Numbered from the stretch's first letter, positions 1-64,000 are shown. The stretch is 64,000 bases of DNA from an uncultured delta proteobacterium (GCA_963796685.1 CAWCMR010000025.1:928001-992000); one strand, 5' to 3'. The notes: generated by a model from the sequence alone, not told the origin. Numbers and translations: made by a program.

Positions 1-8
1 AGGCTTGC

Positions 9-851
9 GTGCTCGACCTTCATCAACTCATCGCCAAGGCCCACGACCTCGAACCCATCCCGATGAGCGGGACCAAGCTGGCGAACCTCGTCGTCGATCC
101 CGAGTCGACCCTGGAGAGCATCACCGAGGTGGTCAGCCTGGACCAGGCCCTGACTGGCCGGGCCCTGCGCGCCGCCAACTCCGCCGCCAGCGCCGCGCGT
201 TCGACCATCACCACGGTCAAAGACGCCGTCGTTCGCCTCGGGCGCAGCACCATGCTCACCCTCGCCTTTGGAACCAAAGTCCGCCAGCAACTACAGCAGG
301 CCATCCCCGAATTCGGGCTGGCCGAAAACATGCTATGGCGCCACTCCGTCGCTGCGGCGCTTGCCGCCGAAGCCATGGGGTCGCTGTGCCAGGTGCCAAT
401 TCCTCCTGAGTCCTATGCGGCGGCGCTGTTGCACGACATCGGCAAGCTGGTGCTCGCGCGCTTCCTCGACCCCGAGTTGCTCTCGTACCTCGAGCGCGCG
501 CAGCGCGAAGGTCGCGACAGCCCCCTCGAAGCCGAGATGGAGATCCTGGAGGTCAACCACGCCGAGCTCGGCGGGCTGATCGCGCGCCACTGGGGTCTGC
601 CGAGCACCATCGCACTCGGCATCCAATACCATCACACGCCCACCGACGATCACCCGCTGGTCTGCCACGTGGTCTGCGTCGCCAACGTGCTGGCCAAGAC
701 CATCGTGCCCGAGACCGAGGCGCCACCGCCCTACCCCGAAGATCATACGGCTTCGTTCCGCAAGCTCGGCATCGATGGCGAGCTCGAAAAGCGCATCTGC
801 CAGGCCGTCGGCGCCCGCTTCGCCAAAGTCCTCGAGCTCTTCGGCCTGTGA
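9..851 (+). CDS. HDOD domain (HD-like signal output) protein
   Basis: 'DQALTGRALRAANS', 'DAVVRLG', 'LWRHS', 'ALLHDIGK', 'HAELGGLIARHWGLP...IQYHH' are typical HDOD motifs. Confidence 0.9.
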   Translation: MLDLHQLIAKAHDLEPIPMSGTKLANLVVDPESTLESITEVVSLDQALTGRALRAANSAASAARSTITTVKDAVVRLGRSTMLTLAFGTKVRQQLQQAIPEFGLAENMLWRHSVAAALAAEAMGSLCQVPIPPESYAAALLHDIGKLVLARFLDPELLSYLERAQREGRDSPLEAEMEILEVNHAELGGLIARHWGLPSTIALGIQYHHTPTDDHPLVCHVVCVANVLAKTIVPETEAPPPYPEDHTASFRKLGIDGELEKRICQAVGARFAKVLELFGL

Positions 852-870
852 AGGCTCGGCCCCTCACAGA

Positions 871-1561
871 ACCTCCGAGGCTTCCCATGATCGCGTTGGC
901 GTAGCCGGGCTTTGCCCGGCGAAGCCAGAGCGCGGGAAGGAATGGAAACCCTTCGAGGGTTTCCATATCAGTCGCGTTGGCGTAGCCGGGCTTTGCCCGG
1001 CGAAGCCAGAGCGCGGGAAGGAATGGAAACCCTTCGAGGGTTTCCATATCAGTCGCGTTGGCGTAGCCGGGCTTTGCCCACCGACTGCGTCGGTGCTTCG
1101 GGACCTCCACCTCCCCGCCCTCCCCCTCGCGTCCTTCGGACGCACCCCTCGCGGCTTCGCCAGAGCGCGGGAAGGAATGGAAAACCTTCGAGGGTTTCCA
1201 TATCAGTCGCGTTGGCGTAGCCGGGCTTTGCCCACCGACTGCGTCGGTGCTTCGGGACCTCCACCTCCCCGCCCTCCCCCTCGCGTCCTTCGGACGCACC
1301 CCTCGCGGCTCCGCCAGAGCGCGGGAGGGTTTGGGAACCCTCCAGTACCGCCGCCGGGCCCAAGGCCCGGATCCTTCGGTCATGACACGTGGCAGCCCCT
1401 CACCCTCCTCGCTTGCGCTCGGCGACCTCTCCCCGCTCCGCTCCGCTGCGCGGGGCGAGGTGGTTTCAGGTCAGGGTTCCCATGATCGCGTTGGCGTAGC
1501 CGGGCTTTGCCCGGCGAAGCCAGAGCGCGGGAGGGTTTGGGAACCCTCCCAGGGTTCCCAT
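871..1561. repeat. BIME-like mosaic of GTAG-type REP units between convergent genes
   Basis: TCGCGTTGGCGTAGCCGGGCTTTGCCC starts at 891, 972, 1053, 1207 and 1486; palindrome ATGGAAACCCTTCGAGGGTTTCCAT at 942 and 1023, variant at 1177; a ~75-bp insert occurs at ~1080 and ~1234. Confidence 0.9.
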
Positions 1562-2359
1562 TTAACTAGTACAGAGATTCTTGTCCCGGGCGATCTTCTG
1601 GATGGCGCGCAAGCGCTCCCTGACCTGATGCGCGCGCGGCGACTTGGGATAGCGTCTTGCCAGATCCTCGTACATGGCCTTGGCGTCGCTGCAGAACTTG
1701 AGCACCACGAACGACTCGGCGAGCTGCCACATGGCCTCGGGCACCTCGGACGCGCGGGGGAATCGCTGGATGAGGTTGGAAAACTCGGCCGCGGCGTTGC
1801 TGTACTTGAGCTCCTGGACGAAGGAGATGCCGACCTGAAGCTGGGCCTGCGGGGCACGCGGGTCGTCGGGAAAACGCTGGACAAAGGAACGCAGGAAGCG
1901 CCGGGCCTCTTCACGCTGGCCATCGCTCAGGCGTTTTTGCGCTTCCTTCCACAACGCCTCCTTGTCCTCGGGCATGGTGGGCGCCACGCGCTCCACGATG
2001 CGCTGCTGGTTCGACTGGAGCTGCTGTTGGGTCTGCTCGACGGCGGCCACCTTGGTGGTGAGCTGCGCGACCATGTACTTGGCCTCTTCGATCTTCCCGC
2101 TCACGGCCGCGATGTCGGTTTCGTTCTTGGCCACCCGGGCGCCGAGGTCGGCCGAATTGCGCCCGAGCAGATCGGTGGCCTGGTCGAGCACGGTACGGAG
2201 CTTGGCGACCTTCTCGTTGATGTCGCGATCGCGCACGTCGAGGACGTCCAGCCGCTGGCGCAGCTGGGCGATGTCGGCGTTCATCTTGTCACCCTGGCCG
2301 GTCGTTACACAACCGACCAGGGCAAATCCGAGCAGTGCGCATGCTAAGCCGGAGCGCAC
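1562..2359 (-). CDS. cpoB: Tol-Pal-associated TPR lipoprotein CpoB/YbgF
   Basis: Lipobox LVGC, N-terminal coiled coil, TPRs ('FVQRFPDDPRAPQAQ', 'RYPKSPRA'); lies downstream of a Pal-like gene; GTG start after an AGAAGGGA RBS. Confidence 0.8.
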   Translation of the reverse strand: MRSGLACALLGFALVGCVTTGQGDKMNADIAQLRQRLDVLDVRDRDINEKVAKLRTVLDQATDLLGRNSADLGARVAKNETDIAAVSGKIEEAKYMVAQLTTKVAAVEQTQQQLQSNQQRIVERVAPTMPEDKEALWKEAQKRLSDGQREEARRFLRSFVQRFPDDPRAPQAQLQVGISFVQELKYSNAAAEFSNLIQRFPRASEVPEAMWQLAESFVVLKFCSDAKAMYEDLARRYPKSPRAHQVRERLRAIQKIARDKNLCTS

Positions 2360-2394
2360 GGTGAGTTCCCTTCTGAATCGAAGCAGCGAGGCGC

Positions 2395-3153
2395 CTACTT
2401 CCATTCCGAATCGACGCGACGATCCTTGGCCCAGCTGGCTTCATCGGTGCCGGTGGCATCGAGATTGCCGCGCGGAACGGGCTTGAGGCGCGAGCTTTCG
2501 ATCCCGGCCTGGCGCAGGTAGTCCCGCACCGCCTGGGCGCGACGATCCGACAGGGCCATGTTGTACTCGGTGGTGCCGCGCGGATCGGCGTGGCCGATGA
2601 GGTCGACGCTGCGCCCGGTCTTCTTGAGGCAAGACGCGTTCTTGGACAACGTGCTCCGCGCATCTTGGGTCAGCGAGGACACGTTGAAGCCGAAGTACAC
2701 GGTATCGAGCGGGCAAGGTGGCCCCTCGACGGCCTTGGTCTTCCCGCCCACGCAGCGGCCGCGCTGGCAGTCCATGTCCTGCGGGCAGTCGTCTTCCTTC
2801 ATGCACTGGGCCTTGCCGCACAGGCCGCCGTTGCAGATCGACCCGGCGGGACACTGCATGTCCGACTGGCACGGGCCGCAGCGATTGGCCGAGCAGACTT
2901 GACCTGCGGGACACTGCGAGTTGTCCTTGCAGAACCCGGCGATGAGGTTGCACTTGCCGTTGTTGCACTCGCGTCCCTCGCCGCAATCATTGCTGTTGCG
3001 GCACTGCTGGCACTTGCGGGCAACGCAGAATTCCTTGGACTTGCAATCCTTGTCGGTGTCGCAAGCCGGGTACTCGGGCTTGCATGCCGTCGAGGCCACG
3101 AGGAGGGTGGCCACAATAAATCCTAGCTTCCATTGGTAGTTTTTCATGTGCAT
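2395..3153 (-). CDS. Pal-like OmpA-domain lipoprotein with N-terminal Cys-rich repeats
   Basis: Lipobox STAC; about five C-x4/5-C-x5-C-x4-C repeats; OmpA_C motif 'GHADPRGTTEYNMALSDRRAQAV...DRRVD'. Confidence 0.85.
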   Translation of the reverse strand: MHMKNYQWKLGFIVATLLVASTACKPEYPACDTDKDCKSKEFCVARKCQQCRNSNDCGEGRECNNGKCNLIAGFCKDNSQCPAGQVCSANRCGPCQSDMQCPAGSICNGGLCGKAQCMKEDDCPQDMDCQRGRCVGGKTKAVEGPPCPLDTVYFGFNVSSLTQDARSTLSKNASCLKKTGRSVDLIGHADPRGTTEYNMALSDRRAQAVRDYLRQAGIESSRLKPVPRGNLDATGTDEASWAKDRRVDSEWK

Positions 3154-3280
3154 GGCTCTCTGAGGGGCTTCTAAAGCGTCCTTGACTCGCTGTCAACGTC
3201 GAGTCGCGGGGCGGAGAATATCACGTGATCTCCTCGCGCGACCTGAATCCGTGCTATGGGATTCGCCACAAGTCGGTCCG

Positions 3281-3895
3281 ATGGAGTGGCTGCTCAGTCA
3301 ACTTACCTCCCATGTATACGCCAAGTTGGCGGGAATTTTGCTGCTCTGTGGCCTTGGTATACCCATTCCCGAGGACATTTCGCTCATCTCCGCGGGGTAC
3401 CTTGCGCACCTGGGAACCGTCGACCTTCACGCCGTATTCCTGGTCTGCTTTGCCGCGGTGCTCGGCGGCGACTCCCTGGCCTTCGTCATGGGCCGCACCT
3501 TCGGCACGAAGATCCTGGCCAGCCGGTTCGGCCATCGCTACTTCAACCCCAAACGGCAACGCCGCGTGCGCGCCTACTTCCGCACCTACGGCAGCAAGGT
3601 CGTCTTCATCGCGAGGTTCTTGCCCGGGCTGCGCTTCTCGATCTTTCTGTCGGCGGGCATGCTGCACGTCCGTCCCTACGTGTTCATCGTCTACGACGCG
3701 CTGGCCGCCCTGCTTTCGGTCCCGTTCCTGGTCTACACGTCCTACTACTTCGGTGACAAGATCGACCACGTCGTCAAGTGGGCCCGGCGCTCGGAGTACG
3801 GCATCCTGGTACTGGTCGGCGTGGCCGGCTTGTTCGTCGCCTTCAAGGTGATCCGCAAGCGTCGCGCCCGCCCCGCCATCGCCGAACAGCCGTAG
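3281..3895 (+). CDS. DedA family membrane protein
   Basis: 'GLGIPIPEDISLISAG', 'GDSLAF', 'FIARFLPGLR'. Confidence 0.92.
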   Translation: MEWLLSQLTSHVYAKLAGILLLCGLGIPIPEDISLISAGYLAHLGTVDLHAVFLVCFAAVLGGDSLAFVMGRTFGTKILASRFGHRYFNPKRQRRVRAYFRTYGSKVVFIARFLPGLRFSIFLSAGMLHVRPYVFIVYDALAALLSVPFLVYTSYYFGDKIDHVVKWARRSEYGILVLVGVAGLFVAFKVIRKRRARPAIAEQP

Positions 3896-3924
3896 CACCT
3901 CGCGTGTCGTTCCCAGATGGATCC

Positions 3925-3950
3925 GTAGGGGCGGTTTTCAAACCCGCCCT
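3925..3950 (+). repeat. Isolated GTAG-type REP
   Basis: GTAG followed by hairpin GGGCGG-TTTTCAAA-CCCGCCC, between convergent genes. Confidence 0.6.
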
Positions 3951-3980
3951 CGGGTGGCTGGATGCCCTCGAAACCAATCC

Positions 3981-4760
3981 TTATGGGAACCTGATCTGCG
4001 CGCCCAGCCCGACATCGAGATCGATGCGGAACCAGCGTGCGAACCCGATGGTTTCGCCGAACTGGACAAAGAATCCCGCGTTGCGGATGGGGTCGTACAT
4101 CAGCCCGTTGGCGTTGCGCATGCCATAGTCGCTGCTGCTGATGCCCTCGCGGCTCGCCGAAAAGTCGGTGTAGTCGTACATGAATTGCAGGGTGGTGTAG
4201 AATTTGAGCGCGACATCTTCATCCAGCCAGAAGCGAACGCCGGGCGCTAACGCAAGCTGATGACTGCCGGCAATAGCCGGATCGCTCTGCAGGCCGAAGC
4301 GGATGTCGGCGATGATGTCCGCGCGCGCGGCCACGCCGAAGGAAAGCTGGAAATCGAGGAAGAAGGGAACGCTGTGCGCACACACCCGCTTGCTCTGGAT
4401 GCCCGATGAGTCACCGCAGTATTGGCCGTCCTTATAGGGCACGACCAGGCGATAGCCCGAGCCCGGCATGATGGACAGGCCGGTCTGGTACTTGTGGTTC
4501 GACTGGGCGGGCCCGCCGAAGAACTTGGGCGGCTCCGCGGCCTCCTCGGGGGCCGCCTGCTGGACGGGCTTGGCCTTGTGCTTGGGCCTTGGAGCCTGCT
4601 CCTCGGCCCCGGTGACGGGCGCCGTCTCGGGCGCGGAGCTCGCGGTATCTTGCCCCGCGGCCGGCGCGCTGCTCGGGCTATCCTCGGCGTTCGCCGAGTT
4701 GGGCGAGACAGCGGGAACGACTACCATCATACTCAGGGCAATGACCCACAGGTTCCTCAT
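3981..4760 (-). CDS. Secreted protein, probable small outer-membrane beta-barrel
   Basis: Signal peptide, Pro/Ala linker, alternating amphipathic strands, C-terminus 'GLGAQIRFP'. Confidence 0.6.
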   Translation of the reverse strand: MRNLWVIALSMMVVVPAVSPNSANAEDSPSSAPAAGQDTASSAPETAPVTGAEEQAPRPKHKAKPVQQAAPEEAAEPPKFFGGPAQSNHKYQTGLSIMPGSGYRLVVPYKDGQYCGDSSGIQSKRVCAHSVPFFLDFQLSFGVAARADIIADIRFGLQSDPAIAGSHQLALAPGVRFWLDEDVALKFYTTLQFMYDYTDFSASREGISSSDYGMRNANGLMYDPIRNAGFFVQFGETIGFARWFRIDLDVGLGAQIRFP

Positions 4761-4844
4761 GGCGGGCGCTAGTATCGAATGAGTGGGCGTGGTTTGCCAG
4801 AGCCGCGATCGCTCGAGGAACGTTCGCAGTCGTCCGGGTGCGCC

Positions 4845-5609
4845 ATGACCGGCTTGTCCCGGCGACGGTTCCTGGCCGGCCTGACTGCCGCCGGCCTGCT
4901 TCTTTCCGGACGCGGGGCCCGCGCCCTCGGGGATCTGTCCAAGCTCCGCTTCCTGCGCCTGCGCTTCCCGGATTTGCCCGATCCGCGGCCGAGCGCCCTT
5001 CGCCGCCTGGCCTGGGAGCTGGAGCGACGAACCAGCCTGGTGACGATCCCCGACCCCATCGAGCTGCCCCTGTCCAGCCCCGAGCTCTTCCGCTACCCCC
5101 TGTGCGTGCTTTCCGGCGACCGCGCGTTCGCCATGCCGTCCGACGGCGACATCGTTCGCCTGCGCCGCTATCTGACCTTCGGCGGCTGCATGCTCGTCGA
5201 TTCGGCCGAGGACCACGCGGGCGGCGTCTTCGACCAATCCGTGCGCAAGCTGCTGGCGCGCGCGCTGCCGGGGGATCTGCCCAAGCCGGTTCCCGACGAC
5301 CACGTGCTGTGGAAGTCCTTCTACATCCTGCACGGGGTTCCCGGGCGCGTGCTGGCCTCGCCCATCGTGGAGGCGATCGAGCGCGACCGCCGCCTGGCCG
5401 TCATCTACACCCAGAACGACCTCGGCGGAGCCATGGCGCGCGACGGCTTCGGGCGCTGGGAGCACGACGTGGTCCCGGGTGGCGACGATCAGCGCGAGCG
5501 CACGTTCCGCTTTGCCGTGAACGTGGTCATGTACGCGCTTTGCCTGGACTACAAGACCGAGCAGGCGCACATCGACTTCATCATGCGTACGCGGAGAGCC
5601 CGCCCGTGA
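4845..5609 (+). CDS. DUF4159 family protein with Tat signal
   Basis: SRRRFL Tat motif; 'LRRYLTFGG', 'IYTQNDLGGA', 'NVVMYALCLDYK'. Confidence 0.85.
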   Translation: MTGLSRRRFLAGLTAAGLLLSGRGARALGDLSKLRFLRLRFPDLPDPRPSALRRLAWELERRTSLVTIPDPIELPLSSPELFRYPLCVLSGDRAFAMPSDGDIVRLRRYLTFGGCMLVDSAEDHAGGVFDQSVRKLLARALPGDLPKPVPDDHVLWKSFYILHGVPGRVLASPIVEAIERDRRLAVIYTQNDLGGAMARDGFGRWEHDVVPGGDDQRERTFRFAVNVVMYALCLDYKTEQAHIDFIMRTRRARP

Positions 5610-7904
5610 ACCGCCTCGGGCTCATCGCCGACTGGCGGCTGACCTTCGGCACCCAGCTTGCGCGCGGCACCCTGGTCTTGCTCATGGTGGCCGCCGCGCT
5701 CACGGTGGCCATCTCGGCCCTCTCGCTGTGGCGCGAGCGCCGTCGCGGGAGGAACCTCATCGTGTTCACCCTGCGCCTGTTGGCCGTGGCCATCTGTTTG
5801 CTGGTCTGCATGCAACCGCGGCTCGAGTTCGGTCAAGTGAGCGTGGTGCCCAATACCATCGCCGTGTTGGTGGACGCCTCGCGCTCGATGAGCGTCGCGC
5901 CGCCCGATCGCGGTCCCACGCGTTCGGAGCGCGTGGCCGGCATCTTGGCCAGCGCCGCGCCCACCTTCTCCGCGTGGGAGAAGAGCGGCCACAAGATCGA
6001 GGTGTACGGCTTCGGCGAAGGCCTCACACCTGCATCGCTGCTCTCGCTGCCCGCGCCCAAGGCCGAGGCCACGCGCATCGGTGAAGCCCTGTCCGAGCTG
6101 CGCACGCGCTTGGCGGGCCGCGATCTCGGCGCCGTGGTGCTGCATTTCCGACGGCATCGACACCGGCCGCATCGGCCGCGGCCCGCTCGACGCCGACACG
6201 CGCAAGACCTTGGAGGCGCTGGCCGCGCCGGTGCACACGGTCTTCATCGGGGAGAAAGAGCTGCGCGACCTGTCGGTGGCAGCCGTGTTGGCCGACGACT
6301 TCGCCTTCGTACGCACGCCGGTGAAGCTGGAGGCGGTGCTTCGCCACAGCGGGCTGGGCGGGCGCATGGTCGAGGTGTCGCTGCTGCGCGACGGACGCTT
6401 GATCGACGCCAAGGCGGTGGTCCTGCGCAAGGATGCGCCGGAAGCGCGCGTGGTCTTCGATTACACCCCCGACCAGCCGGGCAACCACGTGTTCGAGATC
6501 AAAACGCCCGTGCTGGCCGGCGAGGCGCTGGACAGCAACAACAGCCAGGCCTTCACCCTCAAGGTCATCCGCGACCGCATCCGCATCCTGCACGTATGCG
6601 GCCGGCCGTCATGGAACGAACGTTTTCTGCGCTCGATGTTGCGCCTCGACCCCAACGTCGATCTGGTTTCGTTCTTCATCCTGCGCACCGACAACGACGA
6701 CATGACCATGGGTCCGGACGAGATGTCCCTCATCCCGTTTCCCTACAAGGAGATCTTCGACGAGCAGCTCAAGTCGTTCGACCTGCTCATCTTCGACAAT
6801 TTCAACTTCAAGCCCTATTGGGTCGAGCCCTACTTGCCCGGCGTGCGCGCCTACATCGAGGCGGGTGGCGCCTTGGCCATGGTGGGCGGCGATCTTTCCT
6901 TTGCCAGCGGAGGGTATGGCGACAGCGCCCTTCACGATGTTCTGCCCGTGGAGCTTGCCGGCATTCCCCGCGACGGCCCCCTGTCCTTTACGACCGACAC
7001 CTTCCGACCGCGCCTGACCCCGGAGGGTCGCACCCATCCGGTGACCTCGCTCAACCTCGACGAGAAAATCAACGAATCGCGCTGGGCGGCCTTGCCCCCT
7101 CTCGTGGGCATCAACCGCGTCGCCGGGCTGCGGCCGGGGGCGCGCGCGCTGCTGGTCCATCCCTCGCAAAAGAGCGGCGACGGCAAACCGGCCCCGGTGC
7201 TCGCCGTCGCCGAGGTCGGCAAGGGGCGCACCCTGGCGCTCATGACCGACAGCGCTTGGGGCTGGGGATTCCAGGCCGCCGGCGCGGGCGACGATGGACG
7301 CGCCTTCCAGCGCTTCTGGGAGGGCGCCATCCGATGGCTGGTGCGCGACCCGGCGCTGACCCATTTGCGCATCGACCTCGACAAGGTCGAATACCGGCGC
7401 GGCCAGACGGTGTCCTTGCGCGTGCGCGCCTTGCGCGCCGACTACAGTCCCGCCGCCAACGTCGATGTCGCGCTGGAATTGCGGCCGGCCACGGCGGGCG
7501 ATACCGTCGTCCCGCTGCGCACCCTCAAGGTCACCACCAGCGGCGACGAGGGCGAGGCCGAGGTCGAGCTCGACGCGCTCGACCCGGGGGCCTACCGACT
7601 GGTCGGCAGAGCGGTCATCGATGGACGATCCGTGGAGGAACAGACCACCTTCGTCATTCGCCCCGAGGGCCACGAGCTGGACGACGTCATCGCGCGCGAT
7701 TCCGTGCTGCGCGAGATCGCCGAGGCCAGCGGGGGCGAGCTCTACGACGGCACCCTCGGCGATCCCAGCGTGCGCCCGCCACGCAAGGTGCGCGTGGGCA
7801 GCCTGCGCACCGTCGAGGTCTGGTCGAATCCGCTGCTGCTCCTGCTGGCCATCGGCCTGCTGGTGGCCGAATGGACCCTCCGAAGACGCACGGGACACGC
7901 GTGA
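5606..7904 (+). CDS. Membrane protein with VWA-like and class I GATase-like domains (frameshift ~6143)
   Basis: 'LVDASRSM' and 'VL-ISDG' joined across a 1-base insertion; 'PNVDLVSFFILRT', 'GGALAMVGG', C-terminal 'EWTLRRRTG'; usual partner of DUF4159. Confidence 0.8.
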
Positions 7905-7910
7905 CGGAGT

Positions 7911-8012
7911 CACCACAGAGACGCAGAGAGCACAGAGCCGGAGGGGAAGGCATGCGATCCGGACAAGCCCTTCTTTCCTATCCGCCTCCGAGCTCTCCGT
8001 GCCTCTGTGGTG
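7911..8012. repeat. Intergenic inverted-repeat pair (REPIN-like)
   Basis: CACCACAGAGACGCAGAGAGCACAGAG at 7911 pairs imperfectly with CTCCGAGCTCTCCGTGCCTCTGTGGTG at 7986-8012. Confidence 0.7.
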
Positions 8013-8043
8013 AAAAACTCCCAGGTGGTAGTAGTTGCGTCTG

Positions 8044-9936
8044 ATGTCGCTCGCCGTCGTCGTGCTGGCCATCGCCTTGCGGGTCGCGTGGGTGCTGGCC
8101 GTGCCCAGCAAGCCCGTGGGCGATTTCGCCATGTATGTCGAGTCGGCCGCGCACCTGGTCGAGCACGGCGGCTTCGACTCCGAATACGTGTTCATGCCGG
8201 GCTACATTTTTCTGATTGCGCCGGTGCAAGCCCTAGGTGGGGGCTGGCTGGCCACCAAGCTCTTGGGCGCGGTGCTGGGCGGGCTGGGCGCCGGGGCGGT
8301 GCTGGGCCTCGCGCGCAGAATGGCGGGCGGATCCGCGCGGGTGGCCCTGATGGCGGGCCTGCTCTACGCCTGCTGGCCGGCCGGGATCGCCATGGCCAGC
8401 GTGACCGGAACCGACATGCCCGCCGCGGTGCTGCTGATCGTCGCCGCGTATTTCCTCGTGCGCTTCGCCGACAGCCGGCCGACCGCGGCCGCCATCTTGT
8501 TCGGCGTGTTCACGGGATTCGCCGCCACCATTCGCGCCATCGTCGTGCCCCTGGCCGCGCTGGCGGTGCTGGTCTTCCGCGCGCAGGGAAAATCCTGGCG
8601 TACTTCGGTCGAGTCTACGGCCATCGCGTGCCTGGTCGCGTTCCTGATGCTGGTCCCGTGGGCCGTGCGCAATCGCCTGCGCTATGGTGAAACCTTCTTC
8701 ACCGACAGCCACGGCGGCCTGACCGCGCTGGTAGGAGCCAACCCCGACACCGACGGCTGCTACTCGCGCTCGCTCAATCGCATGTTCCACGACGTGACCG
8801 GGTTCGCACTTTTGGCCGAGCCCCATCGCGCTGCCGATCGCGCCGCCATGGCCATCGCCGAAGACTGGACCCGATTCGATCCGCTGTTTACCCTCGGGCT
8901 GCTGGCCGACAAGGCCGAGCGTCTGCTCGTGCACGAACGCGCCCTGCTCTACTGGCCGCTCTTTCGTGCCGGCGTGTTGCCGCCCGCTTACCAAGCCTTC
9001 TTCGCGCTCCACCGCAGCACGCTCGAGGCCGTTGCCGACGACTTCTGGCTGGCGGTGCTGGCGCTTGCTCTCATGGGTTGCGCGGTGGCCTATGCGCGCA
9101 AGCAATGGCTCGCGCTTTCGCTGCTGCCCCAGGCGATCGCCCTGGCCCTGCTCTACACCGCCATCTTCGCCGAGCCGAGGTACCGCCTGCCCATCTTCAT
9201 GTTGCTGCTTCCTCTATCCGCCCTCGCCCTCGACTGGCTATGGCAAACGGGACGCGGCCTCGTCCGTCGCTCCGCGCCGCCGGCATGGAAACGCGAGGCC
9301 GCACTGGCCGTCGGCCTGGCCACGCTGGTCTTTGCCCTCGCGCCTGCGCTGGCCTGGGCCGGCGGCAAACTGCGCGAGCACCACCGCTGGGCCGTGGACG
9401 AGTGCGCACTGGCGGGAAAGCCGCGGTTCTGCAAGTGGCGCATGCTCGGCAGCGAAGGCGAGCTACGATGGACGTCCGACCATCAAGGGCGTGTGGAACG
9501 GGGTCGGCCTCGCGCTGCCCGAAGCGACGCCGGGCGCGACGCCGGAAAAGAAGGCCTCGATCACGGCGGAATCCGAATTGGCTTTGGCCCCTGGCGACTA
9601 CACCCTCTCCGTGGCCCTCGACCTGGCGCCGCGGGTTCGGTATCCGCGGCGCAAGACACGAGCGGTTCGGTCCTGTTTTCCAGCGACGGACAGGCGCTCT
9701 CGCCCATGGTTCCGCTCGCCGAGGTGGCCCGCGCCTCACGCGAAGGCCGCACCCTCACGTGGCGTTCGCCCCTTCACCACGCCGGGGGACCGCTGCGTCT
9801 GACGGTGCGGGCCGAGGTGCCGCACGCGCCGGAGCGCCCCTCGCCCACCCGCCTCTGGTTAGGCGAGCTGCGCGTCGAGCAAGGGCTCAACGCGCCTTAT
9901 GGCCCCGATGCTTCGTCGCCGGGCCCGACTCGCTGA
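8044..9936 (+). CDS. Polytopic GT-C-like (ArnT/PMT-like) membrane protein; probable frameshift ~9460
   Basis: Many TM segments; 'GDFAMY', 'PWAVRN', 'EPRYRLP'. Confidence 0.65.
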   Translation: MSLAVVVLAIALRVAWVLAVPSKPVGDFAMYVESAAHLVEHGGFDSEYVFMPGYIFLIAPVQALGGGWLATKLLGAVLGGLGAGAVLGLARRMAGGSARVALMAGLLYACWPAGIAMASVTGTDMPAAVLLIVAAYFLVRFADSRPTAAAILFGVFTGFAATIRAIVVPLAALAVLVFRAQGKSWRTSVESTAIACLVAFLMLVPWAVRNRLRYGETFFTDSHGGLTALVGANPDTDGCYSRSLNRMFHDVTGFALLAEPHRAADRAAMAIAEDWTRFDPLFTLGLLADKAERLLVHERALLYWPLFRAGVLPPAYQAFFALHRSTLEAVADDFWLAVLALALMGCAVAYARKQWLALSLLPQAIALALLYTAIFAEPRYRLPIFMLLLPLSALALDWLWQTGRGLVRRSAPPAWKREAALAVGLATLVFALAPALAWAGGKLREHHRWAVDECALAGKPRFCKWRMLGSEGELRWTSDHQGRVERGRPRAARSDAGRDAGKEGLDHGGIRIGFGPWRLHPLRGPRPGAAGSVSAAQDTSGSVLFSSDGQALSPMVPLAEVARASREGRTLTWRSPLHHAGGPLRLTVRAEVPHAPERPSPTRLWLGELRVEQGLNAPYGPDASSPGPTR

Positions 9937-10873
9937 TTTCTGGACGAATCTTTGCGCCCCCCTTGCCGGCGGCAGCGTGTTTCTTGCCTTTGCCCTTGTC
10001 CGACTCGTGCTGGAGCTTGAGCGCCGCCTTCGAGATCCGTTTGGGCGCCAGCGCCGGCGTGAGCAGGAGCTCGATGCGACGGTTCTTGGCCCGCCCCGCC
10101 GCGGTCCGGTTGTTGGCAATGGGCTGGTATTCGCCATAGCCGCTGGCCACCAGGCGATCGGGGGGCACACCGGCCTTTTCCTGTAGAAAACGCACGACGT
10201 TGGTGGCGCGCGCCACCGACAGCTCCCAGTTGGTGGGGTACAGTTGCCTGAGCTTGTCGGAGATGGGCGTGTTGTCCGTATGGCCGGAGACCTGGATCTG
10301 TCGGTCGTCGATATTGGCCAGCACCGCGCCCAAGCGCGCCAGCACGCCTTCCCCGCGTTTGGAAATCGACGCCTCCCCAGAATCGAACAGGATCTTGTCG
10401 ACCAAGCCAACCCGCAGCTTGCCTCCGCTTTCGGTCAGTTGGATGTCGCCCTTGGCGATCTCGTCCTTCATCTTGTCGCGCAGCTCGTCGGTCGTGCCCT
10501 TCAGGGTGGCCAGCTCGCTCGACTTTTCCTCCACGCTCTTGGCCAGATAGTCCCGCGCGGTGATGAGCGCCTCCTTGTCGCTCTCCAGCGCGTCCTTCAC
10601 CCCCTGCAAGGTCGCTAGCTGACGGTGCATGGACTCACCGGCCGCCTCGGCCTCGTGCACCTTCCCCTCGGCAGCCTCGGCCTTGGCCTTCCACTTTGCC
10701 CGTTCGCCAAAGCCCCAGTAGGCGCCGTACCCGGCCGCGGCCATCATCGCGACGGCCACCACCCACGGCATGCGCGACGGCGTGCGAAAACTGATGGGCG
10801 GGGGCGGCGGAAACGGCGGGGGCTGGTTTGGCTGCGGGAGAGTCGGATCTCCTGGGTACGGTGGGTACGGCAT
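9887..10873 (-). CDS. MotB/OmpA-like membrane-anchored peptidoglycan-binding protein
   Basis: TM segment, coiled coil, 'LFDSGEA', 'GHTDN', 'NWELSVARA', 'NRRIE'. Confidence 0.88.
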   Translation of the reverse strand: MPYPPYPGDPTLPQPNQPPPFPPPPPISFRTPSRMPWVVAVAMMAAAGYGAYWGFGERAKWKAKAEAAEGKVHEAEAAGESMHRQLATLQGVKDALESDKEALITARDYLAKSVEEKSSELATLKGTTDELRDKMKDEIAKGDIQLTESGGKLRVGLVDKILFDSGEASISKRGEGVLARLGAVLANIDDRQIQVSGHTDNTPISDKLRQLYPTNWELSVARATNVVRFLQEKAGVPPDRLVASGYGEYQPIANNRTAAGRAKNRRIELLLTPALAPKRISKAALKLQHESDKGKGKKHAAAGKGGAKIRPEISESGPATKHRGHKAR

Positions 10874-11013
10874 GCGATCTCCTTCCAGGTGCGGTAGCCG
10901 CACGCAGTCTACCTCATCTCGCCGGGACACACCGACGCCCTTGTTCCCATCCCCCGGCCGTGTTATCAGCGTGGATTCGATTCCTCCCCATGCGGGGCTC
11001 TGAAAGGGCGACC

Positions 11014-12081
11014 ATGAAATCGTACAACATCGCGCTGATTCCTGGAGACGGCACCGGACCCGAGGTTCTTGCCGAGGGCGTGAAGGTCATCGACGCGGCT
11101 TGCGCCAAGCACGGCGTGAAGCTGAATTACACCAGCTTCGATTTCGGCGGCGAGCGCTACAAGCGTACCGGCGAGATCCTGCCCGACAGCGCGCTCGAAG
11201 AGTTCAAGAAGTTCGATGCCATGTTCCTCGGCGCCATCGGTCACCCCGACGTCAAGCCCGGCATCCTCGAGGTCGGCATCCTGCTCAAGACCCGCTTCGC
11301 CCTCGACCAGTACATCAACCTGCGCCCGGTCAAGCTGTACCCCAACGTCGAGACGCCCCTCAAGGACAAGGGCCCCGAGCACATCGACTTCGTGGTCGTG
11401 CGCGAAAACACCGGCGGCATCTACACCGGCATCGGCGGCGTCACCCACAAGGGCACCCCGCTGGAGAACACCGTCCAGGTCATGACCTACTCGCGCCCCG
11501 TGGTCGAGCGCTGCGTGAAGTACGCCTACGAGCTGACCCGCAAGCGCAACAGCAAGAAGAAGATGCTGACCCTCGTCCACAAGTGCAACGTCCTGACCCA
11601 CGCCGGCGACTTGTGGGTGCGCGTGCACAAGGAGATCGGCGACAAGCTCTATCCCGAGATCAAGCAGGACTACAACCACGTCGACGCCTGCACCATGTGG
11701 TTCGTCAAGCAGCCCGAGTACTACGACGTCATCGTCACCGAAAACCTCTTCGGCGACATCATCACCGACCTCGCCGCCATCATCCAAGGCGGCCTCGGCA
11801 TCGCCGCCGGCGGCAACATCAATCCCGAGGGCGTCTCCATGTTCGAGCCCATGGGCGGCAGCGCCCCCAAGTACACCGGCAAGAACGTCATCAACCCGCT
11901 CGCCACCATCTGCGCCGGCGGCATGATGATGGACACCCTCGGCGAGCCCGCCATCGCCAAGGCCGTCGACCAAGCCGTCCACGACGCCCTGGCCTCGGGC
12001 AAGATCAAGAGCCTCTCCGCCGGCAAGATGGGCATGGGCACCCGCGAGGTCGGGGATTTCATCGCCAAGCTGGTGAGCTAG
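11014..12081 (+). CDS. leuB: 3-isopropylmalate dehydrogenase
   Basis: 'PGDGTGPEV', 'YINLRP', 'VVRENT', '[10 protein letters not shown]', 'FEPMGGSAP'. Confidence 0.92.
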   Translation: MKSYNIALIPGDGTGPEVLAEGVKVIDAACAKHGVKLNYTSFDFGGERYKRTGEILPDSALEEFKKFDAMFLGAIGHPDVKPGILEVGILLKTRFALDQYINLRPVKLYPNVETPLKDKGPEHIDFVVVRENTGGIYTGIGGVTHKGTPLENTVQVMTYSRPVVERCVKYAYELTRKRNSKKKMLTLVHKCNVLTHAGDLWVRVHKEIGDKLYPEIKQDYNHVDACTMWFVKQPEYYDVIVTENLFGDIITDLAAIIQGGLGIAAGGNINPEGVSMFEPMGGSAPKYTGKNVINPLATICAGGMMMDTLGEPAIAKAVDQAVHDALASGKIKSLSAGKMGMGTREVGDFIAKLVS

Positions 12082-12214
12082 CAGGCCAAGCAACTTTCCT
12101 GAGCCGCGTGCCGACAACGCCACCATGTGGAGGCAGCAGCACCCGCACAGCCCGCAAGACGGCCAGCGAATTCCACGCTGCTCTCAAACAGAAGGCCAAG
12201 CGGCGTGGGCTGGT

Positions 12215-14485
12215 TCAGAACGCAAGCCGGACTCTGTTCTTCACCTGCAGGTCTTGTGTTAGCCAGCCGGACGTTTGCATCTGGGTCACGATTTCGTCGT
12301 AGACGGGTGCGGTTCCCTCTGGGTCAGCGATCGTGATAATGAGCGCCATCCGCTGCGGATTCCTGGTCTGGAAGCCACTTCGATGCTGCAGGGAAATATG
12401 GAGCCTCCACGTGTCGCCTTGGATCCCTCTCTTGATCGATCTCCGGTAGACCTTTACGGGCGACCACTTGAATCCGTGCTCGAGTAAGTGATGTTCAAAG
12501 AGCATGTTCACGTCTTCCGGCTCCGGCGGTATCTGCCGCTTATGGTGGCGCTTGCCATCCTTACCGAGATCGTAGGTCCCGAGCGAGACCTCGACATTGG
12601 ACCGACAGTATTCAGCGCCGGCAGCACCTTCGCAGGGTGGGTCATACGCGAGGGTCATCGAGAACTCTCCGCGAACCTTGCCCTTCTTGTCCCGCAGGCT
12701 CGCCGGAATGGGAAACCCTACCTTCTCGAACTCAAGACCTGAAAGCAGGTCGGGTTCGAAGATGAGGGTGGCGGCGGATCTCACGCACGAGAGGACTTCG
12801 GCGACGCCACCAGGCACGCCGAAACCGCGATACTTCATGTCGACCGCAGTCAGCGTACCCTTGGACACCAGTGCGGAATGGATCAGGAGCGCCTTGACCA
12901 GATTCGGCGAAGGTGCGGCTCTTCCGGTTAGTTCGGCGTCGACGGTCGCGTACAGGGACGTCACCAGCGGCGTTGCGAAGCTTGTCCCGATGCTCTCGGC
13001 TACATCGCCGTTCGCATCGAGTGAGAGAACGCCGGTCTGCACACAGCCGAGTCCCGCATCGCAATTCCCGCCATAGTGGGACAGATCCGGTTTTGGCAGG
13101 TACACCGGACCTGGGCCGCGGCGGGAAAAGGGAGACGGTTCCCCGGATCGTACCTTGGAATTCGGGCGGTCGATGTGTGCGACCGAAGCAACGGTGATGG
13201 CGTGAACCGAATCGGCGGGAGCGCAAATGCGGTCGGCCTCTCCGAGATCCTCCGCAGGCCACCCTCGGAGGGGCGGGGTCACATAGTTTCCCGCGGAGAC
13301 GACAAATCGCACGCCATGCTTCGACTGGATCTCGTCGAGCGCCATCGCGAAGTCCGAAAAGGAGTCGTTCTGGCACAACCCCGCCACGCTGTTCACGGAC
13401 AGGTTCCAAACCCGCACCTGCGGGTACTTCGGCACGACCTCTTCTATGATCGTCAGGAGCTGGTCTTCCGAAATGCCGCCCTTCGGAACGGCCACCACGT
13501 CGACGATCCGACAAGATCCGTCGGGGAAGCCTGGGTCACTCTGATTCAGCAGACGACCATGCACGAGCAGCCCAGCAACGAAACTTCCGTGCTCGAGATC
13601 CTGCTCGGATGGATGCACCTCGATCTCATGCGACACAATCCAAGGTGCAAGGAGAGGATCGTGAGCGTTCACCCCGCTGTCAATCAGCCCAACGACCGGA
13701 TAGTCTCTTCCCGGCTCGGGGGCGGGGAAGTCGGATGTGCGAGCAGCGCGGACCCGAGTAGCCGAAGTACGAACCGATTTGTAGATCGGAAATGTGGAGA
13801 CGCTTTGCGTGCCTACGAACCGGGCAAGCCTTCGGATGGCGTCAGGTCCCGCTGGGCCGATGCGGTAGATACGCAGCCCCTCTGCGTAGCGGACCGGTTC
13901 AGGCGAGGCGAGCTGGAGATCCTCCACTTCGGCAAGGAACGCCTTTTCGATTCTTTCGTCGATAGCAGGACTGCTATGCCGAAAGAGCCTCAGCTTGAGA
14001 GGCGAGGGGGTGCGGACCACACGAGCGGTAAGCTCGTCGACGGTTTCGGGCGCCGTGGCCGTGTCCGCTTCATGAGGCAAGATTTGCGCGATTGTGGAGA
14101 TGTCTGCCTGACCCGCCTTCGTGCTGTCCGCACCTATCCTCGCAATCAGTTCATCGATCCGACCGGGACGAAGGCTGATGAGCAACTCCCCGAGATGACC
14201 AACTCCTATGACTGGGCAGGTGTTGTGGAAAAGCTTGGCGGGACGATGGGATTTCGCCAGCGCCTCCCGTTTGAGGACCACCCGACCGACGGCGGGCAGA
14301 CTTGTCTTGTCGGCTACGTGCAATCGGCTGGCAGCATCAGCCAGTTGTCCCGATAGCCTTGCTCGAACTTCTGAAGTGACGGGTCCGAACATCTTGCGTC
14401 CGCCACCGCCTCCCTCGGGACGGAACCAGTCTTCGTTCCTACTCAGGACGACTTTGATGGGTAGTCTCCGTTCGGTCGTAGGCAT
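12215..14485 (-). CDS. ietS: S8 subtilase-family protease, IetS-like
   Basis: Catalytic triad 'IDSG', 'HGSFVA', 'GTSFATP'; 'SAGN'; directly downstream of an AAA ATPase. Confidence 0.88.
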   Translation of the reverse strand: MPTTERRLPIKVVLSRNEDWFRPEGGGGGRKMFGPVTSEVRARLSGQLADAASRLHVADKTSLPAVGRVVLKREALAKSHRPAKLFHNTCPVIGVGHLGELLISLRPGRIDELIARIGADSTKAGQADISTIAQILPHEADTATAPETVDELTARVVRTPSPLKLRLFRHSSPAIDERIEKAFLAEVEDLQLASPEPVRYAEGLRIYRIGPAGPDAIRRLARFVGTQSVSTFPIYKSVRTSATRVRAARTSDFPAPEPGRDYPVVGLIDSGVNAHDPLLAPWIVSHEIEVHPSEQDLEHGSFVAGLLVHGRLLNQSDPGFPDGSCRIVDVVAVPKGGISEDQLLTIIEEVVPKYPQVRVWNLSVNSVAGLCQNDSFSDFAMALDEIQSKHGVRFVVSAGNYVTPPLRGWPAEDLGEADRICAPADSVHAITVASVAHIDRPNSKVRSGEPSPFSRRGPGPVYLPKPDLSHYGGNCDAGLGCVQTGVLSLDANGDVAESIGTSFATPLVTSLYATVDAELTGRAAPSPNLVKALLIHSALVSKGTLTAVDMKYRGFGVPGGVAEVLSCVRSAATLIFEPDLLSGLEFEKVGFPIPASLRDKKGKVRGEFSMTLAYDPPCEGAAGAEYCRSNVEVSLGTYDLGKDGKRHHKRQIPPEPEDVNMLFEHHLLEHGFKWSPVKVYRRSIKRGIQGDTWRLHISLQHRSGFQTRNPQRMALIITIADPEGTAPVYDEIVTQMQTSGWLTQDLQVKNRVRLAF

Positions 14486-14488
14486 TCT

Positions 14489-15625
14489 CTATTCCTCCCG
14501 CAGAAGCTTTGATAGCCGACCCAGGGAAACGCCGAAAACCTCCGATAGACGGCGGTAGGTGAAGAAGTCGGGCGCGAGGCGCCTGGCGGCGGCGACTCTT
14601 GCCTCAAGCGAAACCGAATCCTTCATAAGATCTGGCAATCGATGATTCAAGATCCGGCGAAGCACTTCGGCGGTATCGACGCGAGTCAAGTCGGACAAGA
14701 TCGCACGACGTTTGCTGTCTTCGGCGACCTGTCGGATGTCAGATCCGCTCAGCGTCTCGGAGACGGCCGCAAAGACTCGAATCTCATCGTCCTGTGCGAA
14801 GTCTCCGCAGAAGCGCTGGAACATTGCACGCCGAGCTTCCGGCCCCGGAAGACCGATCTGCAGGCGGAAAGCGAATCTGCGCCAGATCGCCGGATCCAAG
14901 AGGTGTTCGTGGTTGGTGGCCGCCAGAAGAACGGTTTTCGATTCGAGCGCATCGATATTCTGAAGAAGGCTGACCACGACCCGTTTCAGCTCCCCCAACT
15001 CGTTCTTGTCGTCGCGCGCCTTCGCCAGCGCATCGAACTCATCGAGGAACAGTACGCACGGCCGCGCGGTTGCGTGATCGAAAAGAGTGCGGAGGTTCTT
15101 GGCGGTGCTGCCCAGGAAGGAAGAAATCAGTGAGTCCGACCGTGCCGTAAGCAGCGGCAAACCCAGTTGCGACGCCACGTACTTTGCTAGTTCGGTCTTG
15201 CCACAGCCGGGCGGGCCGAAGAGAAGCATCGAAGGTGACACGCCGACACCCTGGCTAACCAGGCGATCGGCCCCGAGGACAAACCGAACGAACTCATGAA
15301 CGGCTGCCGTGACCTCCGGCGCTACGAATACCACCGCGTCTCCCGATGCGAAAAGTTGCTCATCCGCTAGCGCGAGCCGCGACTCCTGATCGACGGGGAT
15401 TCCCGGTGCTGCGATCGAACGGCTGAGCTCAAGCATTCTCGTCTTCGAGCTTTGGAGGGTCCTCTGAAGACGATCGGCGATGGTCTTGTGACCCTCGGCT
15501 GCGAGCTTGGAGGCCAGCAACTCCGTGTAAGATGCCACCTTCTCCCGATCGGCGTTGACCGCACCTTCAACGATCTTGAGCAGTTCGAGAACGTGAGGAA
15601 GCTCCTTATGAACAACTGAAGGCAT
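14489..15625 (-). CDS. ietA: AAA+ ATPase, IetA-like
   Basis: 'GPPGCGKT', 'LFLDEFD', 'GELKRVVVSLLQNID', 'WRRF'; likely start ATG at 15625. Confidence 0.88.
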   Translation of the reverse strand: MPSVVHKELPHVLELLKIVEGAVNADREKVASYTELLASKLAAEGHKTIADRLQRTLQSSKTRMLELSRSIAAPGIPVDQESRLALADEQLFASGDAVVFVAPEVTAAVHEFVRFVLGADRLVSQGVGVSPSMLLFGPPGCGKTELAKYVASQLGLPLLTARSDSLISSFLGSTAKNLRTLFDHATARPCVLFLDEFDALAKARDDKNELGELKRVVVSLLQNIDALESKTVLLAATNHEHLLDPAIWRRFAFRLQIGLPGPEARRAMFQRFCGDFAQDDEIRVFAAVSETLSGSDIRQVAEDSKRRAILSDLTRVDTAEVLRRILNHRLPDLMKDSVSLEARVAAARRLAPDFFTYRRLSEVFGVSLGRLSKLLREE

Positions 15626-15748
15626 GATGTGAACATTATGCCTATGTACGTGAACGCTATCAAGATATCGTGAACGAATGCCGCACAGCTGAGCCTCCAC
15701 GCGTCGTGAAAGTCGAGAACCCGAGCGCGTCGACCCTCGTCGTTCGAG

Positions 15749-15990
15749 GCCGATCCCTTCGGCCGGGGTGAGCGAGCGATTTGGTGACGCCGACCGATCC
15801 GTTCGCTCACCCTGACCGATAGGTTCGGTTGCATTTACCGATAGGTTCGTTCGTCCCGACCGATCGGTTCGCCCACCCCGACCGATCGGTTCGGTGCCGC
15901 TAACCGATGGTTTCGGTGGCGCCAACCGCTCGATTCGGTCCTGGGAACCTATCCTCAAGGTCACCGTCACCGGTCCCAGTGCTTGCCCCA
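15749..15990. repeat. 22-bp-period array with palindromic core ACCGATCGGT(TCG)
   Basis: Cores start at 15793, 15815, 15837, 15859, 15881, 15903 and 15925; degenerate units at 15749, 15771, 15947 and 15969. Confidence 0.85.
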
Positions 15991-16069
15991 CTCCGAAGGT
16001 CGACCCAGGGTGATCGATCCACATCGCCCTGGGGACCTCGTGCGAGGCACCTGCGGTTTGACTGTCCGG

Positions 16070-16552
16070 CTATCTCGCCGCAGCTGCCTGGGGCGCGGGG
16101 GCCGGGGCGGGGGGCCTCGGGCCGCGCGCGAAGAAGTCGAGCAGCGGCTTGAACATGACCAGGATTTCCGGGTCGTGCTTGCCCTGCGCCTTCACCTGAT
16201 CGTTGGTCTTGCGAATCTGTTCCCACGCCTCGGCGTCGAAGAGCAGATTGGCTTGCTTGAGCTTGTTCAAGACGACGTCGAGATCGAGGATCACCTGGTC
16301 GATACCCTCGGCGCGTTTCCCCAAGGCTCGCAGCGACGCCGGCGTTACGCCAGCCGCCGGTGCGAACCTTGCGCCCGACTTCTCGATCGCGTCGGCCGTC
16401 GCATCACAGATGAGCCCAATTCCCCGCGGCGTCTTGGCGATGCGACGAACCTCATCGGGGCTCATATTTCCAGCCTCGGGTGGCGGCGCGAATTCGTCCG
16501 CAATTGAAACCGTTACTGTTCCATGTCGAAGATCAACCATTGGTCCCTCCAT
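16070..16552 (-). CDS. Hypothetical helical protein upstream of the 22-bp array
   Basis: Clean 160-aa ORF with protein-like composition; no family recognised. Confidence 0.8.
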   Translation of the reverse strand: MEGPMVDLRHGTVTVSIADEFAPPPEAGNMSPDEVRRIAKTPRGIGLICDATADAIEKSGARFAPAAGVTPASLRALGKRAEGIDQVILDLDVVLNKLKQANLLFDAEAWEQIRKTNDQVKAQGKHDPEILVMFKPLLDFFARGPRPPAPAPAPQAAAAR

Positions 16553-16656
16553 CTATGTCCTGGTTTCGCTTGGTCCGCGGGCCACCACATCTCCCGGCGG
16601 GCGGCATGAACGCGAGGTCACACGACGCACCCGGTTCGGGTTATCCTGCGACGGCA

Positions 16657-19600
16657 ATGCCCGCCGAGGTTCGTCTGTCGCCAAAGGATCGCCGTACTGT
16701 CCTTGAGCAGCTTTCGCGAGAGCGCCTCGGCGAGCTGAGCACGCGCTTCGAGCTGGACGTCGCGGACCGTCGGTCGACCGACTCTCACATTGATGCGATC
16801 GTGCGCAAGCGCTCGCTGGACTTCCGCGCCGTCCTGGAAGTTCTGCGGCGCGAGGAGCTGCAGGCCGCCTGCGAGGCGCTGGGGCTTGACCGGGGCGGGC
16901 GGGAGAAGGCCGCGCTGATTGGGCGGATTCTCGGCGAAGGGGCCGCGCCAACGGAGGCGACGCCTTCCCCGTCGAGCAGCGAGCCTTCGCCAGTCAGCGC
17001 GCAGAACGAGCGAGGGTTGAAGTCGGCGCTGCGCCGGTTCGTGCTCGACCTGGCCGGTGGGCTGCGCGGGCGGGACGCTGCCACGACGTTCACCTCGCGC
17101 TTGCTTCGCTGCTTCGGCTGGCCCGAGGGGGCACCGCCCGAGGTCACCCTACCGACGTCGCTCGCGGTGGTGGAGAATGGACGGCGCTCGACGCGCGAGG
17201 TGGCGCTGTTCTGGAAGGACCGGCGCGTCCTGGTCGAGGTGGTCAAGCACGACGTGATGCTCGACTTTGCCTGGAAGGACTTGCTGCGCGTCTGCCTGCA
17301 GGTCGATCCGGTGCCCGCAGTATGTGGTGCTGACCAACCAGCGCGACCTCCAGCTCTATGACCTGGGCCGCGACCGCGAGGAGCCCAGGCTTTCGATCGC
17401 GCTCGAAGATCTGCCCAAGTACAGCGAGGCCTTTCCGTTCCTCTCGCCCACCTGGCACCCCGGAACCACGCCGAGGATCATCAACGTCTCGAAGGTGTCG
17501 CGCGAGGTCGCCGAGCTGGTCGCGCGCCTGTACCGCAGCCTGAAAGAGCAGCACCCCAAGCAAGAGCGCGAGGTCGTGCAGTTCACGCTCCAGTGCATCC
17601 TGACCATGTTCGCCGAGGACATTCGCCTGCTGCCCCAGGAGTACTTCACCTCGCTGCTTTACGATGGCGCGCGCAGCGGCGACGTCGAGAAGCGGTTGCG
17701 CGACCTGTTCCGGCTGATGGGCACGCGCGACGTGCCCGGCCAGCGCGCGGTGCCCTTCTTCAACGGGGGGCTGTTCACGCGTCCCGTGACCCTCCCGCTC
17801 GGCGAGGCGCAGCTGGCGGCGCTGATCAAGGCCTCGGAGGCCAACTGGACCTACGTCGACCCGCACATCTTCGGCAGCGTCTTCCAGGGCATCATGAGCG
17901 ACGCCGAACGCCACCAGAGCGGCGCGCACTACACCGCCCACGAGGACATCATGCGCGTGGTGGGGCCCACCATCGTCGAGCCGTGGCGCCAGCGCATTCG
18001 CGAGGCCAAGTCGCTCGAGCCGAGCTGCTGGAGGTGCGCACGGCTCTGCTCAAGTTTCGCGTGCTGGACCCCGCGTGCGGCAGCGGCAACTTCCTGTACG
18101 TTGCCTTCCGCGAGCTGTACCGCCTGGACACCGAGCTGCTGGCCCGCATCCGCGAGTTCCCGTCCACCCAGGCCGAGGGCCGGGCGAAGGTGACCTGGGG
18201 AGTGGGGATCCAGACCATCGAACTTCTTCGGCATCGACATCAACCCCTTCGCCGTCGAGCTGGCCAAGGTGACGCTGAACATCGCGAAGAAGATCGCCTT
18301 CGACGAGCGCAGCGAGCTGGCGGCGCGATCTCGTCGGCCAGATGGAGATGGACGTCGATCCGTCGCTGCCGCTCGACAACCTCGACAAGAACATCGTCTG
18401 CGCGGACGCGCTGTTCACGGACTGGCCGGAGGTGGAGGCGATTGTCGGCAATCCGCCGAATCCTGGGAGACCGTAAAATTCGTGGCGAGCTAGGCGCGGA
18501 CTACATTCGCCGGCTTCAGGAGACGTCGGGATTGGATGGCGTCGTCGATCTCTCTTGCTACTGGTTTCGCCGTGCGCACGATCGCCTGCCAGACGGGCGC
18601 CAGGGCGGGGCTCGTCGGCACCAGTGGAATCCGCGTAGGGAAGGCGCGCGAGGCCTCGCTCGACTACATCGTCGCAAACAGCGGTACCATCACGAATGCG
18701 GTGTCATCGCGCCCCTGGCCCGGTGAGGCCGCCCTCGACGTCTCGATGGTCAACTGGGTGAATGGATTCGCCGATGGTCCGCATCAGCTCATCATCGAGG
18801 ACGAGGTCTTCCTGGTCGCGCGCATTCCAACGCATCTTCAGCTCCACGCCGACGTCAGCGGGACCAGGGACCTTGCGGCCAATGTCACCGGTGCAATGGT
18901 CGGCATAACATTTGCGACCGATGAGTTCACGATCCCACCCACGTCGGATCTTCTTCGTAACGGGGACTTGAAAAGGCGTGGTGTGGTGAAGCCCCTCGCG
19001 ACGGGTGGTGGCATGCTCAAAGGCAGCCTCGCGGTCAACCCGGAATACGTCGTTTACCTTGGCGCTTGCAAGACACAGCCCGAAGCCGCGCAGGTCGGTG
19101 GCCCTGCATATGCCTATCTCGACAAACACCTGCGGCCACACGTGCTGTCAGTGGCTGGGCAGTATGAAGGATGGGATGCACGCTGGTGGCAGCCTTGGCG
19201 TCCACGCCCAGAATTCCTCAGCGTTGCGTCGAAGCTGAATCGGCTGATCATGTGTTCCAAGGTGCTTGGCCGCCCTGTCTTTGCTTTTCTGTCTTCCACG
19301 TTCGCGCCAAACGATACGATGCAAGTCTTTGCCTTCGACGACGACTACAGCTTCGGCATCGTTCAGTCATCGTTGCATTGGGAGTGGATCAAGGCTAAGG
19401 GCGGCAAGGTTCGGGCCGACAAGCGCTACACCAATGAGGTCTGGACTACCTTTCCCTGGCCACAGGAGCCAACCGAAGCCGAAGTCGCGGCCATCGCCAC
19501 CGCCGCGCGAAACCTTCGCCGGGCCCGCGACACGCTCATGAAGGAAAACTCCTGGTCACTGCGCGCGCTCTATCAAGCCGCCGAGATCCCTGGCCCGCAT

Positions 19601-19822
19601 CCGCTCAAGGACGCGCAAGCAGCTCTCGATGAAGCCGTTCAGCGGGCCTACGGGATGCCGGCAGACCAGGAGGCGACGGCGTTCCTGCTCGAGCTGAACC
19701 AGCTCGTGGCCGAGGACGAGGCGGAGGGCAGGAAGGTCCAAGGCCCCGGGGTGCCGAAGGGGCTCGATGCGCGCGACCCGCGCTGGACCAGCGACGATTG
19801 CATCGAGCCGCCCGGCTCGTGA
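16657..19822 (+). CDS. MmeI-like (type IIG/IIL) DNA amino-methyltransferase with TRD; several frameshifts
   Basis: 'VPFFNGGLF', 'NWTYVDPHIFGSVFQ', 'GAHYT', 'VLDPACGSGNFL', 'GNPP', 'FGIVQSSLHWEW', 'TFPWP'; joined from ORFs 16480, 17267, 17593 and 18536. Confidence 0.85.
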
Positions 19823-19832
19823 CGGGAGAAAC

Positions 19833-22800
19833 GTGGCCGAGTCAATCGATGTCCATCCGCTGCTGAGCAAGCTTTGGGACGACAAGAGGAACGGCGCCGC
19901 GGCGGCTGTCCAGGTGCGGAGCTTCCGCCCTGCGTGGTGGCGTTGCGAGCACGGGCATTCGTTCCAGCGCTCGCCGCGCAGCATGCTGAGCGACCCTGCA
20001 TGCCCGGGCTGCCAGCGCGGTCCGGGCACAAGCTCGATCGCCAAGGCGCGACCCGGCCTGGTGCCGCTGTGGCATGCCGAAAAGAACGGAAGCCTGTCGC
20101 CCAGCACCACCGATGTGGCATGCGCGCGGGGCCATCTGGTGGCGCTGCCCGCAGGGGCACGAGTTCCAGCGCTCGCCCCTGCTGATGTTGCGGGATGCAA
20201 GCTGCGCCGTCTGCACGGTCGCCACGACATCCCTGGCGGTGACCAACCCCGCCGTGGCGGCCGAGTGGCACCCGTCCCAGCAACGGCGAGGTCACGCCCG
20301 ACCAGGTTGCCCGCCGACCACGTCATGAACGCCTGGTGGCTGTGCCCCAAGGGCCACGAGTATCAGGCGACTGTCCGGTCGCGCGCCCGGGGCAACCGTA
20401 GCTGCCCGACCTGCTACGGCGGCTGGTCGCTTGAGAACCTCCGAGCCTTCGTCAAGTCGCTCGCTTTCGCATGCCGGCGCGTTCAACCCGAGCGAGCGAT
20501 TCGCCCTGGCGATGCAAGCGGGCGTGTTCGCGGACAAGGACTCGCGCCCCTTCGTCATGGCCATCTCCACGGGGCGCTTCCCGCGCGAGGAGCTGGAGAA
20601 GTTCGCCGAGGGCAAGCCGTCCCTGGTCGATGAATTTGCCGCTGACAAGGCGCTGACCCTCGAAATCGTCGACGGGCGGCAGCCCGCGAAAACCGCCACG
20701 CCGGTCGATCCCTACGCCCTGCCGGCAGCGCCCGAGCCCCTCGACGAAGGTGAGCGCGTCGATGTGGACGTCAGCCGCGAGGTTGACTCTGCGGCCGTCG
20801 CCACCGCCGCAGCGCGGCGCCGATGATGACATGCCGCTGGTCAAGACAGCGGACGCGCTCGGCGGCGCTCGACAGCGTCCTGGTGGCCAACGCCGATGCC
20901 GAGACGGTGAAGTTCCTGCTCGACAGCGCGAAGGCCAAGCTGTGGCGTCACGCCTACGTCGATGCCAAGGAGGCCCGCGAGCAAGCCGCTGGCTTCAAGG
21001 GCGACGTCTATTCGGGCCTCGTGCGCGACAGGTTTCTTGCCGAGTTCGACGAGGCCGACGCGCTGGCGCCGCCCGCGGGCTATGCCTTCCGTCCCACGCC
21101 CGACGCCCCGGTGACGCCACCGAATCTGATGCAGCGGCGGGTGGCGGTGTGCGTGCGCGCCGAACGCCGGTTCGGCAACTGGTCCGGGATGGGGGCGGGC
21201 AAGACCCTCAGCGCCATCATCGGCACGCGCGTCGTCGATGCCAGGCTGACGGTGATCTGCTGTCCCAATGCCGTGGTCGACAACTGGGAGCGCGAGATTG
21301 CGGGGGCATTTCCCGCCTCGGACGTGGCCAAGAAGACCTGGCACCCCGAGTGGAAGGATCCGCTCGGGACCACGCCGCGCTACCTGGTGCTCAACTACGA
21401 GCAGTTCCAGCAACCCAACTCAGAGGCGGAGCTGGTCGGGTTTCTCGATCGCAACGTCATCGACTTCGTCGTCGTCGACGAGATCCACTTCGCCAAGCAG
21501 CGCGAGGCCGGCGCGGAGATGTGCAAGCGCAAGCGACTGGTGCAGGGTCTTATCCTGGAGGCGGGCAAGAAGAACGGCGGATCTGTGCGTGCTCGGGATG
21601 TCGGGAACGCCGGTCATCAACACCCTGCAAGAGGGCAAGAGCCTGGTCGAGATGATCACCGGCCATCGCCACGACGATCTGGAAACGCGTGCCACGGTTC
21701 AGAACTGCATGCGGCTCTATCAGCGCCTGGTCACGCTCGGGACGCGCTGGAAGCCCGACTACAAGATCCAGCTCGACGGTCGACAAGAAGGAGATCGACT
21801 GCGAGCACGCCCTGGACGAGATCCGGGTCGTGGGTCGGGGGACGGTGCTTGAGCTAGAGCAGGTGCTGACCCGGCTGCGCCTACCGACCATCCTCGCGAA
21901 CCTTTCGCCCGGCGAGAAGGTCGTCATCTACACCCACTACGTGGACGGCATCGCGGGCACGCTGCGCGACGCGCATCCACACCGCAGGCTATCGTGTCGG
22001 GCATGCTGACCGGCGGGACCGACGACGTCGATCTCAAGGAGTTCCTGAAGCCCGACGGCAACATTGATGTCCTCATCGCCTCGAGTCGCATCGGCACGGG
22101 CGTCAACGGCCTGCAATACGTCTGCAACAAGCTGATCATCAACTCGCTGCCGTGGACGAACGCCGAGTACGAGCAGCTCATCGGGCGGCTGTACCGGCAG
22201 GGCAGCCGCTTTGACCAGGTGCGGGTCATCATCCCGGTGACCTTCGCGATGGTGAACGGTGAACGCTGGTCCTACTGCGAGTCGCAAGCTGCACCGGCTC
22301 GAGTACAAGAAATCGATCGCCGACGCCGCCGTCGACGGGGTCGTGCCCGAGGGCAACCTGCGCACGCCCGCGCAGGCGCAGCAGGACATCATGGATTGGC
22401 TGGCGCGGCTGGAGAGCGGCAAGATGAGCCGAGGTCGCAGCGGCCGGTCATCAAGATCCCGCTCTCGGGCGAGCCCAACGAAGTCGAGCGGCGGGTCGCG
22501 CGCTACGGCGACTTCTCGAAGATGAACAACCGTTGGTACGCGTCGGGCAGCGAGTCGACCCACGCCAGGCTGGCCAGCAACCCCGAGGAGTGGGCCCACT
22601 ACCACACGATGTACCGGCAGATTCGAGAGTCCTGGCCTGTGGTGCCCTACAAGGAGGAGATCCGCTGGCTGTCCGAGCGGGAGGGGCACGTCATCGGCGA
22701 CTTCGGGTGTGGCGAGGCGCTGATCGCGCGAAGCCGGCCAAAGACCGCCATCAGGTCCACAGCTTCGACCACGTGGCGGTGGGCGGCAGCGTGGTCGCCT

Positions 22801-23112
22801 GCGACATCGCGCACGTGCCGCTCGAAGACGAGCTCCCTGGACGTCGCGATCTTTTGCCTCTCGCTCATGGGCGCGAACTTCACGGACTACGTGCGCGAGG
22901 CGCATCGCTGCCTTCGCCTCGACGGCTGGCTACACATCTGGGAGCCTGCCAGCTACTTCGACGACGTCACGAAGTTCTGCTCGCAGCTCGGTCGCCTGGG
23001 CTTCGACGTGGTGGAACCGCAGACCGAGGGTGCCTTTGTCCGGATCTACGCTGCGCGGAATGCCAAGAAGGTGGATCCGACAATCGTCCTGCCATTCCGA
23101 GGGCATGGTTAG
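19833..23112 (+). CDS. Fusion of three Zn-ribbons, an SF2 (SNF2-like) helicase and an Rrp8/nucleomethylin-like SAM methyltransferase; several frameshifts
   Basis: WWxCxxGH...CxxC three times; 'GMGAGKT', 'DEIH', 'SGTP', 'QLIGRLYRQG'; 'IGDFGCGEA', 'VHSFD', 'CDIAHVPL', 'FCLSLMGANF'. Confidence 0.8.
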
Positions 23113-23327
23113 TTACCTCGCGCGGTCCGGTCTGCACTGCCTTCCACGCTGCCGTCCCGGAAGGTGCAAAGCGCGAACTGGATCGCATCTTGGATGCGAA
23201 GCTGGTGCTCCACGGCCCATCGCATGAGGGCCTCGAACAGCTTGCGATCGAGGTGCAGGCCGTCGAGCACGACGAAGCGGCCACACGAGGAGACCTTGGC
23301 GGGCATCATGTCGGGATCTATCGGCAA
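23109..23327 (-). CDS. Small hypothetical protein
   Basis: 72-aa ORF with plausible composition. Confidence 0.35.
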   Translation of the reverse strand: MPIDPDMMPAKVSSCGRFVVLDGLHLDRKLFEALMRWAVEHQLRIQDAIQFALCTFRDGSVEGSADRTARGN

Positions 23328-23453
23328 AGCCCCTGCGATTGTTGCTTGGAATCGAAGATTGATGCCCGCCAGCCGCCCAGGTGATCACCTACTCGCGCCC
23401 CGTCATCGAATCGCGTGGGGAGCCGCCGAGCTTCGCTCGGCGCGTACCGTCGT

Positions 23454-23604
23454 GGGAAGGTTTGGAAACCCTCCCAGTTCCGCCACCGGGCCGAAGGCCC
23501 GGATCCTTCAGTCATGAAACGTGGCAGCCCCTCACCCGCCTCGCTGCGCTCGGCGACCTCTCCCCGCTTCGCGGGGCGAGGTGGTTTCAGGTCAGGGTTT
23601 CCAT
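23454..23604 (+). repeat. ~150-bp REP-family element, second copy of 1323-1483
   Basis: Bounded by GGAAACCCT...AGGGTTTCC; internal CCCCTCACCC...CCTCTCCCC...GGGGCGAGG hairpin. Confidence 0.85.
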
Positions 23605-23613
23605 CTCCATGTC

Positions 23614-24182
23614 GCGTGAAGTACGCCTACGAGCTGACCCGCAAGCGCAACAGCAAGAAGAAGATGCTGACCCTCGTCCACAAGTGCAACGTCCTGACCC
23701 ACGCCGGCGACTTGTGGGTGCGCGTGCACAAGGAGATCGGCGACAAGCTCTATCCCGAGATCAAGCAGGACTACAACCACGTCGACGCCTGCACCATGTG
23801 GTTCGTCAAGCAGCCCGAGTACTACGACGTCATCGTCACCGAGAACCTCTTCGGCGACATCATCACCGACCTCGCCGCCATCATCCAAGGCGGCCTTGGC
23901 ATCGCCGCCGGCGGCAACATCAACCCCGAAGGCGTCTCCATGTTCGAGCCCATGGGCGGCAGCGCCCCCAAGTACACCGGCAAGAACGTCATCAACCCGC
24001 TCGCCACCATCTGCGCCGGCGGCATGATGATGGACACCCTCGGCGAGCCCGCCATCGCCAAGGCCGTCGACCAAGCCGTCCACGACGCCCTCGCCTCAGG
24101 CAAAATCAAGAGCCTCTCCGCCGGCAAGATGGGCATGGGCACCCGCGAGGTCGGGGACATGATCGCGAAGTTGGTGAGTTAG
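23614..24182 (+). pseudogene. leuB: Duplicated 3' half of leuB (matches 11513-12081)
   Basis: 569-bp near-identical direct repeat; differences mostly synonymous and 3'-biased; lacks the 5' half. Confidence 0.95.
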
Positions 24183-24223
24183 CCTTTCGCCACGCTCCGC
24201 GCGGCCGCAGCAGCGGCCCAATT

Positions 24224-24277
24224 GCCTCGCCCCGCGAAGCGGGGAGAGCCCGACGCGCGAAGCGCGGCCGGTGAGGG
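24224..24277 (-). repeat. Inverted copy of the CCCCTCACC...GGGGCGAGG palindromic repeat
   Basis: Reverse complement matches 23527-23582. Confidence 0.8.
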
Positions 24278-24319
24278 GCAACTTGCACACACCGCCGACA
24301 CACAACCCGCGTTCACTGG

Positions 24320-24459
24320 GCCGGTCTGTTCGTGTCTGCCAGAAATGCAAGGCCCTGCTCCGCCTGATTGCGCTCATCAATCCGGTTGACGTCCCTCAGC
24401 TGCGCCCCGCGCGCCCACCGCCCCAGAAGGCGGGTGGCAGCGATGACTGGCTGAACTGA
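24320..24459 (+). mobile_element. IS91-like transposase C-terminal remnant
   Basis: 'VCQKCKALLRLIALI...PARPPP' resembles the CxxC...RIIAFI...ARAPP tail of IS91-family transposases. Confidence 0.45.
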
Positions 24460-24614
24460 ACGCGACCTTAGCGGGGCTGTGATGGGGCAGACTACGCCTT
24501 GTGGTCGAGACAGGCTCTTCGGCATGCGAATCGCGCGATCAAACCCGCTCCGTAGGGCACGCCAGGCACGCACGAGGGTTCGGCGGCACATGGAGGCATG
24601 GGTTCTCGGACCGG

Positions 24615-24789
24615 AAATAGGGGCAGCCTCCTGCTGGACGCCGGCGTGTTCGCCGCTTCCGCGAACGCCGCCGCGAGGGTCAACCTCGCCGGGCCCGCCG
24701 CCACGGTCGCGGGCACGATGGTCACGCTGGACGCGGGCGGCAAGGTGGTGGTGAACGCGGGTGGCGTGGAGGCCACCGGCAACGGCTGA
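24615..24789 (+). pseudogene. Fragment resembling a VgrG/gp5 C-terminal beta-helix
   Basis: 'ARVNLAGPAATVAGTMVTLDAGGKVVVNAGGV'; no 5' part. Confidence 0.35.
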
Positions 24790-24809
24790 GGTGGATTGTC
24801 GACGGAACC

Positions 24810-25691
24810 CTAGGCGGTGGTCAGGCGCCACAGCTCGGCCAGGCGCTCGGGCGCGGTGGCCGCGCGGATGATCGCCGGGCCGCCCGTCATCTGGTACTCG
24901 CGCAGGTCGACGATGCGGGCGTAGTCCGAGTGGGCGTCCACCTGGAACTTGCGTTCGCGCAAGACTTGCTGTGCCTCGTGCGCGAGCGCGTGCCCGCAGC
25001 CGCCGTCACGGGCGAGGTAGAGGCAAGTCCATAACGCCATGCGGTTGGTCGTCCAGCCCATGGATTCCGGGTGGCGCCCCCACGAGACAAGCAAGATGCG
25101 CGACATGTCGTGCGGGTCGTAGAGCGCCCAGCAGACGTTGGCGATGAACGCGAGGTCCTCGCCGGTCGACAAGGAAAGCGTGCCGAGCAGTCGGCGCTGC
25201 AGATGGTCCTCCCACCAGCGCGACGCGAATCCTGTCGCCCCTCGCTTGAGGGTAAGCCCGAGCTGATGGGCCACCGCCACGAGCCCAGCATCGATGAGCC
25301 GGCGCTCGCGACGGAAGAAGCGGAAGACGAGGGCGACGAGACCGATGAAGCCGCCGACCTGCGCGATGAGGTTCCACGGCCGGTAATGCCGGGACAGCAT
25401 CCAATGGCTCCACGGCGATCGCTTGGGCCAGCTCAGCGCCCAATGTCCGCTGCTCACGCCGTAGGCGGTCCACTCCAGCCCCACCCAGAGCACGATGAAG
25501 ATGATGACGGCGTAGATGAACGCCGACTGGACCTCGAAGGCGCCCTCCACCACGCTGCCGACCGCCGACAGCCAGGACGGCATGCGCTTGACGGGATGGC
25601 GCCTGACGTGGACCACCCACGCGGTGAAGGCGATAGCGAAGCCCACCATGATGAGCACGCCGACAAGGAGCTGGATCTGGCTGCTGGTCAT
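24810..25691 (-). CDS. Membrane protein with three TM segments; last gene of the DUF2169 cassette
   Basis: Start overlaps the stop of the upstream gene; hydrophobic N-terminal half. Confidence 0.7.
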   Translation of the reverse strand: MTSSQIQLLVGVLIMVGFAIAFTAWVVHVRRHPVKRMPSWLSAVGSVVEGAFEVQSAFIYAVIIFIVLWVGLEWTAYGVSSGHWALSWPKRSPWSHWMLSRHYRPWNLIAQVGGFIGLVALVFRFFRRERRLIDAGLVAVAHQLGLTLKRGATGFASRWWEDHLQRRLLGTLSLSTGEDLAFIANVCWALYDPHDMSRILLVSWGRHPESMGWTTNRMALWTCLYLARDGGCGHALAHEAQQVLRERKFQVDAHSDYARIVDLREYQMTGGPAIIRAATAPERLAELWRLTTA

Positions 25692-26257
25692 GGGTCTTCG
25701 TTGGCGGGGGGAACCACGCCGTCCACCGCGAGACTCGCATCCCCGGTTTGGTCGCGTCGCGGAACCAGCGACGGCATGATGGTCGAGACGAGCTCGGCGG
25801 CCAGCTCGCGCTGCATCCAGGGCGGGACCTGGTCCGGGTTGTCGCAGTTGAGGCGAATCTGCTCGCCCATGAGACGTACCCGATCGTTGGCTTCGATCTT
25901 CACGTCACCGCTTCGCGCCTCGATGCTCGTCGCTGCGCCGACCAGGCGCACCTCCTCGGTGGCCTTGACCTCGAAGCTCTGACATTGCACGGCGAGCTGC
26001 TTGGGCGTGACGATCTGGATGTCGGCACTCTCGAACACCAGCTTGGGGCCGGCTTCGGTGAGAATGACGGTCAACTCCGCCTTCCCACTAGGGCTGACGA
26101 TGTCGATTCGCTCCTGACCCAGCGACAGGGAAAGCCGCACGGTCCGTCCGCTGCGGGGCGCGGTCAACGCCGAGCTGCTTGCGGCCATCGGCAGCGATCC
26201 CGTCGCGCTCACCGCCCTGCCCTTGTCATCTTCACCGTCTGCCAAGGCTCCTCCCAT
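25688..26257 (-). CDS. gp5/VgrG-needle-like beta-strand protein
   Basis: Repeating beta-strands ending 'VKIEANDRVRLMGEQIRLN'; DUF2169 context. Confidence 0.55.
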   Translation of the reverse strand: MGGALADGEDDKGRAVSATGSLPMAASSSALTAPRSGRTVRLSLSLGQERIDIVSPSGKAELTVILTEAGPKLVFESADIQIVTPKQLAVQCQSFEVKATEEVRLVGAATSIEARSGDVKIEANDRVRLMGEQIRLNCDNPDQVPPWMQRELAAELVSTIMPSLVPRRDQTGDASLAVDGVVPPANEDP

Positions 26258-26951
26258 CTATCCCGGCCACCGCACGGAATGCCGGACCTTCTCTTGCTGG
26301 GCTTCCGTCAGCGGACGGTCGGCCGCCCAGGTACCCGACCACAGCATGACCAGGCGGCTCTCGTCGGTGTTGACGAGGACGGTCTTGAGCGCCGGCTCGA
26401 GCTCCTTCGCGGCGCCGTAGGTTTTTGAGGAAGGGCACGAGCGGATCGGGATGGGTCTCTTCCGCCCAGATGTCCCGGCCGCCGTAGGCGCGATCGTAGG
26501 TCAGATCCATCGAGACGAACGGCTCGGGAGCGGTGAAACGAAGCTGCCCGTTGGCGAGGAGCTCGACCATGCGGTCGCCGATCACGCGGATCCGGCAAGC
26601 GCGCTTGCGCGCATCCTCGGCGGTGGTGATGGCGGTCAGGACCGCGACGCTGACCTCGGTCATGGGGCGCGGGCCGCCCGTCACGTAGGCCTTGCCCTGC
26701 ACGACGACGTCGGTGCCCGGCTTGCCGTTGCACATGAGGTCCGATTCGGCGCGCGGGGGCGCGCCGCCCCCCTGCCCCTTCTTGTCGTAGTAGAGCTCGT
26801 CGAACTGGAGCGGAACCTGCATCGACGCAATCTTGCAGTAGCCGGTGGGCAGGATGTCGTAGGTGCGCTTGGCCAGGATGTGAAGGACGTCGGCACCGGC
26901 GCCGTCATCGGTCCCGACCAGCATCGAAAGTAAGGGCTCTAGCTCGGCCAT
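26258..26951 (-). pseudogene. DUF2169 family protein with internal deletion/frameshift
   Basis: 'KRTY', 'ESDL...KPGTDVVVQGKAY', 'RVIGDR', 'YDRAYGG'; jumps near 26420 to the C-terminal 'LKTVLVNTDESRLVMLW'. Confidence 0.75.
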
Positions 26952-26960
26952 CGTAGATTC

Positions 26961-28052
26961 CTACTCCGAACGAGACGCGCCGCCGCCACGGGGTGGGGTC
27001 GACCCGCTGCTGCCTCGTGGTTCGGCGTTCCCCTTTCCACCCTCCCCGCCCTCTCCTTCCCCGCCTTCACCCTCTTCACCTTCCTCGCCAAACTTCTCTT
27101 CGACCCAGTCGGTCCCCTTCTCGCCGCCCTCACCGGCCAGATCCACCGCCGGTTCCGTCAAGGGCGACGCCAGCTTCTCGATTCCCCGGTCGACGCCCTT
27201 GGCCGCAAGCCGCTCGACGCTCTTTTCGACCTGATGCTCGACGATGTCTTCCACCTTCTTCTCGACCTGCTTCGACATCTCCATCCCGACTTCGTTCGCC
27301 AGGCGATCCTCGACCGCATGGAGCGCCTTCTCCGTCAGTTTCTGCGTCAGACGACGGGTCAGCGGCTTGAGCGCCACACTGAGGATCTTCTCGGCGAGCT
27401 TCTCGAGCTTCTCCTTGGCCCACTTGAAACCGGGCACGTATTTGAAGAGGGACTCGAGCAGCTTGGACGCGACGGCATCGGCGATCGCGGCGACCAGGTT
27501 GCCGATGATGGCGGCGAACGTCATGCCCGCGAAGACCGTGCTCGGGACCTGGACGTTGAAGACGTTCGGCAGGATCTGAACACCCTTGACGTTCATCTTG
27601 GGCATGGGCTCGGAGCACATCGAGAAATTCGCGGCACCGACGCACATGCCTGGCGCGATGAAGAGGACCGCCGGGTTGGCGGCACCGTCCGGGAACTCCG
27701 CCTTGATCGAATACGGTCCCCAGACCGCCTTGGCTTGCCCGAATCCGATGACGATCGCCATCAGCCCGAGGTCGAGCGGCGGCGGCACCGCCGAGGGCAA
27801 GGGCGGCAGTCCCGTGGAAAGATGCGGGCGCAGGAACTTGCTGTCGTGGCCGCGCTTGATCAAGTTCCCGGTATGCGCGCTCACCGAAGGCGAGGGCTGG
27901 TCACCCAAGGGGATGTAGATGGGGCCGATCGAGATGCAGATCTCGTTGGGATTGGGCGCCGGCACTCCGAGGGGAGTCAGCCCGAGACAGATGTGCTTCT
28001 CCGTGCCCATGATCAGGCACAGTGGCTTCATCAACTGACATGGAATGGGCAT
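26961..28052 (-). CDS. PAAR-like N-terminus with helical/charged C-terminal extension (putative specialised effector)
   Basis: Pro/His/Cys-rich N-terminus ('KHIC...PAPNP', 'GHD...PH', 'C.EP'); flanked by DUF2169 genes. Confidence 0.55.
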   Translation of the reverse strand: MPIPCQLMKPLCLIMGTEKHICLGLTPLGVPAPNPNEICISIGPIYIPLGDQPSPSVSAHTGNLIKRGHDSKFLRPHLSTGLPPLPSAVPPPLDLGLMAIVIGFGQAKAVWGPYSIKAEFPDGAANPAVLFIAPGMCVGAANFSMCSEPMPKMNVKGVQILPNVFNVQVPSTVFAGMTFAAIIGNLVAAIADAVASKLLESLFKYVPGFKWAKEKLEKLAEKILSVALKPLTRRLTQKLTEKALHAVEDRLANEVGMEMSKQVEKKVEDIVEHQVEKSVERLAAKGVDRGIEKLASPLTEPAVDLAGEGGEKGTDWVEEKFGEEGEEGEGGEGEGGEGGKGNAEPRGSSGSTPPRGGGASRSE

Positions 28053-28069
28053 GCTGAACGTCCTGGTCG

Positions 28070-29053
28070 TTACACGGCGGCAAGCTCGAGCACGGCCGAG
28101 CGCTTCTCCTTCGGCCGCAGTCCGTATTTGAAGCGTGCAATCCAAGTCATGACCACCAGCCGTTTGGGTACAATCACCCAGAGCCCGGCCACCTTCATCG
28201 GATACGTCCCACGACGACGGCCGACCTGGGTGCGGACGCTGGCCACGAGCGACGGCACCCGGAAGCGGAACGACTCGACGCCCAGGTCGATCTGCACCGG
28301 GTCGCCGGGCCTGATCTCCGGCAGCAGCAAGGGTGGCGGGGCGGCCGACTGGTGGACCTCGCGGCTCTTCTGACTGATCTCCTTCTCGTCGAGGGGCTGG
28401 CGCGAGCTGCGTGTCCGTTCGGCCACCCACTCGGCCAGTTGCCAGGCCTGGGCGTTGGTGACCGGGCCCCAGGTGGCGATGGGGGGCTGGTCGTTCCACT
28501 TGCGGATCAACCAGTCGGGCCGTTCCAGGTTGGGCAGCGGCTGCTCGGCGGCTTGCGCAGCCGAGAGATAGAAACCTTTGCCGGCGGGGTTCAAGGGATG
28601 CGGAAAGGCCATGCCCTCGTAGTCCGCGGTTCCCCCGAACGAGCGGGCAAGGCCGAGATCGAGCTCGCCGAGCAGCGCGGGTTGGCTGGCCACGAGCTCG
28701 TTGCCGCGCTTGACCCACCGACGGTCGCCGAAGACGAGCATGCGGTTCGTGAAGGATCCGACGGACAGCCTGACCTCGAGGTGGGGCACGGGCCGGCGGG
28801 ATTTCGCCGTTCCCACCACGACCAGCTCGGCCTGCGGGCGCAGTGGGTAGTCGTCCGCAGGAAACCGCCCCACCTCCGTCGTGAGGGCCTCGCCAAAGAC
28901 GGGCCATTGCTCCGCATGCAGCGGCAGCTCGCCCTGGTTCCCGTCGAGCAGAGCGTAAGTCTTGCGCGCCACCACCCACCCGCCGTTCAGGTCTTCGTGC
29001 AGGGCTCCGGTGAACAGCCGGGCCTGCAGGTCCGTATGGTTGGCAAGCTTCAT
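28070..29053 (-). CDS. DUF2169 family T6SS adaptor
   Basis: 'RMLVFGDRRW', 'RSFGG', 'NPAGKGF', 'LPNLE', 'HQSAAPP'. Confidence 0.85.
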   Translation of the reverse strand: MKLANHTDLQARLFTGALHEDLNGGWVVARKTYALLDGNQGELPLHAEQWPVFGEALTTEVGRFPADDYPLRPQAELVVVGTAKSRRPVPHLEVRLSVGSFTNRMLVFGDRRWVKRGNELVASQPALLGELDLGLARSFGGTADYEGMAFPHPLNPAGKGFYLSAAQAAEQPLPNLERPDWLIRKWNDQPPIATWGPVTNAQAWQLAEWVAERTRSSRQPLDEKEISQKSREVHQSAAPPPLLLPEIRPGDPVQIDLGVESFRFRVPSLVASVRTQVGRRRGTYPMKVAGLWVIVPKRLVVMTWIARFKYGLRPKEKRSAVLELAAV

Positions 29054-29269
29054 GCCGCCGTGCCTTTGCCGGCAGACGACCGCGTGGCACTCGGGAGGAG
29101 GGTTAGGACAGACTTCATCTTGGTGTTGCGCTAAGCGAGAAGGTTAGCCCGATGTTGCCGCAGCCTCGCTGCTTTGCCAAGGCGATTCCCCTGGAGCTGC
29201 CCGGCTTCCGTCCGGCCATGATCGCAGGTTGTGTCGCACCATGGTGGTGCTCGTCAGCGACCGTGCGCG

Positions 29270-29420
29270 CCGGACCGCACTTTCTACGGGCTCGCTGCTC
29301 GCTGCTCTACTCGGCCAGGTACGGTGCCCGAGCTGCATGGGCTCATGTCGTGCGGAATCTTGGGTCGAGGCTTCGCGCACCTTTTCTGTAAGACCTGCCG
29401 CGAGCACCATGCTCTGCTCA
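29270..29420 (+). mobile_element. IS91-like transposase Zn-binding N-terminal remnant
   Basis: 'CGILGRGFAHLFCKTCREH' matches the CGILxxGFxRxxCxxC motif. Confidence 0.65.
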
Positions 29421-29511
29421 GACTCCGCCCCGGGACAGCACCTCTCCCTCGAGTCTCACCATCAACGTCGGCGCGGCCTTTACTACCGCCTTTACCACCC
29501 CGCGCAAACCG

Positions 29512-31005
29512 CTAGTAGTACAGCTTGAAGTTGCCACTCACATGCAGCAACGAGAGCATGTACAGAACTCCGTTCCAGTAATCGTGGCTCGGAACGTTTG
29601 CCGACCAGATCTTATCGACGAAGGCTTTGCCGTCAGAAGCAGGCAAACCAAAGCCCAGGGTGGCATCACAGTAGGATGAGGGTGGGCCCGCGTTCTTCTC
29701 GTGTGCGGCAAACTTTGGCGCGTAGGTTTGGCTTTGCCAGGTATCCGCCTTGAAGAAGTTCCAGTCCATCATGATGTTCACGACGCAGCGAACCGAGTCA
29801 GAGTTGGCCCCCGCTGTCTGCCCCCCAGTCCAATTAGCCTGGTAGGGACATACGCCGTTGCCGTCAACGTCCTTGGGAAAGAACGCGCGACCATCCGTCA
29901 CAGCGGTGTTCCAGAAAGCGGCATTGGCGGTGTCGAAACAAGCCCAAACCTGGTAGAACGCCGGCAAAACGTACGACGGATCAGTGACGCCGGAGTTCGA
30001 GCCAAACTTCACGATGTTCGGGCTCGTGTGAAAGTACTTGGTCCGGATCACGTCGAGCACCCATTGTGCTTCGGTGGCGTACTTGATTTTGCCGGTATCG
30101 CCCCAACGAGTGTGCGCGAAAATGAGGGCCGTGGCGAAGTATTCCTCGCCGTCTGGTGCACCGCCGTTGTTACAGTTCCCTGACGTCGGGCAAGACCAGG
30201 CGATTTCACCGGTGCATTTGTCGACTGTACAACCCTTGGCCATGTGATTCCTTACCCAAGTCCAGATGCGGTCGAACTCTGTTTGATGGCCGAGCTGTAC
30301 GGCGATCGTCATGCCGTACGACATGCCTTCGGTGCGCACGTCTCCATTGTAGATGTCCTTGACGTAAGACTCGTCCGAACCCGGGCCATCATAGTAGATA
30401 GTGCCCGAGCCCGACGGGTTGAAGAGGGTGGACCAGGCAGTGCTGACCTTCTGGTCGCTATCTGCCTGCGTGTGCCCGGAGACAGTGACGAAGAGGTTGG
30501 CATAGCTCGTGGGTGCCGCGCAGGTTCCGGCGGTGCCGCCGCCGCCGCCGTCAACCGGCGGATTGACGACCGAGCCGCCCGCTGCGCTGCCGCCCGAGCC
30601 GCCCGCTGCGCTGCCGCCCGTGGCAAGACCCGCGGTCCCGCCCGCGCCGCGATCCACACCGCCGTCGGTCGGGCGCCCGCCCGTGGCCTCACCCCCGTCT
30701 TCCTTCCCCGAGCCCCCGGTCCCGGGGGTCACCGTCGATCCGCCTTGGCCCGACGAGCCGCCAGAGCCGGCTCCACCAGTCCCGGCTTTCGTGCCACCGG
30801 TGCTCGTGCCACCGGTGCCAGTGCTACCGCCCGTTCCTGGGGTTGAGGTCGACGCGTCAGCCCCGCCTGAGCCTGTGTCGTGCGAGCTCTTTCCCCCCTG
30901 TCCTCCCGACCCGCTTGGGTTCTTGGTGCCCCCGTCGGTTGAGCTGCATGCGACCAGAAGGGCGGCCACCGAAAGAACGGACAGGTGAAATGAGATGTTG
31001 CGCAA
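29512..31005 (-). CDS. GH8 glycoside hydrolase lipoprotein (Rex/xylanase-like)
   Basis: Lipobox LVAC, Gly-rich linker, 'DVRTEGMSYGM', 'APDGEEY', 'TDPSY'. Confidence 0.9.
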   Translation of the reverse strand: MRNISFHLSVLSVAALLVACSSTDGGTKNPSGSGGQGGKSSHDTGSGGADASTSTPGTGGSTGTGGTSTGGTKAGTGGAGSGGSSGQGGSTVTPGTGGSGKEDGGEATGGRPTDGGVDRGAGGTAGLATGGSAAGGSGGSAAGGSVVNPPVDGGGGGTAGTCAAPTSYANLFVTVSGHTQADSDQKVSTAWSTLFNPSGSGTIYYDGPGSDESYVKDIYNGDVRTEGMSYGMTIAVQLGHQTEFDRIWTWVRNHMAKGCTVDKCTGEIAWSCPTSGNCNNGGAPDGEEYFATALIFAHTRWGDTGKIKYATEAQWVLDVIRTKYFHTSPNIVKFGSNSGVTDPSYVLPAFYQVWACFDTANAAFWNTAVTDGRAFFPKDVDGNGVCPYQANWTGGQTAGANSDSVRCVVNIMMDWNFFKADTWQSQTYAPKFAAHEKNAGPPSSYCDATLGFGLPASDGKAFVDKIWSANVPSHDYWNGVLYMLSLLHVSGNFKLYY

Positions 31006-31522
31006 GACGAACTCCTTTCAAGTACGACAGACTGCCTTGAACCTGTGCGGCTTGCTCATAGTTTGTTCTATTTCTGCATGCCAAGGCTAGGTGAAAACCG
31101 TGCTCGACGCGTCGCAAGACAGCGAAAGGGGCGCTGACGAGAGCAGGAAGGCAGGAAGAACCGGGTAGGTGCGGCGGTGTAAGCTTGTTAGCAGCGGAGC
31201 AACTGGGCGATGCGCTCGTCGATCCAGCGGACTATGGGCGGGTCTCATGGTGGGCGTGGGCCTCACAAAATCCTGAGCCGTTTTCGCGCGAACCAGGCAT
31301 AGGATCAAGATCCAGCACGTCGAACAATCGAAGGCTGCACCGATGCGTACAAGGCTCGTTTTTCTTATTCTGACAATGATGGCCGCGTGTCGGGGGACCA
31401 GGGGGCGGGTGCTCCGCCCGCAAGACGCCGGTGGCGCAGCCGGTCCTCGACAGCCACCTATGTGGCGAACGGCCTTCTGATCGGCAGCACGCTCAAGTAG
31501 AGCGTGGGGTGGACAACTGCCC

Positions 31523-31687
31523 CAAGGAGATCGGCGACAAGCTCTATCCCGAGATCAAGCAGGACTACAACCACGTCGATGCCTGCACCATGTGGTTCGT
31601 CAAGCAGCCCGAATACTACGACGTCATCGTCACCGAGAACCTCTTCGGCGACATCATCACCGACCTCGCCGCCATCATCCAGGGCGG
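31523..31687 (+). pseudogene. leuB: Internal leuB fragment (matches 11628-11792)
   Basis: 165-bp near-identical copy encoding KEIGDK...AIIQGG. Confidence 0.92.
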
Positions 31688-31839
31688 TGTTGCAACGGCA
31701 CATGCACCAAGTGCATGGGCCCACCGCGCCTCATCGCGCTCTCTGGCTGTCCCTGAGGCGGCTGTGCGGCCGATCTCATTCCCTGCCCGAGGAGAAGCAC
31801 CTCGCCGGATCGTGGCGCGAGTCTACTGGTATCATACTG

Positions 31840-33528
31840 ATGATGCGCGTTGCGGTTGACTCTGTCTGGGTTCTGGCCCTGCTCTGCGGAGCGGGACTTG
31901 GTTGCGGGAGCAGTGCAGGTGGCTCCCTCGGGGATGCAGCTCAGCTCCTCGATGGCCCAACCTGGTCGGGCGGTTCTGGAGGCATGGGTGGCACGGGTGA
32001 CGCAGCCAAGGGCGGCGCCGGTGGCATGGGTGGCACGGGTGACGCAGCCAAGGGCGGCGCCGGTGGCGCGGATGCCTCGGTCCGCGACTCCTTCGGCGAT
32101 GTGGCGGATGTAGCGATCATGGGCACGCGCGACGGCGCCGACCTCGGCGGCGGTGCTGGCGACACGACCTGGGACGGTCCCCCGCCGGGCGGCCCCTTGT
32201 GCGGCGTCGAAACCGACAACGGCGTGCTCACGTCATCAACACTCTGCAAGGTCGCGCCACTCGATGCGATCCCGGTGTGCCAGGGCGCCGGTCCGTGTCC
32301 ATTCGGCACCACCGCCTACAAGCTCACCTGCGGCGGGTACGGGCCTTGGCTCGTTCCGGCCGGCACCGACGGCGCCTCGATCATGTTCTCCGACGCTAAC
32401 GGCCCCACCCACCTGTTCAGCCTCGCGCCGGGCGGGGCGAAGGTTGAAGACGTGCCGGCGTTGACCTCTGCCGCGAACGCGCTCGCGGTCGATCCCACGA
32501 CCGGCAACCGCACCATCTTCGCAGGGGAGATGCCAGGGATCTGGCGCGTACGCGAGACCGCCGCTGGCTGGCGGCGCGAGTCCGTCGTCGAGGGTAACGG
32601 GCCCGACCTCACTCTCGTCTCCGCCAAAGTCCTCGCCTCCGCCGCGCGGGTGCTAGACGCGGACCGGGCCATCGTCGCGTACTTCGCTCTCTCCGACTAC
32701 CAGCCGCGCCTCGCGGTCCGCGAGGCTGGTTGCTGGCGGACAACGCCGCTCTCGGAGGGACAGACCCCGACCGACATCAGCCTCGATCTCGATGCGACGA
32801 ATCGGCCGTGGACCACCTGGTACGAACGCGATACGAGCGGGATGATGGTCCGCATGGCCGGTCCTGACGGCACGACCTACCTGGCGTGGAAGTCGGCTTT
32901 GTACTCCCCGCTCGGGTGGTCGGATCCGCCGATCTTGCTGGCGGGCGGCTTGGCGGGGACGGCAGCGTACCCCGCGATCGTGATCCAGCGCGACGACGGT
33001 GTCCACGTGCTGGTCCCCGATGCGACCGCCGTGAGCTGGACGGACCGCATCCTCGACGGGACCGCCATCGCCCAGACGCCCGGTTGCCTGGCGCCGATCA
33101 GCATTGCCCCGGCCACGGGCTGCGACACGACGGTCCACTGCACGACGCAGACCGCGGGCTCCATCAGGGGCTTCGCGGCAGCGCGCGTCGCCTCGGGGCG
33201 CACGTACGTCGCCTGGGTCGCGATCGCAGGGCAGACGACCTTCGGCTACATGCCGCAGGACCCGCTTTTCTGCGAGACCCCGACCCACCCGGCCAAGTGC
33301 GGCTGCGACGTCACCAGCACGACCAGCAATACCATGTCGCTCGTGCTCACCCGCGCCGATACCGGCGCGGAGGCGATGCGCTTCGCGCTCGACAGTGGTC
33401 GCGCGGGTATCTATACGCCGCTCGGGCTCGCGGCGCGCAGCGACACCCTGCTGCTCGCCGTGTCCCCGCCCAACGCCACCACCGCCGAGTACCGCTACCT
33501 GGAGATCGACACGACCCGCCTGCCGTAA
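31840..33528 (+). CDS. Hypothetical lipoprotein
   Basis: Lipobox GLGC, Gly-rich linker, beta-rich body. Confidence 0.75.
31981..32067 (+). repeat. 42-bp in-frame tandem duplication
   Basis: [14 protein letters not shown] encoded at 31981 and 32023. Confidence 0.9.
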
Positions 33529-33602
33529 TGAGCCGCGCGCACAACCGGTCTCGTAAGGCCCCACCGAGGTTGAGTCCGTAGCAAGTGCCAAGCAATCGAC
33601 AG

Positions 33603-34060
33603 CTATCGGAGAAACACTGCGCCGGAGGACGCCGGGAGCGAGAGCGACGTGACGGTTGCCGTGCCGAGGCTGCCGGTCGTCGTGCCGTCGCTCCCGACCG
33701 CGCCGCCGTTCCTCGGCGTCACCTGCTGCATGGCCGCTTCCAGCGTCACCGAGACCGCACTCGCGCAGGGATTGAGCAGGACCATGCCGCGGACGAAGTC
33801 GCGTCGGTAGATCCCCTGCCAGGCGAGTGCATCGACGGTCGTGGGCGGTGCTACCGGCGGGCCGAGGTCGAGAGTCCACTCGGGGTACCACTCGAGGGTG
33901 CTGGCGGCGAAGTAGAAGAGATAGCTGCGGCTGCCCTTGGTGAGGAGGTAGTTGGCGCGATAGTAGAGGCGCCGCTGCACGTCGCCCGGGCTACCGAGGT
34001 AGTTCTGCAGGATCACGATCTTCCCAGCGCCCGCGATGGCGCTGATCTGGTTGGTCGAGG
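33603..34060 (-). pseudogene. 3' fragment of a putative glycoside hydrolase
   Basis: 'WYPEWTLDLGPP...GIYRRDFVRGMVLLNP'; no 5' part. Confidence 0.55.
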
Positions 34061-34309
34061 TGCCCTAGGATAGTCGAGGAGAGCGGGGAATGCTCTGACG
34101 ACTGCTGGTCCCGGGAAACTGTTCCCGTCACCATGTGTACAGCAGGCGGGCGACGGCCGCGCCGCAGAACCATGCCTGTCGAGAGCCTCCGTGTCCGAAG
34201 TGGCGTCCACAGCGTGGCACGGGCCTGCGCACGTGTCGCATGTCTCCGCAGTCGCCGCTACCTCGCCAAAGGGACGCTGATTGGCCGGGTAGGCCGACAG
34301 GTGAATTGG

Positions 34310-35421
34310 CATCTTCGAGGGCGCCTGTGGAACCTCGGACCCGCAAAGCCTGGACGCTCGCGACACAGATGTCGCGAGCCCGTCGGGGATCGATGCATCG
34401 ATGGGGGGGGGCCGGGGATGGCGGACTGGGCAGCGAGCGTCCACGTGTGGGCACAATCCCCTGCGACCAGCAGCCGACGGAGGGCGAGGCCTGCGAGCCA
34501 CTGCCGGTGGGCTTCCACTGCCGACAAGGGTCTTGTTCCGGTGGCTGTTCTTCCGACTGCCGTTGTACCGAGGGGGCGTGGCATTGCGCTGTCCGGTGTG
34601 TTGACAACTCCTCACCTGTCCCCTTGGAGTGCGGCACGCCCCCGCTCTGTCGCGACCAGTGCCTCGAGGTAGCGATTCTCCCGGATGGAGGCATCGGCTC
34701 GGCGGATGGACCGATCACGATCGGCTATCGCTATTCGCTGCGCTTCACACCCCCGGACTCGACGACGCTTTGGGGAGACCAACCTCTTGCGGTGGTGATC
34801 GACAGCGGCCCCCAGCTCGACGAAACCTGGCTGTCCGACCTTGCCGCGCGGACGACGCTGCGCACGTGGCCCGAGTTGGACCTGGTAGCGGCCGACATCG
34901 TGCCACAAATGGTGCAGGATGCGTCTTACGCAAACGGAGCCAGGATCTCCGTCACGCCCCGTGCCCGGTTGGAGGATCGCTGGTATGCCATGCACATCAC
35001 CGCGCTTCCATTCTGGGTCACGGCCACGACATCCATTGCACCCGACGGGCCCGTCGTCTCCAGGTTCCGAACCGGGTCGGCACCGCAGGTGGCCTCGGTG
35101 ATCTTCGCAGGAGGCGCCACCAAGCACCGGCTCTATATCACGCCATCGGAATCGGTTGCGGCCAATGCCAGCCCGGCGCAGCTCATCCAGGTTCGGCAGG
35201 GTGGAGAGCTCGTCACCTGCTCGGATGTCGAGTTCACCTCTGGCCGGGCGTTGACCATCATCTCCCTCGACTGCCCCGGTCTGTCCGAGTTTCCCGACGA
35301 GATCTCGATCGCTGCGGGTTTCGCTTCCAGCACCGGGGCCGAGCTTCTGCCGATCGTGGTGGAGAAGGCCGGGCTGACCCTGACGTCGTGTGGACCATCG
35401 TGCGAGCAGGCGAACCTCTAA
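34310..35421 (+). CDS. Hypothetical Cys-containing secreted protein; 5' end damaged, frameshift at G-run ~34403
   Basis: Protein-like from 'GACGTSDPQ' through to the stop at 35421. Confidence 0.5.
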
Positions 35422-35787
35422 AGCCCATTCGCGCGTAGCAGTTGCCAGGGCCCAGCCCGGCTCCGCCCCCCGAGACACCCCAAGGTCTAGCGGTCTACAC
35501 TATGATGGCCGAGCATCCCTCGTGACCTTCCCCTTCGTCGAGCTCGCGCTCGTCCGACTCGCGTGAGATTGTAGCTCCCGGCGTCCACCAAGTGGTGGAG
35601 CATGGAGAAAAGTGGGCTTGTTCTTCCTTCGCTCCCGTCTACCGTGAACCCTTTGGGCACGAATGGCATCCCAACAACAACCCGTGGTCGGGGCGCTCCC
35701 CGACCAGGAGCGCCTGTCTCTGACAAATCCTCGATTCAGAATTTGCATTCGGGATGACTTAACTTGCTCTTCTCCAGAAGGAAACTG

Positions 35788-36930
35788 ATGATTTCAGCAT
35801 GCAAGGTTGCGTCGGGCTTCATTGGTTTCGTTGTGTTGGTGACGGTCGGATGCGGTAACGGCTCCTCGGGCGGTGGGACAGGCGGTGGCCCCGGCAGCGG
35901 TGGCGTGGGTGGGAGCGGAACATCGATGGATGCTGCTGTCGCGAGCACTGGCGGGTTGGGAGCCGGTGGGGGCGGTACCGCTGGAACGACGGGTGGACCA
36001 GACGGCGGCGAAAGCGTCGACTCCGGGTGCCCCGTGAGCCCAACGGTCCTTGCGTCCGGCCAATCTTCTCCCACGTCGATCGTGTCCGACGGCGCCAACG
36101 TGTACTGGACCAACACCGGCACGGTGCGCGGCGTGATGAAAGTCCCCGTGACCGGCGGCACACCCGTGGCGGTTGCGACCGGTCTCCGCCAACCCGGCTA
36201 TCTGGCGATCGACGCCACCAACGCGTACTGGACCGACGCCGCCAGCACTTTCCCGAACGGTACGATCCTCATGTCGTCCCCACTTGACGGGAGCGCTGCC
36301 GTCGACGGCGGAGCGCCGGCCGTCCTCGTGTCGAGCAATATCGCGCTCCAGCAGTTCGTCGTCGCCGGCGGAAACATTTATTACTTCAATGGTTCGACGC
36401 TGACCGTCATTACGACGGCCGGCGCCGCTGTAAAAACGCTGACCCCCTCCTCCACGAACGCGGTCAACGCCACCGCCGATGCGGCGAACCTCTACTGGAC
36501 CAACAACATGCAACAGGTCCTCATGATGCCCTTTTCGGGGACGACGGCGACCGTACTGACGACGCTCGTCGCTCCGGGGGATTTTCTCGGTGGCTCGCAA
36601 CCAATCTCCGTCGACGCGACCGGCGTCTACGTGCCCGCCAACCCAGGCGCGGGCGTCGACGCCGTGTTGAGCGTCCCCCTGGCGGGCGGAGCACCCACCA
36701 CCGTGGCAACCTTCGCCTCGGCGTACAACGGAGTTCCAGGCATCGTATCCGACGGGAAGAACGTCTACTGGGCGAACAACTTCGGGTTCGCGGTGATGCG
36801 CGCTCCCGTCACGGGCGGAAAGGCCGTCACCATTTCGTGTGACGTCGAGAAGCCAGAGGGCATCGCGCAGGACGCTACCCACGTCTATTGGACCACCGAG
36901 GGCGGGTCGGTGAAGGCGCTGTCAAAATGA
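35788..36930 (+). CDS. Beta-propeller lipoprotein (DUF5050-like YWT repeats)
   Basis: Lipobox TVGC; repeated 'DxxNVYWT' motifs. Confidence 0.8.
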   Translation: MISACKVASGFIGFVVLVTVGCGNGSSGGGTGGGPGSGGVGGSGTSMDAAVASTGGLGAGGGGTAGTTGGPDGGESVDSGCPVSPTVLASGQSSPTSIVSDGANVYWTNTGTVRGVMKVPVTGGTPVAVATGLRQPGYLAIDATNAYWTDAASTFPNGTILMSSPLDGSAAVDGGAPAVLVSSNIALQQFVVAGGNIYYFNGSTLTVITTAGAAVKTLTPSSTNAVNATADAANLYWTNNMQQVLMMPFSGTTATVLTTLVAPGDFLGGSQPISVDATGVYVPANPGAGVDAVLSVPLAGGAPTTVATFASAYNGVPGIVSDGKNVYWANNFGFAVMRAPVTGGKAVTISCDVEKPEGIAQDATHVYWTTEGGSVKALSK

Positions 36931-37067
36931 CTGTTGCTATTCTGCCGCCGGGGATGCGGTCGCCGAGCTTGACCATCTGGCTGCGCTCTCTCTTGAGGGC
37001 GAGCCGAGCCAGTACTGCGAGTGCCTGACATGGACGCCGTCGCTGAGAATTGTCGGCAGCGCACGGC

Positions 37068-37228
37068 GTGAGCGAGATCCCAATCAGTGTCTCCTTTCCG
37101 CAGCTCGAGCGCGAAGTGATCGAGCGCTGGACCCGCGAGCACACCTTCGAGCGCTCAATCGAAAAGCGTGCCAGCGGTCCCACCTACCGTGTTCTACAAC
37201 GGCCCGCCGTTCGCCATCGCTCTCCGCC
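37068..37228 (+). pseudogene. ileS: 5' fragment of isoleucyl-tRNA synthetase (type 2)
   Basis: 'SFPQLEREVIERW...FERSIEKR', then shifted 'VFYNGPPFA', corresponding to FYDGPPFA before the HIGH motif. Confidence 0.75.
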
Positions 37229-37249
37229 GAGCGACGTAGCAAGGTACCC

Positions 37250-37894
37250 TCGTAGGCCGACGCGGCCATCGACAAGCCGAATGGCAGCGGGGGCGCTGGT
37301 GGCAACGCGGACGGCGGTCGCAGCGGCACCGGCGGGAGCAGCAATCCCTCGACCTGCGGACACCCGGGCTCATCTTGTTGTCCCGGCAACAAGTGCTCCG
37401 GCAACGGCTGTTGCTACGACACCAAGTGCGTTGCCGAGAGCAGTGCCTGCACCAGCGCCACGGGCGGTAGTACGGGCAGCCCGGCCGGGATGTGCACGGC
37501 CGGGACGTGCTCGGGGTGCGGAGCCATGGGGCAGCCGTGCTGCGGGTCCTCGCAGACCTGCAACAACGGAATGCTCTGCTCGTCGGGCACCTGCACCACC
37601 TGCGGCGGGCTGGCCCAGCCGTGCTGTCCGTCGGCTACCGGCAGCAACGACGATCGGTGCGCGGCCGGGGCCAAGTGCAACGCGAGCACGGCCACCTCGA
37701 GCGGCTACTGCCAGGCTTGCGGCGGACCGAGCGAACCGTGTTGTCCGGGCAGCACGTGCAGCAACGGCGGCTGCTGCTTCGGCGGCACCTGCGTCGCCGA
37801 CGGCGCGGGTTGCCTGGCGGGCACCAGCTCCTCGCTCAACTACGGAATCTGCACGGACGGGCAGTGCGCGTGCGGCCAGACCTCGCCAGGTTGA
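37250..37894 (+). pseudogene. Fragment of a Cys-rich repeat protein
   Basis: Repeated 'CGxxxQPCC' units; no start or signal peptide. Confidence 0.6.
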
Positions 37895-37944
37895 GCCCCA
37901 CCATGCCATTCCCTGCCATACCGGCGGCACCACGAGTTAGTCCG

Positions 37945-38025
37945 CGGCCTTCATCGGTCGACTTGAAGTCGACGATGGCGACCTCACCGGTGTCGACGCG
38001 GCGAATGAGGTCGATCCGACCGCGG
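37945..38025 (-). pseudogene. PD-(D/E)XK nuclease fragment
   Basis: 'GRIDLIRRVDTGEVAIVDFKS', RecB-like motifs II-III. Confidence 0.55.
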
Positions 38026-39093
38026 TGCTGGCCTGGTCCGGGCTGGCTTCTCGACCACGGGAGGCTTTGACGGGGCCTTGAGCCCGTACGCCAGGCGAGC
38101 GGCATTCCCGGTGACCAAAGCCTTGAACGCCTGCGACTGAGCGCGCGCCACCCACGGGCTGGGTAGCGCCTCGATGGCCAGCCTCAGGCGTGAGGGCAGG
38201 TGGTCGAGCGTGCGACGGATGACGACGTCGGGGATGTTGAGGTACTTGCCGAGAGCTTCGAAGTCGCGCCGTTCGAGGCGGTTTTTCCTGCCATTGATGG
38301 GCAATGCGAGCTCTTCCGAGTCATCCACGAGCAAGCGGACAGGCAAAAGGTCGTAGGCGGGCGAGAGGACGACGCGCCCGGCATCTCGCACCAGCGTCCA
38401 GTTCTTGAGGTGCATGTCGGAGTTGCCGACCAGGAAGGCGAAGACGGTCACCTCCAGCAGGCGCAAAGCATCGTCTCCCGGGGCCGTCGCGAGATCGCGT
38501 ACGAGCTTTCCGGCCTTCTCCATGCTCGAGCGATACTTGTGCAAGGTGGGGAGGCCGGAGAGCTGGCACAGATCTTCGACGTGAATGCGACGAGCGCCAT
38601 CACGATCAAAGCGCCGCGTGATAAACGCCGGCTGCCCGGAGGACAGCGGGATCAAGCCGGCCTCCGCCGTGCGTAGGCCCGAAGCTCGAGCGAGCACCAT
38701 GGTCCAGTGTTCGAGCTCTGGCATGCCTGGATACTCGGGTGCGGGTGGCTTGAGGATGTGCGAGCCGCCCAAGGCTCCGACGATGGTCAATCGTCGATCA
38801 GAGTCGTTTCCCATGAAGGACAGCGACAGCTTGCGCTGGACACCGGTCAGCGCCCATCGCCGGTTCACCGTCTCGATGGCCAGTCTCTCGACGTCAGCCA
38901 AGCCCACGTCCAGCCTGGGGGGAGAGGCCGAGCCGTACAGCGCCTGCGAACAGGCTGCGTGCACGTTTCCACCCTTGCCATGGGGATCGTGGGAGGGCTT
39001 CGAGGACTTGCTGCGTGCGGGCTGAGCCGGACTGAGACCAGCTTCGCCATCGGTCGGCGGACGCAGGCAGATGGGGCAGGCGGGCTTCACCAT
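37984..39093 (-). CDS. HipA/HipT-like Ser/Thr kinase toxin
   Basis: 'LTGVQRKLS', 'ILKP', 'RRFDR', 'EDLCQ', 'GNSDMHLKN', 'LSPAYDL'. Confidence 0.92.
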   Translation of the reverse strand: MVKPACPICLRPPTDGEAGLSPAQPARSKSSKPSHDPHGKGGNVHAACSQALYGSASPPRLDVGLADVERLAIETVNRRWALTGVQRKLSLSFMGNDSDRRLTIVGALGGSHILKPPAPEYPGMPELEHWTMVLARASGLRTAEAGLIPLSSGQPAFITRRFDRDGARRIHVEDLCQLSGLPTLHKYRSSMEKAGKLVRDLATAPGDDALRLLEVTVFAFLVGNSDMHLKNWTLVRDAGRVVLSPAYDLLPVRLLVDDSEELALPINGRKNRLERRDFEALGKYLNIPDVVIRRTLDHLPSRLRLAIEALPSPWVARAQSQAFKALVTGNAARLAYGLKAPSKPPVVEKPARTRPAPRSDRPHSPRRHR

Positions 39094-39473
39094 GGCAGCA
39101 CGCGCACGGCTCCAATGCACTCAGAGCAGAGGTTGAGGAGCAACCCCACACGGTCGCGCGGGTCGAGCTTCCAGTTGCGTGTGGCGATGTCGAGTAGCCA
39201 GCCTTCAGGCACAAGCCCGTCGAAAAACGGGTGAAGCCCGATTGTCTCCACGGGCTCGACAGACAGGGGCAAGGTCAGCGAAACCGGCTCGGCACCCGGG
39301 CGTGCCAGGTACTCCGGCAGGTAGCGGAACACCACCGTGCCGTCAGGCTGCTCTTCGATCTCGCCGGCCGGGATGTCGCCGAACATCACCCGGCCGCGCC
39401 GCTCGACGACTGCCGGGGCGTGGTCCCCGCTTCGTCTTTTGTCAGTCCTCTTGCGGGTCGTGCGGGCCATCAC
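39087..39473 (-). CDS. HipA N-terminal-domain protein (HipS-like)
   Basis: 'VSLTLP', 'LHPFFDGLVPEGWL', 'CIGAV'. Confidence 0.9.
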   Translation of the reverse strand: MMARTTRKRTDKRRSGDHAPAVVERRGRVMFGDIPAGEIEEQPDGTVVFRYLPEYLARPGAEPVSLTLPLSVEPVETIGLHPFFDGLVPEGWLLDIATRNWKLDPRDRVGLLLNLCSECIGAVRVLPW

Positions 39474-39712
39474 CGTTCCCCCTTGGGACGCGCCACAACG
39501 CCTAGCCTGAGCCCGAAGTACGCCAGTACTTGTTCGACCCGATCCACCCGCAGGGTAGGCTTACCTCGCTCGAGCTCGCGCAGAAACCGAAGCCCCACAC
39601 CCACGCGCGCCGCGAGCTCGGCCTGTGTGTACCCGAGCTGACGCCGGTGCTCCCGCACCGTCCAGGCGATTTCGCCCACCTCAGATTTCAGCTGTTTCAG
39701 GCTGCGCCGCAT
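39470..39712 (-). CDS. HipB-like XRE HTH regulator (y4mF type)
   Basis: 'TQAELAARVGVGLRFLRELERGKPTLR'. Confidence 0.9.
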   Translation of the reverse strand: MRRSLKQLKSEVGEIAWTVREHRRQLGYTQAELAARVGVGLRFLRELERGKPTLRVDRVEQVLAYFGLRLGVVARPKGER

Positions 39713-39717
39713 TGAAG

Positions 39718-39811
39718 TACCCGTACGGGTATTATGCCAGGCATATGAAGGTAAGTCACCCCGATAGGGTATCAAAAGTGACACGCATGCTATTAGCTAA
39801 CCGATCGGGTA
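39718..39811. promoter_or_regulatory. Three palindromic operators for the hip operon
   Basis: TACCCGTACGGGTA (39718), ACCCCGATAGGGTA (39758), TAACCGATCGGGTA (39798); exact 40-bp spacing. Confidence 0.7.
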
Positions 39812-39852
39812 GCAAAGACTGTGGCTCGCGCCGCGACCCGGGTGCCCCGCGC

Positions 39853-39892
39853 GGTCGGCATCCTGCTCGAGATGCTGACCCTCGTGCACAAG
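39853..39892 (+). pseudogene. leuB: 40-bp chimeric leuB remnant
   Basis: GGTCGGCATCCTGCTC equals leuB 11271-11286; AGATGCTGACCCTCGTGCACAAG matches 11561-11583 at 22/23. Confidence 0.7.
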
Positions 39893-39945
39893 CTCCAACG
39901 ACCGTCCACCCGACACCGGCAGGGCAAGTCACATGGCAAGCAGAT

Positions 39946-40203
39946 TCACCGCCGGAACAAATCCGTGCGCGCCGTCTCCGTAATGGCGACAATCGCCGGG
40001 TGCTTCAGACGCCGTTCCACGGAGATAGCGTAGTAGCGCTCCCGAACGCCTTCGGCCAGTCCCAATGACACCACTCCGTACTGCCGGCTGACTTCCTTCT
40101 CGATGACCGAGGGAGCGGGGAAAAGTCCGACTCCGTCGTGCCCAAAGACGTTTAGCAGCGCGCCGTCCTCGAATTCGGCCACCACACGAGGTTTGATACC
40201 CAT
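39946..40203 (-). pseudogene. nhaR: 3' fragment of an NhaR-like LysR regulator
   Basis: 'VAEFEDGALL...YYAISVERRLKHPAIVAI'. Confidence 0.8.
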
Positions 40204-40616
40204 CCTGGAACGCCTCGTCCACCTCAACGTCCGCCCGGAAACCTTGGCCGCGCTGGCCTTGGTTCCGCTCATCGAGGTCGTGTGGGCGGATGGCGAAGTG
40301 GACGACAAGGAGCGCGCCACAGTGCTTGAGCATGCCGGGAGCCAGGGCATCGCTCGTGACAGTGTTGAATACGAACTTCTAGTGCGGTGGCTCGCCCACC
40401 GGCCGGAGGACTCATTGCTGGCTGCCTGGCAGCACTACGTGCGGGGACTATGCTAACGCATCTCGGCGGAGGAGCGAGAGGCGCTCAAGCAGGAGCTGTT
40501 GCGGGATGTGCGCGAGGCCGCGAGAGCTTCCGGTGGATTCCTCGGCATGGGGAAGATCTCCAGCCAGGAGAAACAAGTTCTCGCCAAACTCGAATCCAGC
40601 TTCGGTATGGAGTAGA
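40200..40616 (+). pseudogene. 5'-truncated TerB-like gene with internal stop at 40454
   Basis: 'PLIEVVWADGEVDDKER', 'ASGGFLGMGKISSQEKQVL'. Confidence 0.7.
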
Positions 40617-40646
40617 CTGGCGCTGAGAGCTCAAGCGGACAGCACC

Positions 40647-41024
40647 ATGGCAAAATCAATGCGCAGCTTCCCTGCCGTCTTCGTGTTTGCCGTGCTCGTG
40701 TCCGTGATCGCATCCGCCGCAACGCCAACACCGGATCGTTTCTGTCATCATGAGGCCACGGAGCTTGCTGGCATCAACCAGGAAGACGCGGCCTTGAGCA
40801 ACGATGTGCCCGCTGGAACCCTGCAATTGCGGCCGCGCCTTCAAGGCGTCGCAGGAAGAATTCACCGGGCAACGGGCATGCACCCCGCGGTGATGGGCGA
40901 TCCCGCACCGACGATACAGGTTCCTCCGCCCCGACCAATCTCCGTATGCGCCAGCGGTCGGTTTTGGATTGATGATCCGAAAGCCCTGACCCAGGCATCG
41001 CCACGCGGACCTCCATCCGTCTAG
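40647..41024 (+). CDS. Small secreted hypothetical protein
   Basis: Signal-like N-terminus; ends 'PRGPPSV'. Confidence 0.4.
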   Translation: MAKSMRSFPAVFVFAVLVSVIASAATPTPDRFCHHEATELAGINQEDAALSNDVPAGTLQLRPRLQGVAGRIHRATGMHPAVMGDPAPTIQVPPPRPISVCASGRFWIDDPKALTQASPRGPPSV

Positions 41025-41240
41025 TCGGCGCGCCACCGCCAGACAAAGCGCCGGGCCACACTGTGGCACCGGCACGGCGGGGGCGTGTGGCCTGGACGGT
41101 TCGTACACCGCTGGAAGCGGGAGCACCCGGGGATGATGCGAAGGCGGGACCCGGCTGGTGGTGGAATGCCGCAGCCCGTGCACGCCTCAAGCCGGGATTT
41201 TAGTGCATTCAGTTACGACACAGACACGGAGGTATTCATC

Positions 41241-42072
41241 ATGGAACGAATCAACCCCAAGCAAATGGGGACAGCTCGAGAAGCGGGTTGGTTGCTCGGG
41301 CCTGTAGTGGTTTCGTACTGTCCTGAGGAGAGCATCGACGAAATGCTCGCCCAGGCTCGCGATGTGGCTACGGCAGCCATGGTCGAAGTGAGATCCTGCA
41401 ATGGTGCCGACAGCCCTTCGGGCGACATTTCAGCCCTTGCCGCGGCAACCGGGGCGGGTCTCGTGGTCTTGCCTGGCTCACTGATGAACACTGTAGAAGG
41501 ACCACGCCATCTGCGCGCAGCCATGGCAACCGCACGCCCGGTGCTCCTGGCGCGAGCCAGCCCGGGTGGCCCGGTGATAACAGTAGCGGGCGCGCCGCGG
41601 GCAGGCCTGGGGGTTATGGCCGTGGCTGCCGATGAAGCGCGCCGGCTCGACCGCCCGTTTCTCGTGGTCCACGCAGCCGAGGGAACAGTCGGAGGCCACG
41701 AACGACGACTTGGGGCCGGTGAGTGCCATGAGCCTGAGGGCTTGCCTTGGAACAATCCGGCTGCGTTGGGGTGTGACGGCCGAGGCTCGGCCAATCCAAG
41801 GTCCGTGGGTCCCGTCGCTGTCGTCCTTGGCCAGGGCATGCAAGGCCCGCCTGATAGTCCTGGGGGCCTACGAAGGTGCCCGCACCGACGCTGCCAGCAG
41901 AACGCAAAGGATGCTGGAAATAGCCGGCGTGGCGCCATGCTCGGTCCTGCTGCTGCCCCACCTGCCGGAACAGGGGCAGTGGTTCGCGGAACCCACCAAG
42001 CCACCTGAGGCGTGGCCTCGCCCACGAATTGCTAACAACCCACTCACTCTAGCCCCCGGAGAAATCCAATGA
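41241..42072 (+). pseudogene. Degenerate universal stress protein-like gene
   Basis: 'GLVVLPG', 'RPVLLAR', 'LVVHA', shifted 'ARLIVLG...APCSVLL'; GGAGG RBS. Confidence 0.5.
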
Positions 42073-42199
42073 CACCTGAGACACACGATGCAGACGAGAC
42101 GGAAGCGCCGGCGACCCAACATCAACCGACCCTGCCAAACCACAAGTTGACCATCGCTCTGATCGGGCTGGCCGTCGGATTCATCGTCCTCGTTGCCCT

Positions 42200-42390
42200 C
42201 AACATGAAGTAGGGCCCTGGCACCGAGCGACGGCACCAGCACGACCGCGCGGTTCGCGGCCTTGCCGGCTAACCTGGTCTTCGTGACGTCGAGCCTGTTC
42301 GCCGGCAACCTCGGCAGTGCCGCCGCCTATCAGACCCAGTGCAACCAGCTCGCGACGGCGGCGGGGATCAACAATGGGACGGGCGACGCC
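42200..42390 (+). pseudogene. DUF1554-like fragment
   Basis: 'NLVFVTSSLFAGNLGS...CNQLATAAG'. Confidence 0.45.
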
Positions 42391-42399
42391 TCCCCGGGC

Positions 42400-42609
42400 C
42401 CAGGAGACGATGCACTCGTCGAATCCGACATCCTCGGGCCGAGTGAATCGTTGCGCGCGCGACTCGACTACTTCGCGCACGGGCGTGACCAACGAGCACA
42501 AGTCGAGCGTCTAGCTGCCACCGCCCCTCGCGTTCTCGCGTGCATGCACGGTCACGCCTGGGCGGGCGATGGTGCGGCCTTGCTACGAGAGCTCGCCTCG
42601 TTGATCTGA
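42400..42609 (+). pseudogene. 3' fragment of an MBL-fold (flavodiiron-like) protein
   Basis: 'LAATAPRVLACMHGHAWAGDGAALLRELA'. Confidence 0.6.
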
Positions 42610-42737
42610 TGACCTTTCCAGCTGCTCCGCCGTCGCCTGGCAGAACCGGGCGAACGGAAATGCTGACTTGGTCCCACCCGCCACCCCCCACCCCGCTCGC
42701 TCCGCTCGGCATCGCATGATGGACCCGGATAGTTTGG

Positions 42738-43751
42738 TCAGATGTTGAAACCGAAATTCAACAATGGAAAGCCAAGGGGCAACACCTGGTAGAAATCGCC
42801 GCAGCCACCTTTGCAAATGGGGGCGGCGAACCCGATGTCGCCCCAAATGCTTTCCCCCTTGATGCGCAAGCCGTACAGCAAGAATTCGATCTCACCGAAG
42901 TACGATTTCTTGCTGTCAAACACCCCTGGCGCGACGAATTCGACGCCGAAGGAAGCCCTTTTCCCAATGGGAAAGGAGACACCTCCATAGGGCAGCACCA
43001 GTCCCACGCTCTCGTGGTCAACGAAGAGCCCGTACACCTCGGTGCCGAGGTTGAAGACAACATCCTTGCCGAGCGACAATGTCGGACCGCCGCCAAGGAT
43101 AAGCAGGCTCCAGTTGGCGTTGCCCACGATAGGAGCGAAGAAGCCGCCCAGGCCGTGAAAGGCGATAGCGCCACCCTCGAAGGGCATGGAGACCTTGAGT
43201 TGCGGCATCACGGCGAACAATCCGACAGGAGGACCGGTGCGCAGCCCGATCTCGGCGTTGTCGCTGAGGCCGTAGTTGATGTCCCAGTAGCCCAAATCCG
43301 TGGTCGAAAAGCTGACCTTGCCCTTTTCCGTGGTGTACGCGGTAGGGAATAGGATGATCCTGCCGCGGCCGGGATCGCGATGCTCTGGGGCCTCGGCGCT
43401 CACTTGTTCTATCGGCGGCTGCGCACCGCCGGACCGGCTGGGACGCGGCGGCGCCGGCACCCCATACAGTCGAACGATGGCACGGGCGGCGTGATCGTAC
43501 GTAGCCGGATCTGCCGCCATCCGGTACAGCGTCGGGCGCGCTCGGCCCTCCGGGTCGCCGTTCTCGGCCAGCACGTCGATGCAGTAGAGACGGGGCTGAA
43601 GATCCCGACTGGCGCACAGGGTGAGCACCCGGTCGATGGCCGCGTCAGACGCCGCACTCGTCGGCGGCCCGCCCTGTGCATGCGCGCCGATCGGCCACGT
43701 CACGACAGCAAGTACAAGAGCCAAACCAACTGCTGAGCCTTTTGCCATCAT
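42738..43751 (-). CDS. Secreted protein with HEAT-like N-terminus and outer-membrane beta-barrel-like C-terminus
   Basis: Signal peptide, 'FPTAYTTEKG', amphipathic strands, terminal 'FGFNI'. Confidence 0.65.
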   Translation of the reverse strand: MMAKGSAVGLALVLAVVTWPIGAHAQGGPPTSAASDAAIDRVLTLCASRDLQPRLYCIDVLAENGDPEGRARPTLYRMAADPATYDHAARAIVRLYGVPAPPRPSRSGGAQPPIEQVSAEAPEHRDPGRGRIILFPTAYTTEKGKVSFSTTDLGYWDINYGLSDNAEIGLRTGPPVGLFAVMPQLKVSMPFEGGAIAFHGLGGFFAPIVGNANWSLLILGGGPTLSLGKDVVFNLGTEVYGLFVDHESVGLVLPYGGVSFPIGKRASFGVEFVAPGVFDSKKSYFGEIEFLLYGLRIKGESIWGDIGFAAPICKGGCGDFYQVLPLGFPLLNFGFNI

Positions 43752-44084
43752 GACCTCTGAGCGGACGTGTCAGCCTTGAACGAACAAGGCGGCTTCTCCA
43801 TATTGGCACGAAGTGTCTATTTTCGACAGAATATTGAGCGCGGCGCGAGAAGTGTTCTTCTACCCTTGCCGCTTGGGCCGCAGTGATACACGGCAGAGCG
43901 ATGCGACATCATGAAATCTAGCTTGCGGCACTTGCAAGGCCCAAGCCGGCGGCAAAGAGCCAGCATTCCCGACCAGAGCAGCCCCAACGCACGACGAAAC
44001 CGGGACAATCCGATCGCGGTGCTACGGGACGACCTTTGGGTCTCGGGCGCAACACGGCATACCCGATTGACCTGGGCGCCTAGC

Positions 44085-45356
44085 CTAGGATAGGTACAGC
44101 AGCACGTCTGCCCAAGTTTCATCGGGAACGGAAACCTTCGACTTGTAGGACATCGGCCACTTCTTCTGCGGTTGAAAACCCAGCTTGTTGGTTTGCAGGA
44201 ATCGGTTGGCCACAGCGCCGTTCTGAAAGAACGATGCCTTCGGCCACGCGGTTTGATGGGTGTTCAGGGTGGTCGTCAGACTGGATCCGCGCACCTGGTC
44301 GACGGAATCGCGCTGTTCCTGGGGTGGCGTTGCGTACAGCCGGTCGCCAGCGACATTGAAGGCGCTGTGAAAGTAGCCGATGGGCAGGGTCTCGATGGGC
44401 CTTTTCGCCACGTCTTCTTCGGACGTCATGTAGTCGACGCCGACGATATTCTTGCAGAACCAGCAATACGCGTAGTTGTAGTCCCATATCCGGAACTTCT
44501 TGTCCACGCACGTCGACCGTCGCGCATCCGGGTCGTCCTTGTGTTTGTACGTGACGACCTTGACGCCCTTATCGTTCAGCTCGTAATAGCCGATGTCGAT
44601 CAACAGCTCTTCGTATTTTGCCTTGTGAAAGTACGAGATCTGGCCCTGAGTGTTTCTGGATATTTGGCCGTGGACATAGGCTTCCATGCACCGGTCGTAG
44701 TCCTTGGCAGGCCAATTGTGGTTTCTGAACCACATCCAGCATCCGTTGGTGTTGTGCAAACCGTGGATGTAGTTCTCGTGCATCAAGTTCTGGCCGCCTT
44801 TGTCCGACAACGCGTGCCAAATCGAGTAGTGGGCCGCGTCCGCCATGGGACAGACCGAGAGCACGCACTTCTTTTCTTCACATTGGTCGAGCGACGCATT
44901 CGGCGCAAGGCGCTTCGGCTTGACCTTTGGCCAGTTGTCATCCGTGACCCAGAACCGCTGGGTGTACGCGACGAGCATGGCTTTCTCATTCGGCCGACAC
45001 CAGAACACGGCGCATTCGGCATTCGACCTGACGCCCTTGGCGTCCTGCGTTCCAATCGCCCCTCCCATGCTGCCCTGAAGCCCATCACTTGTCTTCTGGA
45101 TGAAGACGACCAGTCGGCCATCGGCTCCGAAAGCGTTGCTGCTCCGGTAGGAACGCAAAACGCCCACCTGTTGGGGCGTGAGGCGAGCGATGAACGCGGT
45201 GAGAGCATCGAGGTTGAGGTCGTAGTTGCTCAGCTGGTAGTTGCCACTGGACTTGGGCTTCGGGAACTCATGGATCATCACCTCGTGGAGGCCCCGGTCC
45301 GAGGTGACGACGATGTCGGCCGTGCCGACCGCGGGTATGGATTTTCCGTTTGCCAT
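44085..45356 (-). CDS. Hypothetical protein, possible L,D-transpeptidase-fold effector
   Basis: 423-aa ORF; 'YIHGLHNTNGCW'. Confidence 0.6.
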   Translation of the reverse strand: MANGKSIPAVGTADIVVTSDRGLHEVMIHEFPKPKSSGNYQLSNYDLNLDALTAFIARLTPQQVGVLRSYRSSNAFGADGRLVVFIQKTSDGLQGSMGGAIGTQDAKGVRSNAECAVFWCRPNEKAMLVAYTQRFWVTDDNWPKVKPKRLAPNASLDQCEEKKCVLSVCPMADAAHYSIWHALSDKGGQNLMHENYIHGLHNTNGCWMWFRNHNWPAKDYDRCMEAYVHGQISRNTQGQISYFHKAKYEELLIDIGYYELNDKGVKVVTYKHKDDPDARRSTCVDKKFRIWDYNYAYCWFCKNIVGVDYMTSEEDVAKRPIETLPIGYFHSAFNVAGDRLYATPPQEQRDSVDQVRGSSLTTTLNTHQTAWPKASFFQNGAVANRFLQTNKLGFQPQKKWPMSYKSKVSVPDETWADVLLYLS

Positions 45357-45379
45357 CTTGTTCGTTCCGTTCGGGTCGA

Positions 45380-46825
45380 CTAGACCGGCCGGGTGGCGAC
45401 GCAGTCCTTGTCCTTGAAGATCTTGTTGAGCTCGGCCTTGGTGTCCTGATTGCTCGCCAACTTGTAGTCGGACCGGAAGGCCGACTCGGCCTCGGCATAG
45501 GTCATGTCCTTTTCGTCATAGCCGAGGTCGTGCAGTCGCTGCGTCGCGACCGCGTCCGAGGTGGTCGCGGTTGCATCGTCGATCTCCGACGCTCCACAGT
45601 CGATGTGAAGCTCGCGCGAGTATAGGTAGACGTCCTGTCCCGCCAGGCTGCCGAGTGTCTCCCATTCGACTTCGATGGTTGCAGGGCAAACCGACGGCTC
45701 GGGAACCTGCGCCCACCCGTCAGCGTCCGCTTGGTACGCGTCCGACCATTGCGCATCGCCGGGAAAGCGATAGCGGTAGAAAGTCTCGGGCATGAGCTTG
45801 CCCGCGTGATCGTGCAGCCGAACACGGACGAGGTTGGTCCCGGCCGGGAAGGGAGCCGATGGATCGAGGGGAAGGTTTTTGCGTTTGAATTTGGCCGTAT
45901 CGAACAGCTCGCAGCCGGCTGAAGCGCAGGTGCCGCTGTCGAGGCAGGGAATGGCGGGCTTCTCGTCGGGGTCCAGGAACATCACTTCGACGCGACGGTT
46001 GGTCTGGCTACGGTAGTTGTTTCTGCCCACCTCATCGATGGGCTTGCTCTCGCCGCACGCCACCAGGTGCTGCGCCGAATCGAAATACACGACTTGTTCC
46101 CGCGCGGTCTCGAGGCCTTGCTCGTCGGTTCCCAGCTTGGTCATCAAGTCGCGGCAGTAGCAGTCGTAGACCGCGCCCCAAGTCTCCTCGTTGAACGTCC
46201 CGTTTTCCCCGATCTTGGGATTGCTGCCACGCAGATCGCTGAGATTGTAGCTCTTCTGGAATTTCACCGTGGCGTTCCACAGCGTGGGATTTCCAGTGGG
46301 ATATCCGCAAGGCCAGACGAAGGTGGTCTGCGCCCAGTTGAGGATATCCTGATAGTCGTCCCACAGCACACCCTTCTTCTTGCCGCTGCCGCCGTCGGGA
46401 TAGCGCTGCTCCGCGGTCAGATGGGGTCCGAAGCAGGCATGGGCGAATTGCTGCCGGTCGCCGGCGAGCATGCCGTGCACGGCCTCGGCACGAAGGCGGG
46501 ACAGCGTGACGTTGTACTCGTCGCTGCCAGAGGTGTCGGTGTGACCGGCAACAAGGATGGTCTTTCCTGTGCGGGTCTTCGCGTACTGCAAGCAGGCTCG
46601 TATCACGTCGAGCCCGGGACGCGATTCTCCGTCTGCCGAGGGCGCCGTCTCTCCGGGCAGCAGGACCGCGCTGTTGAAGCGAATCAGCGTGTCGCCGACT
46701 TCGAGGAATTCTATCTCGGGGTCGCAAACCATGATTCGGTAGGCGTGACCACTCTCCAAGCTCTGGGTCAGCCCTTGCCCAGAGAGCTGTTTTCGCTTCA
46801 CGCGGATGACCACGTCGTCTGCCAT
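45380..46825 (-). CDS. OmpA_C-domain protein with insertion and TTR-like beta-sandwich
   Basis: 'AGHTDTSGSDEYNVTLSRLRA' ... 'NRRVEV'; 'VRLHDHAGKLMP...ADADGWA'. Confidence 0.8.
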   Translation of the reverse strand: MADDVVIRVKRKQLSGQGLTQSLESGHAYRIMVCDPEIEFLEVGDTLIRFNSAVLLPGETAPSADGESRPGLDVIRACLQYAKTRTGKTILVAGHTDTSGSDEYNVTLSRLRAEAVHGMLAGDRQQFAHACFGPHLTAEQRYPDGGSGKKKGVLWDDYQDILNWAQTTFVWPCGYPTGNPTLWNATVKFQKSYNLSDLRGSNPKIGENGTFNEETWGAVYDCYCRDLMTKLGTDEQGLETAREQVVYFDSAQHLVACGESKPIDEVGRNNYRSQTNRRVEVMFLDPDEKPAIPCLDSGTCASAGCELFDTAKFKRKNLPLDPSAPFPAGTNLVRVRLHDHAGKLMPETFYRYRFPGDAQWSDAYQADADGWAQVPEPSVCPATIEVEWETLGSLAGQDVYLYSRELHIDCGASEIDDATATTSDAVATQRLHDLGYDEKDMTYAEAESAFRSDYKLASNQDTKAELNKIFKDKDCVATRPV

Positions 46826-46990
46826 TGGAATCTCCGGTCCAGAATGGGCCTAACGGTCCACGAGCATGCTACACGTTGCCGATTGGCAAGGCCAGGCGAT
46901 CTGCCGACATCACGAGGCTTCCCGTCGCTTGCCGAGGGTGTATAGTCGGCCGTCTATCGAAGCGCGAACACGTCGGCATCCTGGGCAAGC

Positions 46991-47635
46991 ATGAGCGAAG
47001 ATCCGTACCGCACCCTGAAGGACGGGCAATCGGTGGAAAGCATCGCCGCCGCCATTGGCTTGCCGATCGAGACCATCTGGAACGCCCCGGAAAACCGAGC
47101 CCTGCGCGAGCTGCGCGGGGATCCACACGTGGTGAACCCGGGGGACAAGCTCTTCGTGCCACCGACCGCCCCGAAGACGTATACGTTCGAGACCGGCAAG
47201 CGCCACCAGGTCGTCATCCCGACTGTCAAGTCGAAGCTGCAACTTCAGTTCAAGCATGAGGGAAAGCCCCGTGCATTTCAGCCCTACGTGTTGAAGATCG
47301 ACGGGGGCAAGGAAAAGACCGACAAGACCGATGACCAGGGCAAGATGGAAACGGAGATTTCGGCCCTGGCCAAGACGGCAACCATCAGCGTGGGCCAAGG
47401 CAAGGACCAGGTGTCTTACACCCTGGAGCTTCGCGGTCTGCACCCGACAAGCGTGACCACGGGTTGGCAGGCGAGGCTGCACAACCTCGGGTATTCGGTG
47501 GGCAAGGTCGACGGCCAGCCCGGCCGGCGGAGCGAAGCTGCGCTCTGTGCTTTTCAAGAGGATCAGAAGAAGCAGCCCACCGGTAAGCCGGATCAAGACA
47601 CCCAAGACAAATTGAAGGAGCTCCGTGGCTGCTGA
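46991..47635 (+). CDS. LysM + TTR-like + PG_binding_1 protein
   Basis: 'GQSVESIA...IWNAPEN...NPGDKLFVP'; 'QARLHNLGY...DG...ALCAFQ...TG'. Confidence 0.85.
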   Translation: MSEDPYRTLKDGQSVESIAAAIGLPIETIWNAPENRALRELRGDPHVVNPGDKLFVPPTAPKTYTFETGKRHQVVIPTVKSKLQLQFKHEGKPRAFQPYVLKIDGGKEKTDKTDDQGKMETEISALAKTATISVGQGKDQVSYTLELRGLHPTSVTTGWQARLHNLGYSVGKVDGQPGRRSEAALCAFQEDQKKQPTGKPDQDTQDKLKELRGC

Positions 47636-48716
47636 CCGTCCGGCGTTGACTGCCGAGGAGCGTGACGCCCTGGCCAGCGCGGACGGCTGGCGGCAGGCCA
47701 CCCGGGACCAGCACTTTTGTCTGACCAACCGCCTGGTCGCCGATCTCGACATCGTCGGTATCGATATGGAGAATGCCGACTTCGTCGATGTCGTGTTCCG
47801 CAATGTCCGCTTCCGCGATACGCGCTTCCGGCGAACACGATTCGCCGACGTGACCTTCGACTGGTGCGGCTTGACGAACACCGGCTTTCACGGCTGCGAG
47901 ATGACGAAATGGGTGTTCACCGACAGCGAAGCCAAGCACCTCGAGCTTCGCGACTGCTCCGTCCGTGGTTGGTCGTCGCAGGGCTGCACCTTCGCATGCT
48001 GCGTCTGGCAGGACGTGCAAATCCATGGGTTCGTCGACCACATGGGCCTTTTCGAGGATGCGACGTGGACCAACGTTGTCATCGACCAACCGCACTGGAG
48101 GCGAACGCTGCTGCGCCGGCCACGGCTCAATCGAGTCACGCTCGTCCAGGGCAGCCTGATCGGCGTTTCGATGGTGAACGGCGAGGCCCAGGGACTTGCG
48201 CTGCGCGAAATCGATCTGGATGGTCTCGAGATCATGCTCGGCTCGTACCAGGGGCTCGCGTTCGAGCAGATGACGGGTGTCGGCTTGCGCTTGGCGGAAC
48301 TGCAGTGCCAAGGCATCGGGCTGGTGGGCAGCGGGCGACTCACGGGTGTAAGCGCGACTGGCATCGACTGTACCGGGATGGTTGTCCACGGCAACCTGGA
48401 CCTGTCGCTATTCGGCATCGGCTACTCCAACATTCGCGATCTCCTGATCGCTGAATCACGGATATGCGGGTTGGCCATCCGTGACACGCGCGTCTCCGGT
48501 GAAAGCCTGGTCCAGTCCTCTTGGCTGGACGGCGTGGATTTCGAAAGCAGTCAAGTCGACGGCCTCGCCGTCGAGAATGCCACCATGACCACCGTGCTGC
48601 GGGTACCTGGCGCGCATTTCCGGCGATTGCGACTGGCGGCCGTCACCTATCAGGCGCCCTTCGAAATCGAGGGGCATAGCGTGACCTACCAGGAGGGCGA
48701 TGCCTTTCAGCGGTAG
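47625..48716 (+). CDS. Pentapeptide-repeat-like beta-helix protein
   Basis: 'ADFVDVVFRNVRFRDTRFRRTRFADVTF', 5-residue periodicity throughout. Confidence 0.8.
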   Translation: MAADRPALTAEERDALASADGWRQATRDQHFCLTNRLVADLDIVGIDMENADFVDVVFRNVRFRDTRFRRTRFADVTFDWCGLTNTGFHGCEMTKWVFTDSEAKHLELRDCSVRGWSSQGCTFACCVWQDVQIHGFVDHMGLFEDATWTNVVIDQPHWRRTLLRRPRLNRVTLVQGSLIGVSMVNGEAQGLALREIDLDGLEIMLGSYQGLAFEQMTGVGLRLAELQCQGIGLVGSGRLTGVSATGIDCTGMVVHGNLDLSLFGIGYSNIRDLLIAESRICGLAIRDTRVSGESLVQSSWLDGVDFESSQVDGLAVENATMTTVLRVPGAHFRRLRLAAVTYQAPFEIEGHSVTYQEGDAFQR

Positions 48717-48736
48717 CTGGCGGCTGGACCAACACC

Positions 48737-51376
48737 ATGGCAAGGAAGCCCACTTCGTTCACTCTCTTCTGGCGCGCCGAGCACGCCGCGCCCCGGACCT
48801 TGCGAACCGGGCGCGTGGCCTTGCACCACCTCAATGTGCTCGACGACCTGCCACCGCTGCCCGCGATCGTGCTTTACCCCGCGTTTCTTACCCCTGCCGT
48901 CCACGTCGCCGGCGCGCACGAGGGCATGTTCGAGATCTTGATCTTCGCGCGCAAAGCTCCGGCGCTGACCGCATCGGATGTCAATTGGCATCTCAAGATC
49001 GCCCCGGGCATGGATCCGCAGAAGCATGCGTCGGACCAGCCCCTGTTCGCGAACCCCAAGGACAACATCCTTGTCGAGGTCGTCGTGCCGGATGGCAACG
49101 GCACGCTTTCCACCAAGAATGTTTTCCACGGACAGCTCCACCCCACGGTACGCAACCGATTGGCGACCGACCCGAGCACGACTCCGCTTGGGACGTACTA
49201 TGCGGTTCGCATCAAGGAAGGTTGTCTCACCGATCCCCTGGTGACGGGGGGAGGCGGGCGCACGCCGACGCGCGAGCTGCAGGACGAGCTCATCCAGGCG
49301 GTCTTGATGCGCCTCAATGGTCCCGCGCTCCGCGGTCGAGACGGACGCGGCACCCATTGTTTCGCGACCGCCGACGGCATCGTCGATCTGTCCCAGGTCG
49401 AGCGCAAGAAGCCCATCTGCGCTCTCCATCCCCTGTTTTTCTACCCTGCGGGCGGCCTGGCCCCCGCCAGCTTCGGACACGTCTCCGACGTTCATGTCAG
49501 CGCCCGCCAGGACGTATTGCGGCGCTCGCAGGCGCGCGTGATCGACGATGAACGGGCGCTTGCCGACTCGCCACCCATCGGCGATCTCACGAATGTATGT
49601 TCGCACAGCCTGACGGCCATCCTCCAGGCGCTCGGCAAGAGTGACCGCTGGGACATTCTTTTGGCCGGCGGCGACTACGTGGACCACAGTCGCAATGTCT
49701 ATCCCCACGCGGCCGGCAGCCCCGCCCTGGACCCGAACCGCCTGAGCCCGCTCGCGGTCTGGAACCTCATGGATCTGCGGCCAGATCACGGCTACAACGA
49801 CCACTACCAGGCCTTCGTGGATCTCGTGAGCTTCTTCACCCAGATGACCTGGTTTGGCGAAACCTTCGGCAAACCCATCTTCAGCGTCACCGGAAACCAC
49901 GATTGTTACGATGGCGCGTTCGGCATTTCTCCACGCAAGCTCCGCGTTCGCGCCAACGAGGGCATCCCTGCCGACCACAACCTGACCTTCTACGAAGCCA
50001 TTCTGGCCTTCGGGGAAACCTGGGATATCCTGCAGCGCAACAGCTCGCCGTTCACCGCCGCTCTATTCGAGTGGTACTACGCGGTCTTTACTCCCTTCAG
50101 CGATTACGCCGTCGAGCTTGTGAACCAGCGCGTGGTAGGGCTGGCCTGGGGGGAGGACGAGGAGATCGTCAGTGGACCTGGCTCCTACGGTCAGGGGCTC
50201 ACGCACTTGCCCAGGGCCAAAGAAGCCGTCACCGATGCGCAGCTCGCGGTCTTCAACCAGGGCTTTTCGGCCGAGAAGAAGACCGTGCTTTTCACCCACT
50301 TCACCTACCTCAGCTATAAAGAGGAAGTGAGTGAATTGCCCGCGCCCGTCGGCGATACGCGCGAAATCGACGTCGCCGGTCCCGGCGTCATGCGCAAAGG
50401 CGATCCCTTCTCGCACTTCGACATGGGCACCTTCGAGAGAAACCGACGAGCACTCTATGCCTCGGTGGCGGACGCTCAACGCACGCAATTCGCGATCACG
50501 GGCCACTCCCATCGCAAGGGGCTCTACTTCCTCGCGGCGCCCAACGGCGATCACTACCCCGCGGAGATGCATGGTTTCCGCCAGCCCCTCGCCATCGCCA
50601 GCCTGCCCAACAGCGCGAATCGAACTCCGATCGTGGTGTCCGACTCGGCGGGGCCCTTGCCTCGCCGGAACGTGAGAGGTGAGTTCGTCGAGTGGGGCAG
50701 CGATCGGCCAGGAGGAAGCCTGGTCGTGGTCGGGAACGACGGGCGCGTGGCGAGCGTGGAGGCTGTCTCGGTCCCTGACGACGCCCCGAACGTTCGCCGT
50801 GCCAAGCCGCGCCTGGCAGTCGTGCTCGAGTACCTCCACGTGACCAAGAACCACATTTTCGACGCGATCGAGAGCCTGCCGTTTCCCGCCAATCGGCCAA
50901 CCCAACCCCGGTACGGACATGGCCTCGACATCAAATTCAGCAGGGGCTGCCCTGCGCAGCGCTGCCGTCTGGTGTCCGTCGTACTCTACTGTCGCGCTTC
51001 CGCAACCGCTCCATGGCGGCAAATTCCACTCACGGTGGGCCAATGGAAGGGGACCGCCAATCCAGTCACAGTGCGCTGCCAGGCCAACCCGGCCGATGTA
51101 GCGCTCTTCCTGGAGTGGCTCACCATGACCCCCAAGTCTGGCCGCTTCATGTCCATGCGTTGGCAAACCACCGATCCCGAGATAGATGGCGTGTACGAAT
51201 CCAATAGTGCTTGGAACATCGAGGTCGATGCCCGGCCGTCGCGCACGAACTTCATGCACCAGGACCAATCCACATACGTCATCATTCCCACCGCCGCTTC
51301 GGACGGCACCAATCCTCGGCCCGTGGTCGAGGCGCCAAGCTTCGAGTGGCGTCGTCGTTTTCCACAATACCAATGA
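48737..51376 (+). CDS. Large calcineurin-like metallophosphoesterase
   Basis: 'SDVH', 'GDYVD', 'GNHD', 'TH', 'GHSH'. Confidence 0.85.
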   Translation: MARKPTSFTLFWRAEHAAPRTLRTGRVALHHLNVLDDLPPLPAIVLYPAFLTPAVHVAGAHEGMFEILIFARKAPALTASDVNWHLKIAPGMDPQKHASDQPLFANPKDNILVEVVVPDGNGTLSTKNVFHGQLHPTVRNRLATDPSTTPLGTYYAVRIKEGCLTDPLVTGGGGRTPTRELQDELIQAVLMRLNGPALRGRDGRGTHCFATADGIVDLSQVERKKPICALHPLFFYPAGGLAPASFGHVSDVHVSARQDVLRRSQARVIDDERALADSPPIGDLTNVCSHSLTAILQALGKSDRWDILLAGGDYVDHSRNVYPHAAGSPALDPNRLSPLAVWNLMDLRPDHGYNDHYQAFVDLVSFFTQMTWFGETFGKPIFSVTGNHDCYDGAFGISPRKLRVRANEGIPADHNLTFYEAILAFGETWDILQRNSSPFTAALFEWYYAVFTPFSDYAVELVNQRVVGLAWGEDEEIVSGPGSYGQGLTHLPRAKEAVTDAQLAVFNQGFSAEKKTVLFTHFTYLSYKEEVSELPAPVGDTREIDVAGPGVMRKGDPFSHFDMGTFERNRRALYASVADAQRTQFAITGHSHRKGLYFLAAPNGDHYPAEMHGFRQPLAIASLPNSANRTPIVVSDSAGPLPRRNVRGEFVEWGSDRPGGSLVVVGNDGRVASVEAVSVPDDAPNVRRAKPRLAVVLEYLHVTKNHIFDAIESLPFPANRPTQPRYGHGLDIKFSRGCPAQRCRLVSVVLYCRASATAPWRQIPLTVGQWKGTANPVTVRCQANPADVALFLEWLTMTPKSGRFMSMRWQTTDPEIDGVYESNSAWNIEVDARPSRTNFMHQDQSTYVIIPTAASDGTNPRPVVEAPSFEWRRRFPQYQ

Positions 51377-52564
51377 GACCGCAAACGACAAGAGGGCACA
51401 CCAGTGTATTCGTGGGGGTGGCAATCATGGCTTTGACAGTGGATGCGCAGGCACGTCAGAACCTGTGGCTGTACCGCATGGATGCGAAACTACAGCAGAT
51501 AGGTGCGAAAAGCTGGGCCGTGCCGGAGGGCGCGGTGCTGGCACCGCTTTTCGTCATGCCAGGGGGAGAGATCGTGGCGCTGGTGCAGCCGCCAACCCCG
51601 GCCCCTCTTCTACTCATCCGCTGGAGCACAGAAGGCAAGGAACTGCTACGGCGACCGCTCCCGGCGCGCGAGGCGTTCGACGTGACGGCAACGGCCGATC
51701 GGAACCTGGTCATCGTGACAGGCTCCGAGCTGTTGCGCGTCTCGACTGCGGATGGGGAGGCCGTCGCACGCCGGTCGCTGCCTTTTCCGGCCAAGCCGGC
51801 CTCCACCGTGAAGGCCTCTGTGGGCGGCGCCTGGTTTGCCTTTTCCGATCGTCTCGTCCACGTGCGCTTCGACGCCCAGGACACGACCCTGACGTTTCCG
51901 CTCACCAAGTTGCCCGGAGGCGAGCTGCGCGCAAGGCGGCCTCTGCCAGAAGGTCGAGGCCGAGCACGGGATCCTTGCCCTCACAGACGACGGATGTCTC
52001 GTGACCGAGTACGTGACTCACGAATTCAAGGTGAAGGGGACATACTCGCCCGACACCGCGACCGTGACGGTCCTGACATCGGTGGCAGCCACGGGCAAGC
52101 CACAGGCGCAGATCCAGATCGGAAAAGTGACCAGTAGCCTCGAGTGGTTCTGGTCGGAGAAAGGAGGCCCGAGCAACCCATCTTTCATACCAAGCGACAT
52201 GGGCCTCGCGCGAACCAGATATGACAGCGATAACAGTGTTGTCAGTGCCGCCCCTCTCGCTGATGGCGGGGTTCTTCTATTAACGCGGCGTGATAGGGCG
52301 CTTGTTCGACTCGATCGCTCGCTTCGAAGAGTCTGGCTGCAGAAGGTCGACAGCCAATTCGGCACCGACTTCTCGCCACCTTGGACGAGCGGCATTCTCT
52401 TTCTCCCCGGAGGAAGCACGTTTTGCGAGATATCCCCCGACGGGCGCCGGCACCGCGACGGCTACTACTACGATGAAGTTCCCAAGTCCCGCACTGAACG
52501 GACACCGATCCGGGTCGCAGTTGGTCAAAACCAGGCGGATGAATGGCTGATCGTCAATTACTGA
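51373..52564 (+). CDS. Secreted beta-rich protein, copy 1 (immunity candidate); frameshift ~51893-51925
   Basis: ATGA overlap with the metallophosphoesterase stop; signal peptide. Confidence 0.65.
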
Positions 52565-53752
52565 GCTCGCGCGCTCCCAGAATCTACGCAAGCATATGGA
52601 TCGGGGTTGCAATCATGGCATTGACGGTGGATGCGCAGGCACATCAAAACCTATGGGTGTACCGCCTTGATGCGAAGCTACAGCAAATCGGTTTGAAAAG
52701 CTGGGCCGCGCCGGAGGGCGCTGTGCTGGCACCGCTTTTCGTCATGCCAGGGGGAGAGATCGTGGCGCTGGTGCAGCCGCCAACCCCGGCCCCTCTTCTA
52801 CTCATGCGCTGGAGCACAGAAGGCAAGGAACTGCTACGGCGACCGCTCCCGGCGCGCGAGGCGTTCGACGTGACGGCAACGACCGATCGGAACCTGGTCA
52901 TCGTGACAGGCTCCGAGCTGTTGCGCGTCTCGACTGCGGATGGGGAGGCCGTTGCGCGCCACCCGCTGCCTTTTCCGGCCAAGTCGGCCTCCGCCGTGAA
53001 GGCCTCTGTGGGCGGCGCCTGGTTTGCCTTTTCCGATCGTCTCGTCCACGTGCGCTTCGACGCCCAGGACACGACCCTGACGTTTCCGCTCACCAAGTTG
53101 CCCGGAGGCAGACTGCGCGCAAGGCGGCCTATGTCAGAAGGTCGAGGCCGAGCACGGGATTCTTGCCCTCACAGATGATGGATGTCTCGTGACCGAATAC
53201 GCAACCCACGAATTCAAGGTCAAAGGGAAATACACGCCCGATACAGCGACCGTGACGGTCCTGACATCGATCACAGCCACGGGCAAATCACAGGCGCAGA
53301 TCCAGATTGGAAAAGTGACCAGTAGCCTCGAGTGGTTCTGGTCAGAGAAAGGCGGCCCGAGCAACCCATCTTTCATACCAAGTAACATGGGCCTCGCGCG
53401 AAGCCGATATGACAGCGATGATAGTGTTGTCAGTCCCGCCCCTCTCGCCGATGGCGGGGTTCTCCTCCTAACGCGTCAGGACAGGGCGCTTGTTCGACTC
53501 GATCGCTCGCTTCGAAGAGTCTGGCTACACAAGGTCGATGATGAGTTCGGAACCGACTTCTCGCCACCTTGGACAAGCAGCATTCTCTTCCTTCCCGGAG
53601 GGGGAACCTTTATTGAGATATCCCCCGATGGGCGCCGGCACCGCGAGGGCTACTACTACGATGAAGTTCCCAAGTCCCGCACTGAACGGACACCGATCCG
53701 GGTCGCAGCTGGTCAAGACCAGGCGGGCGAATGGCTGATCGTCAATTACTGA
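52543..53752 (+). CDS. Secreted beta-rich protein, copy 2; same frameshift ~53081-53113
   Basis: 1188-bp tandem duplicate of copy 1. Confidence 0.65.
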
Positions 53753-53769
53753 AGGCCAAGTATCCCGGA

Positions 53770-54930
53770 TCAGGCTGCGCTTGCAGTGGCGTTCCGAAGC
53801 GACAAGGTGCAGGGGCCTTTCGGCGCCTCCTCGATGCGTAGCTGGTTCTTGTCCGTCGTGCCTTCCTGCTGGCTTCCATCGTTGAACTTGAGCTCGTAGT
53901 GCAGCCCCTCCACAGACTTGCCTTGCTCGTCGACGAAGACAAGCGACAGCAAAGCCGTTTGCACCTCGGGCGGACCAGCCGGGGCTGCAGGCGAAGGTGG
54001 CTCGTCGGGGACATCATCGTCGGGGGAGGACGGCGCGGCGCCGGATCCCACTGGCTCGTGCACGTCGAGCAGTCGGAGCTTGCACTGGCCAGGATCGATG
54101 TCGTGGTTCGCCCACAGCCCGCCGCCATCGCCGAAGTCGCCCGTCACGACGGTACCATCGGGCAGCTCGATCTCGTAGCGACCCGCGCACGCATGGCCTG
54201 CCTCGTTCACCGCCTCGATCTCGATCCACTCCGGCTTCCTCAGCATCGCCTTCATCCGCGACGGCGTGATGGGGTCGTCCGGCACCGAGCTCGAGAACGA
54301 TGGAGCGTTGCTGCGGCGAAGAAGAACCACGCCATTCGGAAACAAGGGTGGCCGCCAATCCGAGGCAAGCACGTCGCCAGCCCTGCGCAGCAGACTGGAC
54401 AGGTCCTTATCGGCGCCGGAGCTCTTGGCCAGCTCATCCAGAACCTGGACGGCGCTGGCATGGGGGACCACCTCGTAGCTATTTCGGTCGGGTAGGCGGG
54501 TCAGATCTTGGTCCGCGACCAGCTTGTAGTGTCGTCCGGCGTTGCTCAACCGACGGTGGGTTCTGCGCTCGATTTCCCGCACCAACTGGCGCTGCTCGGC
54601 GGTGCTGTCTTGCGCCACTGCCGAACCATCCGCCCTGGAAAGGACAACCAGGCTGCAGTTCCGAATGGCGTCACCGATCATGGCCAGAAGCGCCTGATCC
54701 GTGATCGACGAAAGCGGAAAGCTCGTCAGCCGAACTTCGCGTGCGAAGGTGCGGACGCTTACCAGATCTTGCCGCCTGATCTGAGCGACCAAGGGATATC
54801 CCCGCCTTGGGGACAAGGATTGAAAGGCGTCCCCTCGACACAAGCGTATGGCGTCGGTAGCTCGCACCAAGACGAGCTGCTCCGTGTGCCAAGATGGCGA
54901 CAGCAAGAGCGATGGACACTCGAGAGCCAT
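53770..54930 (-). CDS. Hypothetical protein with two C-terminal TTR-like beta-sandwich modules
   Basis: 'WIEIEAVNEAG...RYEIELPDG...IDPGQC' and 'FVDEQGKSVEGLHYELKFNDG...EGTTD...GPC'. Confidence 0.7.
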   Translation of the reverse strand: MALECPSLLLSPSWHTEQLVLVRATDAIRLCRGDAFQSLSPRRGYPLVAQIRRQDLVSVRTFAREVRLTSFPLSSITDQALLAMIGDAIRNCSLVVLSRADGSAVAQDSTAEQRQLVREIERRTHRRLSNAGRHYKLVADQDLTRLPDRNSYEVVPHASAVQVLDELAKSSGADKDLSSLLRRAGDVLASDWRPPLFPNGVVLLRRSNAPSFSSSVPDDPITPSRMKAMLRKPEWIEIEAVNEAGHACAGRYEIELPDGTVVTGDFGDGGGLWANHDIDPGQCKLRLLDVHEPVGSGAAPSSPDDDVPDEPPSPAAPAGPPEVQTALLSLVFVDEQGKSVEGLHYELKFNDGSQQEGTTDKNQLRIEEAPKGPCTLSLRNATASAA

Positions 54931-55016
54931 GGCTGCATTCTACGCAATCTCCGGGCCGCTGGGTAGGGCTTGTGTAGGTGTCTCGAACACCGTCACAAGG
55001 GTGTGCTATCAGACAG

Positions 55017-55919
55017 ATGGAATTGAGCGCCCCTCGCCACTCGTCCGGTACCACCCAGCACGCCTCGCTAACTGCGCTGGCTTCATCCTGTCTGTTCGCC
55101 ACCATGGCCATGGTGGTACGCCTGGCATCGCACAACATTCCCGGTCCCGAGGTCGCGTTGGTGCGCTTCGCGGCTGGCATCGCCGCAGTCGTCGTTGCGC
55201 TCGCCGTTCTCCGCGTCGAGCTGAGGCCACAGCGTTGGGGATGGCTCATTTCACGGGGCGTGTTCGGCGGCACGGCGGCCCTGCTCTACTTCGCCTGCAT
55301 CGCGAGGATTGGCGTGGGCATGGCCACCCTGCTCAACTACACGGCGCCGGTGTGGTCCATGATGTTCGCCTGGTTGTTCCTGCACGAACGCCCAGGTAGA
55401 CAGGCCTTTGTTGCGCTTCCCATGACCCTGGTCGGAGTCGCGCTCGTGACCAGCGCCCGCGCCGGCACGTGGCACCTCGGGATTTGGGAAAGCGTGGCCG
55501 TGCTTTCCGCCATTCTATCGGGCATGGCCATCACCTCGATTCGTGCCACGCGCAGGGAAGGCACCGACGGGACCCCGCGCGAGAGCAGTTGGACCGTCTT
55601 CGCGTCGTTCACCACACTGGGTTTCTTCGCCGCGCTGCCGACGGTGTTTTCGCCGCTGGGTAGCTGGGTCTCCCCCACGGCACGCGAGTGGTTGCTCCTT
55701 CTGATGTGCGGCGGACTGAGCGTTACGGCCCAGCTTCTGATGACCAAGGCCCTGGGCAAGCTGACTGCAGTCGGCCTGGGCATCATCCAGCAAGCGACGG
55801 TCGTGCTGACCATGGTCGGGGGCATCGCCTTCTTCGGCGAAACCCTCACTCTACGCTCAGCCGCGGGCAGCATCGTCACGCTGACCGGCGTGGTGTGGTC
55901 CGTGCGTTCGAAGCGTTGA
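55017..55919 (+). CDS. DMT/EamA family transporter
   Basis: About ten TM segments; 'RGVFG', 'ATLLNYTAP', 'LHER', 'FGET'. Confidence 0.9.
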   Translation: MELSAPRHSSGTTQHASLTALASSCLFATMAMVVRLASHNIPGPEVALVRFAAGIAAVVVALAVLRVELRPQRWGWLISRGVFGGTAALLYFACIARIGVGMATLLNYTAPVWSMMFAWLFLHERPGRQAFVALPMTLVGVALVTSARAGTWHLGIWESVAVLSAILSGMAITSIRATRREGTDGTPRESSWTVFASFTTLGFFAALPTVFSPLGSWVSPTAREWLLLLMCGGLSVTAQLLMTKALGKLTAVGLGIIQQATVVLTMVGGIAFFGETLTLRSAAGSIVTLTGVVWSVRSKR

Positions 55920-56040
55920 AACGCCCTTGGCGGGGCCGTGATGGGATAGACTGCGCCTTGTGGTATTCGCGAGGACCGCCGCCATTACCGAACACGAAGG
56001 CGGGCGAGAGACGCCAAACCGCTCGAAGAAGGAGATCACC

Positions 56041-57444
56041 ATGAACAACGCACAGCCACCGTTCGCCACGAACGCCTCCTATCCGATCAGGCTGACCAAT
56101 GACCTGGAGTTCTTTGTCGATGGCGAGGAGTCCTTCGCTGCGATCGCGGCGGCCGTCGAACAGGCGCAGAGGTATGTCTACATCACCTGTTGCTACACGA
56201 GCCTCAATTTCCGAATGCGGCCCCCTGCCCAGGAACAGCTGCTGGATCTCTGCCACCGAACGGCGACGCGCGGCGTCCGCGTGGCCCTGCTCTTTTGGCA
56301 GCCGGTGACCCTGACTGGTCAGCCCGACACGGGGGTTGGGGGAACCGTCCCCTACACGCTGCTAGGCACGATCAAGGAGTATGCGCCGGGTGTGCTTGCC
56401 CGCTGGGACCAAGCCAAGGGAATGGGAATTTACCCGGACAAAGCCAGCTGTCACCACCAGAAGACCTTCGTGATTGACGGCCAAGTAGCCTTCGTTGGTG
56501 GCATCAACATGACCCAGGAGTACTGGGACACTCCCGCCCACAAGCCCAACGACGAGCGGCGTATATCCTACGATCTCGTCGATCAGCAGCAGCGCCAGAC
56601 GCGGGCCCAAAGTCCACAGGTGCTCCCCCTACACGACATGTTCTGTCGCTTTGCCGGGCCGGCCGTGGGAGATGTCGAGGCCAACTTCGTCGAACGGTGG
56701 AACGGTGCCACCCGGAAAGAGGATGCACCCGACCTGTCCGACATTCCTGGTGGCGCACAGCCCCCGTCCGGGACCCAAATCCAGGTCCTTCGTACCATCG
56801 CTCCGCACACCTACCCCCATACCGCAGCCGGGGAGCAAAGCATCGAAGAAGCGATCGTCAATGCCCTGAGAGGCGCAAAGAGCTCGGTCTACTTCGAGAA
56901 TCAGTACTTCTTCGACCCCGACGTCGTTGGCGCGCTTCGGTCAGCAGCGATGCGTGGCGTTCGCATCGTGGGGCTTCTTACTCGAGCTCCCGACGCAGGC
57001 CAACTCATGGGTCGGGTGGAACACGTGCTCGAGTTGCCAGCAGTCCAAACCTTCCAATGGACCTTGGGCGATCCCCATATCAAGGAACAAGTGCAACTCT
57101 ATTCGCCCTATACCGAGGGCTCGGCCCCCAACAAAGACATCTACGTTCACGCCAAAGTGATGATCGTCGACGACCGCTACGTGATTGTCGGCAGCGCCAA
57201 TATCAGCTTCACCAGCATGGATTTTCACTCCGAGATGTGCGTATTGGTCGACGACGCGCGGCGGGCTCTTGCACTCCGACGACGCTTGTTTGCTGAGCAC
57301 CTCTGTCTTTCGGAGAGCCAAATTCCCGAGGAATTTGGACAAGGCGCAGACGTCTGGCACCAACACGGCGCGGCGAATGCTGTGGCTCTCCAGTCGGGCC
57401 AAGTACTCCGCAGTCGAGTCGTCCCTCTTGAGGCGTCCCTGTGA
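56041..57444 (+). CDS. Phospholipase D family protein
   Basis: Two HKD motifs, 'HQKTFVID...GGIN' and 'HAKVMIVD...GSAN'; 'ENQYF'; AGGAG RBS. Confidence 0.92.
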   Translation: MNNAQPPFATNASYPIRLTNDLEFFVDGEESFAAIAAAVEQAQRYVYITCCYTSLNFRMRPPAQEQLLDLCHRTATRGVRVALLFWQPVTLTGQPDTGVGGTVPYTLLGTIKEYAPGVLARWDQAKGMGIYPDKASCHHQKTFVIDGQVAFVGGINMTQEYWDTPAHKPNDERRISYDLVDQQQRQTRAQSPQVLPLHDMFCRFAGPAVGDVEANFVERWNGATRKEDAPDLSDIPGGAQPPSGTQIQVLRTIAPHTYPHTAAGEQSIEEAIVNALRGAKSSVYFENQYFFDPDVVGALRSAAMRGVRIVGLLTRAPDAGQLMGRVEHVLELPAVQTFQWTLGDPHIKEQVQLYSPYTEGSAPNKDIYVHAKVMIVDDRYVIVGSANISFTSMDFHSEMCVLVDDARRALALRRRLFAEHLCLSESQIPEEFGQGADVWHQHGAANAVALQSGQVLRSRVVPLEASL

Positions 57445-57461
57445 GGCTCACGACTCCATTC

Positions 57462-58349
57462 CTACCAGGTCATGCAGAAGTGCATGTGTGATGCGTGTTG
57501 CACGATGGACTGGCATGTTCCGGCCGTGCAGTGCGTGCTCTCACAATCCGAATCGGCACTGCAATCGGACCCCACCGGCAAGTCATAGGTCCCGGCTCCT
57601 GGCGCGCACACGTAACCGGCATCGGGGGAGCAGGTATGGGAGGCGCACTCTTCACCGCGGTAACACCGCTCTCCATCGGCCAACAGGCGTACGCAGGCGT
57701 GCGGCGCGGACGAGAGATCCATGGGCCGGCAGACCAGGCCGTCGGCAACGGAGCAGTAGTGGCCGGTAGGGTTCGGGGAAAGGTAGTCGGAAAAGGATTC
57801 ACCGAGGGTGGCCGAGCACGAGTCGCCCTCTTTGCCCGGCAGCATCTGGTAGCAGGCGGCCCCGATTCCCGGTTTGCAATCCGTGGTCGCCTGGGGAATG
57901 CTCGCGCAATCAGCGGTGGCCTGGCAGGTGGCCCCTGGGGCGAGCACACCGTCGGGCTCGGACCACAGCCGGGAGCAGGCCGAGGTCGGGTCTGGGGGCC
58001 AGAACTCCGGCATGCAGGATGACGTGCTCGCGGATTGAGATAGTTCCGCGAGACAGGCGGACCGCAGACCAGGATCGTGGGAGAAGCCGTGCCCAAGCAG
58101 GTTCGATGTACAGACCGACTTGTGCTCCGCGGCGGTGTGCTGTGGCTCGGTGGCGTTGCGAATACGCCTGCAGCAGTCGGCCGCCTGAGCGCAGGCTTGG
58201 TCGACGAAATCCTGATCGGCTGCGGTCGGCTGCCAGCAACCACCATCGCATGCCACCGTGTTTCCAGGTTTTGTCGCGCTCGAGCCTCCACATCCGGCCA
58301 AGGCTCCCAGAGCGAATATCGCGGTCGACGCTGCCGAGAACGCTCTCAT
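57462..58349 (-). CDS. Cys-rich lipoprotein
   Basis: Lipobox LAGC; 'GxxCxxxxDCxSxxC' repeats. Confidence 0.75.
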   Translation of the reverse strand: MRAFSAASTAIFALGALAGCGGSSATKPGNTVACDGGCWQPTAADQDFVDQACAQAADCCRRIRNATEPQHTAAEHKSVCTSNLLGHGFSHDPGLRSACLAELSQSASTSSCMPEFWPPDPTSACSRLWSEPDGVLAPGATCQATADCASIPQATTDCKPGIGAACYQMLPGKEGDSCSATLGESFSDYLSPNPTGHYCSVADGLVCRPMDLSSAPHACVRLLADGERCYRGEECASHTCSPDAGYVCAPGAGTYDLPVGSDCSADSDCESTHCTAGTCQSIVQHASHMHFCMTW

Positions 58350-58579
58350 GGCAACCATTGTAGGCGAAAACGACCGCTGGTCCAAGACGCCTCGATGACT
58401 GGAAGTCTTTGCAGCGGGCGTTCCTGATCCGCGGAAAGCCCTCCCAAGACGAGTCGAGGTAGCGGCGGGTCGGCTCGGATGGATAGAGCAGACAAAGTCT
58501 ATATAGGTCTAGAATACTAACTGCATTCCCGGTACATTACCGTCGGGCCAGCACCTCCGCCCACGCAAAGGAAAATGTA

Positions 58580-59134
58580 ATGACAATGCTCCGTGCAGTG
58601 CTTGCCGCCGCCATCCTCAACGTTTCGGCTTGTGCATCTGTCCCTATGGCCCCTGACAATTGGGACTCCACGGCCAAGGCATTTGCTCCCCCGCCTCCTG
58701 ATCGGGCCCACGTCTATGTCTATCGAAACGAGTCGTTTGGCGGCGCCGTGAAGATGGATCTTTTCATGGACGGGTTGCCGGCCGGCACCACGGTATCGAA
58801 AACCTTTGCGCTCGTGCCGGTTCGGCCCGGACCGCACAAATTCGTGTCGAAGGCGGAAAATGACTCCGAGCTTCCTCTCATTGCCCAACCTGGACAGAAC
58901 ATCTTCATCTGGCAAGAGGTGAAGATGGGGTTTCTCTACGCGCGAAACAAGCTGCAACTGGTATCGCCGCAGCAGGGGCAAGCAGGCGTACTCGAGTGCA
59001 AGCTCATCGCCGCGCCACCGCCGCAGCTCCCACCGTTGCTGCCGGCGGCCCCCCCTCCCGCGGCACCGCCGCAGCCGCCCGCCATGCCGCCACCGCCTTC
59101 GGCAGCGGTGATTCCTGCCGCGCCAAATTCCTAG
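58580..59134 (+). CDS. DUF2846 family lipoprotein
   Basis: Lipobox VSAC; 'AHVYVYRNESFGGAVKM', 'WQEVKMG'. Confidence 0.85.
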   Translation: MTMLRAVLAAAILNVSACASVPMAPDNWDSTAKAFAPPPPDRAHVYVYRNESFGGAVKMDLFMDGLPAGTTVSKTFALVPVRPGPHKFVSKAENDSELPLIAQPGQNIFIWQEVKMGFLYARNKLQLVSPQQGQAGVLECKLIAAPPPQLPPLLPAAPPPAAPPQPPAMPPPPSAAVIPAAPNS

Positions 59135-59217
59135 CGTGGAGATCCCCCGGCTCCCCTTCTGACGCAACAACGGGTCCCTCCTCAGGAGCGAAACCTGCTT
59201 CCGAAAGGGACATGCAC

Positions 59218-60143
59218 ATGCATCGAGAACGCAATTACGTCTTCGCCATCGCATCGACCTTCGTTGGATTCCTCGCCGCTGCGCCTGTGCATGCCGGGAC
59301 GGGCACGTATGGCAAGATCAACCAAAGCGACTGGCAGCAGGAGCGCAACCCCGACAGGAACCGATCAGAACACGCCCTCGAGCGGAACCACGCACCAGTC
59401 CTGGAAGAACAGTTGCTATACGGTCTATGAAACCTTCGCGTTGTCCGGTGTCGGCCACGCGGTGTCGGTGGATGGAGCCACGCTTGCCGCCTACTTCGGC
59501 ATCGGCAAGGCCGGCAACCAGGATCGAGAAACGGCGGCTTGTCCCGGTGCCGTTCCCGGCGGCGGCAGCGGCGGTGGCACGGGTGGTTCGACGGGAACGG
59601 GCGGTTCGACCGGCGCAGGGGGGGACGACCGGAGCTGGCGGGGCCAGCGACGGCGGGGCCGGCGGAACAGATGGTGGGCGTGACGCCAGCGCGCAAGGTA
59701 GCGGCGGCACGCAAGGGACCGGTGGCACCAGCTCGGACGGCGGGAGCACCGGAAGCGGTGGCGCCAGCTCTGGCGGTGGTGGCGTCCAGGGGACCGGCGG
59801 CACCAGCCCTGGCGGCGGAAGCACCGGAAGCGGTGGCGCACAAGGTGGAACCGGCGGGAGCGGCGGCAGCGGCGGCAATGGCGGCCGCACCGGCAGCAGT
59901 GGCGCATCTGAATCTGGCGGCAGCATGGGCAACAGCGGCGCATCCGCCAAGGGAGGAGGCAGCGGCGCGGGTGGAACCGGCGCGCAAGGTGGAGCCCCAG
60001 GAACCGGCGGCGGTTCGGTCGCCGAGGGAGCGACCAACAGCGGATGCAGTTGCACGGTCGGCGGCCGAGCCGAGTCCTCGGTTGTCCAGATGGCGTCGCT
60101 CCTGATCGCGCTCGGCCTACTTTACCGACGGCGCCGCGGGTAG
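59218..60143 (+). pseudogene. MYXO-CTERM protein with deleted catalytic core (esterase/PHB-depolymerase-like ends)
   Basis: Signal peptide joined out of frame near 59340 to 'TPTGTD...HQSWKNSC...GVGH'; Gly linker; 'GCSCTVGG...RRRRG'. Confidence 0.55.
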
Positions 60144-60243
60144 ATTGTCGCGGGTTGTGCTTCGCCCGTCGAGGGGCTTGGCGGGGAGCCAAGTTCGGCG
60201 GACAATGGACGCGTCCACTCTAATGAATCGGCCGGAGAACCTC

Positions 60244-61563
60244 ATGGGCAAGGCGAAGATCGTGAGCTTCATCCTACTCGGCGCTCTCCTCGGCGCGGGA
60301 TGCAGCAGTGGCAGCGACAACCGGCAAGGCAGCGGCGGCACCACCGCCGTGGGCGGCGCGCTGTCCTCTGGCGGAATCCTCGGCCAGGGCGCGTCCGGCG
60401 GCGCATCCAGCACCGGCGGTACATCAGAGCGTGGAGGCTCATCGAGCTCAAACGGTGGCGCGCCGGGCACGGGTGGCTCGAAGGGATCAGGGGGGACTGC
60501 GGCAGGTGGCGTTTCTGGGAGCGCCACGGCAGCGTGGTCCATGGGCTACTACGCCAGCTGGGCACCCGACCAATACCCCATCTCGGAGATCGAATGGTCC
60601 GGGCTGACCCATATTGCGATGGCGTTCTACCTGCCCAACCAAGACGGCTCCATGACCCTTGCTGGAGGCAACGCCAAGCTCGCGACCGATCTCATCGCGG
60701 CGGCCCATGTCCACGGCGTGAAGGCCATCGCCTCCATCGGCGGCTCCGATTCTCAGACCGCCTTCAAGCAGGCCACGGCGAGCGGAACCGCCGCCACGTT
60801 CGCGGCCAACCTCGTTTCATTGTTGACGACCGCCGGCTACGACGGCATCGACATCGACTGGGAGCCCATGGACAAAACCGACGAGCCGGCGGTGATCGAC
60901 CTTGCCAATCGCCTCCGCAAGGCCCAGCCCGGCGCGCTTCTGACCATTCCCATCGGCGAGATCAACGTCAACTTGGGTGCCGACTTGTCGGGCTTCGCCG
61001 CCATCGCTGCCGTCTACGACCAACTCAACATCATGTCCTACGGCCAGGCCGGGGCGTGGCAGGGCTGGAAGAGCTGGCACTCGAGCGCGCTCTACCAGAC
61101 CGACTCGGCCACGCCCACGTCGATCGATTCGACGGTGAAGCTCTATCTCGCGGCATCCGTCCCGGCCGCCAAGCTCGGCATCGGTATCGGCTTCTACGGC
61201 CTGTGCTATTCGTCGCCCGTGACCGGTCCCGACCAGACCCTCGACGGTTCCACGCTGGTCGCCGGCGACGGAACCATTTCCTATGCCAATATCGTGACCG
61301 AGTACTACGGCGCCGACGCCCGCCAGTGGGATTCCCTGGCCCGGGTTCCCTACCTGTCTTTCACGTCGGCGCACGCGCCGGACGGCTGCACCTACATTTC
61401 CTACGACGACGAGCAGTCCATCGCCGAGAAGGGCGCCTACGTCAAGGCCCAGGGGCTGGGCGGCGTCATCCAGTGGGAGCTTAACGAGGGCTACCTCTCG
61501 TCGGCACCGGCCGGGCAACGCAATCCCTTGCTCAAAGCCGTCTCGGCAAGCGTCCTTCACTGA
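60244..61563 (+). CDS. GH18 chitinase-like lipoprotein
   Basis: Lipobox GAGC; 'SIGG', 'YDGIDIDWE', 'MSY', 'SYDD', 'GGVIQWE'. Confidence 0.92.
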   Translation: MGKAKIVSFILLGALLGAGCSSGSDNRQGSGGTTAVGGALSSGGILGQGASGGASSTGGTSERGGSSSSNGGAPGTGGSKGSGGTAAGGVSGSATAAWSMGYYASWAPDQYPISEIEWSGLTHIAMAFYLPNQDGSMTLAGGNAKLATDLIAAAHVHGVKAIASIGGSDSQTAFKQATASGTAATFAANLVSLLTTAGYDGIDIDWEPMDKTDEPAVIDLANRLRKAQPGALLTIPIGEINVNLGADLSGFAAIAAVYDQLNIMSYGQAGAWQGWKSWHSSALYQTDSATPTSIDSTVKLYLAASVPAAKLGIGIGFYGLCYSSPVTGPDQTLDGSTLVAGDGTISYANIVTEYYGADARQWDSLARVPYLSFTSAHAPDGCTYISYDDEQSIAEKGAYVKAQGLGGVIQWELNEGYLSSAPAGQRNPLLKAVSASVLH

Positions 61564-61744
61564 GAAGCGGGCACACGCCTGCGAGCAACCGGACCGCTCG
61601 TTCCTGCTGCGCCTCCCAGACCTTGGCCGTCGTCCGCGCGCGTTGTTTGCATTTCTTGGGATTCCGCGAGGCCCCCACGCGAAGGCCGTAGGCAAACCAT
61701 CTGAGCTCGTGTGTTCTTTCACCAAAAACCAAGGAGACGAACGC

Positions 61745-62705
61745 ATGATCCGCAGAGGAACGATTCTCGCACTGTTGGGCTTGTCCACGATCATTTCCGC
61801 GCGCGCGATGGGCATGGCCAGTGCCGAGCTGTACGCCACGCAGTCCTACACATACGGGCGTTTCGAGGCTCGTATCCAGCACGCGCCGGGTGACGGCGTC
61901 GTCAGCTCCTTCTTCTTGTGGAAAGACGGATCCGAGGTCGCGGGGGCGTACTGGAACGAGCTCGATTTCGAGAAGGTCGGGGCCGACTGCAGCATGACCA
62001 CCAACGCCCGATACGGCACCGCTGCTTCGAATCACTCGAAGACCAACGCCATGCCAGGCAACAGCTGCGCGGAATATCACACCTACGGAATCGACTGGAC
62101 GCCAAGCTACATCGCGTGGTCGGTCGACGGCAGCGAATTCCGTCGCGACACGGGCGACACGGCCACGGCCTTCAGCGAGAACGCGTCGGCCGGTATGACG
62201 ATTCACTTCAACATCTGGCCCGGCAACTCCAGCTTCGGGGGAAATATCGACAACACGACCTTGCCGGTGCGCGAGTACATCGAGCTGGGTGCAGTACTCG
62301 TCGTACGACAACGGCGCGTTCCAAGTGCAGTGGCGCCAGGAGTTCCAGGATCCGGGGATCCCGACGGGCTGGGCAGTCGGTAACTGGGCCTCTGCGTACA
62401 ACCTTTCGACCCACAATCCGCAGAACGTTGGCCTCGTCGATGGCATCGCGGTATTGTCTCTGACCGCAGACGGTGCGACGGGTGACCCAGGAACCCCGCC
62501 AGCCGACGACGGCACCACCTCCATCGGCGGCACGGGCGGGTCCACGAGCTCGACGGGAGGTTCTTCGGGCGCCGGCAACGGTGGTAGCTCCGGTGGCTGC
62601 AGCGTGGAACCCGGTTCGAGAAGAGTCGGGCTTGGACCGCTTTCACTCCTTATGCTTGCGGTTTGGCCGTGGCTGCGAGTCCGGCCGAGACGGAGGCGAT
62701 CCTGA
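61745..62705 (+). CDS. GH16 glucanase with MYXO-CTERM (frameshift ~62281)
   Basis: 'YGRFEAR', 'WNELDFE', 'HTYGIDWTP'; 'GGCSV...RRRRS'. Confidence 0.88.
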
Positions 62706-64000
62706 CCCGGGCAGACCTTGATCGTCTTCGTCGCCGTGTGCTTCGGCATCCGTCGGAGGGGCAAGCGTCGTCTGACCGCGCACAACCAGCGCCACCCATG
62801 CGCGCGGCCATCCTATCCCGAACCCTCCGCCTGCGCCGCACAAGCCCGAGCACGCCGAGAATATACAGCGGGACGCCGATCGACGCAGGTCCGGAGTATC
62901 CGCCGAGGCTGCACGAGCAACCGGGAACCTGCGGTGCAAAGCCACAACTGGAATCGGCATCGAGGCCGCTGGACCCACCACTCCCCAATCCGCCGTCGAT
63001 CGATGAAGTGAAGCGGATCCAGTTCAGCCTGAAAAGGTTCCCCGTTCCGCCTTTGAAGACGAGGAAGACATCGTGAATGCCCGCGACGGCACCACTCAGT
63101 CCGGTAGCAACGGTCGTCCACGTCTCGTCGCCAGCGGCGACATCACACGTCCCGACCAGGTTGCCGTTGACGCTGTCCATTCGGATCTCGATGCTACTTC
63201 CGCCTGAGCTTGCGGATACCCGCACCTGAAACGAATCGGCTCCGGTCCCCAGATCGACCTGCTGGAACTTCAGCCAACTATCGCTCGTGATGGTGGTGAC
63301 GTCGAAGCCGTTCCCCGCATCGGTGCAGTCTTCGTAAGAGATGCCGGGCGATTTGTCGAAGTAGTTCTCGGCCTCGATCTGCTTGTTTCCATCGTAGCGC
63401 CCCACACCGTAGTCGGTCGGATACACCCTGGGAATGTCGCCGTCGTCCGTGTAGTGAATGAGCTCGAGTTTCGTCTTACGATAGAAGTCGGTAGGGTAAA
63501 GATCGTGGTAAGCGACGTACCACTGTCCGTTGAATTGAAACACGCTACCGTGCTCGTTGCCGAACTTGCAGTGCCCGATGATTGTCCCCCTATACGTATA
63601 GGGCCCCTTGAGCGAGCTGGCGACGCCATAATCAAGAGTGTCACGACAGGTGGAGCCGCATCTCGAATACAGCAGGTAGTATTTACTGCCGTACTTCCAG
63701 GCAAATGGCCCCTCCATGTATCCTTCTGACCCCGAGATCGTAATCTTCTGGGGTGAGGTCTTGAACGACTTCATGTCATCGTTCAGTTGGGCAATGTAGC
63801 AGCCGCCATTGCCCCAGATGAGATAGCGCGAGCCATCGCTGTCCTGGATCGCCATCGGATCGATGTTGTAGATCGGTGCCGTGGAGCTGTCGACCAGCGC
63901 CTTTCCGAGGATGTCGGTGAACGGGCCCGCCGCCGAGGCACCTGAGGCCACGCCAATGGTGCCGTCGCCGAGCGGGAAGTAGAAGTAGTACTGGCCGTTG
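62650..64000 (-). CDS. GH43 + CBM6 + MYXO-CTERM (5' end outside the window)
   Basis: 'IDP', 'EGP', 'NEHG', 'IEAENY', 'FRLNWIRF', 'GCSCSLGG...RRRRR'. Confidence 0.88.
   Translation of the reverse strand, partial: NGQYYFYFPLGDGTIGVASGASAAGPFTDILGKALVDSSTAPIYNIDPMAIQDSDGSRYLIWGNGGCYIAQLNDDMKSFKTSPQKITISGSEGYMEGPFAWKYGSKYYLLYSRCGSTCRDTLDYGVASSLKGPYTYRGTIIGHCKFGNEHGSVFQFNGQWYVAYHDLYPTDFYRKTKLELIHYTDDGDIPRVYPTDYGVGRYDGNKQIEAENYFDKSPGISYEDCTDAGNGFDVTTITSDSWLKFQQVDLGTGADSFQVRVSASSGGSSIEIRMDSVNGNLVGTCDVAAGDETWTTVATGLSGAVAGIHDVFLVFKGGTGNLFRLNWIRFTSSIDGGLGSGGSSGLDADSSCGFAPQVPGCSCSLGGYSGPASIGVPLYILGVLGLVRRRRRVRDRMAARMGGAGCARSDDACPSDGCRSTRRRRRSRSARVRIASVSAGLAATAKPQA

What the first reader, a model, noticed from the sequence alone, without database searches (positions are those of the whole stretch)
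16657..23112. Candidate new defence system: MmeI-like MTase plus Zn-ribbon/SF2-helicase/Rrp8-like m1A-methyltransferase fusion
Seen: two co-oriented genes 10 bp apart. The second (~1090 aa after repairing frameshifts) has three WWxCxxGH..CxxC ribbons, full SF2 motifs and a C-terminal domain (~22500-23112): DFSKMNNRWY...EEWAHYHTMYRQIRESWPVVP...IGDFGCGEA...VHSFD...CDIAHVPL...FCLSLMGANFTDYVREAHRCL...LHIWE. Known: this motif order matches eukaryotic Rrp8/nucleomethylin, an rRNA m1A methyltransferase, and m1A blocks Watson-Crick pairing. No intact nuclease is evident in either gene. Inference: a BREX/DISARM-like logic in which the DNA MTase marks self and the helicase delivers a toxic N1-adenine methylation to invader DNA or host RNA.
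Basis: partly seen in the sequence, partly recalled or inferred. Interest (0 to 1): 0.88.

Follow-up and report, generated by a model that had tools for sequence, protein, structure and literature searches.

The report
MmeI-like methylase with helicase-Rrp8 methylase partner
Two neighbouring genes, a DNA methylase that has lost its cutting site and a motor protein fused to a methylase otherwise known from eukaryotic ribosome making, form a conserved and unstudied bacterial cassette that looks like a nuclease-free immune system, although the copy in this genome is riddled with frameshifts.

Summary
Window 16657-19822 (+) encodes an MmeI-family methyltransferase/recognition protein. Ten bases on, 19833-23112 (+) encodes three DUF4379 zinc ribbons, a Snf2-like ATPase and a C-terminal Rrp8/nucleomethylin-type methyltransferase. 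The only PDB sequence match is 2ZFU (E 1.4e-43), which is also the top Foldseek hit (E 6.8e-19).

Both genes are broken as assembled, with 6 and 14-15 frame-breaking indels. These are almost all small insertions, 8 of 11 single ones being C. There are no in-frame stops, and dN/dS is 0.116, as for intact relatives. I therefore favour consensus error or very recent damage (about 70%). No reads could be obtained.

Intact ~1090-aa homologues are common. In Polyangia the MmeI-like gene lies directly upstream in 34 of 51 testable loci. All 25 orthologues aligned lack MmeI's catalytic Asp70 but keep NPPF, and the recognition domain is the most variable part. Sub-lineages add AlkB, a McrBC-like pair or a small convergent gene.

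Best reading: a nuclease-free, BREX/DISARM/YeeABC-like immune module. Killing by methylation is unproven but still possible. It is a new variant of a known kind.

The parts
16657..19822 (+). MmeI-family gene. It has a SAP-like N-terminus, an MmeI_N-like domain without the PD-ExK aspartate, a helical spacer, an N6-adenine methyltransferase, a target recognition domain and a C-terminal domain. As assembled it has 6 frame breaks, near 17311, 18017, 18217, 18323, 18459 and 18595.
   Evidence: Pfam. PADLOC REase_MTase_IIG, E 2.2e-87, and DrmMI, E 4.8e-44. Frameshift-aware alignment to the L004 orthologue: 73.5% identity over 1039 codons. PDB match to MmeI 5HR4, E 1.7e-40.
19833..23112 (+). Fusion gene of about 1087 codons: three DUF4379 zinc ribbons, a Snf2-like SF2 ATPase and an Rrp8-like methyltransferase. 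It has 14-15 frame breaks as assembled.
   Evidence: Identity to intact P0002 is 91.9% when read through the breaks.
19890..20470 (+). Three treble-clef zinc ribbons (DUF4379). Coordinates are approximate.
   Evidence: Pfam DUF4379, E 4.8e-22. Three stretches in homologue P0121. Motifs visible.
21100..22300 (+). Snf2-like ATPase core with GAGKT, DEIH, SGTPVIN and QxxGRxxRQG. Coordinates are approximate.
   Evidence: Invariant columns in alignment A2. PDB sequence match to 1Z63, E 3.2e-6. All 50 best Foldseek matches are Snf2-family ATPases, but the model is poor, pLDDT 61.5.
22507..23076 (+). Rrp8/nucleomethylin-type SAM methyltransferase domain (Methyltransf_8). Frame breaks fall near 22726-22738 and 22831.
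   Evidence: (G000:C25:950507-951076).
23112..23303 (-). Small convergent ORF of about 64 aa, intact, possibly ribbon-helix-helix. It is conserved directly downstream of the fusion in the window's sub-clade.
   Evidence: The motif is visible in 19 of 93 loci (16 distinct sequences). Pfam gives only sub-threshold RHH hits, E 0.054-0.08, for the L010 copy and none for the window copy.
12215..16024 (-). Intact IetS (12215-14485) and IetA (14489-16024) defence pair next to the cassette. This is context, not part of the cassette.
   Evidence: PADLOC IetS, E 4.6e-254, profile 3-748 of 749. IetA, E 3.7e-132, profile 3-370 of 374. Pfam Peptidase_S8 and AAA.

Best explanation
This is a conserved, mobile, nuclease-free module that tells self from foreign DNA. 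It is of the same kind as the nuclease-less MmeI-homologue-plus-helicase systems (YeeA/DnmA-YeeB-YeeC, DISARM class 1, BREX).

Proposed mechanism, all steps inferred:
1. Gene 1 recognises an asymmetric DNA site through its fast-evolving recognition domain and marks host sites with N6-methyladenine.
2. Gene 2 is the ATP-driven partner. Its zinc ribbons and Snf2-like motor engage DNA.
3. Its Rrp8-type methyltransferase sits where related systems carry a nuclease. It acts on DNA that lacks the self mark.
4. The most likely action is a Watson-Crick-face methyl mark (m1A-like). That mark either blocks replication itself or, in some lineages, is read by a McrBC-like nuclease or erased by AlkB.

Shown here: the domain identities, loss of the nuclease aspartate, conserved adjacency, recognition-domain variability, patchy distribution and the accessory genes.

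The copy in this genome cannot make either protein as assembled. I judge the roughly 20 indels to be consensus errors or very recent damage (about 70%) rather than long decay.
For: Domain identities:
- Gene 1 has all five MmeI domains.
- Gene 2's C-terminus matches only 2ZFU in the PDB by sequence (E 1.4e-43). By fold, 2ZFU scores E 6.8e-19 with TM 0.73/0.82, and the next match is SAMTOR at 1.5e-7.
- The SAM motif DFGCGEA and 60 other columns are invariant in 29 sequences.
- The motor is Snf2-like.

Nuclease loss: the MmeI Asp70 equivalent is A, S, T or P in 25 of 25 orthologues and the Lys82 position is never K. D70/E80/K82 are the catalytic residues according to PMC2731913.

Methylase motifs I and IV (NPPF) are kept in 25 of 25.

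Adjacency, counted by hand over 51 genome-contig loci with at least 500 nt upstream:
- 45 carry the MmeI-like gene upstream on the same strand.
- 34 of those lie within 60 nt.
- No other gene family recurs in more than 4 of the 60 loci.

RM-like behaviour:
- The recognition domain has mean pairwise identity 0.46, against 0.69-0.70 for the methylase, spacer and C-terminal domains.
- Defence 'hitchhikers' sit between the two genes in some loci: a YhcG nuclease, RhuM and ABC-3C components.
- IetAS lies next door in the window.
- Methyltransf_8 is found in 13 of 301 genomes of the class, 0 of 7 other genomes of the genus and 0 of 14 controls.

Accessory genes:
- An AlkB-family gene lies directly downstream in L021, L079 and L147. 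DNA homology between these loci ends at its 3' end.
- A McrB-like AAA_5 protein lies 2-18 nt downstream in most of 11 loci (L030 is the exception). It matches PDB McrB at E 3.6e-10. In L049 it is followed by a DUF2357/PDDEXK_7-like gene.

Frameshifts:
- dN/dS between the window and L065 is 0.116. Six comparisons of intact genes give 0.095-0.110.
- There are 0 stops in 1087 codons.
- Elsewhere in the genome there is 1 frame change in 17.7 kb over 13 places.
Against: - No experiment exists for any member of the family.
- The closest studied relative, DnmA/YeeA with YeeB and YeeC, showed no restriction in transformation assays (PMC7261158, passages read).
- The helicase-methylase often occurs without an MmeI-like partner. 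This is so in three Planctomycete loci, where it is fused to Sigma70_r4 HTH extensions, two other Myxococcota classes, and plasmids of Crinalium and Rhodococcus. It is therefore not dependent on gene 1 everywhere and not intrinsically lethal.
- The AlkB link rests on three related loci, which may be one evolutionary event. The AlkB gene is interrupted in two of them.
- Across the class, AlkB presence tracks taxonomy. It is in 9 of the 13 Methyltransf_8-positive genomes against 141 of 301 overall, and G000 has none.
- McrBC-like genes commonly sit beside restriction systems anyway (recalled, from no call).
- Known Rrp8 enzymes methylate rRNA, not DNA (recalled).
- The window copy is broken, and the breaks are confined to these two genes. 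A generic assembly-error model does not predict that.
Confidence: 0.5

Rival explanations
1. The cassette is an epigenetic or regulatory DNA-methylation module with no immune role. Gene 1 is a site-specific m6A methylase used for gene regulation, as proposed for DnmA in Bacillus subtilis. The helicase-methylase remodels or co-methylates DNA, for example on the strand that MmeI-type enzymes leave unmarked.
For: DnmA/YeeA is necessary and sufficient for GACGAG m6A. It affects promoters, and no restriction was detected (PMC7261158). No nuclease is present in the window's cassette. MmeI enzymes mark only one strand (PMC2731913).
Against: Several features are typical of immune genes rather than regulators: a fast-evolving recognition domain, patchy distribution with variable flanks, defence genes embedded in or next to the cassette, and McrBC-like and AlkB additions. 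The second methylase is of the Rrp8 type, not a DNA amino-methylase. No (D/N)PPY-type motif is seen in alignment A1.
Confidence: 0.17
2. The Rrp8-like domain keeps the family's RNA target. On sensing foreign DNA, the protein methylates rRNA or tRNA (m1A) and shuts down translation, which would be abortive infection. Alternatively it is a ribosome-modifying enzyme unrelated to defence.
For: The only characterised relatives, yeast Rrp8 and human nucleomethylin, make m1A in large-subunit rRNA (recalled, from no call). The Rrp8 signature is strongly conserved. The enzyme can exist without gene 1.
Against: The motor is Snf2-like, a family of double-strand DNA translocases (the model is poor). The N-terminal modules are DNA-binding types: zinc ribbons, Sigma70_r4 and RNA_pol_A_CTD-like. 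The tight coupling is to a DNA methylase. The domain is in only 13 of 301 genomes of the class, which is too patchy for housekeeping.
Confidence: 0.1
3. The helicase-methylase is a mobile-element establishment or anti-restriction factor. It methylates incoming DNA processively to shield it. The Polyangia pairing with an MmeI-like gene is secondary.
For: Full-length lone copies sit on a mobilizable cyanobacterial plasmid and on two Rhodococcus plasmids. One of these is beside FtsK/SpoIIIE and SSB genes. P1 DarB is a precedent for a methylase-helicase anti-restriction protein (recalled).
Against: No full-length copy was found in 50,697 phage records; only the zinc ribbons matched, in 3 records. 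Most copies are chromosomal. In Polyangia the gene is locked to an MmeI-like partner with a variable recognition domain.
Confidence: 0.08
4. On the state of this copy: the frameshifts are real and the window holds a dead relic of the cassette.
For: About 20 frame breaks lie within 5.5 kb, while the adjacent IetAS genes are intact. The region is in the top 0.1% of 7154 genome windows for reading-phase switches. Elsewhere there is 1 frame change in 17.7 kb. One break alters the catalytic NPPF motif. Decayed copies exist in other genomes: G097 has two TAG stops, and G146 has a truncated fusion with a broken AlkB.
Against: There are no in-frame stops. dN/dS is 0.116, equal to that of intact pairs. 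Excess dN against outgroups is only about 0.001-0.009. Thirteen of 14 events in the fusion are insertions, and 8 of 11 single-base ones are C. This is opposite to the deletion bias of bacterial pseudogenes (recalled) and typical of a consensus artefact, for example low or mixed-strain coverage of a variable island.
Confidence: 0.3

Closest known systems
YeeA (DnmA)-YeeB-YeeC of Bacillus subtilis and the 'MmeI homologues that lack the endonuclease motif' (Morgan et al. 2009, PMC2731913; Nye et al. 2020, PMC7261158)
   Same: An MmeI-family methylase and recognition protein without the PD-ExK motif, always flanked by an SF2 helicase gene. It was proposed to supply specificity and self-marking to a separate motor/effector.
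   Different: There the effector is a separate putative GIY-YIG nuclease (YeeC). Here no such gene exists, and the helicase carries zinc ribbons and an Rrp8-type methyltransferase.
MmeI (Type IIL restriction-modification enzyme, PDB 5HR4)
   Same: The same five-domain layout. Sequence match E 1.7e-40 over residues 64-574 and 764-884 of MmeI. Methylase motifs I and IV are kept.
   Different: The catalytic Asp70 and Lys82 equivalents are lost in 25 of 25 orthologues. There is an extra SAP-like N-terminus. It is never a stand-alone gene.
DISARM class 1 (DrmMI methylase plus DrmD Snf2 helicase, DrmA, DrmB, DrmC)
   Same: An MmeI-like adenine methylase (PADLOC DrmMI, E 4.8e-44 on the recognition part) together with a Snf2-like helicase. 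DrmD is the best PADLOC and NCBIfam hit for the motor.
   Different: The DrmD score is far below the curated cut-off (33.7 bits against 610). No DrmA, DrmB or DrmC-like gene is conserved nearby. The Rrp8-like domain is absent from DISARM.
BREX PglX/BrxX
   Same: A nuclease-less MmeI-like methylase used for self-marking in a system that blocks phage without an obvious nuclease.
   Different: NCBIfam BREX methylase models score 26-37 bits against cut-offs of 400-900. No PglZ, BrxC or BrxL partners are conserved.
Rrp8 / nucleomethylin (eukaryotic rRNA m1A methyltransferase, PDB 2ZFU)
   Same: The methyltransferase fold and sequence signature.
   Different: It is bacterial, fused to a Snf2-like motor and zinc ribbons, encoded in a defence-like cassette, and its substrate is unknown.
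Type III and Type ISP restriction enzymes; Snf2-nuclease defence fusions (e.g. PMC11232893, seen as listing and abstract only)
   Same: An SF2 motor coupled to an effector domain and to a methylase/recognition component.
   Different: The effector position holds a methyltransferase rather than a nuclease.

Membership tests
MmeI family (Type IIL/IIG) | Domain order MmeI_N - helical spacer - N6A methylase - TRD - C-terminal domain | tested here: met
   Pfam hits on the pieces of gene 1. PADLOC REase_MTase_IIG. PDB 5HR4, E 1.7e-40.
MmeI family (Type IIL/IIG) | PD-ExK catalytic residues (MmeI D70, E80, K82) | tested here: not met
   The D70 equivalent is A, S, T or P in 25 of 25 orthologues and in the window. 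The K82 position is never K. The E80 equivalent is mostly kept. Residue roles come from PMC2731913.
MmeI family (Type IIL/IIG) | Adenine methylase motifs I (DPACGSGNF) and IV (NPPF) | tested here: met
   Kept in 25 of 25 orthologues. In the window, motif I is intact but motif IV is hit by a frame break and its aromatic codon is altered.
MmeI family (Type IIL/IIG) | Single-polypeptide system with no conserved partner gene | tested here: not met
   The helicase-methylase gene lies directly downstream in 34 of 51 testable loci and within the flank in 45 of 51.
Rrp8 / Methyltransf_8 (PF05148) | Profile match above the curated cut-off | tested here: met
   110 bits against 27 for the broken window copy. 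Other copies score 145-186 bits.
Rrp8 / Methyltransf_8 (PF05148) | Fold and SAM-binding signature of nucleomethylin | tested here: met
   AlphaFold model pLDDT 80.9. Foldseek 2zfu_B, E 6.8e-19, TM 0.73/0.82. The residues of DFGCGEA (D104, G106-A110) and SFD (S124-D126) are invariant and F105 is at least 90% conserved.
Rrp8 / Methyltransf_8 (PF05148) | N1-adenine methylation of large-subunit rRNA | not testable with these tools
   This needs biochemistry. The activity of Rrp8 is recalled, not taken from a call.
Swi2/Snf2 ATPases | SF2 motifs with a Snf2-type motif III, and Snf2-like lobes | tested here: inconclusive
   GAGKT, DEIH, SGTPVIN and QxxGRxxRQG are invariant. PF00176 scores below cut-off on the window piece (15.8 against 24.9) but matches at E<=0.001 in 23 of 39 representatives. 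PDB 1Z63, E 3.2e-6. All 50 top Foldseek hits are Snf2-family, but the TM-scores are 0.20-0.35 and the model has pLDDT 61.5.
DISARM | DrmA, DrmB and DrmC together with DrmMI and DrmD | tested here: not met
   No further gene family is conserved in more than 4 of 60 loci. DrmD scores 33.7 bits against a cut-off of 610.
BREX | PglX together with PglZ, BrxC and BrxL | tested here: not met
   BREX methylase models score far below their cut-offs. No conserved partners were found. The flanks were compared by clustering, not by HMM scan.
Type III / Type ISP restriction-modification | A nuclease domain on the helicase polypeptide | tested here: not met
   No nuclease family was found on the fusion or its homologues.

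The most novel reading that the evidence does not exclude
This would be restriction by methylation. A Snf2 motor carries an Rrp8-type (m1A-class) methyltransferase along DNA that lacks the host's m6A mark. It writes base-pair-blocking methyl lesions instead of cutting. In sister lineages the same mark is read by a McrBC-like nuclease ('mark, then cut') or removed from self by a cassette-encoded AlkB. It would be the first immune effector that disables invader DNA by methylating it. It would also place a eukaryotic ribosome-biogenesis enzyme family in bacterial immunity.
Probability: 0.25. Interest if true: 0.9.

Novelty: new variant of a known kind. Interest (0 to 1): 0.68.

Why it matters
Nuclease-less MmeI homologues beside helicases were flagged in 2009 as common and unstudied. 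BREX and DISARM still lack a clear killing step. This cassette gives a minimal, two-gene, nuclease-free version in which the effector position is filled by a recognisable enzyme with a predictable and testable chemistry.

The helicase-Rrp8 fusion is widespread: 2710 representatives at E<=0.001, and 37 of the 39 long ones examined are helicase fusions. I found no paper on it.

If the methylase is the effector, three things would follow. It would add a new principle to phage defence. It would explain why AlkB or McrBC-like genes ride with some cassettes. It would give a new tool, motor-coupled base methylation.

If the cassette is only regulatory, it is still the first context for bacterial Rrp8 homologues.

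Tried and rejected
- Sequencing reads. The look-up of sequencing runs was busy three times. When it answered, no run was listed. Whether the frameshifts are real stays open.
- Complex prediction. I sent the MmeI-like N-terminal part (341 aa) with the pre-helicase and helicase part (641 aa). It returned no answer, score 0.00. This counts neither for nor against binding.
- Quadruplet decoding or programmed frameshifting. The four-letter words at the 11 single-base insertions differ (GCGC x3, CTCG x2, and six others), so there is no single recoding signal. Rejected.
- Other frameshift-dense regions. The C5:40-46 kb hot spot is only a run of short genes. C11:287-317 kb (GC 71%) was not resolved.
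- A second copy in the genome. None was found; there is only a distant MmeI-like gene on C16.
- Flanking direct repeats around the cassette. None was convincing.
- AlkB co-occurrence across the class. It follows taxonomy and gives no independent signal.
- Names for short Methyltransf_8 hits. These are mostly fragments of helicase fusions, with few names.
- Atlas search of the McrB-like N-terminus. The score was 0.80, which is chance level.
- The dN/dS row 'window vs L072' (w 1.955) came from a frame offset in my reference coordinates and was discarded.
- MmeI-like adjacency was not tabulated for the 79 metagenome loci. The counts come from the 60 genome-contig loci only.
- Literature. I found no paper on a bacterial Rrp8-like helicase fusion with these terms: Methyltransf_8/helicase/defense, DUF4379, PF05148/Methyltransf_8, Rrp8/bacterial/helicase/horizontal, 1-methyladenine/anti-phage/methyltransferase/helicase. 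Supplementary files were not consulted.
Full report
WHAT IS THERE

The + strand of window 16.4-23.1 kb is split over many reading frames. Pfam places MmeI_N, MmeI_hel, MmeI_Mtase, MmeI_TRD and MmeI_C on the pieces between 17258 and 19822. On the pieces between 19698 and 23112 it places DUF4379 zinc ribbons, weak ResIII/SNF2, Helicase_C and Methyltransf_8 (PF05148; E 1.9e-31, 110 bits against a cut-off of 27).

I aligned intact relatives to the window with a frameshift-aware method.
- Gene 1 spans 16657-19813 plus its stop. It has 1039 matched codons and 73.5% identity to the L004 orthologue.
- Gene 2 spans 19833-23109 plus its stop. It has 1071 matched codons and 91.9% identity to P0002.
- The gap between them is 10 bp.

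THE FRAMESHIFTS

Gene 1 has 6 frame breaks and gene 2 has 15 by protein-guided alignment.

I then aligned the DNA to the closest relative, metagenome locus L065 (88% nt identity). This resolves gene 2 into 11 single-base insertions (8 C, 1 G, 2 A), two 2-base insertions and one 5-base deletion. There is also one in-frame 3-base deletion. One break falls exactly on motif IV (NPPF) of gene 1 and alters the aromatic codon.

There are no in-frame stops. dN/dS between the window and L065 is 0.116 (dS 0.383, dN 0.044, 1087 codons). Six comparisons of L065 with intact orthologues give 0.095-0.110. The window's dN to outgroups exceeds that of L065 by only 0.001-0.009. One row, window vs L072, was invalid and is dropped.

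The breaks are local.
- The neighbouring IetA and IetS genes match their PADLOC profiles end to end.
- In 13 other genome places with a good protein reference (17.7 kb, nine of them copies of one IS-like gene) there is one frame change.
- In a GC3-phase Viterbi scan, the region lies at the 99.9th percentile of 7154 windows of 6.5 kb. Of the other hot spots, C5 is only a run of short genes. C11 (GC 71%) is unresolved.

The four-letter words at the insertions are not uniform, so recoding is not supported.

A gene that had drifted long enough to collect about 20 indels should also show stops and excess replacement changes. Bacterial pseudogenes are also biased to deletions (recalled). I therefore put about 70% on consensus error, for example a strain-variable island with low or mixed coverage, or very recent damage. 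I put about 30% on real decay. No public run was listed for the stretch, so this stays open.

THE FAMILY IS REAL AND WIDESPREAD

A search with the C-terminal piece among longer proteins gave 762 hits. The best 120 are mostly 1040-1120 aa, with shorter entries of 862-1013 aa among them. They carry PF05148 and PF00271, mostly also PF14311, with or without PF00176/PF04851. The names include Labilithrix, Polyangiaceae and Myxococcota.

A full HMMER scan with the methyltransferase domain found 2710 representatives at E<=0.001 and 228 at E<=1e-30. I took all 39 proteins of at least 870 aa among the first 80 ranked.
- 39 carry Methyltransf_8.
- 37 carry Helicase_C.
- 23 carry SNF2-rel_dom.
- 20 carry DUF4379.
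- 6 carry Sigma70_r4.

Several shorter hits are fragments of such fusions.

THE METHYLTRANSFERASE DOMAIN

A profile of 29 domains matches a single PDB sequence, 2ZFU, the methyltransferase domain of human nucleomethylin/RRP8 (E 1.4e-43).

An AlphaFold model (pLDDT 80.9) has 2ZFU as its best fold match: E 6.8e-19, TM 0.73/0.82, 32% identity. The next match, SAMTOR, is eleven orders of magnitude weaker.

The residues of the SAM motif DFGCGEA, SFD and the LxxMGxN stretch are invariant or at least 90% conserved. The domain is thus specifically Rrp8-like.

THE MOTOR

GAGKT, DEIH, SGTPVIN and QxxGRxxRQG are invariant. By sequence the best PDB match is the Sulfolobus Snf2/Rad54 core (E 3.2e-6), followed by XPB.

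The AlphaFold model of the core is poor (pLDDT 61.5). Even so, all 50 best Foldseek matches are Snf2-family ATPases, at low TM-scores.

PADLOC and NCBIfam give only DrmD-type hits far below their cut-offs.

I read it as a Snf2-like DNA translocase, with moderate confidence.

GENE 1 IS A NUCLEASE-LESS MMEI HOMOLOGUE

It aligns to MmeI (5HR4, E 1.7e-40). At MmeI Asp70 all 25 aligned orthologues, and the window, have A, S, T or P. The Lys82 position is never Lys. Glu80 is mostly kept. According to Morgan et al. 2009, D70, E80 and K82 are the conserved catalytic residues (PMC2731913, passages).

Methylase motifs I and IV (NPPF) are kept in 25 of 25.

The recognition domain is the most variable part of the conserved body. 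Its mean pairwise identity is 0.46, with a maximum of 0.76. The methylase, spacer and C-terminal domains have 0.69-0.70. This is the pattern expected of a specificity subunit that keeps changing its target.

CONSERVED PAIRING AND CONTEXT

Of the 60 genome-contig loci fetched with P0002, 51 have at least 500 nt upstream. I counted the following by hand.
- 45 carry the MmeI-like gene upstream on the same strand.
- 34 of those lie within 60 nt.
- The six without it are three Planctomycete loci and three partial matches.

Where the two genes are separated, the inserts are a YhcG/DUF1016 PD-(D/E)xK nuclease (L017), RhuM (L057), ABC-3C components (L039, L010) or a DUF433/HTH gene (L003). These are the kinds of passengers found inside restriction and BREX operons (recalled).

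No other gene family recurs in more than 4 loci.

Methyltransf_8 is patchy in whole genomes.
- 13 of 301 genomes of the class.
- 0 of 7 other genomes of the genus.
- 2 of 46 of the family.
- 5 of 401 across the phylum sample, counting G000.
- 0 of 14 control genomes.

In the window the cassette abuts an intact IetAS system.

THE HELICASE-METHYLASE WITHOUT GENE 1

- In three Planctomycete loci it is a 1404-1802-aa protein. Two of the three have an N-terminal Sigma70_r4 HTH, and one also has an RNA_pol_A_CTD-like module. There is no MmeI-like neighbour. In L050 an EVE-HNH gene lies upstream.
- In two other Myxococcota classes it has extra zinc ribbons and stands alone.
- Full-length copies lie on plasmids of Crinalium epipsammum and two Rhodococcus strains. 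One is beside FtsK/SpoIIIE and SSB genes.
- Phage records match only the zinc ribbons.

THIRD GENES

Among 93 loci with at least 700 nt downstream (some are duplicates between collections), three kinds of third gene recur.

(a) A small convergent ORF with a conserved RF(V/I)V...LH(I/L/V)DR...QDA(I/V)Q motif is visible in 19 loci (16 distinct sequences). It is intact in the window at 23112-23303 (-). Only sub-threshold ribbon-helix-helix hits support a regulator reading.

(b) An AlkB-family 2OG-Fe(II) oxygenase lies about 160 nt downstream on the same strand in L021, L079 and L147. DNA homology among these loci (75-84%) ends at its 3' end, so it travels with the cassette. It is intact in L079 and interrupted in the other two. 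In L147 the fusion is truncated.

(c) A McrB-like AAA_5 protein occurs in 11 loci, in two BLAST clusters. It starts 2-18 nt downstream in most of them; in L030 it is on the opposite strand, 1.25 kb away. Four were checked by Pfam. It matches PDB McrB at E 3.6e-10. In L049 it is followed by a gene that the Atlas places with DUF2357/PDDEXK_7 (McrC-like) clusters at score 0.96.

Both AlkB and McrBC deal with methylated bases (recalled). This is the main circumstantial support for an unusual methyl mark made by the Rrp8-like domain. Both links could still be island neighbourhood effects or single evolutionary events.

COMPARISON WITH WHAT IS KNOWN

Morgan et al. 2009 described MmeI homologues that lack the endonuclease motif and are invariably flanked by a helicase and a GIY-YIG protein (YeeA, YeeB, YeeC). 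They proposed that the MmeI-like subunit gives specificity and self-modification to a separate motor and nuclease.

Nye et al. 2020 showed that YeeA/DnmA is an active m6A methylase at GACGAG. They found no restriction in transformation assays.

The present cassette is of this kind, but the nuclease gene is absent and an Rrp8-type methylase is fused to the motor. It fails the membership tests for BREX, DISARM, Type III/ISP and catalytically active MmeI enzymes.

NCBIfam release 20 and PADLOC 2.0 have no specific model for either protein. Five literature searches found nothing on a bacterial Rrp8-like helicase fusion.

VERDICT

The best reading (confidence 0.5) is a nuclease-free, methylation-based immune module. 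Gene 1 marks self and recognises sites. The Snf2-Rrp8 fusion is the motor and effector.

The bold version, killing or flagging invader DNA by m1A-type methylation, gets about 0.25.

The rivals are a regulatory methylation module (0.17), an RNA target (0.10) and an anti-restriction role (0.08).

The window's own copy is non-functional as assembled. I lean to assembly error.

Noticed in passing
window 12215-16024 (-): An intact IetS (subtilase, 756 aa) and IetA (AAA ATPase, 511 aa) defence pair. It matches the PADLOC profiles end to end and lies directly beside the cassette.
   Followed up: partly
window 23613-24182 (+), 23527-23581 and 24225-24279: Only the C-terminal half of a 3-isopropylmalate dehydrogenase-like gene is present (profile positions 165-345 of 347). 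It is bracketed by a 55-nt inverted repeat that is 87% complementary. It may be a gene remnant between repeat elements.
   Followed up: partly
window 16070-16552 (-): A 160-aa ORF between IetA and the MmeI-like gene. It has no Pfam, PADLOC or NCBIfam match.
   Followed up: partly
L046 3421-9986: The MmeI-like gene of this MAG is interrupted by two insertions of about 1.3 and 2 kb, while the downstream fusion is full length. This argues that the fusion is not lethal without gene 1, unless the insertions silence it.
   Followed up: no
L050 6700-7518 (+): In a Planctomycete locus an EVE-HNH gene lies directly upstream of the lone 1802-aa helicase-methylase. EVE domains are a kind of reader of modified bases (recalled).
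   Followed up: no
G000 C11:287000-317000: A 30-kb stretch with GC 71% and the densest reading-phase switching in the genome. It may be contamination (the genome is rated 6.5% contaminated) or another badly assembled region.
   Followed up: partly
G000 C6, C8, C10, C16 and C25 (five copies): Nine intact copies of one roughly 430-aa gene that is 55.6% identical to an ORF of L089, presumably an insertion sequence.
   Followed up: no
L145 1202-2599 (G000 C5:40202-41599): A 465-aa protein with a CAP12/Pycsar-effector TIR domain (E 1.8e-26). This may be another defence gene elsewhere in the genome.
   Followed up: no
L021 5211-11753: The MmeI-like gene and the fusion lie in one 2181-codon open frame, because the end of the MmeI-like gene shifts frame. 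This is either a frameshift artefact or a natural read-through fusion.
   Followed up: no
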